This document shows, piece by piece, positions 1-46,957 of a DNA stretch of 46,957 bases. A program made the translations under genes and the position numbers. The notes below the pieces were generated by a model that did not search any database, was not told the DNA's origin, and saw only the letters and a list, made by a program, of their open reading frames with translations. The stretch's first letter is position 1. Each line of letters opens with the position of its first letter. The stretch spans positions 1 through 46,957 of the IMG/VR virus record IMGVR_UViG_3300037424_000408, one strand, 5' to 3'. The DNA comes from a virus. Taxonomy: Duplodnaviria > Caudoviricetes.

Positions 1-169
1 ATTTTTTACGCCTCTTCTGGGAATTTTCCTCCACTATTTTCATTATCATTTGCCTTGCAAGGCGAGACGGTTTATATCTTCCAGAGCGCCAATTATTTAT
101 GGATTGGATGGGGAAACCCATGTCCAGTAAGGCTTGGCGAGTTTTCCGGGAAATGTAGAGTTTAGGCAT
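1..169 (-). CDS. small Cro/XRE-like HTH regulator (runs off the left edge; absent from the ORF track)
   Basis: Manual translation from ATG169 (or in-frame ATG178): MPKLYISRKTRQALLDMGFPIQSINNWRSGRYKPSRLARQMIMKIVEENSQKRRKK; the 'SINNWRSGRYKPS' segment fits an HTH recognition helix; divergent from the early operon. Confidence 0.6.
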   Translation of the reverse strand, partial: MPKLYISRKTRQALLDMGFPIQSINNWRSGRYKPSRLARQMIMKIVEENSQKRRKK

Positions 170-176
170 GGGAACC

Positions 177-204
177 ATCCTACAAGATTTTTCTCCCATG
201 TCAA
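177..204 (-). promoter_or_regulatory. leftward sigma70-type promoter
   Basis: TTGACA (204-199), 16-nt spacer, TAGGAT (182-177); predicted start site falls at or near ATG169. Confidence 0.45.
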
Positions 205-214
205 GAAAAATATA

Positions 215-243
215 TTGACAACCTTTTCAGGATGGAATAGCGT
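215..243 (+). promoter_or_regulatory. rightward sigma70-type early promoter
   Basis: TTGACA (215-220), 17-nt spacer, TAGCGT (238-243), upstream of the + strand operon. Confidence 0.6.
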
Positions 244-301
244 ATCCCCTCATGATCGCCAAAGGCTCACAACCATAAGGGCCACGGCGAACGGAGGAAG
301 C

Positions 302-754
302 ATGAGCTTGAAGGAATTGCTGGGCCGAAGGGACGTTCTCAACAAGAAGGCGGCGGGAATTCAGGAGTCCATCAAACCATTGCTGGATGCCGTCGGCGAA
401 CAGCTGACGGAAGTGGAGAAGGAGATCACGGCTCTTCTCTCCGCGGATCTGATCGCCATCCGGAAACTGCAGGAGAAAGAATTCGGCGCCGTGCACATCA
501 CCCGGGACGGGTTCCGCGTGACGGAAACGATCGCCAAGAAAGTCCGCTGGGACCAAGAACAGCTGTTCGGCGTGTTCCACAAGATTCAGTCCACCGGCGA
601 CAACCCTTTCGAGTGGATGAAGGCCGAATTCAAGGTCGGCGAGAAGGAATACGGCGCCTACCCGAAGAACATCCAGGCCGTATTCGCGCCGGCGCGCACC
701 GTCACCCCGAGCGAACCGAAACTGGAATTCAAATCGGTGGAGGCGCCCGAATGA
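302..754 (+). CDS. hypothetical phage protein (N-terminal coiled coil)
   Basis: GGAGG RBS before ATG302; stop overlaps the next ATG (ATGA). Confidence 0.75.
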   Translation: MSLKELLGRRDVLNKKAAGIQESIKPLLDAVGEQLTEVEKEITALLSADLIAIRKLQEKEFGAVHITRDGFRVTETIAKKVRWDQEQLFGVFHKIQSTGDNPFEWMKAEFKVGEKEYGAYPKNIQAVFAPARTVTPSEPKLEFKSVEAPE

Positions 755-1386
755 AACTCTTCGAGATCAAGCACCGCATCAGCGGGAGCGTCCTGTTCTC
801 CCTCGAGACGGAGACCTTGAAGCTCACCCTCGAGGCGGCCGTGAAGACGGGCGCGGACCTGACGGGCGCGGACCTGACGGGCGCGTACCTGAGGGGCGCG
901 GACCTGACGGGCGCGGACCTGACGGGCGCGTACCTGAGGGGCGTGGACCTGAGGGGCGCGGACCTGACGGGCGCGTACCTGACGGGCGCGTACCTGACGG
1001 GCGCGGACCTGACGGGCGCGGACCTGAGGGGCGCGTACCTGAGGGGCGCGGACCTGACGGGCGCGGACCTGACGGGCGCGGACCTGACGGGCGCGTACCT
1101 GAGGGGCGCGGACCTGACGGGCGCCAAGAACTACGTCGACAACCACGACTGCTTCCTCGCGCTGATCTACCAGCAGAAGATCAAGGTGTTCACCGAGGCC
1201 GAGTGGGCCATGATCGGCCAGATCGCGGTGCACCGCCACTGTTGGGACGCGATCAAGGAGCGCCACGGGCTGCCCTTCCTGCGGATCCTCGAGGTCTTGG
1301 AGATGGCGGGGTTCGGGGAGTACGCCGTGAGGTACCGGGAGGTCCTCGGGATGGAGCCCAAGGAAAAGGAGACGCCAGATGCTTGA
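751..1386 (+). CDS. pentapeptide repeat protein
   Basis: 18 consecutive [TR]G[AV][DY]L units; ATGA-coupled start. Confidence 0.9.
   Translation: MKLFEIKHRISGSVLFSLETETLKLTLEAAVKTGADLTGADLTGAYLRGADLTGADLTGAYLRGVDLRGADLTGAYLTGAYLTGADLTGADLRGAYLRGADLTGADLTGADLTGAYLRGADLTGAKNYVDNHDCFLALIYQQKIKVFTEAEWAMIGQIAVHRHCWDAIKERHGLPFLRILEVLEMAGFGEYAVRYREVLGMEPKEKETPDA
847..1124 (+). repeat. 15-bp tandem repeat (18 full units plus a partial unit)
   Basis: Unit A(C/G)GGGCGCG(G/T)ACCTG, with one GTG variant. Confidence 0.95.
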
Positions 1387-2176
1387 CCAAATCCGAAAGG
1401 CGAATGCTTTCGTGCCTCCACAAAAGATCGTTGTGATCGGTGTCCAGGGCATCGGCAAAACAACCTTCGGCGCCACGTTCCCGGATCCGATCCTCTTGCG
1501 AACCGAGGACGGCGCCCACGCGATCGACGTAAACACCTTCCCGGACCTGGCAACGTCCTACCAAGCGATCGTCGACGCGATCACCGCGCTTCACGGCGAT
1601 CACCTGTACAAAACCCTCGTCGTGGATTCGCTGGACTGGCTCGAGCCTCTGATTTGGGAGATCACCTGTCAGGCAAACGAGAAGCCGTCCATCGAGTCTT
1701 TCGGCTACGGCAAGGGGTACACCGAGGCCGACAAATACTGGCGGGTCGTCATGGGAGGATTTGATTCCCTGCGCGCCAATAAGGGAATGCACGTCGTTCT
1801 CCTGGCGCATTCCGAAGTGAAAACCGTAACGCCCCCGGACAGCGATCAATACGATCGCTATCAGATGCGCCTCCACAAGCGCGCGCTGGGCCTGTGGTCC
1901 GAATGGGCAGACGTTGTAACGTTCCTGACCTACAAAATCTCCATCAAGAAAGAGAGTAAAGGGTTTGGATCCGATCGGGCACGGGCCCAGGGATCCGGTG
2001 ATCGGGTGATCTACACCACGGAGCGGCCGGCATGGGACGCGAAGAACCGATGGGGATTGCCGGACGAGATTTTCATCGGGAAGGATGAAACATACGGAGC
2101 CTTTCACACCGCACTCGAAACCGCCACCAAGGGCGGCTATGTGAAGCCAGAGAAAGGCGACAAGAAGGCGTCATGA
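1379..2176 (+). CDS. AAA_24/Sak4-like ATPase (single-strand annealing recombinase family)
   Basis: Walker A GVQGIGKT, Walker B TLVVDSLD, GYGKGY and AKNR motifs; followed by an SSB-like gene. Confidence 0.85.
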   Translation: MLDQIRKANAFVPPQKIVVIGVQGIGKTTFGATFPDPILLRTEDGAHAIDVNTFPDLATSYQAIVDAITALHGDHLYKTLVVDSLDWLEPLIWEITCQANEKPSIESFGYGKGYTEADKYWRVVMGGFDSLRANKGMHVVLLAHSEVKTVTPPDSDQYDRYQMRLHKRALGLWSEWADVVTFLTYKISIKKESKGFGSDRARAQGSGDRVIYTTERPAWDAKNRWGLPDEIFIGKDETYGAFHTALETATKGGYVKPEKGDKKAS

Positions 2177-2691
2177 CGAAAGAAGAAAAAAAGGCATATC
2201 AGGCGGCGTATTACATGGCGAACAAAGAAAGACTTGGCGCCAAGAATGCCGCATGGCATAAGGCCAACTCGAAGAAAGTCCGCGCCAGAAACGCCGCATG
2301 GCAAAAAGCCAATCCGGAAAAGGTCCGCGCCAATTATTCCGCGTGGCGAAAGGCTAATCCGGAGAAAGCCAGCGCCGCGATTGCAGCATGGCATAAGGCT
2401 AATCCAGAAAAATCTCGCGCCATCGTTGCTAACAGGCGCGCAAGGATTAAGGGTGCCGAAGGGCGACATGCCGCCGAAGAAGTAAAAAAACTCCTGGCTC
2501 GTCAGAAATACCGTTGTGCGGCTTGTAAGAAGAGCGTCGAGGACGGATACCACGAAGACCACATCATTCCCCTGTTGCGTGGCGGGTCGAACTGCATTCG
2601 GAATATCCAGCTTTTATGCCCCACATGTAATTGCAAGAAAGGGTCAAAGCACCCGATCAAATTCATGCAAGAGATGGGCTACCTACTCTAA
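2173..2691 (+). CDS. HNH endonuclease (copy 1)
   Basis: CAAC...HEDHIIPLLRGGSN...NIQLLCPTCNCKK; N-terminal AW(H/Q/R)KANPEK repeats. Confidence 0.9.
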   Translation: MTKEEKKAYQAAYYMANKERLGAKNAAWHKANSKKVRARNAAWQKANPEKVRANYSAWRKANPEKASAAIAAWHKANPEKSRAIVANRRARIKGAEGRHAAEEVKKLLARQKYRCAACKKSVEDGYHEDHIIPLLRGGSNCIRNIQLLCPTCNCKKGSKHPIKFMQEMGYLL

Positions 2692-2704
2692 GGAGGAAGA
2701 AGAA

Positions 2705-3409
2705 ATGGCAATCGACTTAAATGATGCCCCGGAGCAAGGAAGTGGAGCAGGTCCAATCCCCGAGGATTCGGTTGTGATGGTAACAGCTCAAATCCGACCC
2801 CCGAAGGCAGGAAAGGAGGGTGGGGTCCATCCGTTGTTCTGCGTGGCATCTTCGGGGTACGAATACCTGGATTTTGAATTCACCGCCGTCAACGGTCGTA
2901 AAATGTGGCAAAACTTTATGCTTCATTTCACCAAGGCGCCGACCGACAAAAGCAACATGGCGATATCGATCTCGATGCGCACCCTACGTGCGATGGTAGA
3001 GGCCACGCGGAAGATCGGCCCCAAAGACACCTCCCCCGAGGCGACCAAGGCGAGAATCATCAATGATTTTTCCGATCTAAATGGAATGATGTTTCCCGTT
3101 GTTGTTGGCGTCGAGTGGGGCCAGCAAAACCAAGGCGGAAAGCGATTTCTGAACAATACCATCAAGAAGATCGTCACCCCGGATGATCCTCGGTACGAGA
3201 AGGTCTGGTCGACGGACCAGGGGATACTCCTGTCCGACAAGCCCCTTCCTCCGGAGCCGGAAGCTGGCACCCCCGCGGGAGGTCCGAAGCCAGCATGGGT
3301 CGATCCAAAGGCTGCGCCGAAGCCGACCGATCCCGCAAAGCCGGCCGAGGCCGCGCAAGGGACGATCCCTGGAGTGAAACAGACGACGAAACCCGCCTGG
3401 GTGAAATAA
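2705..3409 (+). CDS. putative ssDNA-binding protein (DUF669-like)
   Basis: AGGAGG RBS; position after the Sak4-like gene; Pro/Ala-rich tail ending KPAWVK. Confidence 0.6.
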   Translation: MAIDLNDAPEQGSGAGPIPEDSVVMVTAQIRPPKAGKEGGVHPLFCVASSGYEYLDFEFTAVNGRKMWQNFMLHFTKAPTDKSNMAISISMRTLRAMVEATRKIGPKDTSPEATKARIINDFSDLNGMMFPVVVGVEWGQQNQGGKRFLNNTIKKIVTPDDPRYEKVWSTDQGILLSDKPLPPEPEAGTPAGGPKPAWVDPKAAPKPTDPAKPAEAAQGTIPGVKQTTKPAWVK

Positions 3410-3456
3410 AAAAAACCGGGAAGATGTTTAATTTTCGAAAAAAAAAGGAGGCGAAA

Positions 3457-3600
3457 ATGCTACAGGGCCGAGTAGTCGGAAGGCTATCGGACGCTGATTT
3501 CAGGAGTTTCGATCCGAAAGCCCAAGCGCGCCGGTGGATCTTCGGGGCGCTGATCATAGCGGGGATATTGGCGCTTCTGATCGTGAAGGCGGTGTGGTGA
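3457..3600 (+). CDS. small membrane protein
   Basis: AGGAGG RBS; C-terminal hydrophobic helix WIFGALIIAGILALLIV. Confidence 0.55.
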   Translation: MLQGRVVGRLSDADFRSFDPKAQARRWIFGALIIAGILALLIVKAVW

Positions 3601-4148
3601 TGAGCCTTCGAGAAGAAGCGATCAGGCAGCATCAGGCAAAAGAAGTTGGCAGGAAAATAAAGGAGGCCGTGGACAAGAAGGCACGAATCGACAGCGATCT
3701 CGAGGACGCCAGGAGATACATTTGCAAGCGGTTCAGGATCGAAAAGGCGCCGGATTTCAGGCTTGTTCCCTTCTTGAATCGATACCATCCGGATTGCTTT
3801 TTCGAGATCGACGGAATCCAGTTCGAATACATCCCGTCAAACGACAACATGCGCGTCGAGGTTATCTGTGAGAAGTGCCAACACACGGAAATGGTGAATT
3901 TCGGAATTGCCATTTCCGACGAGCCCCCGGATCTTTCCAGGCTGGGGGAAGCGTTGTCGTACATGAGCTCCAATCAACATAATTGCCCCGTCGATCAGCC
4001 GGCTACGCCCCCGAAGCCGGCGCCGGAGCCCCCCAAGGTCGTGACGTACGCGATCGGCTCGGCAGCGTCGAGCAGCGATTACTTGAGGTTCTGGACGAGC
4101 TTGTGTTCGATGCTGTCGATCGGCACCAAAACTAAAAATGTTGCTTGA
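3600..4148 (+). CDS. hypothetical protein (possible -1 frameshift near the 3' end)
   Basis: TGATG coupling; CxxC motif; the alternative frame from ~4061 reads GSVEQRLLEVLDELVFDAVDRHQN*. Confidence 0.6.
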   Translation: MSLREEAIRQHQAKEVGRKIKEAVDKKARIDSDLEDARRYICKRFRIEKAPDFRLVPFLNRYHPDCFFEIDGIQFEYIPSNDNMRVEVICEKCQHTEMVNFGIAISDEPPDLSRLGEALSYMSSNQHNCPVDQPATPPKPAPEPPKVVTYAIGSAASSSDYLRFWTSLCSMLSIGTKTKNVA

Positions 4149-4209
4149 CGAGAAAAGCCTTCGGATGCGCCGGATGGTGGATCGTATCGCAAACATGAAG
4201 GGAGGAAGG

Positions 4210-5052
4210 ATGGGCAAAGGCTGGATCGGCGTCGATCTTGACGGGACATTAGCTCACTACGACGGCTGGAAGGGGCCGGATCACATCGGCGAGCCTGTCT
4301 TGAAAATACTCGAGCGCGTGAAGTTGTGGATGGCCTTCAATAAGTACGAAATCCGGATCTTCACGGCCCGGGCTGGCGTCCCGGAACAAATTCCCCCCGT
4401 CGTGGCTTGGCTTGAAAAGCACGGTATCGGTGGGCTGGCGATCACCAACGTCAAGGATTTCTCCATGGTCGAGCTGTGGGACGATCGCTGCGTCCAGATC
4501 ATTTCGAACCTGGGGATATCCTTCCAAGAACATGCACAAGAAGAAATAAAAACGCTGGAAGCGTGTATCCAGAAATCGATGCCGGCGCGTGGAGAAGGCG
4601 ATCCGATGAGGATCTATGTCGCTTCGAGCTGGCGAAATCCGCATCAACAGGCGGTCGTGCGCGCTCTTCGCTTGGCCGGCCATGACGTCTATGATTTTCG
4701 CAACCCTTCCCCTGGAAACAGGGGGTTTGCTTGGTCTGATATCGATCCGGATTGGCTGAATTGGAGCCCGGAGAAATTCCGGGACGCGCTCAAGGATCAA
4801 ATCGCAATCGATGGCTTCACCTTCGATATGGACGCGCTCGAGAACTGTCATGCCTGTATTCTCGTCCTTCCCTGTGGCCGTAGCGCGCATCTTGAGCTGG
4901 GATGGGCTGCAGGGGCAGGGAAGCACACAGGAATTCTTATCTTGGATCCCAACGAACCGGAATTGATGTACCGGATGCTCGATGGGATTTTCACCAGTAT
5001 TCCGGAAATGCTGGAGGCAATCGGCCGAAGGGCCACAAGGGAGAAAATATGA
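4210..5052 (+). CDS. HAD-family hydrolase domain in frame with a nucleoside 2-deoxyribosyltransferase-like domain
   Basis: N-terminal WIGVDLDGTL (HAD motif I), FTAR, LWDDR; from ATG4606 (own RBS) MRIYVASSWRN...FDMDAL...GRSAHLELGWA, an NDT/Rcl-like pattern. Confidence 0.75.
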   Translation: MGKGWIGVDLDGTLAHYDGWKGPDHIGEPVLKILERVKLWMAFNKYEIRIFTARAGVPEQIPPVVAWLEKHGIGGLAITNVKDFSMVELWDDRCVQIISNLGISFQEHAQEEIKTLEACIQKSMPARGEGDPMRIYVASSWRNPHQQAVVRALRLAGHDVYDFRNPSPGNRGFAWSDIDPDWLNWSPEKFRDALKDQIAIDGFTFDMDALENCHACILVLPCGRSAHLELGWAAGAGKHTGILILDPNEPELMYRMLDGIFTSIPEMLEAIGRRATREKI

Positions 5053-5408
5053 TCACCAGGATCACAAGATCCCTGATGGTGTCGTTGACGGAGAACGAGA
5101 TCCGGTCCTGCGCAACGGAGCTGGCGCGCGTTACCGCCTCGCAAGCAGAGCTCGAGGACGAGAAGAAGGCCACGGTGTCCGGCTTCAAGAACCGGATCGA
5201 TCGCTGCGTAGCCGACTGTCGAGCTCTCGCGCAGAAAGTCACCACCAAGCGGGAGCTCCGGGACATTGATTGCGAATGGAGCCCCACCGACGGCGGGAAG
5301 ATGATCCTCACGCGCACGGACACCGGCGAAATCATCGACACCCGGAAGATGACGGAGGAAGAGCACCAGCAGAGCCTTCCGCTGGCGGGAGGGGGAAAGA
5401 AGAAATAA
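5049..5408 (+). CDS. hypothetical phage protein
   Basis: ATGA-coupled start; coiled-coil N-terminus; C-terminal RTDTGEIIDTRKMT. Confidence 0.75.
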   Translation: MITRITRSLMVSLTENEIRSCATELARVTASQAELEDEKKATVSGFKNRIDRCVADCRALAQKVTTKRELRDIDCEWSPTDGGKMILTRTDTGEIIDTRKMTEEEHQQSLPLAGGGKKK

Positions 5409-5926
5409 TGACGAAGGAAGAAAAGAAAGAATACGACGTGGCGTATCGTAAAGCCAACTTGGATAAAATCCGGGAGTACAACGCCGCGTACTACAGGTCC
5501 CATCCCAAGGACGGGCGCGCTTACAGTGCTGCACGATATTGGGAGAACCCAGAGAAAGGTCGCGCTGTTGTGGCGGCTTATCGCAAGGCCCATCCCGACC
5601 GGATCCGCACGACCATGGCAGCATGGCAGAAAGCCCATCCTACCGAGGTGGCAGTACACAATGCTAAACGCCGTGCAAGAATACGCGGCGTCGAAGGGAA
5701 ATACACCGCCGCAGAGGTTAAGCAATTGCTGGCCCGCCAGAAGTGCCTGTGCGCTGCTTGCAAGACGAGCATAGAATCTGGCTATCACCGAGATCATGTC
5801 GTTCCGCTGGCATTAGGGGGATCAAATTTCATCAGGAATATTCAACTGCTTTGTCCAACTTGCAACCGGAAAAAACATGATAAGCACCCGATCAAATTCA
5901 TGCAGGAGATGGGCTATCTAATTTGA
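5408..5926 (+). CDS. HNH endonuclease (copy 2, paralog of 2173-2691)
   Basis: Same length (519 bp); starts MTKEEKK, ends HPIKFMQEMGYLI; CAAC...HRDHVVPLALGGSN...CPTCN. Confidence 0.9.
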   Translation: MTKEEKKEYDVAYRKANLDKIREYNAAYYRSHPKDGRAYSAARYWENPEKGRAVVAAYRKAHPDRIRTTMAAWQKAHPTEVAVHNAKRRARIRGVEGKYTAAEVKQLLARQKCLCAACKTSIESGYHRDHVVPLALGGSNFIRNIQLLCPTCNRKKHDKHPIKFMQEMGYLI

Positions 5927-5937
5927 AGGAGGAAGCG

Positions 5938-6120
5938 ATGCCGGAGCGAATTTACGTAGTAAAGAAGGAGAATGGTTTTACTGTCGTCGGAGAGTTTGGC
6001 GATGCCAACACCCCCGACAAGGAGATCGTCGTCGAGGGGTCGGACCCGAAGAAGCTCGGCGCGGCAGTTCTGGCGATGTTCAAGGTCCCCAGGAAACCCC
6101 GGGCGAAAAAGGAGGCGTAG
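5938..6120 (+). CDS. small hypothetical protein
   Basis: AGGAGG RBS; basic C-terminus. Confidence 0.65.
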   Translation: MPERIYVVKKENGFTVVGEFGDANTPDKEIVVEGSDPKKLGAAVLAMFKVPRKPRAKKEA

Positions 6121-6129
6121 GATGCCCCT

Positions 6130-6213
6130 GCCCCCGGAGGAATCCACTTGCAGGAGGATTGGGTCGGACAATAGCCTTGTGGTGAGGCGCGACACTTACC
6201 TCCGGGGGCTTTT
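6130..6213 (+). ncRNA. candidate structured RNA (multi-branch) followed by a U-tract
   Basis: 11-bp closing stem GCCCCCGGAGG (6130-6140)/CCTCCGGGGGC (6199-6209) enclosing AATCC/GGATT, GTCG/CGAC and GCCT/AGGC stems. Confidence 0.4.
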
Positions 6214-6216
6214 ATC

Positions 6217-6408
6217 ATGAAACCATCCGTCGCATTCGTCGGTCGCATCCATGGGCCGACCCTGTGCTCGTGCGGCAATGAGATGGGCATCGTCGCCGCC
6301 GAGAATCCAACGTACACATGCACGAACAAGGCGTGTGAACGCTACAAGAAGGTGTACGCGGCGATCGAGATGCGCGGGGTCATATTCTACGAGATCCCAA
6401 AGAAGTGA
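6217..6408 (+). CDS. small Cys-rich (zinc-ribbon-like) protein
   Basis: CSCG...CTNKAC. Confidence 0.55.
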   Translation: MKPSVAFVGRIHGPTLCSCGNEMGIVAAENPTYTCTNKACERYKKVYAAIEMRGVIFYEIPKK

Positions 6409-6584
6409 AGAAGCGCACGCGGTCAAAATACTTTTACGTCCGCGTGTCCGACAAGGACTTCGCCACGATCAAAGAGCACGCGCACAAATCGAAGGTTTCG
6501 GTCGCCGAGTACATCAGGGACGCCATTCAAGTGTCGGTAGAAGTGGACGACGAAATGGGATACGGGGAGGAGAACAGAAAGTGA
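6405..6584 (+). CDS. ribbon-helix-helix (CopG/MobC-like) DNA-binding protein (absent from the ORF track)
   Basis: GTG start coupled to the previous stop; MKKRTRSKYFYVRVSDKDFATIKEHAHKSKVSVAEYIRDAI... fits a beta-strand plus two helices. Confidence 0.7.
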   Translation: MKKRTRSKYFYVRVSDKDFATIKEHAHKSKVSVAEYIRDAIQVSVEVDDEMGYGEENRK

Positions 6585-6823
6585 TCGCGATACCAGGCCA
6601 GATCATCTTCTCCGCGCATCATGCCGATCTCGTCTACGATGACGAGACGCACATCTACCGCCTCAAGAGCGGCGAGGTACTTTCGAGCGTGACGGGTATC
6701 CTCAAGGCCGAGGGCATCCAGACCTACGGCCCGCCCACTCTGCCGCCGACTTCGCCATGCAGGTCGGCACATGGGTCCACCTGGCGAGTTCGCGCCCGCG
6801 CGGGCGCGTGGATTGAAACATGA
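6581..6823 (+). pseudogene. truncated PD-(D/E)XK/Cas4-like phage exonuclease N-terminus
   Basis: YDDETHIYRLKSGEVLSSVTGIL, then after a -1 shift at ~6730 AHSAADFAMQVGTWVHLA (GTxVH motif); ends inside the CRISPR repeat. Confidence 0.6.
6788..6819 (+). CRISPR. solitary type I-C-like CRISPR repeat, copy 1
   Basis: GTTCGCGCCCGCGCGGGCGCGTGGATTGAAAC: 32 nt, GC hairpin plus the 11-nt TGGATTGAAAC tail typical of I-C repeats; no second repeat at spacer distance. Confidence 0.85.
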
Positions 6824-6889
6824 GTGGGGCCGCACCCTCGCTTTTGAAGCCCCTGCACATTTTCTTTTCTACCTTGGAGCATCCCATAA

Positions 6890-7663
6890 ATGCCCACCGT
6901 TGACATACGCATAGACGCCGGCATCACCGGCAAGGGCAAAACGCGCCGCCTCATACGACTCATCGGCGACCATGGATTTGCCTGCCTGTTCCGCCTGTGG
7001 TTCCACGCCGCGCACTACTTTACGAAGGGCGTCCTCAAAGGGATGACGAACGACGACATCGAGGAGGTCGCCGGCTGGAAGGGCGACCCCGGCGTGTTCG
7101 TCTCGACGCTCATCGACGAGGCATGGCTCGACAAACTGGACGGGACCGGGGAACTTACGATCCACCAATGGAAGGATCATCAACCCTGGATTTACTTCTC
7201 CGAGGAGCGATCCGCCGTCGCCCGCGACAAGGCCCTACGGCGATGGGCGAAGACGCGAGGGCTGAAGGCGTCGGCGGCAGAGGAGAAGACCGCAGGGGAC
7301 TTGGCCGCAGCCGCCACGCCGAAGAAGGCGAAGAATCCCTCGCTCGAAGACATCCTCCCCGTGAAGGAGATCATCGACTACCTCAACGCCAAGTCGGGGA
7401 AGAATTTCTCGTCCGCTTCGCGCACGACGAAGGGGCACATCGCGGCCAGGTGGAAGGACGGATTTGGCCTGGAGGACTTCAAGAAGGTGATCGACCACCA
7501 ATGCGCGAAGTGGAAGGGCGATCCGAAGATGGAGGAATATCTCCGTCCGCAGACCCTCTTCAACGGCGAGAAATTCGAATCGTATCTGAACGCGCCGCCG
7601 CCGGGCGAGGGCGTGACGCGAGGGACGGATACCGCGGGAAGGACGCTGGAGGAGTTGACATGA
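6890..7663 (+). CDS. phage replication initiator-like protein (conserved phage C-terminal domain)
   Basis: C-terminal IIDYLNAKSGKNF...EEYLRPQTLFNGEKFESYLN; N-terminal winged-helix-like region. Confidence 0.75.
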   Translation: MPTVDIRIDAGITGKGKTRRLIRLIGDHGFACLFRLWFHAAHYFTKGVLKGMTNDDIEEVAGWKGDPGVFVSTLIDEAWLDKLDGTGELTIHQWKDHQPWIYFSEERSAVARDKALRRWAKTRGLKASAAEEKTAGDLAAAATPKKAKNPSLEDILPVKEIIDYLNAKSGKNFSSASRTTKGHIAARWKDGFGLEDFKKVIDHQCAKWKGDPKMEEYLRPQTLFNGEKFESYLNAPPPGEGVTRGTDTAGRTLEELT

Positions 7664-8598
7664 AGTTGCTCGACCTGTTCAGCGGCATCGGTGGCTTCTC
7701 TCTCGCCGCCCGTTGGACGGGAAGAATCCTGACCGCGGCGTTCTGCGAGACGGACCCGTACTGCTGCAAGGTGCTCGCGAAGAACTTCCCCGGAGTGCCG
7801 ATCCACGGGGATATCAGGAACATGAAAGGGGCCAACATTGGAGCAGCAGACATTATTTCCGGCGGGTTCCCGTGCCAGCCGTTCTCAGTCGCCGGGAAGC
7901 GAGGCGGCGCGGAGGATGACCGTTACCTCTGGCCGGAAATGCTCCGAGTCATTTCCGATGTCCGGCCCGCTTGGGTTATTGGTGAAAATGTTGATGGCCT
8001 CGTCCGCATGGGGGTCCAGTCTCGCGTTCTTAAAGTGGAGAGTCGAAACCTTGAACGAACGGAGGATTTCGACCGTCTCCGAAGAATACTTACACGAGAA
8101 GAGATGCTGCTCCTCTTCTCGCTCCTCGACGATCTTGAAGCGTTGGGGTACGGGGCGGTCCCGATTGTTGTTCCGGCTTGTGGCGTCGATGCCCCGCACC
8201 TCCGATACCGGGTCTGGATTGTGGGCTACTGCTCTCCCGCCCACTCTGCCGCCCACTACATTCTTGCCAACTCCGAGCGCATCTATGATGACCGAACAGG
8301 ACATGGCGCAAGCGCAGTATGCGGGGAACGGAGGGAATCGCCCGGATTACCGGGATGCGAGGATGTTCCCGACGCCGACCGTCCAGGATGCGGAGAACTG
8401 CGGGGGGCCGAGTCAATCGGAACGGAACACGCCGCCGCTGAACGCGGTCGCGGGTGGCTCCCTGAACCCGCAATTTGTCGAGTGGCTGATGGGGTACCCG
8501 CTCGGGTGGACCGATTGCGAAGCCTCGGGAACTCCATCGTCCCCCAGGTCGCCTACGAAATAATGATGGGGATACTCAGGACGGAGGCCACCCCATGA
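7660..8598 (+). CDS. DNA (cytosine-5)-methyltransferase (large/alpha subunit)
   Basis: Motif I DLFSGIGG, motif IV GFPCQPFS, motif VI ENV, motif VIII HLRYRVWIVG, motif X LGNSIVP. Confidence 0.92.
   Translation: MKLLDLFSGIGGFSLAARWTGRILTAAFCETDPYCCKVLAKNFPGVPIHGDIRNMKGANIGAADIISGGFPCQPFSVAGKRGGAEDDRYLWPEMLRVISDVRPAWVIGENVDGLVRMGVQSRVLKVESRNLERTEDFDRLRRILTREEMLLLFSLLDDLEALGYGAVPIVVPACGVDAPHLRYRVWIVGYCSPAHSAAHYILANSERIYDDRTGHGASAVCGERRESPGLPGCEDVPDADRPGCGELRGAESIGTEHAAAERGRGWLPEPAICRVADGVPARVDRLRSLGNSIVPQVAYEIMMGILRTEATP
7838..8563 (+). CDS. alternative-frame small (beta) subunit of the C5 methyltransferase
   Basis: 241-aa ORF nested in the MTase gene; repeated (L/F)PTP elements and C-terminal LNPQFVEWLMGYPLGWTD (motif IX-like). 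Confidence 0.65.
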   Translation: MEQQTLFPAGSRASRSQSPGSEAARRMTVTSGRKCSESFPMSGPLGLLVKMLMASSAWGSSLAFLKWRVETLNERRISTVSEEYLHEKRCCSSSRSSTILKRWGTGRSRLLFRLVASMPRTSDTGSGLWATALPPTLPPTTFLPTPSASMMTEQDMAQAQYAGNGGNRPDYRDARMFPTPTVQDAENCGGPSQSERNTPPLNAVAGGSLNPQFVEWLMGYPLGWTDCEASGTPSSPRSPTK

Positions 8599-8690
8599 CC
8601 GCCCCCATCGTCGAAGCCAAGTCGTTCCTCGAAGTAGAGGCGGCATTGCTCGACGCCGCGAGTTCGCGCCCGCGCGGGCGCGTGGATTGA
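8595..8690 (+). pseudogene. short ORF stub ending inside CRISPR repeat copy 2
   Basis: ATGA-coupled, GGAGG RBS; MTAPIVEAKSFLEVEAALLDAASSRPRGRVD*. Confidence 0.45.
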
Positions 8691-8693
8691 AAC
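8662..8693 (+). CRISPR. solitary type I-C-like CRISPR repeat, copy 2
   Basis: Identical to 6788-6819, and both copies are preceded by GCGA. Confidence 0.85.
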
Positions 8694-8711
8694 GGGAGAA
8701 GGAGGACGAAG

Positions 8712-8936
8712 ATGGCGCAGGGAACGGAACTGGACAAGGTGTACACGTACCACCCGCCGTTCGGGAGCCAACCGGAGCGGTACGTCAGGATTCGGGACGA
8801 GGCGAAGTCTCTCGCGACGACGATCATGGCACTCACGCCGACGAGTCGGGAGCAGTCGCTCGCGCTCACCAAGCTCGAAGAAGTCGTCATGTGGGCGAAC
8901 AGCGCGATCGCAAGGAACGAGAACGACGTGAAGTAA
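8712..8936 (+). CDS. Acb2/Tad1-like helical hairpin protein (candidate immune-signal sponge)
   Basis: YTYHPP...Q..RY..IR...SREQSLALTKLEEVVMWANSAIAR; AGGAGG RBS directly after the repeat. Confidence 0.65.
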   Translation: MAQGTELDKVYTYHPPFGSQPERYVRIRDEAKSLATTIMALTPTSREQSLALTKLEEVVMWANSAIARNENDVK

Positions 8937-8965
8937 AACCACCAAATCCAAAGGAGGACGGCACC

Positions 8966-9166
8966 ATGAGCAAAGGAATTCTGTTCACGCAGGGAGGACG
9001 GTTGTTCAAGGCCACCACGACGGAGGCGAAAGTCGTGCTGAAGTCGGTCATGAAGGGGGCGGTCGCGACCCTCGCAGACGCGAAGGAGATCGGTCCGGTC
9101 ATCGACCTGGACACGCTGGACGCGAAAAAGGCGACCGCGGCGTTCCTGAAGATCGAGATGGAGTAG
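8966..9166 (+). CDS. small hypothetical protein
   Basis: AAGGAGG RBS; phage-like codon usage. Confidence 0.7.
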   Translation: MSKGILFTQGGRLFKATTTEAKVVLKSVMKGAVATLADAKEIGPVIDLDTLDAKKATAAFLKIEME

Positions 9167-9583
9167 GACGGTGCCGGCGGTGAGTTCCGCGACTTACGCG
9201 GGGACCCTTAAATCCCGAGAACACGATCGGCTTGGGAGCCGCCGACATGTGCCCATCTTCAGGGGCATTCAAGTTAGTGGTGATAATGTCCACGGCACGC
9301 AGTATCGCACACTTAGCGGAATGTCATTGAGGAATTCCGGGTTTCCGAAGGGGAAGAAGGAGTGAGATTTTCCAATTGCCGACCGTGACCTATTGGCTCT
9401 TCGTCCGTTCCTCCTGGACGATGGGTTGCGGGAATTGGGGGACGTATTACAGGAGGGTAAAGTGGGCGGCATAAGTCGCATGACTGCCTTGATGATTCAA
9501 GGCAACGAAGTGGAATTTGACGCGGAAATGATCGACGGAAAATGGTCCGGAATAATTCGAATGCTGAGCGCAGGGGGTGAGGG

Positions 9584-9907
9584 ATGAATAAATTAAGAGA
9601 GTGCCTTACCATCGGGCCTCCAACATACCCGTGGGGATGGTGCAACACTCATCAACAATGGAGAAGCGAATGCTATAAGGTTTTTGGGGCTGATTGCCCT
9701 TCCTGCGCCGCCAAGGACGCCGAGCTTACCCGCCTCCGCTCCCTCGCCGAACGTGCGGAGGACGTGGAGAAGATAGAAGACATCATAGAAGAACACTTGG
9801 CGATGACATTGGGCGTTCCAACGGAATGGTACATGACATCCCACGTCGGCGAGGTATCTGTGTTCGCCCGTGCCATCGTCGCCTACCTGAAGGGGGAGGA
9901 AAGATGA
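9584..9907 (+). CDS. hypothetical protein
   Basis: ATGA-coupled; Cys motifs and a coiled-coil segment. Confidence 0.6.
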   Translation: MNKLRECLTIGPPTYPWGWCNTHQQWRSECYKVFGADCPSCAAKDAELTRLRSLAERAEDVEKIEDIIEEHLAMTLGVPTEWYMTSHVGEVSVFARAIVAYLKGEER

Positions 9908-10116
9908 AGTTCAAGTGGTGGGCGATCCGCTTAACTGACGATGACGGGACGCACACCTATGGGCTTGAAACGAGCCTGTTTCAGTTGCCGGATATTTTCC
10001 CGACAAGGAAAGCGGCGAGAGAAAGTATACGGGCATGGGGAGGCGGAGTGGAACAGTTTCATCCACATCCCGTCCGCGTCACCATAACCGTGGACGATAG
10101 CGAGGAGGGGAGATGA
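9904..10116 (+). CDS. hypothetical protein
   Basis: ATGA-coupled start with GGAGG RBS; MKFKWWAIRLTDD... Confidence 0.6.
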   Translation: MKFKWWAIRLTDDDGTHTYGLETSLFQLPDIFPTRKAARESIRAWGGGVEQFHPHPVRVTITVDDSEEGR

Positions 10117-10301
10117 CCTGGATCAGCGTGAAGGAGAGGTTGCCGGAGGATCGGTATCTTGTTATCGCTTTCCGCCCCGATGATTGGGTATTCCCAGGGT
10201 TTATGAAGTACGACATTTGGTATAACGCCATAGACGATTTAATGGAAGATCACGTTACTCACTGGCAGCCCCTACCCGCCCCGCCCGAGGGGAAGGAGTG
10301 A
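10113..10301 (+). CDS. DUF551-family protein
   Basis: WISVKERLPE...VTHWQPLPAPP. Confidence 0.85.
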   Translation: MTWISVKERLPEDRYLVIAFRPDDWVFPGFMKYDIWYNAIDDLMEDHVTHWQPLPAPPEGKE

Positions 10302-10513
10302 GGATGCGGATTCTTTCCGTAATTACTTATCTGATATACACAATCTTTTGGGAGGGGCTGTGTATCGGCGGGACCGCATACCTCGTGTTTTGGCGCGGGC
10401 ATTCGGGATGGTGGTTCCTGTTGGCGGTAATGTTGTCAAGTATGCAGTATGGGCCGGTCAAATGGCGTGGGTTATGGGATACGTCGGTCGCCCCCGACCC
10501 GCAGAATAAGTGA
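10298..10513 (+). CDS. small membrane protein
   Basis: Two hydrophobic segments; GHSGWWFLLA. Confidence 0.6.
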   Translation: MRMRILSVITYLIYTIFWEGLCIGGTAYLVFWRGHSGWWFLLAVMLSSMQYGPVKWRGLWDTSVAPDPQNK

Positions 10514-10521
10514 AGTTCTGA

Positions 10522-10875
10522 CTACCCTCCCCCCTTCATCACCTTCATCGCCGCGTTGAGGATCGGCCTCAACAGCCCGAGGTAATCCGCCAGCACGGTG
10601 AGCAACGACCCGATGAGCACCCGGGGGATCACCTTCTTGATGAGTAGGCTCCGGGTAGCCCCCTTGATGTCCATGGCCCCCTGTTGGAACACACGGACGA
10701 ACGCCAACAGGTCCTTCATGTCCTCCGGCTCGATGTCGTACCGGCACTTGTGGTTCTCCTCGACGATCCTGGCGATGCAGGCGATGTCGTCTTCCTGTAG
10801 GACCATCTTCCGCTGCTCCAATTTCCGCCGATCCGGGCCGGTATAGTGGCCGTCCTTGTCGTGGTCACGATGCAT
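10522..10875 (-). CDS. hypothetical protein with C-terminal hydrophobic helix (last late gene; possibly holin-like)
   Basis: YTGPDRRK N-terminus; C-terminal hydrophobic stretch; GGAGG RBS. Confidence 0.55.
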   Translation of the reverse strand: MHRDHDKDGHYTGPDRRKLEQRKMVLQEDDIACIARIVEENHKCRYDIEPEDMKDLLAFVRVFQQGAMDIKGATRSLLIKKVIPRVLIGSLLTVLADYLGLLRPILNAAMKVMKGGG

Positions 10876-10903
10876 CCCGTATTCCGACCCTCCGTGGGGT
10901 TAA

Positions 10904-10937
10904 TGTCAATTTGACACAAGTTGACAGTTTGCTGACA
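10904..10937. promoter_or_regulatory. phased TGACA motif array (putative protein-binding site)
   Basis: TGTCAA 10904-10909, TTGACA 10911-10916, TTGACA 10921-10926, CTGACA 10932-10937 in one intergenic gap. Confidence 0.4.
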
Positions 10938-10938
10938 G

Positions 10939-11373
10939 TTACTTCCCCATGCCGCCCACAAAGCCCACGATGATCCCGAGCGCCACCCATTTGACCACGG
11001 ACAATGCACGTGCGTACCACGGCCCCGCAGCAACTTTCGCCGCCTCTTCCCCGGCCTTTCGGGTATCGTCTACCAGCTTCCGGGCGTCCTTCAACTCCCC
11101 ATCCTGCTCAACTATGCGATTCTCAAGGGCTTGCGAACGTATTTCGGACGATTTGATGGCTTCTTCAGCGGCCGCCACCGCATCCCGGCACGGAGGAAGG
11201 GCTTCCAGGTCCCGCAGGATTCGCTCCCCGTCGGGCAGAGGGAAGCAGATTTCGTCCCCGGAGGGCTTCGATGCGGGGGGGTACGCGGCGTTATCCCCCC
11301 CGAGGCAAGGGTACGGGTAGGGGGTCATAAATATCGTGGCGCACAGGAGGGCGATTATGGCGGTCGTCTTCAT
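10939..11373 (-). CDS. spanin-like envelope protein
   Basis: N-terminal signal-like segment with Cys, coiled coil, C-terminal TM helix; lysis region. Confidence 0.45.
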   Translation of the reverse strand: MKTTAIIALLCATIFMTPYPYPCLGGDNAAYPPASKPSGDEICFPLPDGERILRDLEALPPCRDAVAAAEEAIKSSEIRSQALENRIVEQDGELKDARKLVDDTRKAGEEAAKVAAGPWYARALSVVKWVALGIIVGFVGGMGK

Positions 11374-11723
11374 CGCAAAGTGCCTCTATATCCGATCCGG
11401 TTGAATCGTTCCTGCAACGCTTTCGCGTTAGACGGAGGACTCCACGGGGCGCTCATCTTCCCCCGCGCCGTTTCCCACTTCTTCCTGTAGGTGTCCCGGT
11501 CATCGGTCAGGGTCTTTATCTTCGCCTCGTACTCCTTCTTCGACGCCGCCGTGTCCCGTTGGTAGGCCGCCGCCCACCCCTTCGCTAGGTCGAAGTATCG
11601 TCCTGCCGCACGTCGGGCACTGATACCATCGACCGCACCGCTCAAGACAACGATCAATACCGCCACAATGATGCCCGCAAGCAGGGGTTTCCCCTTCGCC
11701 CATGTCCAAATGCTTGACCACAT
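11370..11723 (-). CDS. Rz/i-spanin-like protein
   Basis: N-terminal TM helix followed by a coiled coil; lysis region. Confidence 0.5.
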   Translation of the reverse strand: MWSSIWTWAKGKPLLAGIIVAVLIVVLSGAVDGISARRAAGRYFDLAKGWAAAYQRDTAASKKEYEAKIKTLTDDRDTYRKKWETARGKMSAPWSPPSNAKALQERFNRIGYRGTLR

Positions 11724-11727
11724 CCGC

Positions 11728-11958
11728 CTACCCTCCTGACTGCAAGGCCGCTGCGTCCGCCTCGTAGGTGCATTCCGCCTTCGGCGTCTCCGCCGTGCTC
11801 TCATCCTTGAAGTGCGGGCACACTTCCACCTGCGTCCCGAATCCAACGACGACATGGAAGCACGTCCGGCTGATCGGGCAATCGGCGTAGCGGAAGCCCA
11901 CCGCCATCGGATTGGAAACGGATTCGTCCTGCTTCAGTTTGTCGGGGTCGATGTTCAT
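11728..11958 (-). CDS. small Cys-containing hypothetical protein
   Basis: GGAGG RBS; ATGA-coupled. Confidence 0.55.
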   Translation of the reverse strand: MNIDPDKLKQDESVSNPMAVGFRYADCPISRTCFHVVVGFGTQVEVCPHFKDESTAETPKAECTYEADAAALQSGG

Positions 11959-12182
11959 GGTGTACCTCCGGTGGGGGGTTTTTCGCCCCACTTCCCCGCC
12001 GCTACGACACCGGCCAAGGAGAACACGATGCCGACGTGCTCCCACGCCAACGGAGCCATTGCCCGCGTGCGGATGCTCACGTAGGCCCATACGCCGAATA
12101 CGCCAAGCCCCCAGACGATGGCGAGGACCCTCTTGGAGGAATAGCCGCCTAAGTCATCCTGGAAGATTTCCAGTATCTTCAT
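11955..12182 (-). CDS. putative holin
   Basis: MKILEIFQDDLGGYSSKRVLAIVW...; two TM helices; downstream of the endolysin. Confidence 0.6.
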   Translation of the reverse strand: MKILEIFQDDLGGYSSKRVLAIVWGLGVFGVWAYVSIRTRAMAPLAWEHVGIVFSLAGVVAAGKWGEKPPTGGTP

Positions 12183-12307
12183 TTCAGCCCGCCCTTTTCC
12201 CTCTTCGCCCGGATCTTTGTGTAGATGAAGTAGCAGGTTGCTACGAACGCGACGACAAACAGGCCGCCGAGGAACCAGCCGAGCCGTGTGCCTTCTGCCC
12301 ATTCCAT
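12179..12307 (-). CDS. small single-TM protein (absent from the ORF track)
   Basis: GGAGG RBS; MEWAEGTRLGWFLGGLFVVAFVATCYFIYTKIRAKREKGGLK*. Confidence 0.55.
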   Translation of the reverse strand: MEWAEGTRLGWFLGGLFVVAFVATCYFIYTKIRAKREKGGLK

Positions 12308-12324
12308 GTCGAGCCTCCCTTGGC

Positions 12325-12684
12325 CTATTGGACTGTAATTGACAACGGAGCAGCCGGGACTTTGAAAGGGATGTTCTTGCTCGCGGCCACCCCCTTCGCG
12401 CCTTCCTGCCCGTCGAGGATCGCCGAGACCGTGTACCAGCGCGTGGTTCCAACCGCCGGATCAGGCGCGGTCCCGGTCAACGTGCCCGGGCCGGTGAGCA
12501 CTCCCGCCGTCCACGGCCCCGTCTGCGCCGACCCGTAGTAAATCTGGTACGTGATCCGGGATATGTCCGCCGAAGGAATCGGCGTCGCGTCAGAGTACGT
12601 CGTCGGGGCGGTCCACGATACGACCGCCGCCATTGCCGGGAGGGCTACAAACAGCATCAGTACGAGGATCATTGCCTTTTTCAT
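12325..12684 (-). CDS. secreted fibronectin-type-III-like protein
   Basis: Signal peptide MKKAMILVLMLFVALPAMA; VSWTAPT...YQIYYG...WYTVSA FN3-like pattern. Confidence 0.65.
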   Translation of the reverse strand: MKKAMILVLMLFVALPAMAAVVSWTAPTTYSDATPIPSADISRITYQIYYGSAQTGPWTAGVLTGPGTLTGTAPDPAVGTTRWYTVSAILDGQEGAKGVAASKNIPFKVPAAPLSITVQ

Positions 12685-12777
12685 TTCCTTGCTCCTTTCG
12701 GCACATTTCCATGTGCGCTATGAAGGTTTCGAACGGCATCCATTGCCCGCAACGGCAGAGGGCGCGAGCTTTTCCTT

Positions 12778-13278
12778 TCACAGAAATGTTTGCAGCGCCA
12801 AGTAGCACCGGTTTACGGTCCCGCGCCGAGCCTCTTTGGGCGTCTTTATGTTGTGCTTTTCTATCCGCATGGCGACGTAGAGCACCGCGTCCAGCGTCGG
12901 CTTAGCCTGCTGGTACAGGTCGGACACCCCGCACCCCGAGCCGAGCGCCGCGAACAGGTCAACCAAGTGCGCCGATATTTTCGGCACCTCGGGGAGGATC
13001 ACTTGCACGTCGTCCAAGCCGAGGTTGACGGCGCAGTCGAATACCACGCAGTCCAGCGGGTACGGAAGCCCGTCGCACCCTGCGGGGATCCAGTAATCCT
13101 TGAGATAGATCATCGCCACTTCCGCATCGGACAGGTCCCGGGCGATGATGCGGTCCCGTAGGTGCGGGTACTGCTTCGCCGACACGCCCCGCCACGTTGG
13201 ACCGCCCGCATCGACCGTGTAGCCGCCCTCGCGTTCGAGGGTGAAGGGCAGGGCTTTCGTGAGGAAGTTATCGCGCAT
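12778..13278 (-). CDS. endolysin, glycosyl hydrolase family 108
   Basis: EREGGY..D.GGPT.RGV, IY...YW, VFDCAVN.G motifs. Confidence 0.88.
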   Translation of the reverse strand: MRDNFLTKALPFTLEREGGYTVDAGGPTWRGVSAKQYPHLRDRIIARDLSDAEVAMIYLKDYWIPAGCDGLPYPLDCVVFDCAVNLGLDDVQVILPEVPKISAHLVDLFAALGSGCGVSDLYQQAKPTLDAVLYVAMRIEKHNIKTPKEARRGTVNRCYLALQTFL

Positions 13279-13301
13279 CTATTCTCCTTGGAGGGCGGGG
13301 G

Positions 13302-15077
13302 TCAGTTGATTTCCACCGTGGCGTTTATCATCACGCCCCCCGGACCAGCCGTGTAATTTGAAGTGTCGAGTTTATAGATATTGATGTTGTTATTTACGAA
13401 CTGAGACCAACCGGCGGCATTCACATTGTTGTCGATGGCGATAAGCGGTACGTAAAGATTACCGCCGACCGCCGTGTTTAATCCGCTCGGAATGGTTAGG
13501 GTAATAAGATTACTCGGAGTACCTCCAACGGTCCAAGTGGCATAGATGTTAAGCATGAGTTTCTTTCCGTCCACTTTGTACTTCGCCAATACTGCCGTTT
13601 CTCCGGTCAGCGTCATTGAACCAGACGGGGTGAATGTCGGTGTGTACGATGTCCACGCCCTCTGATCCCCAACATAGGTAAGCATCGCCGTACTTTCTGT
13701 CAATATATTTGCGAAGTTATAATTGGACGGGATATTACTTATGGTGGCCTTGATTGATCCCTCGAAAGACATTGTCTCGAATATTGGCCCGTCGATAAAT
13801 ATATGATCTTTTGTGCCTGCGCCGATCGCTTGTAATATAGGGGCCGTTCCAGAACCAAGCGTGTTTTTTATGTGTATGTTCATTTCCGTGTATATATCCG
13901 CCGCCTCTGCGATGAATTGATAAAGAGAGGTATTGTCCAACTGGTTATTTTCTATCCAGACGTGGTCAAAGTTGGGACCAATAATGGCTGACAGTACGGG
14001 CGGTTGTATTAAAACACCCTCTTTGTTATTGCTTTCAAATCCTGTATCCTTGAACAACGATCGCTGTGCGGTAATTATTTTCGCTCCCTGATTAGTAGAC
14101 AATCGGAAGTGACTGTTCGATATCGTCGTAAGGGTTGGGAACGCGGGAGTCCCGCCATCCATCAGAAGCCCTATATCATTTGTCGTGGCATATATCCTGT
14201 CCGCCGTTAAGTTCACGGCCTTTCCTATGTGGAATCCAACGCCTCCTGCGCCGAGATAGTTCTTGATGTCCATCTCGCACACTTTCGTCCAATCGTTAAG
14301 TGCTGTACCGATAACCAGCCCCTTCTTCCCGGTGGTGTTTATTCCATCTAAACTAATCCCGTAAACATAATTGGAGGATTCAAGTTGGAGAGTGTTGTCT
14401 ACTCCGGCATCCGGCTTGATCCAAGTTTTATGCGGGATACCAATCAGACATGAATATACGGGCGGTTCTATGCTCGCGGAAGTCCTGTAAGTACCTGCCG
14501 GAAGGAGGACGCAACCAGGGGCTGCGGCAAGGGCGGCAACAATGGCGGCGTAGGAATCGGCAACGCCTGTGTTGTCAGCGTTTACGCTTCGAGCGTCGTA
14601 CACCCACGGACCCTTCGTGATGAGGTCGGAAAAATACCCGTTATCGGTATAGGAGGTGGAGCCGATCTGCGGAGCACTTATGCTCTCTGCAATCAGTGCC
14701 CCAAATCTTCCGTAAGGGATATTGTCCTTCGTCCAAACGAGCACGTTGCCGGCATCGTACAGGGCCAGTTTCAGATAGCCCGAGTAGAATAAATCGCACT
14801 CGCCGTTCGCGTCCAGGATTATCGGATTGACGTTCGACGCCGCACCCGCATAATCCTTGTACGTGGTCACTTCCGTCGTCGTGCCGGGCAGGTACGTGTA
14901 GAGTTTGCCCGATGCGAGTGGATTCCCCGTGCCAGGCTCGAACGCTTTGAACTTGGGAGTGACCGCCACGGTGTAGACGGTCGCTTGCGCTTGCGGGATC
15001 GGATGGATTCCGATTGCAGCCAAGAAAAAGGCATAAACGAGCAGGAGCGACCAGAACTTGGACTTGCGAAGGGTCAT
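13302..15077 (-). CDS. tailspike/receptor-binding protein (N-terminal virion-attachment domain, beta-helix body) with a signal-peptide-like leader
   Basis: GNPLASGKLYTYLPGTTT...NPIILDANG attachment domain; ADNTGVADSYAAIVAAL...LLPAGTY pectate-lyase-like start; position after the ejection genes. Confidence 0.8.
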   Translation of the reverse strand: MTLRKSKFWSLLLVYAFFLAAIGIHPIPQAQATVYTVAVTPKFKAFEPGTGNPLASGKLYTYLPGTTTEVTTYKDYAGAASNVNPIILDANGECDLFYSGYLKLALYDAGNVLVWTKDNIPYGRFGALIAESISAPQIGSTSYTDNGYFSDLITKGPWVYDARSVNADNTGVADSYAAIVAALAAAPGCVLLPAGTYRTSASIEPPVYSCLIGIPHKTWIKPDAGVDNTLQLESSNYVYGISLDGINTTGKKGLVIGTALNDWTKVCEMDIKNYLGAGGVGFHIGKAVNLTADRIYATTNDIGLLMDGGTPAFPTLTTISNSHFRLSTNQGAKIITAQRSLFKDTGFESNNKEGVLIQPPVLSAIIGPNFDHVWIENNQLDNTSLYQFIAEAADIYTEMNIHIKNTLGSGTAPILQAIGAGTKDHIFIDGPIFETMSFEGSIKATISNIPSNYNFANILTESTAMLTYVGDQRAWTSYTPTFTPSGSMTLTGETAVLAKYKVDGKKLMLNIYATWTVGGTPSNLITLTIPSGLNTAVGGNLYVPLIAIDNNVNAAGWSQFVNNNINIYKLDTSNYTAGPGGVMINATVEIN

Positions 15078-18010
15078 GGACCGGGGACCTCCGTGGGGGT
15101 CTTCTCTTCTCTTGATGGCGCGTTCGCCGTCACTCCAAGCCCCAATATCACGAGTTGATTGTTGATACGCCGCGCCACTTCTTTCGGGGCCTGCTGACGC
15201 GCCGCCATCATGAGCGTTTGAGCCAGTTCGGGATCGTACATGGCACGGGCGAGCAACTTGTTCAGTTCGATCTCGTTCAGGTTCCCGATCGCCTTCAGGC
15301 CGGCGCGTGCCAACTTCGCGGTGTAACTGATGCCGGGGACGTGATCGAGCAGCCTGCCGACGATTCCTTGCGCGATCGCCGCCTTCTCGAACGTGTCGCT
15401 CCCACCACCGATCGGAGACTTAGCCGACCGCGCTTGGATCTCGATCGCCTTCTGGACATTGAGCAGCGCGTCGATCTTCTTAGGTTCGTCGTTGTACAAT
15501 GCCCGCATCGCAGGCTCGTACTTCTTCATGGCCTTGAGGATGCCCGCAGGACTGATGACCTGATCGCCGGCGATGGTCTTCGCCGTCGTTTCAGCCTCGG
15601 TGATGATGAAGTCCTTGAAGGAATTCTTCAGACCGACAAGGGCCTCCGGGTCGATCACGCCCTCGGAACTTTTCAGTTGCCCCATCAGGCGCCGCATGAT
15701 CTCGCCGGTGTTCTTCCCACTCACGCCTTCGGCACCCGCCATCGCGGCCTTGATCGCCTTTTCCGGGTCGGCGTTCAGCAACTTCTCGGCGACGGACTTC
15801 CCGAATTCGGCCTGCTGCAACTTGAGGTCGTCGAGTAGGACGTAGGCGTTCTTCACGTCGTCGAAGTCCTTGTTGATCCCGAACTTCTCAAGAACGCGAC
15901 GGTTGCGGTACACCCAATTCGAGAACTGCTTCGTGTTGATCTCGCCGGTCAATTTGTTCACGGCGCCGGAGTCGGCAAGATTCTCTGCGGCGTATTGCCG
16001 CATGACCGTCGAGGCGTTCTCCTGCCCCACGGCGCGAATGAAATCATCGGCCCCGTCGAGCGTGAACAGTTTGCCGGGGATCTGTGCGTCCGGCACGGCG
16101 CGACCGCTCGCCTGCTGACCCTTCTGAAGCACCTTGCCGACCGCCCCGGACCGGAACTTCAGGTAGTAGTCTCGGGCAAATTCCCGCGCCACCTGGTAGG
16201 CGTTGTCACCGCCGAGCGCGGCCTCGATGTCGGCGTCGATCGCGTTCTTCAACGAGTACAGCCTTCGCGCCATCGGGAGGTTCGGATTCGCCCCCGTCAC
16301 GGCGTCCGATATCTGCCGGCCGATGTCCTTGCGGAGCGAGTGCAACTCCTGGAACCCGCGCTCACCTATGTCGGACATCGCCGCGTTGACCCGCGAGGTC
16401 GCCTTCGCCAACTTGTCGGCGTACACGTCCTTGGAGGCCCCGAGTACGGGATTGCTCTGAAGCCACTCGACGAACGTGGTCGGATCCATCTTCTCGCCAG
16501 CGGCGAAGCCCGCGATCTCTCCTTCTCCGGCCAACTCCTGCGCCACTTTGTCCCACGGCGTACCTTTGTCCCTGGAGAACAGTTTGTAGAGGTTCCTCTG
16601 CTGAGTCGCCTTCAACTGTTCTTCGATGTCGGGAGTCATCTTGATCTTGCTTTTCTGATACCGCGAGAACGCCGTTTCGAGGCCCTTCTTCGCGAGGCGT
16701 TCGGCGCGGTCGGCAACCTTCGGATCTACCGGAGGTGTCTCGCCGGCTGGCAGTTCGGCGTCCGTGACCTTACCCTTCAGAACCTTCTTGATCTTCGCGA
16801 CGATCCCGGACGGGTACACGGCCTCCTCGCCGGGTGTGAACTCCGCTTCGAGGGCCTTGACGGCATCCTTGGTGGCCGAAGTTTTCACCGGGGGGTTGCC
16901 CACCTCGGCGTAGAGCGCGTTTTTCTGCTCCGCTTGCGGTATTCGCGCTTCCTCGATCGCCGCAACCGCCGCCTGACCGGATTCCTGCTTCCCTGCCGTC
17001 GGCAACGCCTCCCGCGCCTTGTCGGCTTCAGCCTGCATGAAATCGACCGTCTTTTCCGCGTTCCCCTTCTTCTTCTTCAGCGCGTCGATCACCTCGTCGA
17101 TCGACTCGTCCCCCTTGAACTCGTTCGCGAGGTAATCCTTGACGGCGTAGGTGTTCGCGGCCTTCTTCTGTGCCATCAGATCGGCGGCGTCTCCGCGGCC
17201 CGCTTCGAGGGTACGCTGGAGCTTGATGAGGCCCGGGTCCCCGGTCTGTTCGGCGATGGTCGCCTCGTACCCGGGGATTTCCTTCGCCACCTTGGCCGCT
17301 TCCGCGGCGTTGGCATCGTAGACGGGCGATGGGCTTGCGGATTCGTCAAGAACTTGGCCGGCGCGGTTCCGCAACTGCGTCTCGGTGAGGGTCGGGGCGC
17401 CGCGCTTGGCGGCCTGAAATACCTGCCTACCCTTCTGGTAGAGGGCGGGGCCAGCGGCTACCGCACCACCGCCGACGAGTTGGGCGGCCAAGTCGATTCC
17501 CGGGGAATCAGGGGCGGCTTCCCGTGCGATGCCGGATGCCGCTCCAGCACCTACCGCCGTCTTCCCCGCCAACTTCGCCGCTTCTACGAGTTTCGGCGCA
17601 TATTTTAACTTCCCCGCAAGGTACGCTTCGGCACCAACGCCGGGGATCATCATCGGAACTACTTGTTCACCAATGGCACCGATGATCTTCTCGCCTGTAG
17701 TTTCAGGCGCAGGGGGATTCGGCATGAAGGTTTTCTGTACACCTTTCGCCCCAAGATTGTTCCTGATCCAAGAGGCCACATCTCCCATGCCGAACGTGTC
17801 AAGCGCATCAGCGGCGGCATCGAATGGCATTCCCGCAAGATTTGCTGTTCCCTTTACCAAGCCCCCCGCCAAGACATCGGCACCATGATACAGGTCCCTT
17901 GGTAGCGTCTTCAGGGAACGAGTGGGCGCGGCCACGGGGACGGCCTCGTCCCACCCTGGCGGCGCTACCTTTACGACGCCCTCATCCCAACCGGCAGGGG
18001 CTTCGTTCAT
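15074..18010 (-). CDS. large internal virion/DNA ejection protein
   Basis: 978 aa, Ala/Lys-rich helical; third of three genes at the P22 ejection-protein position. Confidence 0.65.
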   Translation of the reverse strand: MNEAPAGWDEGVVKVAPPGWDEAVPVAAPTRSLKTLPRDLYHGADVLAGGLVKGTANLAGMPFDAAADALDTFGMGDVASWIRNNLGAKGVQKTFMPNPPAPETTGEKIIGAIGEQVVPMMIPGVGAEAYLAGKLKYAPKLVEAAKLAGKTAVGAGAASGIAREAAPDSPGIDLAAQLVGGGAVAAGPALYQKGRQVFQAAKRGAPTLTETQLRNRAGQVLDESASPSPVYDANAAEAAKVAKEIPGYEATIAEQTGDPGLIKLQRTLEAGRGDAADLMAQKKAANTYAVKDYLANEFKGDESIDEVIDALKKKKGNAEKTVDFMQAEADKAREALPTAGKQESGQAAVAAIEEARIPQAEQKNALYAEVGNPPVKTSATKDAVKALEAEFTPGEEAVYPSGIVAKIKKVLKGKVTDAELPAGETPPVDPKVADRAERLAKKGLETAFSRYQKSKIKMTPDIEEQLKATQQRNLYKLFSRDKGTPWDKVAQELAGEGEIAGFAAGEKMDPTTFVEWLQSNPVLGASKDVYADKLAKATSRVNAAMSDIGERGFQELHSLRKDIGRQISDAVTGANPNLPMARRLYSLKNAIDADIEAALGGDNAYQVAREFARDYYLKFRSGAVGKVLQKGQQASGRAVPDAQIPGKLFTLDGADDFIRAVGQENASTVMRQYAAENLADSGAVNKLTGEINTKQFSNWVYRNRRVLEKFGINKDFDDVKNAYVLLDDLKLQQAEFGKSVAEKLLNADPEKAIKAAMAGAEGVSGKNTGEIMRRLMGQLKSSEGVIDPEALVGLKNSFKDFIITEAETTAKTIAGDQVISPAGILKAMKKYEPAMRALYNDEPKKIDALLNVQKAIEIQARSAKSPIGGGSDTFEKAAIAQGIVGRLLDHVPGISYTAKLARAGLKAIGNLNEIELNKLLARAMYDPELAQTLMMAARQQAPKEVARRINNQLVILGLGVTANAPSREEKTPTEVPGP

Positions 18011-19812
18011 CGCTTTTTATACGTCCCGTCAGAGAATTTGTCCCACACTGTTCCATCCTTCAGGGTGCGAGTCTCAACAACGGCGACCTTATCGGATTCG
18101 GCCTTCTCCGAAGCCCTGCGTTGTGTCTCCGCGCCGATCCCGGGAATCCCACCGCGTAGCATCTTGACCTGCGTATTGAACCGCGCCATCGCGCTGTCGA
18201 GATACGCCTTGCTCGGCGTCGTCGTGCCGGGGACCACGGATGCGATCGCCGACCGGAGCATGTCGGACCCTTGCCCCATTCCGCCGACGGTACGCAGGGA
18301 GAACGCGCTCTCACGAAGGTTCTTGGCCGCCGTCACATAATCTATTTCATCTCGCGTCAGCGTCTTACCTATATCTCCATGGATAAGGTTTCGCAACGCG
18401 CTACCGTCATCATCCACCTTGAGAACGAAGGCGAACTTTGCCATCTGCGATTGCGTAAACTTGATCTTTTTCGCGGCGTCCTGCAACTGCTTCGCCGACG
18501 TTTCGATTTCGTCGAAGATGGCGAGACGAGACTTGAGTTTTATCCCCTGTTCGGCTCCTGTGTACCGAGGCGGAAGGCCCTTTTTTGCGTTACTGGCATC
18601 GCCATCGTTGATCTCCCTCTTCGTCTTGAACCCGATGGCCCCCGTGTTCGTGTCGTAGACGCTGATGGGGTTCTGAAGCATCATTTCAAGTCGCATCTTC
18701 CCGTACTCTTCCGCCCCGAGTTTCTTTTCACGCTCGTAGGCTGCCATGAACCTTTTGTCTTCATCGGACACAGGGAATCTCGCAGGATCGTTCATGCCGG
18801 CCCGCGTCATCAATTCGAGATATCTGGCCCTCGGGTCTTCCTTGCCAGCCGCCTTGCGGTCAATTTCCTGATCGTACTTCTTCACTTCAGGATCGGCCTT
18901 CGCCTCGTCCCGCGTCTTGTATTTCCCCGCGGCGACCAGCGCATCCACCTTCAGGTCCCTGTCGTGCTCCAACTTGCCGATGTCGGAGAGGGGCTTCGCC
19001 GCCCCCGCTGACGGCTTGAACCCGACCACCATGTTGCCCTTGGTTTTGATCGCATAGACCCCAGGTTTTGCGCTCTCGATCGCCTTTTTGACCACATCGG
19101 AATTTGCGTTCTTCGAGAGAGAATCCAACTGCTCTTGGGAGAAGTAGGACTCCGTTTCCGCCTCGCCCTTGCCGACCACGCGAAGCCTCTGGTTCTCCGG
19201 CCCATCCGGGTCGCCGATGAACCCGATCATAGAGGACAGGGCGGGGCTTTTCTTCCCGGCGCGGATCAGGGAATCAACCATATCCTGACTGCCGGTGTCC
19301 ACCGCCGATTTCAGGAGCGTCGTGAAGGTTTCTTTGGCCTCCTTCATGGCCGTCTGCCGCTGTGATTCCGCCGCCGAATACCGGCCCCACGCCTCGGGGG
19401 AGTAGGGGATTCGGGCCGCAGGTGCGGAAAACGCATTCCCGCCTTCCGGCGGCAACGCCATCGGGGGTACCCATCCTGGCGGCGTAGGAGCCGCTGTTGG
19501 GGCTTGAGGCCCACCGGCAAGGGCATTCTGAGGGGGAGCGGCACCCGCAGCCATAACGTTCCCCTGCTCCGCCGACAAGCCTATATTCATCGCCGTCTCG
19601 CGCTGTGCGCGCTGGATCTTCTCGGCCTCGGCCCGTTGCGCTTCCTCCATGAAGAGGATCCGGTTCTGAATCCTCGCTCGCTCCAGTTCTGCCGCCGACT
19701 GCATCTGCCGCATCGGCTGGTCCTGAAGGTGCTGTCGCACCGCCAAGGCGTTCCCGATCGAATTGATATTGATGTACGGCGTCTCGGCGAGCATTCGGTA
19801 ATCTACAGGCAT
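18007..19812 (-). CDS. internal virion/DNA ejection protein
   Basis: 601 aa, Gln/Ala-rich N-terminus; position. Confidence 0.6.
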   Translation of the reverse strand: MPVDYRMLAETPYININSIGNALAVRQHLQDQPMRQMQSAAELERARIQNRILFMEEAQRAEAEKIQRAQRETAMNIGLSAEQGNVMAAGAAPPQNALAGGPQAPTAAPTPPGWVPPMALPPEGGNAFSAPAARIPYSPEAWGRYSAAESQRQTAMKEAKETFTTLLKSAVDTGSQDMVDSLIRAGKKSPALSSMIGFIGDPDGPENQRLRVVGKGEAETESYFSQEQLDSLSKNANSDVVKKAIESAKPGVYAIKTKGNMVVGFKPSAGAAKPLSDIGKLEHDRDLKVDALVAAGKYKTRDEAKADPEVKKYDQEIDRKAAGKEDPRARYLELMTRAGMNDPARFPVSDEDKRFMAAYEREKKLGAEEYGKMRLEMMLQNPISVYDTNTGAIGFKTKREINDGDASNAKKGLPPRYTGAEQGIKLKSRLAIFDEIETSAKQLQDAAKKIKFTQSQMAKFAFVLKVDDDGSALRNLIHGDIGKTLTRDEIDYVTAAKNLRESAFSLRTVGGMGQGSDMLRSAIASVVPGTTTPSKAYLDSAMARFNTQVKMLRGGIPGIGAETQRRASEKAESDKVAVVETRTLKDGTVWDKFSDGTYKKR

Positions 19813-19821
19813 TTTAGCCCC

Positions 19822-20475
19822 CTACACCCAGAGCGCGTTGAATGAATCTTGCGAGATGTAGTCCGCCGCCGGCTGCTTGTACATGTAGTACGAGGCGATC
19901 GCATTTTCGGTGTCCCGGACTCCGCCTGCGAGCGCGTTCGCCCCGGCGACCTGCCCCTGCGCGATGTTCTGGCCCGCCTGGTTCAGGTAATTCGCCATGA
20001 CGTTGCCGGTCTGCACGCCCATGTTGCCCATCTGCTGACTCTGCACCTGACCCGTGCCCGACATCCCTGCGAGGCGGTTGTACACGTTCTGGAACTCCTG
20101 GGACGCGAGGTTCTGCCCGTAATCCTGCAACGCCACGCCCATGTTCCCGGAGCCGTAGTTCCCTGAGGCCGCACCCGCCGCGGCGAGGGCGTTGATCCCC
20201 TCCTGCTTGCGGAACTCGTACCCTGGGTCCATCAGGGAGCGCCAGTCTCCCGAGGCAGGCGTTTCGCCCGTACCGCCGGGCACGGTGGGTTGGCCCATGA
20301 GTGCGTTCATCTGGTTCAGGGCGTTGACCCCGGACTGTCGCCACGGCTCCATCGCCGCCTGCTGCTCCTGGAACATCTTGTACTGTTGGGCGGCGGCGGA
20401 ATTTGCGGCATCAGCCGAGGTGTCAGCCGCGTCCTTCGTGGCCTCGGACTGGAAGATCCCGGAGACGACGCTCAT
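19822..20475 (-). CDS. DNA transfer/ejection protein (P22 gp7-like position)
   Basis: Gly/Ala/Gln-rich; PWRQSG.NAL, DPGYEFR..EG..AL, SGN...ALQDYGQ.LASQEF motifs. Confidence 0.75.
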   Translation of the reverse strand: MSVVSGIFQSEATKDAADTSADAANSAAAQQYKMFQEQQAAMEPWRQSGVNALNQMNALMGQPTVPGGTGETPASGDWRSLMDPGYEFRKQEGINALAAAGAASGNYGSGNMGVALQDYGQNLASQEFQNVYNRLAGMSGTGQVQSQQMGNMGVQTGNVMANYLNQAGQNIAQGQVAGANALAGGVRDTENAIASYYMYKQPAADYISQDSFNALWV

Positions 20476-20918
20476 GACTGCACCTCCCGCTCAAAATGCG
20501 TTTCGATCAGTTTGTACCCGCGGCGAACGTACAACAGGCTCAACTCATCAGAGTGTGAATCGGCCAGATGAACCATCGCCACCTTCTGGCACCCCTGACG
20601 CTTCGCCCATTCCTCGAAGGCGATCATCAATTTCAGCCCTCTCCCGCGATGCTCCGGAGCAACGTACCAGAACGTCTCCACGGCGATCTTTTCATCCGAG
20701 ATCATGCTCGGGCCGCAAATGCCTCCAAGACCGCCCTGAATGTTGCCCGTCGCGTCGTCGCACAGAAGGAATATCACTCCAGTCCCCCGGTCGATGCGCT
20801 CGGCGTGCATCCTCGCCGTGTAGTCCACGTCCACGCGGATCAATTTCGAGTCTTCCTCGAAACGCTTCATGAAGGCGGCGATCGCCTGGCATTCGGATGA
20901 CAGGGCCTTCCGGATCAT
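20472..20918 (-). CDS. GNAT-family acetyltransferase
   Basis: FWYVAPEHRGRG...FEEWAK...LYVRRGY. Confidence 0.85.
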   Translation of the reverse strand: MIRKALSSECQAIAAFMKRFEEDSKLIRVDVDYTARMHAERIDRGTGVIFLLCDDATGNIQGGLGGICGPSMISDEKIAVETFWYVAPEHRGRGLKLMIAFEEWAKRQGCQKVAMVHLADSHSDELSLLYVRRGYKLIETHFEREVQS

Positions 20919-21862
20919 CGGGTCAGCCCCTCATTGATGAGTCCAGTCGTTACAAGATTGTTCACCGTGCCGTCTTTCGCACGATAGTACGGAGGGCAGT
21001 TGATGTCGTTAAGGTCCACGTTGCTCTTGTCGTACCAGGATACCAGTTTTATATCCATGTCCTCTACGATGAGATTGGCGTAACTGAGTTTGTTGTTCTC
21101 TTTGGCGTTGATTGTCGCGCCGAACTTTTTCATGTACTTGAGCATATCGGAAACGAAGATTTTCGCTACAGTTTCTTTCGTGCTCCACAGGGGAGACGCC
21201 GCCTTGATCCGCATCGAACACAGAACGTCCTTGAACTCGCGGTACGTCTCCACCGCCTCGTCTATCTGAGCCACATCGTCAATTACCCAGAAAGAAGACC
21301 CGATCTTCACGCCACGCTCACGGGCCAGTTCGAGCACTTGGCGGTCCTTGCCGCCGCTTTCCTTGTGGAACGAGAGGGCGATGGCCGCCATACCGTCCAT
21401 CCGAAGACCCGCATCGAGCAGGCCATCGAACAGGCCGTCTTCGAGAAGTTTCACTCCGTTGGTCAGCAGCCACGTCTCGCCCATGACCTTCAGCCGGCGG
21501 ATGATCTCCAGAAGGTCTGGATGAAGCGTCGGTTCTCCACCAGTGAGAATGAACGGGGCATCGTAAGCCCGGTCGCTTGCCTCGGCGATGATGTCTTCTT
21601 TCAGCCTGTCCGATCCGTTGCACGGGTAGTAGCAGTATTTGCACTTCAGATTGCACCGTGAAGTCACGTCGATCATGTAACCGTCATAAAGTGTTTTGCA
21701 TTTCTGTTGGAGGCACCATAGATACCACTCGGGATCCCGCTCGACCATGCCGACGAAGCACCCGTGCTCTGGGCAGATTTTTATCATGTGAACCACGGTT
21801 CCAAGCGCCACGTCGGCCTCGATCGTTTTGTAGCACATCGGGCAGATGGATCGCGTCAGCAT
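20915..21862 (-). CDS. radical SAM protein with N-terminal Cys/His (Zn-like) domain
   Basis: TRSICPMC...KICPEHG; CNLKCKYC (CxxxCxxC); LTGGEPTLHP; LTNG. Confidence 0.9.
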   Translation of the reverse strand: MLTRSICPMCYKTIEADVALGTVVHMIKICPEHGCFVGMVERDPEWYLWCLQQKCKTLYDGYMIDVTSRCNLKCKYCYYPCNGSDRLKEDIIAEASDRAYDAPFILTGGEPTLHPDLLEIIRRLKVMGETWLLTNGVKLLEDGLFDGLLDAGLRMDGMAAIALSFHKESGGKDRQVLELARERGVKIGSSFWVIDDVAQIDEAVETYREFKDVLCSMRIKAASPLWSTKETVAKIFVSDMLKYMKKFGATINAKENNKLSYANLIVEDMDIKLVSWYDKSNVDLNDINCPPYYRAKDGTVNNLVTTGLINEGLTR

Positions 21863-22965
21863 ACGGCGTCAGGGTAGCAGTTCATCCCTCTCCCTTCCGC
21901 GAACTCACGGAACGTCCGCGACAGAACTTCCCGGTCCTTGCCGAAGATCCCCGGCTTCGCCTTGATGCCGAGGAACGGTTGCAGGAGGGCCGGGAACACG
22001 TTGTATTGCTTCGGCACGGAAACGAACTCGGCCATCACATCGCTGACCGTCTCGCCCTCGAAGCCAAGAAGCAGGTTCCCGTGATACTTGATCCCGTGCT
22101 TGTGGAGCAGATTCAGGGTCCGCACGTTGTCGGCCACGAACGTCTTCTTCCCCATCATGTCGAGGCGCCGCTGGACGAACGACTCCACGCCGACGACGAA
22201 GTACTCGCACCCTGATTTCTTCGCCGCGACCGCCATCTGCTCGTCGAACCGATCGGTGCGGATCGCCGCGGACCACTTCATATCGCGAGATGCCATCCCG
22301 TCGCAGAACTCCATGAAGCGGGGCTTCTTCACGTTCAGCGTGTTGTCTGAAATAACGAACATTTCCGTGTGGTATTTATTTTTATAATAGTCAATTTCAT
22401 CGAATACATCGCGTAGATTCCTGCATTGATATTTACACGTATGGCAACAGAATGAGCAGTTAAACGGGCATCCCCTTGACGTTAGAACACCTATATATTT
22501 TACAGAGTGTCTGTCGTTGTATTCATCAATTCCAAAGCCATCGTAGTCCGGGTATGGCAACATGGATAAATCTGGAGAAATACCTTCGAATACTCCATCT
22601 GCTTCAATCGCCTCATGTACTACAACTTCACCTTCCCTGACCACAACAGAATCAACTATTCCAGACATCTTTTCCGTGCAATAAGTCGCGAGTGCGCCTC
22701 CAACCACCGTCCTTATTCCCTCATCCCTGCATGTAGCAGCATCCATTTTTATTCTTTCGTAAAACTCTTGCCCTCCAGTAAATAACACTACATCTTGGCC
22801 TTTAATTTCTTCCTTGAAGTCATAGTTCCATAAGTTATAGTTCAATATTTTAACCGTATGACCGTGTTGTTTTAGGATTGACGATATGTAAAGAATGCCG
22901 AAAGGAAAACAGCAGGGATCTGATATGCTGACACCATATCTGTAACATACAATTACTGCGTTCAA
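21856..22965 (-). CDS. cobalamin-binding radical SAM protein (class B methyltransferase-like)
   Basis: FPFGILYISSILKQHGH and VVGG...VVVREGE (B12 domain); TSRGCPFNCSFC; GVES; TTG start coupled to the HNH stop, GGAGG RBS. Confidence 0.88.
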   Translation of the reverse strand: MNAVIVCYRYGVSISDPCCFPFGILYISSILKQHGHTVKILNYNLWNYDFKEEIKGQDVVLFTGGQEFYERIKMDAATCRDEGIRTVVGGALATYCTEKMSGIVDSVVVREGEVVVHEAIEADGVFEGISPDLSMLPYPDYDGFGIDEYNDRHSVKYIGVLTSRGCPFNCSFCCHTCKYQCRNLRDVFDEIDYYKNKYHTEMFVISDNTLNVKKPRFMEFCDGMASRDMKWSAAIRTDRFDEQMAVAAKKSGCEYFVVGVESFVQRRLDMMGKKTFVADNVRTLNLLHKHGIKYHGNLLLGFEGETVSDVMAEFVSVPKQYNVFPALLQPFLGIKAKPGIFGKDREVLSRTFREFAEGRGMNCYPDAVC

Positions 22966-23435
22966 CTTACATGCCTCCATGCCGTTCCGCACTTTATTTG
23001 CGATATTCTGCATTTTGACATGCCATACTTCTTTGCTATATCAATAACCCTGATATTATTTCGCAACATTTCTTTTATTGATACTACGTCATTTTCGGTT
23101 AATTTTGATAATTTATGCTGTTCGCCTTTTATTCCCCTACCCTTGATGTCTCTGTCTTTAATGTTGTCCATCTGTGTGCCGACGAACAGATGTTTTACGT
23201 TCACGCAAGCCTTGTTGTCGCACTTATGAAGAACCTTCATCCCTTCCGGTATCGGTCCGATTGCCTCTTCCCACGCCACACGATGCGCCCTAAGATTTCT
23301 TTTATTTATGCCCAACTGTCCATACCCATCCATTGCCAGAGATCCTACCCACAGCGTACATCCTGACATTGGTTCTGGCATACTGTAGTAGTCCAGCTTT
23401 TCCGAAACCGACAATCCCTGTGTGTTATCCCTCAT
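22962..23435 (-). CDS. HNH homing endonuclease with C-terminal HTH
   Basis: GYG...RAHRVAW...VLHKCDNKACVNVKHLF.GT..DN..D; GEQHKLSKLTE; GGAGG RBS before ATG23435. Confidence 0.9.
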   Translation of the reverse strand: MRDNTQGLSVSEKLDYYSMPEPMSGCTLWVGSLAMDGYGQLGINKRNLRAHRVAWEEAIGPIPEGMKVLHKCDNKACVNVKHLFVGTQMDNIKDRDIKGRGIKGEQHKLSKLTENDVVSIKEMLRNNIRVIDIAKKYGMSKCRISQIKCGTAWRHVS

Positions 23436-23549
23436 TCCGCACCTCCGTAGCGCGTCCGGGGTTGCGAACGCCCAGGGTGGCCGGAAACCACCTTTTCCCT
23501 CCGTCGAGGTAGGGCGTCCGTACTTCGGCAGGATTAGGGCCAGATTCAC
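23425..23549 (-). pseudogene. remnant resembling the 5' end of a B12-radical SAM gene
   Basis: AGGAGG RBS plus GTG start giving MNLALILPKYG, parallel to MNAVIVCYRYG at the start of the downstream B12-rSAM. Confidence 0.4.
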
Positions 23550-23755
23550 CGTTTCCTCCTACGGAAACATGGGATGAAGGTATTATCTGTCCCTTCGGGG
23601 GGTGTTCCCCCTGCCGCCAGCACCCCTGAATACGAGAACGCAACGTGCTGCCGGCCCCCTTGGGAGAGTGTGCCGTCGGGCAGCACGGGAGAGAGCAGCA
23701 ATCCGAACAGGGCGACTGAGGATGCACGTTTGCTTCTCGTGTCGAGATTCGCCAT
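23546..23755 (-). CDS. small hypothetical structural-region protein
   Basis: TAATG coupling; LDTRSKRASS...RQHVAFSYSGV. Confidence 0.6.
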   Translation of the reverse strand: MANLDTRSKRASSVALFGLLLSPVLPDGTLSQGGRQHVAFSYSGVLAAGGTPPEGTDNTFIPCFRRRKR

Positions 23756-25170
23756 TACGGACCGCTCCCGATTTCGCCGCGAGTGAACGTGGTCGCGTCG
23801 TCGCTCACGCTTGCCTTTTGGTCTACCGTGGTCCCGGCATCGTCGTAGACGGATAGGGTCGTCGCATCCTGAGTAACCTTATTGCGAAGGAACTTGAACA
23901 GGTACCCTATCTTTTTCGCCAGCGTATTCGTCGCCGCTGGCGCTTCCTGCCCCGGCTCCGCGAACGTGTCCACGTTAAGCACGTCGAGGACTTCAGCGTT
24001 TACTTGCGCGGGGGTAGCGCGGGCCGCAATGTCGGTCGGTAGGTTCGCCGCGTCCAGTTCCGCAAGCCTTCCTTCCGTACAGACGCTTGCAAGGGCCGCG
24101 CTGTCTGTTCCGCGCATAGCAGCGCCATCCAATCCAGCAACGTCAATGGCGATTACATCCGCCACCGCAGCCATCTTTCCGGGAGTACCAGCGTCTAGTT
24201 CAGATAGTCGAGCCTCCGTACAAACGGACGCCAACGCCGCACTATCGGTTCCTCGCATGGCGGCTCCGTCTAGTCCCGCAACGTCAACCGCGATAACATC
24301 GGCAACGTAGGCCATCTTCCCCGCTGTAATGGCGTCGAGTTCGGAAAGCCGCCCTTCCGTACATACCGACGCGAGGGCGGCAGAATCCGTGCCCCTCATC
24401 ACCGCACCGTCCAACCCTGCAACGTCAATGGCAATCGCCGCTGTGTCTACCTTCACCGCCGCAACGTCAGTATGGATATCGACCAAACCTCCGATGGCAT
24501 CGTCTAGCAGGTCGGTGTCGGCTTGGATCGTATCGACCACGCCCTTGACCGCGATGATATCCGCCGCTATGTCCGCACCTGCCGCATTAGTGATGACCGC
24601 CGCATATATTTCAGCGACCTCGGTGGATACCAGCGGGAAGGAATCGCCCGACTGCGGATTATGCGTCCCGGCGGCGACTGTTCCCACCACGCGGCCAAGA
24701 AGCGTTGTCGTCCCAGAGGAATCCGATGGGGCGTTCGTCAGCGCCGTCACCGTCGGGATCGTCACGCCGGTCTGCGTGGCCTGAAGGAGTACCTTACCGC
24801 TCGCATCGACATCGATAGTTCTGGCGGCGGTTATCGGCATCAGCGCGGAGCGTTTCTCGATGCTGAATCGCCCGACTACATACCCCACGACCGATATGCC
24901 GCTGACGGTACCGGCTGTCATTACAAGCGTGTAATCGGTCGCGGTGGCGTATCCGTTGCCGCTCGTCGCCACTACCCTGACGTTATGAAGTCCTGTCCGC
25001 GAGTCGAAGTCCACCGATAGCGTGATCCCGGCGGTGATTTCCGTGACGCTGTTGCCGGGATATGCGGAAACGACCGGAGTGCCCGCCATCGTGACCGGCA
25101 GCCCCGTACTGTCTATCGTCGTGAACTTGTGATCGAACGTATCGCCGAGCCGGATGTCGCCGATAAACAT
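23755..25170 (-). CDS. putative tail/fibre-like structural protein with 47-aa internal repeats
   Basis: Beta-rich N-terminal domain; ~3 copies of AIDVAGLDGAAMRGTDSAALASVCTEGRLSELDA... at 141-bp period. Confidence 0.7.
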   Translation of the reverse strand: MFIGDIRLGDTFDHKFTTIDSTGLPVTMAGTPVVSAYPGNSVTEITAGITLSVDFDSRTGLHNVRVVATSGNGYATATDYTLVMTAGTVSGISVVGYVVGRFSIEKRSALMPITAARTIDVDASGKVLLQATQTGVTIPTVTALTNAPSDSSGTTTLLGRVVGTVAAGTHNPQSGDSFPLVSTEVAEIYAAVITNAAGADIAADIIAVKGVVDTIQADTDLLDDAIGGLVDIHTDVAAVKVDTAAIAIDVAGLDGAVMRGTDSAALASVCTEGRLSELDAITAGKMAYVADVIAVDVAGLDGAAMRGTDSAALASVCTEARLSELDAGTPGKMAAVADVIAIDVAGLDGAAMRGTDSAALASVCTEGRLAELDAANLPTDIAARATPAQVNAEVLDVLNVDTFAEPGQEAPAATNTLAKKIGYLFKFLRNKVTQDATTLSVYDDAGTTVDQKASVSDDATTFTRGEIGSGP

Positions 25171-25554
25171 TTAGCCTCCCACTAACCCGTGTGAGTCGCC
25201 GGCGGGGCCGGCGGGGGCGGCGGGGCCGGCGGTGGTAGCCGTGGCGGACAGCGTTGCGCCGGCAAGGGTCTTGCCGAGATCGGCTACCGTAGGAACCGTT
25301 ACTCCGGACCCAACCGTTGCGCCCGCCAGTTGTACCGCAAGGGCTGCTGTAGCGACCAGCGTTGCCGCCGCCGCGACGACGCATCCAGCGAGGGTGACGC
25401 CAAGGTCGATGGTGCGAGATCCCGCCGTTGGCGTCTCCAACGGGAAATTCGGGATGCTTGGGTCTTGCGCCGTCCGGCTGATCTGCCAGAAGTCGATCTG
25501 CGCGGAACGACCGAGCCGTCCGCTATCCCATCGAAATGTCCTCCAAAGGCCCAT
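25171..25554 (-). CDS. hypothetical structural-region protein
   Basis: Ala/Thr/Val-rich; coupled to neighbouring genes. Confidence 0.55.
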   Translation of the reverse strand: MGLWRTFRWDSGRLGRSAQIDFWQISRTAQDPSIPNFPLETPTAGSRTIDLGVTLAGCVVAAAATLVATAALAVQLAGATVGSGVTVPTVADLGKTLAGATLSATATTAGPAAPAGPAGDSHGLVGG

Positions 25555-26654
25555 TAAGGAACAGCCCTCGTGAAGTGGATGCTGCCGGTGTAGGTCGTAG
25601 TGCCGGTCGCGGGCTTGGTCGGCTCAAGAAACGCGAGACAGGCGTTGTTGAATACTCGCGGAGCCTGATTCCGGTTTGTGAGCCAGTCGAAAGGCATCAT
25701 CGAGTTTATAACCGGGAACGACATAAATCCGAGCGGGTGTCCGATCATGAACCAGATGACTCCCGTCGCGACCAACGCCGAGCATTGCATCTGCGTGAGG
25801 GCCTTAATACCTACATCACCGGATTCAAGGGGCGCGAACCATTGCCCCACGGGATGGTCGAGCCGATCCACGATGGCGCCGGAGTTGCCGGTCAGGGATG
25901 GCAGAGTGGATGCGGCGTTGCCCTGATCGAGGTAGGTGCAGACCGTCCAGTTGTGCGCGGTCGCTGCCAAGGCCGTCCCTCCGACCTGCACGAAGAGGAA
26001 GTTCCCGCCGATGTAATCCATGTCCGTCGCCGTGACGGACTGATACCGGGTCGGAACGCCCGTAACGGCTTCCGTGCCGGTTGCATTCATCGTCTTCGCC
26101 ACACCGAAGAGCAGGTCGTAGAGCAGGAGCGAGTTGTTTATCACCGATGCGGATACATCCGCGCCGACCAGATGCAGGGTGCCGGTCGCTGGATTGTTGA
26201 ACGACAGCGCTCCAACGGAGGCGGAAGTGAAGACGGTCCCGCCCGCCGCAGCAGCAGGAGTCGCGCCAACTGGTGGTTGCGGGCCGAGTCTCCAGAGAGA
26301 GGATGTCACCGCCACGACCCCCGTCGGGCCGACCTTGTTAAACACCCTGATCTGCCCGTCACCACCGGATGCGCGAGCGAGCGCGTCTGAGATGGAAGTG
26401 AACCCGGCGTAAAACTTCCCCGGTGGAATCGCCGCTGCCCGTTTGTATGCCTCGCGTAAAGCATCGACAGCCGATACGAATACGCCCCTATCGAACGGTC
26501 CGATAAAGTCTCCGTCACCGCAAACCCGGACGGAACCGGGGCAATCGAGGATATGGATCGGAGGGCCGTACCATCCTTTCATTGACCGGGAGATGTATTC
26601 CACCCGCTCCTTGCCGAGCCAACGCTCAAGCCTCCCTGAATGTACGGATCGCAT
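25554..26654 (-). CDS. hypothetical structural protein (beta-rich)
   Basis: 366 aa, Gly/Thr/Ala-rich; AAGGAG RBS. Confidence 0.7.
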   Translation of the reverse strand: MRSVHSGRLERWLGKERVEYISRSMKGWYGPPIHILDCPGSVRVCGDGDFIGPFDRGVFVSAVDALREAYKRAAAIPPGKFYAGFTSISDALARASGGDGQIRVFNKVGPTGVVAVTSSLWRLGPQPPVGATPAAAAGGTVFTSASVGALSFNNPATGTLHLVGADVSASVINNSLLLYDLLFGVAKTMNATGTEAVTGVPTRYQSVTATDMDYIGGNFLFVQVGGTALAATAHNWTVCTYLDQGNAASTLPSLTGNSGAIVDRLDHPVGQWFAPLESGDVGIKALTQMQCSALVATGVIWFMIGHPLGFMSFPVINSMMPFDWLTNRNQAPRVFNNACLAFLEPTKPATGTTTYTGSIHFTRAVP

Positions 26655-26682
26655 AGTACTCTCCTTAGGTGTATCCGGGTGT

Positions 26683-27099
26683 TTAGGCGTTCCCTGCCGT
26701 CAGCGCGAACGTATTGACGGTGACCGCTTGGTCCGTCGCCACGCTCACGTTGTCCATCGTCATATCGCCACCGCCCGCCGTGACCGTCACGGTTCCCTGG
26801 ATATGGACGGTCGTTCCGGCGGTGTCCTTCACCCGAAAGTGGCCGACATCGGTCCCTGCGCCTGCGTTCGCGTGGCCAACGCCCGACCACGTGCCAGCCT
26901 TCGACTTCACTCCCGCAGACGACACTCCGAGCCAGTCGGAGGGCAGGTCCAGGATGGCGCAAATCGTCCCGGTGTCTGCCGCCGCACAGTTGGCTTCTAC
27001 TGCGCCGCTGAGGAGATAGAGTTTCGGCAAGGTTGAGATGGTCGTCTCGATCGCGTTGTTCTGTGCATCCCGTACAGATTCGGACAGTTGCAGGGCCAT
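26683..27099 (-). CDS. putative minor structural protein
   Basis: AGGAGG RBS; GHFRVKD...QGTVT...GGGDM...VTVNTF pattern seen in phage tail-region proteins. Confidence 0.7.
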   Translation of the reverse strand: MALQLSESVRDAQNNAIETTISTLPKLYLLSGAVEANCAAADTGTICAILDLPSDWLGVSSAGVKSKAGTWSGVGHANAGAGTDVGHFRVKDTAGTTVHIQGTVTVTAGGGDMTMDNVSVATDQAVTVNTFALTAGNA

Positions 27100-27195
27100 C
27101 TATTCCTCCTTGCCAGGATCGTCTACGATAGGTAAAACGTCCGCGATATCTACCGCCGTAAGCGCCGTCAACTCCGTGATTTTAGCATTCGCCAT
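27100..27195 (-). pseudogene. stub of a fibre-like gene
   Basis: MANAKITELTALTAVDIADVLPIVDDPGKEE*, with RBS; resembles a fibre N-terminus cut after 31 aa. Confidence 0.45.
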
Positions 27196-27198
27196 TCC

Positions 27199-27876
27199 TT
27201 ATCCTCCTACCAACCCGCCAGCGATGCGAGAACGGAATCCCCCGCCGCCCGCCACTTCCCTGACCGCTACTCCGATGCATGTGGCATCGTCTGTGGCTTG
27301 CGTCCACCCCATCGTTACGTCAGCCGTACCCACGGTGTCGTAGGAGTAACTGCCCGCCGAATACGCTCCACCGTCGATCTCGTGCCTAGAGGTCCACCCC
27401 GCAAAAGGCGTGATCCCCGTAATGACGTCCTGTCCGGAAAGAAGCGCCTCGCATACGAACGCCGCCAATCCGCCCAAGGAAAGAATCGCGGACGGATTGC
27501 CCACGGCGTCTGAATTGATTGAGCCGTCCGAATCCGATACCGCGGTATCCGCCGCAGCCGTTACCGTATAACAGTAGGCGAGCTTCCCGGAAACACCGCT
27601 TCCTGCAGTAGCCACCGTCTGCGCCCCGGCAGGTATCGACGTGCCCAAGAAGTACGCGGCCATCGACATTGTTTCCGCAGCCGCCTTGAGGTTAGGCGAC
27701 CCCGACACTTCCGACATTGCCGTTCCACCATAGGTAATCCCGGTGATCTCGTCGTTCGCAGAAATCCAAAGTACGAAAACCACTACCCCCCGGGGAGTTC
27801 CGACCGGTGTATGCGTAAAACTCGGATTGGTCGACCCGACGACGTTCGACGTGAAGGCGTCAAAGGCGACGGTCAC
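27199..27876 (-). CDS. beta-rich structural-region protein
   Basis: SFTHT...ITGITYGGTAM pattern; Ser/Thr/Gly-rich. Confidence 0.7.
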   Translation of the reverse strand: MTVAFDAFTSNVVGSTNPSFTHTPVGTPRGVVVFVLWISANDEITGITYGGTAMSEVSGSPNLKAAAETMSMAAYFLGTSIPAGAQTVATAGSGVSGKLAYCYTVTAAADTAVSDSDGSINSDAVGNPSAILSLGGLAAFVCEALLSGQDVITGITPFAGWTSRHEIDGGAYSAGSYSYDTVGTADVTMGWTQATDDATCIGVAVREVAGGGGFRSRIAGGLVGG

Positions 27877-27976
27877 AGATCATCCTTTCTGGCGGGCCGT
27901 GTGGCCCCAAATGGATGTAAGGGCCAGCGCCATCTATCCCACCTTCGAAGAGGTCATCCCCGCCACAGAGGGCGGG

Positions 27977-28501
27977 TTACGCGAACTTCTGCTTCAGGGC
28001 GTCGATCTCGGCCTGAAGCGAATCGCGGACCTTCTGCTTCGCGGTGATCTCTACATCCAAGGATACCATCGCCGCCTCATGCTTTCTCCTGGCCTCGGAG
28101 AACTCCTCCTTCATGGTGGCGACCTCCTCGGCGTTCTTCTTCTTCTCGTACCTCATTGCCGAAGCGTAGGATGCGATGTCTGCATCCAGGGGCGCCCTCG
28201 CCTTCTTCCGCTCCTCATCCATCTTGTCCAGTTCGGCATCGTGCTTGGCCTTGGTGAGCGTAAACTCAGCGTTCAGGCGATTCATTCCTTCGTCGTGCTT
28301 GGCCTTCGCCTCGGCGAGCCTCTTCGGGAGTTCGGCCAATTCCGCACGAAGCGCGGCCGTCTTCGCTTCGAGGTCGGATGCCGTGCCCTGTACCGCCGCC
28401 TGCGCCTGAATCAGTTTCTCGATTTCCTCGAACGCCTTGAATGCGTTCTTCATCTTCTTGGCGAGGCTCAACGCCTCGTTCAGTTCGTCTTGGTTCGTCA
28501 T
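27977..28501 (-). CDS. coiled-coil protein
   Basis: Ala/Glu/Lys heptad pattern over the whole length. Confidence 0.75.
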   Translation of the reverse strand: MTNQDELNEALSLAKKMKNAFKAFEEIEKLIQAQAAVQGTASDLEAKTAALRAELAELPKRLAEAKAKHDEGMNRLNAEFTLTKAKHDAELDKMDEERKKARAPLDADIASYASAMRYEKKKNAEEVATMKEEFSEARRKHEAAMVSLDVEITAKQKVRDSLQAEIDALKQKFA

Positions 28502-28860
28502 TTTGCACCTCCTACCAGTAAAAGGTACACGTCAATCTCCGTCGTGCCGTCCCCCGCCGATACCCGCGGGCGGATGCTGAGGACATTTTCGAGCACCGCC
28601 TCGATCTTCTCCACGGTGAACGAAAGGACGTTCCCTTGCGGATCGTTCAGGGTCGCATACGTCGCCGGAACAAGCTCGTTCGACCCCTCGATGATGCACG
28701 TCCCGCCGGACCCGAACGTGCCCTTGACGTGAACGCTCCTGTCGTTGTGCGCCGGTTGCTGGAACGGACGCCCCGTGTCGCCGTTGGCGAGCGCAGGCCA
28801 CTTGACGAGTGAACCCCCTTGAAACCCCGTAGCGATCAACTGGTAATCCACGATAGCCAT
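28498..28860 (-). CDS. small beta-sandwich structural protein
   Basis: SVHVKGTFG.GGT..IEGSN...IRPRV..GDGTT. Confidence 0.7.
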   Translation of the reverse strand: MAIVDYQLIATGFQGGSLVKWPALANGDTGRPFQQPAHNDRSVHVKGTFGSGGTCIIEGSNELVPATYATLNDPQGNVLSFTVEKIEAVLENVLSIRPRVSAGDGTTEIDVYLLLVGGAK

Positions 28861-28873
28861 GCGCGTACCTCCT

Positions 28874-29281
28874 TTATTTTCCGACCAAGGTTAACGCTCT
28901 GTCGGCTGACTGACCAGCCCCCAAAGTGATCTTTACTCTCCTGAATGGCCTGAGATCGGGCATGAGAAGCAACTTCCCTCCCGTGGTCGCTGCGTAGGTG
29001 AAGTCGATCAGGGCCGTCGCGCTGTAGTTCGAGGCGATAGTATAAAATACGGATGTGTTGTCTTCATAGCCTCCCGAGATGGCGACCGAGGCGCTGTCGA
29101 TGGTCGGCAACTTCAGGTACGTGATGGCACCGACCTCCGGAGGAAGCGTGATCGTCGCCGTCGTGTTATCCGCGACCGCGCCGCCCGTCACCGTACCCGA
29201 TGCGGTCCACGTGTAGTCCGCATGGGAGACCAACGGCATCATTAGTAGAAGTGCCGGTATCAGCCAGCCGAATCTTTTCAT
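28874..29281 (-). CDS. secreted hypothetical protein
   Basis: Signal peptide MKRFGWLIPALLLMMPLVSHA; GAGGAGG RBS. Confidence 0.7.
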   Translation of the reverse strand: MKRFGWLIPALLLMMPLVSHADYTWTASGTVTGGAVADNTTATITLPPEVGAITYLKLPTIDSASVAISGGYEDNTSVFYTIASNYSATALIDFTYAATTGGKLLLMPDLRPFRRVKITLGAGQSADRALTLVGK

Positions 29282-29299
29282 CAGAAGCCTCCTCGTTGT

Positions 29300-30484
29300 T
29301 TACACATAGAAGTTCGGTGCCTTCGCCTTGGTGGCGATATTGGAAGATTGGTAGTGGATATCGACGTAATGGAGAAATGGGACCTGGTTCAATGTGTCCG
29401 CTCCATCGCCGGGATCCCTGAAGCAGCGAACCAGGATGATTCCATCCGGCTCCAGATCGTCAGAATCTATCTGCACCGCAGACGGAGATGCTGCCGACAA
29501 TTGAACCTCTGCCAACATGTGTCGATACTGTGTGCCACTTGCCGTTTGCGTTACGTATGTCGTAAACGAGGCGGGAAACGCAGCTTGATCGTGGCCCTTT
29601 GCATAAGACACTTCGAAAGACCACTTGACGACCCCTGGAACGCCCGCCGCACCACCACTATCTACGACATTTTGACTCCAATGGGTGTGTATGAAAATAT
29701 CACTTCCAGGAACGTAGTCATGCGGAATATGGAAGAACATGAAGCATTCGTTCATGACGGCGTTGCTGAAAGAGAATGCTCTTATGGCGTCCCTGAACAC
29801 CGCTACTATCGGATCGTTTGCACCAGGTGATAGGACCTTCACGTCCCCCAATAAGTCCCTGTACCCGAATGTGGGAGTCGTGGTATCGACCGCAATTCCC
29901 TTGCCTGAAGTTTTCGGAAGAACGAAGGCGTCTTCCGACTTAACGTATCCTCTCGTGGCGTGTGCCGTGGACTGAAGAACAAGATTTCCACTGGCATCCG
30001 TGGACCCTTTTAGCGTCTGCCCGCCAGCGCGACCAGCGAGTAATGCATAAACGACGTGTGGGTCCGCCGCCGCCACATGCGCCGGTATAGGGTTTGTCGG
30101 CGACCCGTGCGTGTGATCCTGGCGAGCGTAGAGAAGCGAAGTGCCGACAGCCGCGAGAATCCCGAACGCCGTCTCGCTTGAAACCGTCGTACCGGGAAGC
30201 GTCACGTTTGCGAAACTCCACACCGCGCTCGTATAGAGATAGATCCCTGCCCTGCCCGTGCCGTCCGGATCCCAATTCGTGCCGTCCGCATAGGCCAGCA
30301 ACCCCTCGGACGGATTCGCTGGAGCCGACTGCCCGAAGAACGGCGACTTCGGATCAATGAATTTCGGCACCGAATCGTAGTAGTCCGAGAGCCGTTGGAA
30401 CCATTCGATCCACGCCGGGGAGGTAATCAGGGACGAAATATCCCCCATCCGCAGGGGTGCGCTGGTCGGCGCCGGGACTCTCAC
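29300..30484 (-). CDS. tail-associated protein (follows the hub gene)
   Basis: GTGA coupling; PAWIEWFQRL N-terminus; YARQDHTH and HVAAADPH fibre-like motifs. Confidence 0.65.
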   Translation of the reverse strand: MRVPAPTSAPLRMGDISSLITSPAWIEWFQRLSDYYDSVPKFIDPKSPFFGQSAPANPSEGLLAYADGTNWDPDGTGRAGIYLYTSAVWSFANVTLPGTTVSSETAFGILAAVGTSLLYARQDHTHGSPTNPIPAHVAAADPHVVYALLAGRAGGQTLKGSTDASGNLVLQSTAHATRGYVKSEDAFVLPKTSGKGIAVDTTTPTFGYRDLLGDVKVLSPGANDPIVAVFRDAIRAFSFSNAVMNECFMFFHIPHDYVPGSDIFIHTHWSQNVVDSGGAAGVPGVVKWSFEVSYAKGHDQAAFPASFTTYVTQTASGTQYRHMLAEVQLSAASPSAVQIDSDDLEPDGIILVRCFRDPGDGADTLNQVPFLHYVDIHYQSSNIATKAKAPNFYV

Positions 30485-31950
30485 AGGCCGGCCTTGACGT
30501 AGGCGCCCGTAATGACGCGCTTCACGGGGTCAGAGATGGTCAGGCGGAAAACTCTCGCTCTGGAGCGCCCCAGGCGCCTCCAGATGACCCTCGCGGCGTA
30601 CTCCCCGGTCGCTCCCATGATGCCGACACGATCACTCGCCCAACTCCTGCCGCCGTCGTCCGACCACGAGAGTATCGCTTGGGGATTTGCCACGACACCC
30701 GCGCCAACTCCCGTCTCCATGTCTATCTGTAGTTTGTGGAAGAACACGTTCCGCAGTTCATCGTCATCCTGAGTGTATTTCGTCGTCCGGAAGGCCACCA
30801 GATTCACGCCATTATCGTCGTAATAGCCCGAATCCATGTGGTAAATCTTCCCGTTGGCCTGATAGTCGCCGATCAGGTGCTTCCCGTTAAAATATTCGTA
30901 GGAATTCCCGACGTGCCGGTTGACCGTGAACGGATCCCCGGTGATGTAGAGCGACCGCTCGTGCCATTGCTGCGTTGCCGTGTCAAAAACGATGGTCCAG
31001 TTCGCCGTAGGGAAGGTCAGTACGTAGAACGTGTGCCCCTCGTCCGTGTAGCACCACCCGAAGGCGTCTGAAACGGTCGAAAGTCGTTGAATTTGATAGT
31101 TAATCGCCGTTGTGGAGATGATTTTCGGCACGAACCCGTCGATCTTCATCACGCCGGCCAGCCCCGCCACGCCGCCGACCCGCATATTGCCGAGCATGAA
31201 GATCCCGCCGTCCCCGCGGACCACCGACCACGGCGCGGGAGTGCCGAGATCAAGAATCGACCCTGGAATGCGGGAGAATGGCGACCCTTGGGACGTGGGA
31301 GTCCCTGCGTTGTACCAGACTTCGCTCGTCTCCTGCTTGATGAACCACAACTGCTGATGATTCGAGATGACCGCCTGGACCCCTTCCGGAGATGCTAGAA
31401 TGGATGCCGTGGCGAGAGCGTTCCACGTGGAACCATCGTATAAATTGCTGACTGCATAGGCCATTTTGCCGCTACCGATGGCGATGAAGTACCCGTCTAC
31501 GTACTCCACCATTACCGGATCGGCAGGGAATCCCGCGCTCGTGATCGTCGAAAACACCGCCGTAGAGACGTTGTAGATGTACCCATCCGTCCCGTCCACG
31601 ACGATCAGTTGGTTCCCGCCGATCCCCGCCACCACCAAGCCGTTGTTCTGCATGGAAACAGGACCGGTCGAGGTCGAAAGCGTGCCCAATTCGGTCGCAA
31701 CCCCCGCCGTCGTGACCGAATAGAGCTTGTTCCCAGAAACGACGAACATCACGCCGTTGAAGACGTGCGTACCGCGGATCACGCCGGTCCCGACCGTCGC
31801 CCAAAGAGCCGTCCCGGGCGTCCCGATCAGGGCTTCCGGCGCCTTGGATCCAGGAGGATTGCCCTCCACGTAGAAATTGACCGATCGTTCGAGGCTGATA
31901 TTGGGAGAACGGGCTACATAGGTAGACCCGGCGAAGGACAAGCGGGGCAT
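30481..31950 (-). CDS. P22 gp10-like packaged-DNA stabilization (tail hub) protein
   Basis: GHTFYVLTFPTANWT.VFD.ATQQWHER; LSWSDDGGRSW...G..GEY..RVIWRRLG..R.RVFRL..SDPVKR. Confidence 0.9.
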   Translation of the reverse strand: MPRLSFAGSTYVARSPNISLERSVNFYVEGNPPGSKAPEALIGTPGTALWATVGTGVIRGTHVFNGVMFVVSGNKLYSVTTAGVATELGTLSTSTGPVSMQNNGLVVAGIGGNQLIVVDGTDGYIYNVSTAVFSTITSAGFPADPVMVEYVDGYFIAIGSGKMAYAVSNLYDGSTWNALATASILASPEGVQAVISNHQQLWFIKQETSEVWYNAGTPTSQGSPFSRIPGSILDLGTPAPWSVVRGDGGIFMLGNMRVGGVAGLAGVMKIDGFVPKIISTTAINYQIQRLSTVSDAFGWCYTDEGHTFYVLTFPTANWTIVFDTATQQWHERSLYITGDPFTVNRHVGNSYEYFNGKHLIGDYQANGKIYHMDSGYYDDNGVNLVAFRTTKYTQDDDELRNVFFHKLQIDMETGVGAGVVANPQAILSWSDDGGRSWASDRVGIMGATGEYAARVIWRRLGRSRARVFRLTISDPVKRVITGAYVKAGL

Positions 31951-32969
31951 CAGTTGTAATCCCCGGTGTTGATGTTCCACCCTCCGGCTTGACTTGGCAT
32001 CTCCATTCCCGCTATCGGTTGCACGGCGTTCATCCGCTCGATCACCGTAAGGGATTCCGCCGCCATGCGAAGGGTATCCGTCGGGATTTGGGCGCTATGC
32101 TCATGGAACTTCCGGTACAGACGGACCGCCAAGTTGTAGAGGATGGCCTCGTAGTAGGGCGGCTCGAACGTGACCGCCGCGCCGACCGACGAAATACTCG
32201 TCAGGATCTTCTGAGATTCGATGTAAAGCGTGTCGGCGGCGTTAGGTATGGGGGACAGGTAGATCGTCCCGAGTTGGGCCGTCTGCTGCGTCAGGCCGGG
32301 GTCGAAGTACAGGTCCTCGGGCGTCCCGGAGGAGATCAGTTTGTCGGTGAAACTGTTGTAGAGGTCCTTTTCGATGACGTTCAGGCCGGAATCGTTGTTA
32401 TTGGAGTCCCGGACAAAGGCCCCGAGGATCTTCAGCGGCTTCACCGTGGCGAACACGCCGGTCGATCCGATCGTGTAGCTCCGCGTCCCGGCGACCAGCG
32501 CGAAATTCTCCTGCACGGTGGCCCTTACCCGCAGGTTGTCGGCCGACCACGCCCCGAGCATGAGGTTGAGCGTTTTGAGGGCCAACTGCGTGTCGGAACC
32601 GTTCGGCGTTTCGTCCGCGGCCAAGGCACCGATTTCCTGCAACGCCGCCTTGATGAGGTCGAGGATCGTGACCGTCGTGGAGGAAGAGACGACTGCCGGG
32701 GATCCCGTGCCAATGAACGTGTTCCAGACGTTTTGCAGGTCAACGTCCGCGTACCCGGTCGCGGTGATATGGAGGTCGAAGAAAGCCGGGAACGGATTGA
32801 CCGCATCGTCCACGAAGAACGTGACCGTTCCATCGGCATTCGCCACGATGCTGCTGATCGGGCTTCCCCCGGCGACAGCGGCGTAGACCGAAGCCGGCGT
32901 CGAGGTCCCGTTGAGGAATATCTCGACGAGCGAACCGGGGAGGCAGGTGCCGTAGATCGGATATCTCAT
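31950..32969 (-). CDS. head-to-tail adaptor (P22 gp4-like) with an extra N-terminal domain
   Basis: TILDLIKAALQEIGAL...ETP...ALKTLNLMLGAWS; PPYYEAILYNLAVRL; ~95-aa extra N-terminal domain. Confidence 0.8.
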   Translation of the reverse strand: MRYPIYGTCLPGSLVEIFLNGTSTPASVYAAVAGGSPISSIVANADGTVTFFVDDAVNPFPAFFDLHITATGYADVDLQNVWNTFIGTGSPAVVSSSTTVTILDLIKAALQEIGALAADETPNGSDTQLALKTLNLMLGAWSADNLRVRATVQENFALVAGTRSYTIGSTGVFATVKPLKILGAFVRDSNNNDSGLNVIEKDLYNSFTDKLISSGTPEDLYFDPGLTQQTAQLGTIYLSPIPNAADTLYIESQKILTSISSVGAAVTFEPPYYEAILYNLAVRLYRKFHEHSAQIPTDTLRMAAESLTVIERMNAVQPIAGMEMPSQAGGWNINTGDYN

Positions 32970-33265
32970 CAGAAGTCCACCTTTACTCCGATAGAATTGT
33001 TTCGGATCACGAGATGCGCCTCGTATGCCGTCACCGCTCCCGCATAGTACGGGCGGTACTTCTTCGGCAACACGACCATGATCCCGTTATTCACCGCAAG
33101 AGAACCGATGAACCATGCGTTTACTTGACCCATGGACGGGTGCTTCCCAAGGAAAGGATTGTCCTCCTCCCAATAAACTTGTGGATGGGAAGCGATATAA
33201 CGAGTTTGACCCCAGTCGGATACTATCGCTACATTCATTAATATCCACAGAGCCAGCGTTCCCAT
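32969..33265 (-). CDS. small membrane protein
   Basis: DWGQT...EEDNPFLGKHPS motif; hydrophobic segments. Confidence 0.65.
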   Translation of the reverse strand: MGTLALWILMNVAIVSDWGQTRYIASHPQVYWEEDNPFLGKHPSMGQVNAWFIGSLAVNNGIMVVLPKKYRPYYAGAVTAYEAHLVIRNNSIGVKVDF

Positions 33266-34030
33266 TTACTTGAACTCCGCTCTGAAGTTAGTGTAAGTTC
33301 CCGATACGACAACGTTGTCCGTCGCGGATAGTACGCTAATAAACACATTGTCCCCCGCAACCACAGGTACCCATCCAGTAGATATTCCAAGGCTTGAATC
33401 GATCGTAGTGTCGGAACTAGATATTCTTACGTCTATTCCAGTTCCATTCTTGTATAAGATTGTCCTTCTGCTGCTACCTGATGGAGATTCAAACCACACT
33501 AACGCATTTACATTCACATAATTATACCCGGCTGGAATTGTGATCTTGGAATTGTCCGTTGCTGGATTATGTGCCCCAAGTATATCGCTGTCTTCCACGT
33601 CGAAAGTTATGTATGTTGGGACTCCCCCGGCAATGTCTTGCTGCGCGGATTTGCTCAGTAGGCATACATTAAAATCTTTGGTTGACCACGTGCTATCGCC
33701 GCGAAGGTAGGTTGTGCTGTCCTTCGTGCCCGATGCGGCAATCTTCCCGAGCGCGATCGTGTTATCGAGGATCTTCGAGGACGCTATCGAATTGTCCAGA
33801 ATCTTGGCCGAGGTGACGGTGTTGTCGATCAGGTCGGCCCCATTTACCGTGTTGTCGGCGAATATGGGCGTTCCAGAGACAGAAAGATTGTCTGTGATGG
33901 TGGTGCCGCCGACCGTGACGTTGTCCGTTACGTCAAGGCTCTGAAACGCTCCTTTGACGCGATCGGCGAGGACGTAAGCGGGAGGCAGGAGCAACCCAAC
34001 CGCGAGCAGAATTGCGATCCACTTCCGCAT
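33266..34030 (-). CDS. fibre-like protein with signal peptide
   Basis: MRKWIAILLAVGLLLPPAYVLA leader; (I/A)DN(T/S)(V/I)xxxK repeats; TTYLRGDSTW; C1q-like C-terminal region. Confidence 0.7.
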   Translation of the reverse strand: MRKWIAILLAVGLLLPPAYVLADRVKGAFQSLDVTDNVTVGGTTITDNLSVSGTPIFADNTVNGADLIDNTVTSAKILDNSIASSKILDNTIALGKIAASGTKDSTTYLRGDSTWSTKDFNVCLLSKSAQQDIAGGVPTYITFDVEDSDILGAHNPATDNSKITIPAGYNYVNVNALVWFESPSGSSRRTILYKNGTGIDVRISSSDTTIDSSLGISTGWVPVVAGDNVFISVLSATDNVVVSGTYTNFRAEFK

Positions 34031-34053
34031 CAGGCTACTCCTACGCCGTGGCG

Positions 34054-34563
34054 TTACTTCTTCTTCCCCTTCTCGCCGAACTCGACACCCGCCTTCGAGG
34101 CGGGAGGAGGCCCACTTTCCGGCGCCGGTGCCGGAGGTGAAACGGGGCCTCCCTTGGGGGGTTCGCTCGCTCCTACTTCCGCCTCGGCCTGTGCCTTGGC
34201 ATCCGCCGTCGCCTTCTCTTCCGCTTCCGCCTCTTCCTTCGCCGTCTGGGCCTCGGCTTTTTCCTGCGCCTCGGCCTCCTGCGCGGCCTTCTCGGCCCGC
34301 ATCTTTTCGAGGATTTCCTCGGCCTTCATGGCGATCTCGGTTTCGTGGATCTTGGCGGCGAGATTTTCCTTCAGTTCCTTCAGTTCCGCCTCGACCTCGG
34401 CGATCTTCTCCTTCAACTTCGGGATCGTGTTCAAAGCCGGCGGGACGAGTTTCCACCCGCGGGACAGCGCCAACTCCAGCGTCTCTTGGCAATCGGCTTC
34501 GATGACATCGTGGGCGTCGTTGTAGAGCTTCCTCGGGAACGTCGGTCCGTCCTGTTCGGGCAT
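34054..34563 (-). CDS. Glu/Ala/Lys-rich hypothetical protein
   Basis: FPRKLY...GWK N-terminal domain plus coiled coil. Confidence 0.7.
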   Translation of the reverse strand: MPEQDGPTFPRKLYNDAHDVIEADCQETLELALSRGWKLVPPALNTIPKLKEKIAEVEAELKELKENLAAKIHETEIAMKAEEILEKMRAEKAAQEAEAQEKAEAQTAKEEAEAEEKATADAKAQAEAEVGASEPPKGGPVSPPAPAPESGPPPASKAGVEFGEKGKKK

Positions 34564-34775
34564 TACATTCTCCCCTCTTTTTTGTTCCTTCGGTTCATGA
34601 ACCGAGTGATCGCCTCGGGCTTCTTGTCCTTCTTCTTCCGATCGGCGGCGAACTCGCTTGGCGTGTGGGTCGCTCCCGTCTTCGTATTCTTGGCCTCCAC
34701 GACCTCGCCGCCCTTGAACGCCAGCCGGACATCCGTGCCCTTTTTGTGGCGATACTTCGCGCCGGGGATCGGCAT
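34563..34775 (-). CDS. small basic protein with scaffold-like C-terminal motif
   Basis: Ends EAITRFMNRRNKKEGRM. Confidence 0.65.
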   Translation of the reverse strand: MPIPGAKYRHKKGTDVRLAFKGGEVVEAKNTKTGATHTPSEFAADRKKKDKKPEAITRFMNRRNKKEGRM

Positions 34776-34779
34776 GGTA

Positions 34780-34968
34780 TTACAGCTTCCCGCCGGTGCC
34801 CTTGCCGCCGCTGCACGGCACGGAGGTTTTGGCCGAAGGAGCGAACCCGTAGCCGGACTGCCCGACCGCTGCCTTCGTGCTCGGGACGTTCGCGCCGCCG
34901 CTCTTGATGCCCTCTTTCCCTACGACCGGCTTCATCTTCGCTCCACCCAACGATCCGCCTTTGCCCAT
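34780..34968 (-). CDS. small Gly/Lys-rich protein
   Basis: AAGGAG RBS; low complexity. Confidence 0.55.
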   Translation of the reverse strand: MGKGGSLGGAKMKPVVGKEGIKSGGANVPSTKAAVGQSGYGFAPSAKTSVPCSGGKGTGGKL

Positions 34969-34980
34969 GACTCTCTCCTT

Positions 34981-36252
34981 TCAGGAGGCCCTTCGGCCCA
35001 TCATGATCTCGTTTAGGAACCCGTAATCGACGCCCTTGATTGCAGGAGCGAAGATCCCCGTTCGCTCGATAATGCGCTTTTCATGGCCCGGCATCAGAAG
35101 GTCGTTCTCTTTGCAGTACGAGTAGATCCCCGTACCCTCGATCGGGAAGAAGTAGAACGGACTCGGGAACTCCGGAGCGATTTCGTCGATCATGTTCGCC
35201 GTCGCCAGGGCCTCGTCATTCGTCTCCGTCGGCAGGCCGTACATGTAGGTCGCGAACACCTTCACACCGTATTTGCGGCAGATTTTCGCCGCCTGCTTGT
35301 TCTGCTCGACCGTCGTGCCCTTCTTGATGAAGTCCAGAACGCGCTGGCTTCCGCTCTCCATGCCGATCACGAAATACGTCGTGCCGATACTCGCCAGCCG
35401 CTCGACCATCTCCTCGTTGCGGCAGATGATGTCGGCCCGGGAACACGCCGCGATCGTCGCGCCGAAGTTCTCTTTCTCGTACAGGTCGCAGAATTTCATG
35501 ATCCACGACTTGTTCAGCGTGAACGTATCGTCCCAAAAGGTGATGCTCTTGAAATCATACTTCTTCTTCAGGTGCCTCAGTTCCGCGATCACATCGTCAA
35601 CCGGACGGATCCTGAAGGGCTTGCCGAACACGGCGTTCTCGGCCGGCTGGCAGTATTGGCACTTGAACGGACACCCGCGCCCCGCCAGCATCGTGATCGA
35701 CGGCAACTCCTGTCCCGGCGCGAAGAAGCAGTCCAGTTCGCGCTGGTAGTCGAACAGTTCGCGATCGACCCACTGGATGCGCCCAAGGTCGGGCTTCTCG
35801 CCGCGGACCGTCTTCGGCAGGGGTTCGCCGAGTTCGTGCTTGCAGACCAACTCAGGGAACGTAACTTCCCCTTCGCCCATGACTACCGTGTCGATCTCGG
35901 AGAAGTCGTACCGCTCCGGGAAGATCGTCGGATGAATGCCACCGACGACTACCTTGCTTGCGGGATGGTAATGCTTGACCGCTTTGGCAATCATCGGGGC
36001 GTATTCTCCGTCCACGGGAGACACCGACAGGCCGAACACGTCGGCGTCCGCGGCCGCGATCTTCGCGATGGCATCGGCCCCGTTGGCGAGGTTCCGAAGG
36101 TCGATCAGCGTCACGTCATGGCCGGCGGCTTTCGTGCTGGACCCGATCGACGCGACACCGTGACCGATCCACGAACCCTCACGATCCCCCTTCGGCCTGT
36201 TGGCGTTGAATCCGGCCACGCCGATGCCGATATAGATGAGGCACACTTTCAT
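34981..36252 (-). CDS. cobalamin-binding radical SAM protein (class B methyltransferase-like)
   Basis: KVVVGGIHPT...DTVVMGEGE (B12 domain); AGRGCPFKCQYC; FWDDTF; GMESGSQRVL; YMYGLPTET; ATGA-coupled to the glycosyltransferase. Confidence 0.93.
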   Translation of the reverse strand: MKVCLIYIGIGVAGFNANRPKGDREGSWIGHGVASIGSSTKAAGHDVTLIDLRNLANGADAIAKIAAADADVFGLSVSPVDGEYAPMIAKAVKHYHPASKVVVGGIHPTIFPERYDFSEIDTVVMGEGEVTFPELVCKHELGEPLPKTVRGEKPDLGRIQWVDRELFDYQRELDCFFAPGQELPSITMLAGRGCPFKCQYCQPAENAVFGKPFRIRPVDDVIAELRHLKKKYDFKSITFWDDTFTLNKSWIMKFCDLYEKENFGATIAACSRADIICRNEEMVERLASIGTTYFVIGMESGSQRVLDFIKKGTTVEQNKQAAKICRKYGVKVFATYMYGLPTETNDEALATANMIDEIAPEFPSPFYFFPIEGTGIYSYCKENDLLMPGHEKRIIERTGIFAPAIKGVDYGFLNEIMMGRRAS

Positions 36253-36959
36253 GCGGGGGCCACTACCTTCCGTGCCGGATCGTTGCTCCCGCCAGGGCAC
36301 GCCTTCAGGAACTTGTCGTAATTGCCTTCCCATCCCTTGATCCCGAAATGCGTGATCGTCACGCGAGGCTCGACCCACAACTCGCCGCCGATCGACGCCC
36401 ACCGGCGACAGAACGAGATGTCCTCGCCCATCGGAGGGATCCTGCCGAAGAAGTTGAAAACCTTCACCGGCGATGAGCCTTCCTCCATCGGCTTCCCTTC
36501 GTAGAAGTTCTCCGGCATCTTCTCGGCCAGTTTCAGGAACACTTCCCTGCGGATCTTCATGAATCCGGTCGGCACTCCCCACGCGCTGATGAGGCCCTGT
36601 GCGTTCACCTTCGGCGTCTGGTCCTCGTTCACGTTCAGGACGCACGAGTAGAAATCCCATTGATTCTTGCAGGGGTATCCAGCCCCCACAACGTCCACAT
36701 CCGCTTTGAGCAGATTTCCGAACCCTTCGAGGTCCCACGCCATGTCCGAGTCGATGAAGATCATGTGCGTGGCGTCCGATTCCATGAACTTGTTCGCGAT
36801 CGTGTTCCGCGCCCGATCCACGTAGGCGTCACCCGACAGGTCCCAATAATCGAATTCGATGCCGAGTTTGTTCAAAAGAGAGATCGTTTTCACGAGACTG
36901 GAAATGTACGGGCTGAATGCGCTTACACTGTAAAACGGGGTTGCGATGACGAGCTTCAT
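36249..36959 (-). CDS. GT-A fold (family 2-like) glycosyltransferase
   Basis: LVIATP...RARN...HMIFIDSDM (DxD); TGFM.I.R.VF; GEDISFCRRW...GGELWV....THFG. Confidence 0.82.
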   Translation of the reverse strand: MKLVIATPFYSVSAFSPYISSLVKTISLLNKLGIEFDYWDLSGDAYVDRARNTIANKFMESDATHMIFIDSDMAWDLEGFGNLLKADVDVVGAGYPCKNQWDFYSCVLNVNEDQTPKVNAQGLISAWGVPTGFMKIRREVFLKLAEKMPENFYEGKPMEEGSSPVKVFNFFGRIPPMGEDISFCRRWASIGGELWVEPRVTITHFGIKGWEGNYDKFLKACPGGSNDPARKVVAPA

Positions 36960-36978
36960 CCGTCCTCCACAAAGGTTG

Positions 36979-37008
36979 ATGGGGCGAGGGATTGCTCCCC
37001 CGCCCCAT
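36979..37008 (-). terminator. strong hairpin after the decoration gene (terminator or processing site)
   Basis: ATGGGGCG/CGCCCCAT stem, inner stem closed by a GCAA tetraloop on the - strand; U-tract weak. Confidence 0.5.
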
Positions 37009-37014
37009 GGTTGC

Positions 37015-37302
37015 CTACGCCGACAGGATCCCGATGTTCACAAGCGCCGTGCGGAGATCGTTGACCATCGTGATGATCTCGTTGGCCTGTGTGGACGTTG
37101 CGAACCCCCACTTGGTCGTGGTGGTCGAGATGGAGACGGTGGTGGTGACGCCGGCGCCGCCCGTGGTGGCCTGCTGCGCCGTCGGAGTCGTGCCGTAGAA
37201 CCCGACGGGATCCGCCGCGGCGTTGCCGAGAACGATCCCATCCGGGTTTCCGTTGCCGATCTGCTGCTCCAGGCTTCCGCTTTCGCTGTTCGGTGCGGTC
37301 AT
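37015..37302 (-). CDS. putative head decoration/head fibre protein
   Basis: First - strand gene after the coat; NPDGIVLG....VGFYGTTP..Q...LRTALVNIGIL. Confidence 0.65.
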   Translation of the reverse strand: MTAPNSESGSLEQQIGNGNPDGIVLGNAAADPVGFYGTTPTAQQATTGGAGVTTTVSISTTTTKWGFATSTQANEIITMVNDLRTALVNIGILSA

Positions 37303-37343
37303 TTATGGACCTCCTTCTTCTTTTTCTTGCTTTATCCGGTTAA

Positions 37344-38084
37344 ATGTGCCATTGTGTTCAAAACATACGATGGAGGTACACCATAGAACTTGAGGATTGG
37401 ACTTCTCCTTCGGCCATAAAGCCTGGAGAACGATACGGAAGACTGCTGGTCCTGTCCACCCACAAGATCAAAGGGACGTACCGCTACATGGTTAGGTGTC
37501 AATGCGATTGCGGAAGCGACCCGCCTTACGTAAGGCTTGATGCCCTTCGAAAAGAGGGTACGAAGGGTCGCCCACCGACCCGCAGTTGCGGATGCCTCCA
37601 TCGGGAATCCGTGACCACGCATGGAGCGTGGGGACACGCCATCTTCCCGATATGGAAGGCCATGATGGAGCGATGCTACCGCCAAGAAGATAAGCGATAC
37701 GGCAATTATGGCGGCCGCGGGATTACCGTCTGTGAGCGATGGCATGACCCGAACAACTTCATTCAGGACATGGCCGGTGGCTACCAGAAGGGGTTGCAGA
37801 TTGAGCGCAACGACAACTCCAAGGAGTACTCTCCCGAGAATTGCCGATGGGCTACCCGAAAAGAGCAGGGACGTAACAAGCGGAACAACGTCCTGCTCAC
37901 CATGGATGGAGAAACCCATTGCGTTTCCGAGTGGGCTGAAATCACTGGCATCCCTTTCGGGACCATCTGGGATAGACATCGTATACGTGGGTGGAGCGAT
38001 GAAAAAACACTCACCACTCCACCCATGACGAGCGAGGAAAGTACCCGCTTGGCACGCGATACCAGACATGGAAAACACCAATGA
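37344..38084 (+). CDS. HNH homing endonuclease, antisense to the late operon
   Basis: RYGRL, CQCDCG, SCGC, YGGRGITVCERW, IERNDN...YSPENCRWAT; start codon uncertain. Confidence 0.85.
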   Translation: MCHCVQNIRWRYTIELEDWTSPSAIKPGERYGRLLVLSTHKIKGTYRYMVRCQCDCGSDPPYVRLDALRKEGTKGRPPTRSCGCLHRESVTTHGAWGHAIFPIWKAMMERCYRQEDKRYGNYGGRGITVCERWHDPNNFIQDMAGGYQKGLQIERNDNSKEYSPENCRWATRKEQGRNKRNNVLLTMDGETHCVSEWAEITGIPFGTIWDRHRIRGWSDEKTLTTPPMTSEESTRLARDTRHGKHQ

Positions 38085-38097
38085 TTTCAACTACTTA

Positions 38098-39333
38098 TCA
38101 CCCGGTGATCCGACACGCTAACTCGGGCCTTAAAGTGGCCCAGCCTCCGAGGACATCGATTCGACAGGGAAATTGGTCGGAATTGACATCGTAGGCCCGC
38201 ACGATCCGCATCGAGATGCCGTCGTAGTTCTCCCGGGCACCGAAATCGACGCCCTTGGGCAGTTCGAGGTCGGCGGTGCCGAGCGTGAAGGCATCCTGGT
38301 GGTACGCCATGTTCTGCGGACCCACGGAGGCGGTTGCGCCGAACCAGACGACTGCATCGGAGCCAGTCGGCACGCGGTTGATGTTCCCGTCGGCGACGGT
38401 CGCGGACGCGAGCTTCGGAGTCGGGGAGACACCTACGGAGGTGGTGCCGCTCATCGTGACATCGGCGGTCACGACGAAGGGCTGGAGGATGCCGGTGGAC
38501 TGCCCGTTCTCCGGGTTGACCATGTAGACGCCGGCGACGGTGAGAACGTCGCCCTTCTTGATGGTCGCGGAGCCGCCGGTGAGGGACAGATTCGACCCGG
38601 AGGTCCAAGTCGCCTGCACGGTGATCTCCGAGGCGATCGCCCGGGTGCCGTTGGTGTGCGTGGCGACGTTCTGGTCCATGGCGAACTCGAACCCGAGCGC
38701 CTGGCCCAGGAGGCCCTTCTTGTACTGCTCGGAGACGCGACCCTGCGGGTTGTAGAGGCCCGAGAGGCCATCCACGGACGACGCCATCGCCGCCGGCCCG
38801 AGGATCACGCGCCGGTTGTCATCGCGGGGAGCGGCGCTGTGGTCGAGGACCATGCCCGAGTTGAGGTAGATGCCGGGGACGGTGTACTTCAGGAGGCCCG
38901 TGCCGCCCGAAGCCGAGCCGGGGGTCGTCGCGAACGTGCCGACGATGTTGTAGATGTCGGTGTAGAGCGCCAGGCCCGCTTCGTCGATCTTCGAGGCGAT
39001 CCGCGCCATCGCCGGCGTGAGGATCCGCTTGGAGAAATCGTCGAGCGAGAGGGTCAGTTCTGCGGACGAGAACGAGATGTCCACGCCCCATTGCGTCGAG
39101 AGCGCGAGCGAGGTGTACGCCTCGGTCGTGTTCTGGACGTTGATGGCCGCGCCGGTACGGACGAAGTACCGATTCGGCTTGCGGATGTTGATGGATGACC
39201 CTATCTTCGCGCCGGAAACGGCGAACTCTTTCGAGTACTGCCGGTTGACTCCGCGGGCGAAGGCCAGGTTGTTGTGCAGGACACGCAAGGCTTCGCGTGT
39301 TAATGCCGTGGGCGTGAGGAGAGTGTTCGCCAA
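38098..39333 (-). CDS. major capsid protein (P22 coat-like)
   Basis: ANTLLT....TREALRVL.NNL, GAKIG..INIRKP, FSSAEL.L.LDDFS.RIL.PA, CRIDVLGGW..LRPELACR; AAGGAGG RBS with TTG start. Confidence 0.95.
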   Translation of the reverse strand: MANTLLTPTALTREALRVLHNNLAFARGVNRQYSKEFAVSGAKIGSSINIRKPNRYFVRTGAAINVQNTTEAYTSLALSTQWGVDISFSSAELTLSLDDFSKRILTPAMARIASKIDEAGLALYTDIYNIVGTFATTPGSASGGTGLLKYTVPGIYLNSGMVLDHSAAPRDDNRRVILGPAAMASSVDGLSGLYNPQGRVSEQYKKGLLGQALGFEFAMDQNVATHTNGTRAIASEITVQATWTSGSNLSLTGGSATIKKGDVLTVAGVYMVNPENGQSTGILQPFVVTADVTMSGTTSVGVSPTPKLASATVADGNINRVPTGSDAVVWFGATASVGPQNMAYHQDAFTLGTADLELPKGVDFGARENYDGISMRIVRAYDVNSDQFPCRIDVLGGWATLRPELACRITG

Positions 39334-39496
39334 TTTACTGCCTCCTTCTACGAGTGTTTGCTGCTACTTCTTTCCGCTCGCCGGGTCCCTGAGTCCCGAA
39401 GTGACAGGAGGCAGGCTTCACGTGCCTGAGTCGCGCTTCCGTGCGGGCGACGAACTCCGCATACGTCGTGCTTACGGAAGCCTTGCGGTGAAACTT

Positions 39497-40432
39497 CTAT
39501 CTCCCTGTCGCGCCGTACTGCTGCGCGTTTCTTTTCTTCATGAAATCACCAATCGGAACTTTGTCAAGGTCTATTTCCGTGACCCCCGTGGGTGTGAGCG
39601 GGGTGATCGGCGCCGGAGCCTGCGATATGCGATTCGGAGGGGTCGGTGCCGGGGCCGCCATGATCTTCGCTTCGATGCGACCGAGTTCCCGCGCCGCGGC
39701 TAACGGAGAGAGTTGCGCGATACGCATACCCTCGGCGCGGTTCGCGGAGAGGTGTCGCAGGATCTTCGGGGCGACTTCCGACTCGCGGATGATCTCGGCC
39801 ATGGTCTGACTGACCGGCAGCGTCCGGTCCTCCATGATTTCGAGGATGCCTGGGTCCGTTTCCGCCGCCTTGTTGATCCGCTCCATGAACGTCGCTTGCG
39901 CCTTGGCGACGGACTCCTTGGCGCGGCCCTCCTCGGCCTGCTTCGCAAGAACGACCGTCCGTTTCTGCATCGCGTAGGCCGACTTCGCCATGAGCAGGTC
40001 GTCGTAGGACCGGCCGGCCTTCTCGAAGTTCTCGGCGGTAAGTCCGACCGCGGCGAATTCCTGCTCGTTCGGAAGGTAATCCTCGATCTTCAGCGGGGCA
40101 GGTGCGGTATCGGCGGGCTTCGGTTGACGGCCTTCGGCCAGCCCGCGCAGGTACGCCGCTTCGCGCCGTGCGTCCTCGCGCTCTCCGATGAGTTTGCGGA
40201 TCCGCGCTTCGGCACCTTCTGTCGGCTCGGCTTCTTTCGCCTTGCGAGCCTCTTCGGCTACCCGCGCTTTCTCGGCCTGGCGGGTCGCGTCATCATCGCC
40301 CTTCTTCGTTTCGTCGTCCGTCGGTGTGACCTTCGCGGCCTCGTCCGCCGCCTTCTTCGCTTCGTCCGTTACGGCTTGCGCTGCTGTTGCCGCCGCCGCT
40401 TCCTGTACAGCGATCTCTTCGGGTGTGCTCAT
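39497..40432 (-). CDS. scaffolding protein
   Basis: Directly upstream of the coat; acidic/Ala-rich coiled coil; IAQLSPLAAARELGRIEA; C-terminal IGDFMKKRN. Confidence 0.8.
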   Translation of the reverse strand: MSTPEEIAVQEAAAATAAQAVTDEAKKAADEAAKVTPTDDETKKGDDDATRQAEKARVAEEARKAKEAEPTEGAEARIRKLIGEREDARREAAYLRGLAEGRQPKPADTAPAPLKIEDYLPNEQEFAAVGLTAENFEKAGRSYDDLLMAKSAYAMQKRTVVLAKQAEEGRAKESVAKAQATFMERINKAAETDPGILEIMEDRTLPVSQTMAEIIRESEVAPKILRHLSANRAEGMRIAQLSPLAAARELGRIEAKIMAAPAPTPPNRISQAPAPITPLTPTGVTEIDLDKVPIGDFMKKRNAQQYGATGR

Positions 40433-40442
40433 CCGTCCCCTC

Positions 40443-40799
40443 CTATTTTTTCTGGCGCTTCTTCATGAATTCGTCCATCGTCCCCTTGTCGTATGCGCTC
40501 TTGCATTCGACGTTTATCTTCGTGATTTGCAGTTCGAGCGACCGGTTTTTCTTCTTCTTCCCGTCCCCGCCAACGGTATCGTTCGCCCGCTTCGAGACGA
40601 TCTTGGCCTTCGCAGTTACGTTCGCTTCCTCGCCGACCACGGCGTCGTCAAAGAGATCGCCGAGTTTTGCCAAGGACTCTTCGTTCAGGTCGATCTTCGT
40701 ACCCCACGGATATTGGTCCTGCTCCATTGGGGACGGCATCATGCCGGCCTTCATATCCTTGGTGGTTTTCTTCGGCGATTTCAGGTCCACGAGTTCCAT
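40443..40799 (-). CDS. small head protein (capsid-staple-like)
   Basis: YPWGTKIDLNEESLAKLG...SLELQIT; lies between portal and scaffold. Confidence 0.6.
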   Translation of the reverse strand: MELVDLKSPKKTTKDMKAGMMPSPMEQDQYPWGTKIDLNEESLAKLGDLFDDAVVGEEANVTAKAKIVSKRANDTVGGDGKKKKNRSLELQITKINVECKSAYDKGTMDEFMKKRQKK

Positions 40800-40840
40800 C
40801 AGTCCCCCCTATTGCGTCATCCCGGGCGGCATACCGCGCA

Positions 40841-43135
40841 TCACCGCGTCGGCCGGGTGTTGTGGTGACATGACTTCCTTGAGGAGTCCAAGTACGACGT
40901 TGCGAACTCTCCCCGGGCGTCGGCCAACTCTTTGACGGCCTTGATCTGCTCGACCTTTTGCCGCTCGACTTGCACGGTGATTTTCTTGTCTTCGAGTTCC
41001 AGTTTCTTCATCTGGACCCGCTCCTGAAGCGACGGCGGGGGCGGCTTTGGAGGCTCCTCCCCGGGGCGAAGTTCGCGAATGCCGGGCGGGATGATCTTTC
41101 GAAGTCGCGCAGCGAGACGGTCCGCGCCGGGGAAGTCCATGTTCTCCACGAGGATATCGGCGGCGATCCCCATCTTGTCGGGCATGGAATTGATGAGCGT
41201 GAATAGGTTCTGGGAAGCCTCCTGCCGCGCCGTGGAGTACGACGGACCGACCGATACGATCACGTCGTACTTGCCGACCGTGATGTCGTTGAACCGGGCG
41301 TCCGCGCCTTCTTTCTTCATGGACTCGGCAAGCCGGTTCGGGTCGAGGCCGAAGTACCGGTCCGGGTTCTTCCGGATGTTCTTAAGCGCGTTCCCCGCCG
41401 TGGTGTTGATCGGCACGAACGTCTCGGATTCGTCCACGTTGCGAAGCCGCACGTCGCGCTCGGTATCGTACACCTCGGGGATCATCTCGTTGATGACCCT
41501 GCCTGAGTGCGCGATCGACCGGGAGAGGTTGTCGAGGAACGCAAACGATCCCACGTCCCCAGGCGTCTGCCGTGCGATGATCGCAGGGCCGCTTCGCTCC
41601 GGCCCCTTGTCGCCCACGTCGGCGGCGTACTGGCCGATGACATCCTTCAAATTCTGATGCGCGATTTGCAACTGCGTGAACAATGCCAAGGGCGGATCGC
41701 CCGTGTGGTTCCGTGTGGGAGTCTGCATCTGCGCCATCGGGTCTATGTTGTACTTGAGGAACGGGAAGTTCTCTTCGTGCGCGGTCGCGTAGTCGTTCTC
41801 GAACCCCTTTATCATGGCCGGCGTCACCAGCCACGGGGCCTTGGGGGCCAGCGCGACCGTTTCGGCCACCGCCGTTGTCCAGTAGTTCACCAACCGCGCA
41901 GGATCCATCGCGTCGTGGATCATGCCACGGACGTACCGCTTGCCCTCGATGTTGCGCTCTTTGCCCAGGCACAGAATGATCGGGATGTACTTGCCGGGGA
42001 AATACTTCTCGTCGCCGTCCATGCCCTCGATCACGTCCGACCCGTTGGTCACATACCGACGGATCTTGATGATCTCGGTGTCCTTGGTCTTCGCGATTTT
42101 GGGCTTTTCGCCGATCGTCATCGCGAGGATCGCATCCGCCGGGGGCGCCGGGGGGACGGGAGGAGAAGGGACCGTCTCTCCCCCGGCAATAGCCCCTGGA
42201 GGCTCACCCCCCTGTTGTACGGCCGCGGTGGACGAGTCCGGGCCGAGGAGCGGAGGGGATCCTGCCACGGCGGCTGCTGGCGCAGCTTGGCCCTGCGCCG
42301 CAGTCTGAGCGGCCGCGATCGCCGCCTTGATCTTTCTTGCTTCCGCGTCCCACGCGGCTATCTTCTCGCGAGCTTCATCCTCGGGCAGAACGGCGCCGTC
42401 CGACATCTGCGCCATCCTCTTCTTTTCCGTCTCCCGGACGAAGTATTCCGCGACCGTCACCGTGTTCTCGTCGAACCACATTTCGTTCGACATGCCGAGG
42501 CCGGTCTTCAAGGAATCGCTTGGGTACTCCGCGCCCGGCCACCGCTCGTCGAACTCCTCCCGCGGCATCCGCTGGAGCACGAACCCGTACTTCGCATCGG
42601 CGAACGTGTCGTCCTTGCAGTCGGGGTCGAGGTAGACGAGGAACGGATTTTTCACCGCTTCGAGGTAGATTTCCTGGATGAACGGGTTCTCTTCGGTGTA
42701 CCGCGTCAGCACCCGCCACGCGCCGTAGCCGCAGGAGACGGCCATCTCGAACGCCTGGTCGTATATCTGCTCGGCCCTTGATAGGTATTCGATGTTCCGC
42801 ACGATCCCCTCGCGGATCCGCGCCAGCGGCACGGACGCCATGGAGTCCACCGGCCGGATCTTCACGCGGGGGCGGTTCAGGCGTTCCTCGCCGACGATCT
42901 GATCGACATATTTGGGGAGAAGATTGATCTGGAGGCACGGGCGTTTGCGGCGCTTGCGGAGTTTCACTTCCTTCTCGTCCCACTGATCGCCATTCAGAAA
43001 ATTCAGCGCCTCGATCGACTTTGAGCGGTTCTCCTGATCGTTGTCCACGCATCGCTTGAGACGTTTGTTGATGAGACGAAGGAGTTTTTCCTTTGCGGTT
43101 TCTACGGGGGCTTCCCTGTCTTTCGAGCGGGCCAC
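40841..43135 (-). CDS. portal protein (P22-like); 3' end possibly frameshifted
   Basis: GDQW, RPCLQIN, GEER.NRP, G.GAWRV, IPII, GKYDV.V.VGPSYST.RQE. Confidence 0.93.
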   Translation of the reverse strand: MARSKDREAPVETAKEKLLRLINKRLKRCVDNDQENRSKSIEALNFLNGDQWDEKEVKLRKRRKRPCLQINLLPKYVDQIVGEERLNRPRVKIRPVDSMASVPLARIREGIVRNIEYLSRAEQIYDQAFEMAVSCGYGAWRVLTRYTEENPFIQEIYLEAVKNPFLVYLDPDCKDDTFADAKYGFVLQRMPREEFDERWPGAEYPSDSLKTGLGMSNEMWFDENTVTVAEYFVRETEKKRMAQMSDGAVLPEDEAREKIAAWDAEARKIKAAIAAAQTAAQGQAAPAAAVAGSPPLLGPDSSTAAVQQGGEPPGAIAGGETVPSPPVPPAPPADAILAMTIGEKPKIAKTKDTEIIKIRRYVTNGSDVIEGMDGDEKYFPGKYIPIILCLGKERNIEGKRYVRGMIHDAMDPARLVNYWTTAVAETVALAPKAPWLVTPAMIKGFENDYATAHEENFPFLKYNIDPMAQMQTPTRNHTGDPPLALFTQLQIAHQNLKDVIGQYAADVGDKGPERSGPAIIARQTPGDVGSFAFLDNLSRSIAHSGRVINEMIPEVYDTERDVRLRNVDESETFVPINTTAGNALKNIRKNPDRYFGLDPNRLAESMKKEGADARFNDITVGKYDVIVSVGPSYSTARQEASQNLFTLINSMPDKMGIAADILVENMDFPGADRLAARLRKIIPPGIRELRPGEEPPKPPPPSLQERVQMKKLELEDKKITVQVERQKVEQIKAVKELADARGEFATSYLDSSRKSCHHNTRPTR

Positions 43136-43447
43136 TTACCGCTTGCCCTTCGCTTCCTTGGCGTTGCGAGTCCTTACGAACCGCTCCATGGCCGTCTCTT
43201 TCTTCTTGGTGGGGATGACGCGCTCTCCCTTATGCACCATGGCGAGGCCGGTCTTCTTGACCGTGCCTCCCTTTTTGTACGACGGGAGAGAGGGTTTTTT
43301 CTTCTTGTCGTCGGTAACGATCGGGCTGCCGGGGGTGAGTCCTTCGCCTTCCGCGTACTTCCTGCGGGATTTTGGCTCCATGCCTTCCACTTCGTCCATC
43401 AACTTCCGTTCGTTCCGGTTCGACGGCCTCAGTCCCTTCTCCGCCAT
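43136..43447 (-). CDS. small basic protein with scaffold-like C-terminal motif
   Basis: YKKGGTVKKTGLAMVHKGERVIP; ends ETAMERFVRTRNAKEAKGKR. Confidence 0.7.
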   Translation of the reverse strand: MAEKGLRPSNRNERKLMDEVEGMEPKSRRKYAEGEGLTPGSPIVTDDKKKKPSLPSYKKGGTVKKTGLAMVHKGERVIPTKKKETAMERFVRTRNAKEAKGKR

Positions 43448-43460
43448 TCGTCTCCCCCTT

Positions 43461-44048
43461 TTACGCCAAGTATCGCGCTTCGCATGGGTTCATCAACGCG
43501 ACCTTCCTGCAATGCTCTATGTATTCGTATGGAGCGAGCGTTCTCTTGCCGTAGTTGCAATGCGAGCAACATGGAACCACGTTCCCAACCTCGTACCCTG
43601 CGGCACTGTCCATTCGGTCGAGGCCGATTGTTTTTATTGGATCTCCACAATACGCACAAGGCTTCCCCCAGAACGATGCGAACTCATCAAAAGACAATTT
43701 GAACTCTATCTTTCGCCCGTTCGCGGCCCTTTTATATGCCGAATATTTTCCCACGGCTGTTTTGCGATATTTGCCGTTCCATTTTTGGTGTAATTCCTTG
43801 TTGTTATGATAATGCTGGCGGTTTCTTTCCAGTATGGCGTCCCTGTTTGCAAGATAATTCTCTTTCTGATATTTCAGCAGGGCCTCTCTGTTTTCGGATG
43901 CGTATTTTTTATTTGTGTCCCTCACCTTTTCTTTGTTCGCTAAATAATATTTTCGGTTGTACGCTTGCCACTGTTCCCTATGGGTAGCGTAATAGGCACG
44001 CTTCCATTCTGGCGTGTGGGATGGGGCAAGTTTTTTATCGTCAGGCAT
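43461..44048 (-). CDS. HNH endonuclease
   Basis: CAYCG...GLDRMDS..GY..GNVVPCCSHCN..K; YY.ANKE-type repeats; AT-richer than flanks. Confidence 0.88.
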   Translation of the reverse strand: MPDDKKLAPSHTPEWKRAYYATHREQWQAYNRKYYLANKEKVRDTNKKYASENREALLKYQKENYLANRDAILERNRQHYHNNKELHQKWNGKYRKTAVGKYSAYKRAANGRKIEFKLSFDEFASFWGKPCAYCGDPIKTIGLDRMDSAAGYEVGNVVPCCSHCNYGKRTLAPYEYIEHCRKVALMNPCEARYLA

Positions 44049-45703
44049 TATGCTAAATACCTCGCCTCAGGCATAGAGTCCATCACTTCCGTCACACTCC
44101 TCTGCTTGCTTTCTACATCATAGAATTCCAGATTGCAATCTTTTATTACGTCCTCGGAATACGCCAGCGCGTTCAGCGCGTCGTCGTGCCACACCGGGAA
44201 GTTCACCATCTCCATCCGAAGGCGGTCCAAGTAGGCGTTCGGGATATCGTCCGCGTAGAACCACTTCCCATTGTTCAGCGGCCACGAAAGAGCACCTTCG
44301 ATGAACTTTTTCTTATTCCTGCCGGCGGGCCGCAGCATCTTTCCGACCGTCCACGGCGAGTCGGAAAACTCCACGTGCCGGCCGTGGGCTTTCAGGGCCG
44401 CCGCGATGTGAAGATGCGTCGTCACCTGCCCAACCTGCTCCACGCCGAGCTTGTGGATGACGCCTCCGCGGGTGAACATACGGATGGCCTGCTCGATCGC
44501 CTCGGACTCGTTCGCCGGTTGCACCCAAAGGTCTTCAAGGAACCTCTTGGACTGGCCGATGTCGTCTTTGGCCGGTTCGATGCCGATGATGGCGATCGCC
44601 CACGAGTCCCCAGGGCCGGTCTTGTTGCTGGACTGGTCCCCCGCCTGGTCGATCAGCATCATGCGGAACCGGCCCTTGGGGATGAACGACCGGGAGATTC
44701 GATTCATATACTCGAAATTTAGTTTTTGATCGCTCTGCGGCGTGGGGTTGCAGAGTATCTGCGTGTTGAACCCCATCGTGCCTTTGAGGAAGTCGAACCG
44801 CTCCTGTGAAATCAACACCGGTCTGCCCGTGCCGGTTCCGTCATCCGACCCAGGCTTTAGGCGAATCGGGTATTGCACTTCCCCCGTGAGTGTTTTCTTG
44901 CCGCGGATGTACACGAGCGGGTCGTTGTGATGGTAGAACGTGCCGACGACGCGGTGATGCCCACCCTCTTTCCCGAGGTTCATCGCCACGTCGAACTTCT
45001 CTTTCACCTTCTCCATCATTTCCACGGAATTCTTGATGTCGTCGGTCACGATGTCGTCGAAGATCATCCGCTCGAAGTGCGCTCCGATCGGCATTCCCTC
45101 GATCAGTCCCCACGCCGACACAGTGGGTTCCGAGCGAGTGCTTGAGCGTTTAAGCACCAACCCCTCGTCCGACCACAGCGGCGCGTCCCGCTCGCAGTTG
45201 GCCCACACGACTTCCGGGAAGCACGCCTTTACCAACTCCGATGTCTGGAACACGCCCCGGATCGAATCCATGAATTTTTTCGCCGCCGGCCGGGTGTGCG
45301 AAAATATCCCGGTCGCCGCCTCGGGATTCGCGAGGATGAACTGGATGGTTTCCGCCTTCGTGATGATCGTGCTCTTGTAGTGCTCACGCGCCCAGACATC
45401 GAGCGTCATGCTTTTCGGGCCGTCCTCCACCTCCCGGCACGCATTCACCACGAACGGATGATTCGTCTTGTTCTTCCCGGCCTCGTCCGCCCATGGCCGC
45501 ATCACGAAGTACACCACGAACCACAAATCGTCCAGGATCAGCGACCGCAGGAGGGATGCTTCGACCACTCGCGGGTCGGCCTTCTCGTTCGGCTTACTGG
45601 CGTCCGTGATCCCCAACTTCGCGTTCGCCACCAGCGTCTCATAGGGCCACTTGTACGCGCAGTCCGGGCGCGGAACGAAGTCCACGCTGGCGATCGAGAT
45701 CAA
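44048..45703 (-). CDS. terL: terminase large subunit
   Basis: AREHYKST (Walker A variant), GAHF...IFDDIV (Walker B), VGT.YH..D, C-terminal FP..HDD.L.AL nuclease motif; TTGA-coupled start inferred. Confidence 0.9.
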   Translation of the reverse strand: MISIASVDFVPRPDCAYKWPYETLVANAKLGITDASKPNEKADPRVVEASLLRSLILDDLWFVVYFVMRPWADEAGKNKTNHPFVVNACREVEDGPKSMTLDVWAREHYKSTIITKAETIQFILANPEAATGIFSHTRPAAKKFMDSIRGVFQTSELVKACFPEVVWANCERDAPLWSDEGLVLKRSSTRSEPTVSAWGLIEGMPIGAHFERMIFDDIVTDDIKNSVEMMEKVKEKFDVAMNLGKEGGHHRVVGTFYHHNDPLVYIRGKKTLTGEVQYPIRLKPGSDDGTGTGRPVLISQERFDFLKGTMGFNTQILCNPTPQSDQKLNFEYMNRISRSFIPKGRFRMMLIDQAGDQSSNKTGPGDSWAIAIIGIEPAKDDIGQSKRFLEDLWVQPANESEAIEQAIRMFTRGGVIHKLGVEQVGQVTTHLHIAAALKAHGRHVEFSDSPWTVGKMLRPAGRNKKKFIEGALSWPLNNGKWFYADDIPNAYLDRLRMEMVNFPVWHDDALNALAYSEDVIKDCNLEFYDVESKQRSVTEVMDSMPEARYLA

Positions 45704-45894
45704 TGCGAGGCCGCCTTGCAGGATCGAAGAAGGGATTCCAACGCTTCCGCTCCCCGCAACAGAGAGATCGCATCGGTACTCGTGTTGCTGCGGCACACGC
45801 TTTTCGCGAGAAGGACCACTTGCGCGGCGACCAACACCGCCTCTTTCGGGACCTTCGCGTAACCGAGGCGCGACATGATATACCCAAAGATCAA
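45700..45894 (-). CDS. hypothetical protein
   Basis: Coupled by TTGA overlaps on both sides. Confidence 0.45.
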   Translation of the reverse strand: MIFGYIMSRLGYAKVPKEAVLVAAQVVLLAKSVCRSNTSTDAISLLRGAEALESLLRSCKAASH

Positions 45895-46079
45895 TGCGTG
45901 CCCTCCCGCGGCGGCATTTCATCCGCAGTAAAATCCGTCAACCCCCGCACCCCGATGAACCCCAACGGCACCTCCACGACATCGCACCCATCGCATATCT
46001 CGTTCAGTGCCATCGTCATCCCCGATACGTCGTCAGAGAACGGAAACAGCGACTCGAACGGCGGGAGATGCGCCATCAC
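45891..46079 (-). CDS. hypothetical protein
   Basis: GTGA-coupled to the upstream zinc-finger gene. Confidence 0.4.
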   Translation of the reverse strand: MMAHLPPFESLFPFSDDVSGMTMALNEICDGCDVVEVPLGFIGVRGLTDFTADEMPPREGTH

Positions 46080-46381
46080 CGCACCCAATCGAACAACTGC
46101 GCCGTACCGCAATTCGCACAATGAAAGTGCCCCCGCAAAATCACAAAGAACTCACCGCCACACCCGCATCGCCAAATCTCTTTCCCGTCCTCCGGCAAGC
46201 ACGGCGCTACGAAGATCCCCTTCTCCGCCTTGCACGAAGGGCACTCCATCCACGGCTGCGGATTGTCCGTGACCGGCGACACCGCCATCCACCGATGACC
46301 ACAACCGATGCACTTCGCCCAACCCGAAAGATGCGGAATTTTTTCTTCGCGCCGCTCAGAAAGAGAAACGACCGCGCCCAT
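46076..46381 (-). CDS. multi-CxxC zinc-finger protein
   Basis: CIGCGHRW, ECPSC, WRCGCG, CANCG. Confidence 0.7.
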   Translation of the reverse strand: MGAVVSLSERREEKIPHLSGWAKCIGCGHRWMAVSPVTDNPQPWMECPSCKAEKGIFVAPCLPEDGKEIWRCGCGGEFFVILRGHFHCANCGTAQLFDWVR

Positions 46382-46719
46382 CAGGCAAGGATCGAAAATC
46401 TTGAATTGTGAGAAGAAAGGGAATCCAGAAAAATTGCGCGCGCCCAAGAAGGGGACTTACCCATGATTATTTTTCCCCTCGATCCGGGCCATCCCCCCCG
46501 GGGCCCGGACCGAACCAGGGCCGCACCCGCACAGCATCGCAAGGGCTATCGACATTCGCCCGCCGTCCTTACGATTCCGTCAGAGTGGGTTTCGGGCATC
46601 GTCAAACCCTCGTAGCTTCTGATAATTAAATATTATGTCAAATAGCAAATACATTATTGTTTAATACTTTCGGTGGTTTACTTAAACCCACTTCTCCGAG
46701 TGCCATATCGGCACGGTAA

Positions 46720-46957
46720 TTATATCCCATCGCCATCGAATATCGCATCCGGTGGGTTTGATGCCCTGTTTCCGGGCATTGGCGTGACATCGACCGCCGG
46801 CGGATCGGAAGCCCCAGGAAGGGCCATACTGCCCAGGTTGATGGTGACGAACGACAACGAAGGGCCAGACTCGAACTCCGATCGTTTCGGATGCGACCTA
46901 TCGAGCACAGTTTCGGCCGCTCGTAGGACCGTCGAATCCTTAATTTCCTTTATCTCT
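46720..46957 (-). CDS. C-terminal part of a possible terminase small subunit (runs off the right edge)
   Basis: Frame stays open to the window edge: ...EIKDSTVLRAAETVLDRSHPK...; position upstream of terL. Confidence 0.45.
   Translation of the reverse strand, partial: EIKEIKDSTVLRAAETVLDRSHPKRSEFESGPSLSFVTINLGSMALPGASDPPAVDVTPMPGNRASNPPDAIFDGDGI

Follow-up and report, generated by a model that had tools for sequence, protein, structure and literature searches.

Two lone type I-C CRISPR repeats at probable deletion joins in the early region of a sediment phage

The early region and its two repeats

The window, that is the whole stretch of DNA analysed here, is an entire virus record: a linear contig of 46,957 nt from a sediment phage, with an estimated completeness of 73%. 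The portal, major head, terminase and tail genes lie on the minus strand and the early replication region on the plus strand. A 32-nt repeat is present in the early region as two exact copies (repeat 1, 6788-6819; repeat 2, 8662-8693), both on the plus strand and 1874 bp apart, in agreement with the first-pass annotation, which had described two identical solitary repeats in the transcribed direction with neither an array nor a cas gene. No match to the 32-mer arose in 100 shuffled sequences. No further copy within 10 mismatches exists on either strand of the whole window, where the next-best match differs at 11-12 positions, and the 3′ octamer of the repeat is restricted to these two copies. 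Within 100 bp of either copy there is no full or partial repeat, and 1842 nt of phage genes separate the two, so that the pair does not form a viral CRISPR mini-array. Searches of the window for a mini-array or a degenerate partner repeat found none, the Rfam scan returned no CRISPR family match, and no cas family was recognized by PHROGs among the 62 window ORFs scanned.

The identical 32-mer builds true arrays in one Planctomycetota and one Thermoanaerobaculia genome (loci L042 and L043), so both copies are full matches to a known CRISPR repeat. Next to cas3 and cas8c/Csd1 (locus L047, genome G002) stands an array of 30 copies of a variant that differs at two loop positions, which places the repeat in subtype I-C. 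Matching the repeat to host arrays had been suggested with the first-pass annotation, and the outcome upholds both its assignment to type I-C and its expectation of a host with a type I-C system. An exact search of IMG/VR with the repeat gave 0 loci.

Both copies terminate truncated genes, a feature which the first-pass annotation had missed, and neither is therefore intergenic. The gene broken off by repeat 1, at codon 69, encodes a PD-(D/E)XK-like nuclease. The 5′ remnant (6581-6787, plus strand, 69 codons) has 11 homologues among 20 candidates, which are 218-243 amino acids long and 65-82% identical; the window aligns with them up to residue 69, through a 1-nt frameshift at 6734, and the alignment ends at repeat 1. 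The C-terminal 150 residues are absent anywhere in the window. The domain match, to PF12705, was weak (E 0.004) and below the cut-off. Repeat 2 interrupts the gene for the DnaB helicase after codon 22 (remnant 8595-8661, plus strand). The 31-codon ORF at 8595 is identical at 18 of 18 positions to the start of the 418-residue DnaB of locus L143 and stops inside repeat 2 at 8690. The record contains no DnaB C-terminal domain (DnaB_C), although at 73% completeness a DnaB gene may sit beyond it.

Between the repeats the phage retains, on the plus strand, a replication initiator (Phg_2220_C; 6890-7663) and a C5 cytosine methyltransferase (7660-8598), the latter overlapped by an alternate-frame ORF at 7838-8563. 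The start of a gene with an Acb2/Tad1 hairpin domain (PF24729; 8712-8936, plus strand), a predicted immune-signal sponge, lies 18 nt downstream of repeat 2. Candidate repair machinery is encoded further upstream on the same strand: a Sak4-like annealing protein (AAA_24; 1379-2176) and a putative SSB (2705-3409). For the latter DUF669 is a lead only, coming from one cluster and 14% of its members, with no Pfam match.

Deletions and protospacer edges

Comparison with relatives that have no repeats indicates that each repeat seals a deletion rather than being an inserted decoy gene. Of 38 loci fetched with a nuclease alignment, three distinct long loci show synteny with this region, L128 (the same locus as L144), L138 and L143, and these contain 2.0-3.5 kb more phage sequence at the repeat sites. 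Repeat 1 replaces 2036 nt of L128 and approximately 3490 nt of L143; repeat 2 replaces 1957 nt of L128. The order in L128 is nuclease, HNH, coiled-coil gene, initiator, DnaB, HNH and Acb2/Tad1. The repeat is absent from all three relatives (L138 and L143 over the 13-17 kb fetched), and no full match was found in loci L048-L165. A search with the nuclease fragment alone confirmed none of 103 candidates, whereas 80 of 215 loci obtained through the initiator were kept, all of them distant.

Two assemblies, X1 and X2, carry alleles of this region. An X2 contig shows 0 differences from the window over 6819-8691 (1873 nt), yet is without repeat 1. In X1, which is possibly the source sample of the window and hence not independent of it, the repeat-bearing form is the deep allele, and those repeat-less alleles for which a depth is recorded reach no more than 3.4 and 5.3; the X1 contigs, as filtered records, give no cover at approximately 6485-6601 and 7187-7303.

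The ends of the deletions coincide with protospacer edges. The type I-C PAM is given as TTC, then TTT, in the available text of PMC5602111. Each repeat has a single TTC within the preceding 45 nt, at offset 34 in both cases, and spacers in an array of this repeat type have a modal length of 34 nt (14 of 29; range 33-36). On the plus strand, a PAM at 6751-6753 thus opens a 34-nt protospacer, S1, which ends at repeat 1 (6751-6787 with the PAM), and a PAM at 8625-8627 similarly opens S3, which ends at repeat 2 (8625-8661). Downstream of the repeats are protospacers S2 (6820-6853) and S4 (8694-8727), also on the plus strand, the 3′ ends of which are assumed at 34 nt; S4 takes in the start of the Acb2/Tad1 gene together with its ribosome-binding site. 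In both, the TTC has been replaced by the end of the repeat. The repeat-less X2 contig has TTC immediately before 6820, and L128 agrees at this junction. Immediately before 8694 TTC is found at a loose end in X1, in one contig only, whereas L128, which is 77% identical, carries AGC before S4.

All four junction ends are accordingly protospacer edges with a type I-C PAM, as befits a recombination product, and from the local TTC frequency the joint chance of the four placements is ~1e-6. Both sites share one layout: a PAM, sequence of spacer length, the repeat, and a second protospacer minus its PAM. The PAM is thus lost at S2 and S4 and retained at S1 and S3. A comparison with 326 spacers from the fetched loci gave no meaningful match to S1-S4 by which the host could be named.

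The four nucleotides preceding each repeat, GCGA, are indeed shared, as the first-pass annotation had stated. Its view that they favour duplication does not hold: in the repeat-less L143 they are native phage coding sequence at both sites, ordinary sequence at the ends of two different genes, and a duplication of a GCGA-repeat unit is ruled out.

Proposed origin and rival readings

We consider it very probable that the repeats seal 2-3.5 kb deletions, each bounded by the edges of a pair of type I-C protospacers, the likely source being the rejoining of attacked phage DNA through a spacer-repeat-spacer piece of a host array. In both cases S1 or S3 lies on the PAM side of S2 or S4, on the same strand, and the two are joined by way of the PAM-distal end of the former. 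In type I-C priming, most new spacers derive from the strand of the priming spacer itself and from the DNA on its 5′ side (available text of PMC5602111), and integration begins with the non-PAM end, which is joined to the repeat on its leader side (10.1101/2022.05.30.494039, likewise in the available part). Recombination between spacers and phage has been reported, as cited in the portions available of PMC8616872 and 10.1101/2020.10.09.333658. The placement of S1 and S3 matches the layout of priming and polarized integration, from which we infer that S2 and S4 were host spacers and S1 and S3 primed prespacers.

The sequence of events might then be as follows. A host spacer matching S2 or S4 would guide Cascade and Cas3, which would degrade the DNA on the PAM side, and primed adaptation would pick a new prespacer, S1 or S3, on that side and the same strand. 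The PAM-distal end of this prespacer would become attached at the 5′ edge of the repeat nearest the leader, through recombination with a freshly expanded array or through unfinished half-site integration; the former seems somewhat the likelier, a small share is left to other routes, and the product would be the same. Finally, the next spacer would anneal to the right-hand protospacer, closing the genome, probably by means of the Sak4-like protein, which as an annealing protein could perform this step. With the PAM of the right-hand target gone, the rejoined phage would evade the attacking spacer. Such an event would have occurred twice in this lineage. Because the form with both repeats is the deep allele in X1, loss of DnaB seems to be tolerated, perhaps through compensation by a host helicase.

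The two routes would differ in what they leave in the cell. Unfinished integration would leave no guide against S1 or S3, the PAMs of which persist; recombination purely between two spacers would leave a target, since S1 and S3 keep their PAMs, and this speaks against it. A separate observation from X2 touches on the same point: S3 there runs into 30 nt of a variant of the repeat and then into 478 unrelated nt, a tail which is unmatched in the window, in 258 loci and in IMG/VR. This contig suits S3 as a real spacer better; it may come from the end of a host array, with S3 as the final spacer, or from another recombinant, or be chimeric, and it is left unaccounted for by the origin proposed above.

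A more far-reaching version, which we advance only tentatively and which may well prove too broad, is that this is adaptation run backwards, whereby a phage gains a repeat, loses the PAM of its attacker and escapes in the same cell; that the process is recurrent and made about a fifth of lone phage type I-C repeats (13 of 69 above background); and that it feeds RNA anti-CRISPRs and may arm the phage against its PAM-bearing parent.

This last point leads to the first of the rival readings, that the repeats are kept as one-spacer guides: a 5′ handle cut by Cas5c plus S2 or S4 would be used by host Cascade against PAM-bearing parental phages, the scarred phage itself being protected. Processing is predicted to leave handle-bearing S2 or S4 RNAs matching such parents, and S2 and S4 do match PAM-bearing alleles from the same or similar sediment. 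The dominance of the scarred phage in X1 despite its loss of DnaB would fit, and viral mini-arrays are described as targeting related viruses (available text of PMC8616872). Against this, there is no second or partial repeat to set the 3′ end, no leader, and no promoter above chance; moreover, a scar formed as proposed would match the parent in any case, and the match is no evidence of selection. We regard this reading as improbable.

A shade less probable still is that the repeats are evolved RNA anti-CRISPRs of the RacrIC1 kind, kept as the early transcript soaks up Cas5c and Cas7, with their route of arrival secondary. This is close to the first-pass annotation, which was right as to subtype, orientation and a type I-C host, and mistaken over duplication; the repeats are neither intergenic nor conserved like known Racrs. 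Both copies are exact host-type repeats in the transcribed direction, the Acb2/Tad1 gene adjoins repeat 2, and the repeat-bearing form is the deep allele in X1. RacrIC1 acts from a bicistronic acr transcript (PMC10651486, in the text available). The repeat alone folds to a hairpin of -14.8 kcal/mol, but in a 131-nt context fold of repeat 1 the hairpin is lost to another pairing. Promoters are no commoner than chance (1 found versus 1.1 in shuffles), and the relatives examined have no repeats; in particular, L128 keeps its Acb2/Tad1 gene at the same place without any. The positions are fixed by PAM geometry and two genes were destroyed. Pfam, PHROGs and NCBIfam named no acr family among the early ORFs scanned.

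There is thus no sign of selection for a decoy role: the repeats are of recent origin, break genes, have no counterpart in relatives and no promoter above chance, and the Acb2/Tad1 gene is older. Cas5c may cut any intact repeat that is transcribed, and RacrIC1 functions as part of an operon, so that a decoy effect, or cleavage of the early mRNA by Cas5c, may occur here as a side effect; anti-CRISPR activity of these repeats would be at most a by-product of deletion sealing.

Assembly error is an unlikely source of the repeats, and we give very little credence to a chimera in which the assembler crossed from phage to host array through a 34-nt spacer-protospacer identity and then back. Such a crossing would produce exactly this PAM geometry, so that read depth has to decide. 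The four X1 junction contigs have depths of 30.1, 30.2, 25 and 23.8 against a backbone of 25-32, and arithmetic on these depths gives 56-59 for the shared repeat unitig, about twice the backbone, which indicates that each genome carries two copies and that no host array contributes at depth. The contigs are unbroken inside S1, S2 and S3, although branching would be expected there if an intact allele or array were present at equal depth, and the repeat-less X1 alleles are far shallower. Chimeric assembly with a host array, which the first-pass annotation had itself raised as a possible undoing of its reading, is therefore opposed by these data. The X2 contig in which phage sequence gives way, by S3 and a variant repeat, to unrelated DNA does resemble such a crossing, and no contig spans the full flank-repeat-flank, as expected given 31-letter words.

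A prophage attachment site in a CRISPR repeat is rejected, there being two internal sites and no PF00589 match in the records of the window or L128 (G000 and G001, both incomplete).

Lone repeats in other viruses and comparison with known systems

Two pattern scans of IMG/VR, confined to canonical type I-C repeats, gave 133 loci with 372 repeat matches. A neighbouring repeat accompanied 255 of these and 39 were too near a contig end; the 78 solitary ones were reduced to 69 by removal of near-duplicates. TTC stood at offset 34 upstream in 10 of the 69, compared with a mean of 1.29 and a maximum of 5 over 96 control offsets. At offsets 33-37 it was found in 19 of 69 (mean 6.1 and maximum 12 over 84 control windows; 8 in the reverse-strand control), figures to be read in the light that the 69 come from assemblies without read checks, where misassembly via host arrays would yield the same PAM signature. 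The remaining 50 repeats have no TTC at 33-37, from which it follows that lone repeats are of more than one kind. The length of the upstream open frame gave no clear separation between repeats with the signature and the remainder.

In six of the 69, a direct duplication of 7-22 nt borders the repeat on both sides, starting in every case right after TTC or TTT; among 4692 mismatched pairs only 2 did so, or 44 when the PAM condition was dropped. These duplications are, we consider, the product of the same event when two protospacers overlap. A link between their lengths and the Cas3 nick is unsupported, the type I-C nick being placed approximately 30-35 nt from the PAM in the available part of PMC7049708. 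Of seven flanking frames scanned, one gave a Pfam match. A seventh case of duplication (34 nt), L187, lies within a decayed transposase frame (HTH_21 by Pfam), which we take to be of the IS3 type. Taken together, the sequences suggest that the signature is common at lone viral type I-C repeats.

Lone phage repeats have been catalogued as candidate RNA anti-CRISPRs, and no account of their origin was found in the literature examined. An origin in sealed deletions, if general, would explain the source of many of these, and at the present locus the parental alleles give a nucleotide-exact origin. The signature offers a sequence test, namely a PAM one spacer length upstream, a PAM-led flanking duplication and a truncated gene, by which scars might be separated from evolved Racrs. 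A host array serving as repair donor would constitute a phage escape route testable in existing type I-C laboratory systems.

Spacer-mediated phage-CRISPR recombination was reportedly described by Varble et al. (2019) and Watson et al. (2018). The literature search found no report of repeats lying where phage deletions are joined, an observation that may already be noted in Faure 2019, Varble 2019, Watson 2018 or in supplements.

The closest known elements are RacrIC1 and the solitary repeat units of Camara-Wilpert et al. (2023; PMC10651486), which resemble the present repeats as single, full-length, transcribed type I-C repeats in phages, without an array and near a counter-defence gene. In the text available, those candidates were sought in intergenic DNA and are acr-linked, and no mechanism of origin was found; the repeats described here, unlike them, lie at the ends of truncated genes and at deletion sites, have protospacer-PAM edges and are not shared by relatives. 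Healer, a post-cleavage repair system of a DUF669 and an AAA protein (PMC13687109, available part), recalls the AAA_24/Sak4-like gene and the nearby SSB-like gene with its weak DUF669 lead. Healer repairs from homologous DNA, and a host array as donor is not described in that portion of the source; here DUF669 is unmatched by Pfam. Phage AP1.1, which integrates into CRISPR repeats (10.1101/2020.10.09.333658, available text), likewise joins phage and repeat DNA, and repeat-spacer units can leave with it. It employs a repeat-like attP and an integrase, whereas our phage has two internal sites joined at protospacer edges, and no tyrosine integrase was found in its record or that of L128, both incomplete.

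Type I-C primed adaptation and integration by Cas4-Cas1-Cas2 (PMC5602111; 10.1101/2022.05.30.494039, both as available) share with these junctions the preference for TTC then TTT, a ruler of 33-37 nt, the same-strand 5′ bias and the joining of the PAM-distal end to the 5′ edge of the repeat; normal adaptation lengthens the host array, whereas the product here is a repeat in the phage. In spacer-mediated recombination, as cited in the available parts of PMC8616872 and 10.1101/2020.10.09.333658, spacer-protospacer identity similarly joins phage to array DNA under attack, and the outcome reported is the transfer of CRISPR loci from one host to another in chimeric transducing particles. In contrast to such chimeras, both ends here return to the phage; each event costs this abundant phage a stretch of its genome and one PAM, and adds a single repeat. 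Lone repeats and spacer-driven recombination between phage and array are each known; it is their combination that appears new.

Sequence changes in the nuclease remnant and beyond the DnaB remnant

The nuclease remnant (6581..6787, + strand), a PD-(D/E)XK-like frame that ends at the first type I-C repeat, carries an 18-nt segment (6730-6747) repeated exactly and in direct orientation at 8236-8253, in the methyltransferase region. The allele from the sediment run X2 differs from the window at positions 6734, the site of the 1-nt frameshift, and 6741; the window states at both agree with the methyltransferase copy, which hints that the frameshift was caused by template switching. At position 6782, within the protospacer sequence S1, a Gln codon that is invariant in all 11 nuclease homologues has become a Leu codon, a change that could have come from a host spacer or from decay afterwards. 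In the syntenic relative L138, which lacks the repeat, the 3′ end of the nuclease gene is present as a second copy (9586-9762) behind an inserted gene pair, an arrangement which suggests that a module was inserted with duplication.

The X2 contig, which covers window positions 6819-8691, continues from the protospacer sequence S3 into the repeat, of which it carries 30 nt; the 478 nt that follow resemble neither the window nor DnaB. The source of this tail was not found in the window, the 258 loci or IMG/VR.

Lone repeats at other loci

The lone repeats of L012, L016, L027 and L017, and of L002 and L006, are retained across related phages despite diverged flanks, or occur as three copies in a single phage. 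The PAM signature, a TTC one spacer length upstream, is mostly absent from them. Many further lone repeats lie immediately upstream of a ribosome-binding site. Such repeats are better candidates for RNA anti-CRISPRs than is the window's pair. On the viral contig L187 the repeat (1001-1032) is flanked by a 34-nt duplication within a decayed transposase frame.

A host cas3 gene is truncated by a lone copy of the window's repeat in L045 (5682-6032), and another by the same repeat, there as a decaying array, in L043 (1539-3248); these truncations are possibly self-targeting deletions of I-C loci.

Further genes and comparison with known systems

A 15-nt tandem array (786-1190) encodes a pentapeptide-repeat protein, and the genome has at least four HNH-type genes elsewhere. 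An Rfam match to int-alpA RNA (23453-23519, - strand; 36.7 bits, barely over the 35.8-bit cut-off) is located upstream of an HNH gene. The C5 methyltransferase gene (7660..8598, + strand) contains an alternate-frame ORF of 241 aa (7838-8563), an arrangement which we take to be typical of two-component phage methyltransferases. Positions 1379-3409 hold an AAA_24/Sak4-like gene and an SSB-like gene with an HNH gene between them. Compared with Healer, the post-cleavage repair pair of a DUF669 and an AAA protein, the window's AAA_24/Sak4-like and SSB-like genes are similar, DUF669 being a weak lead only.
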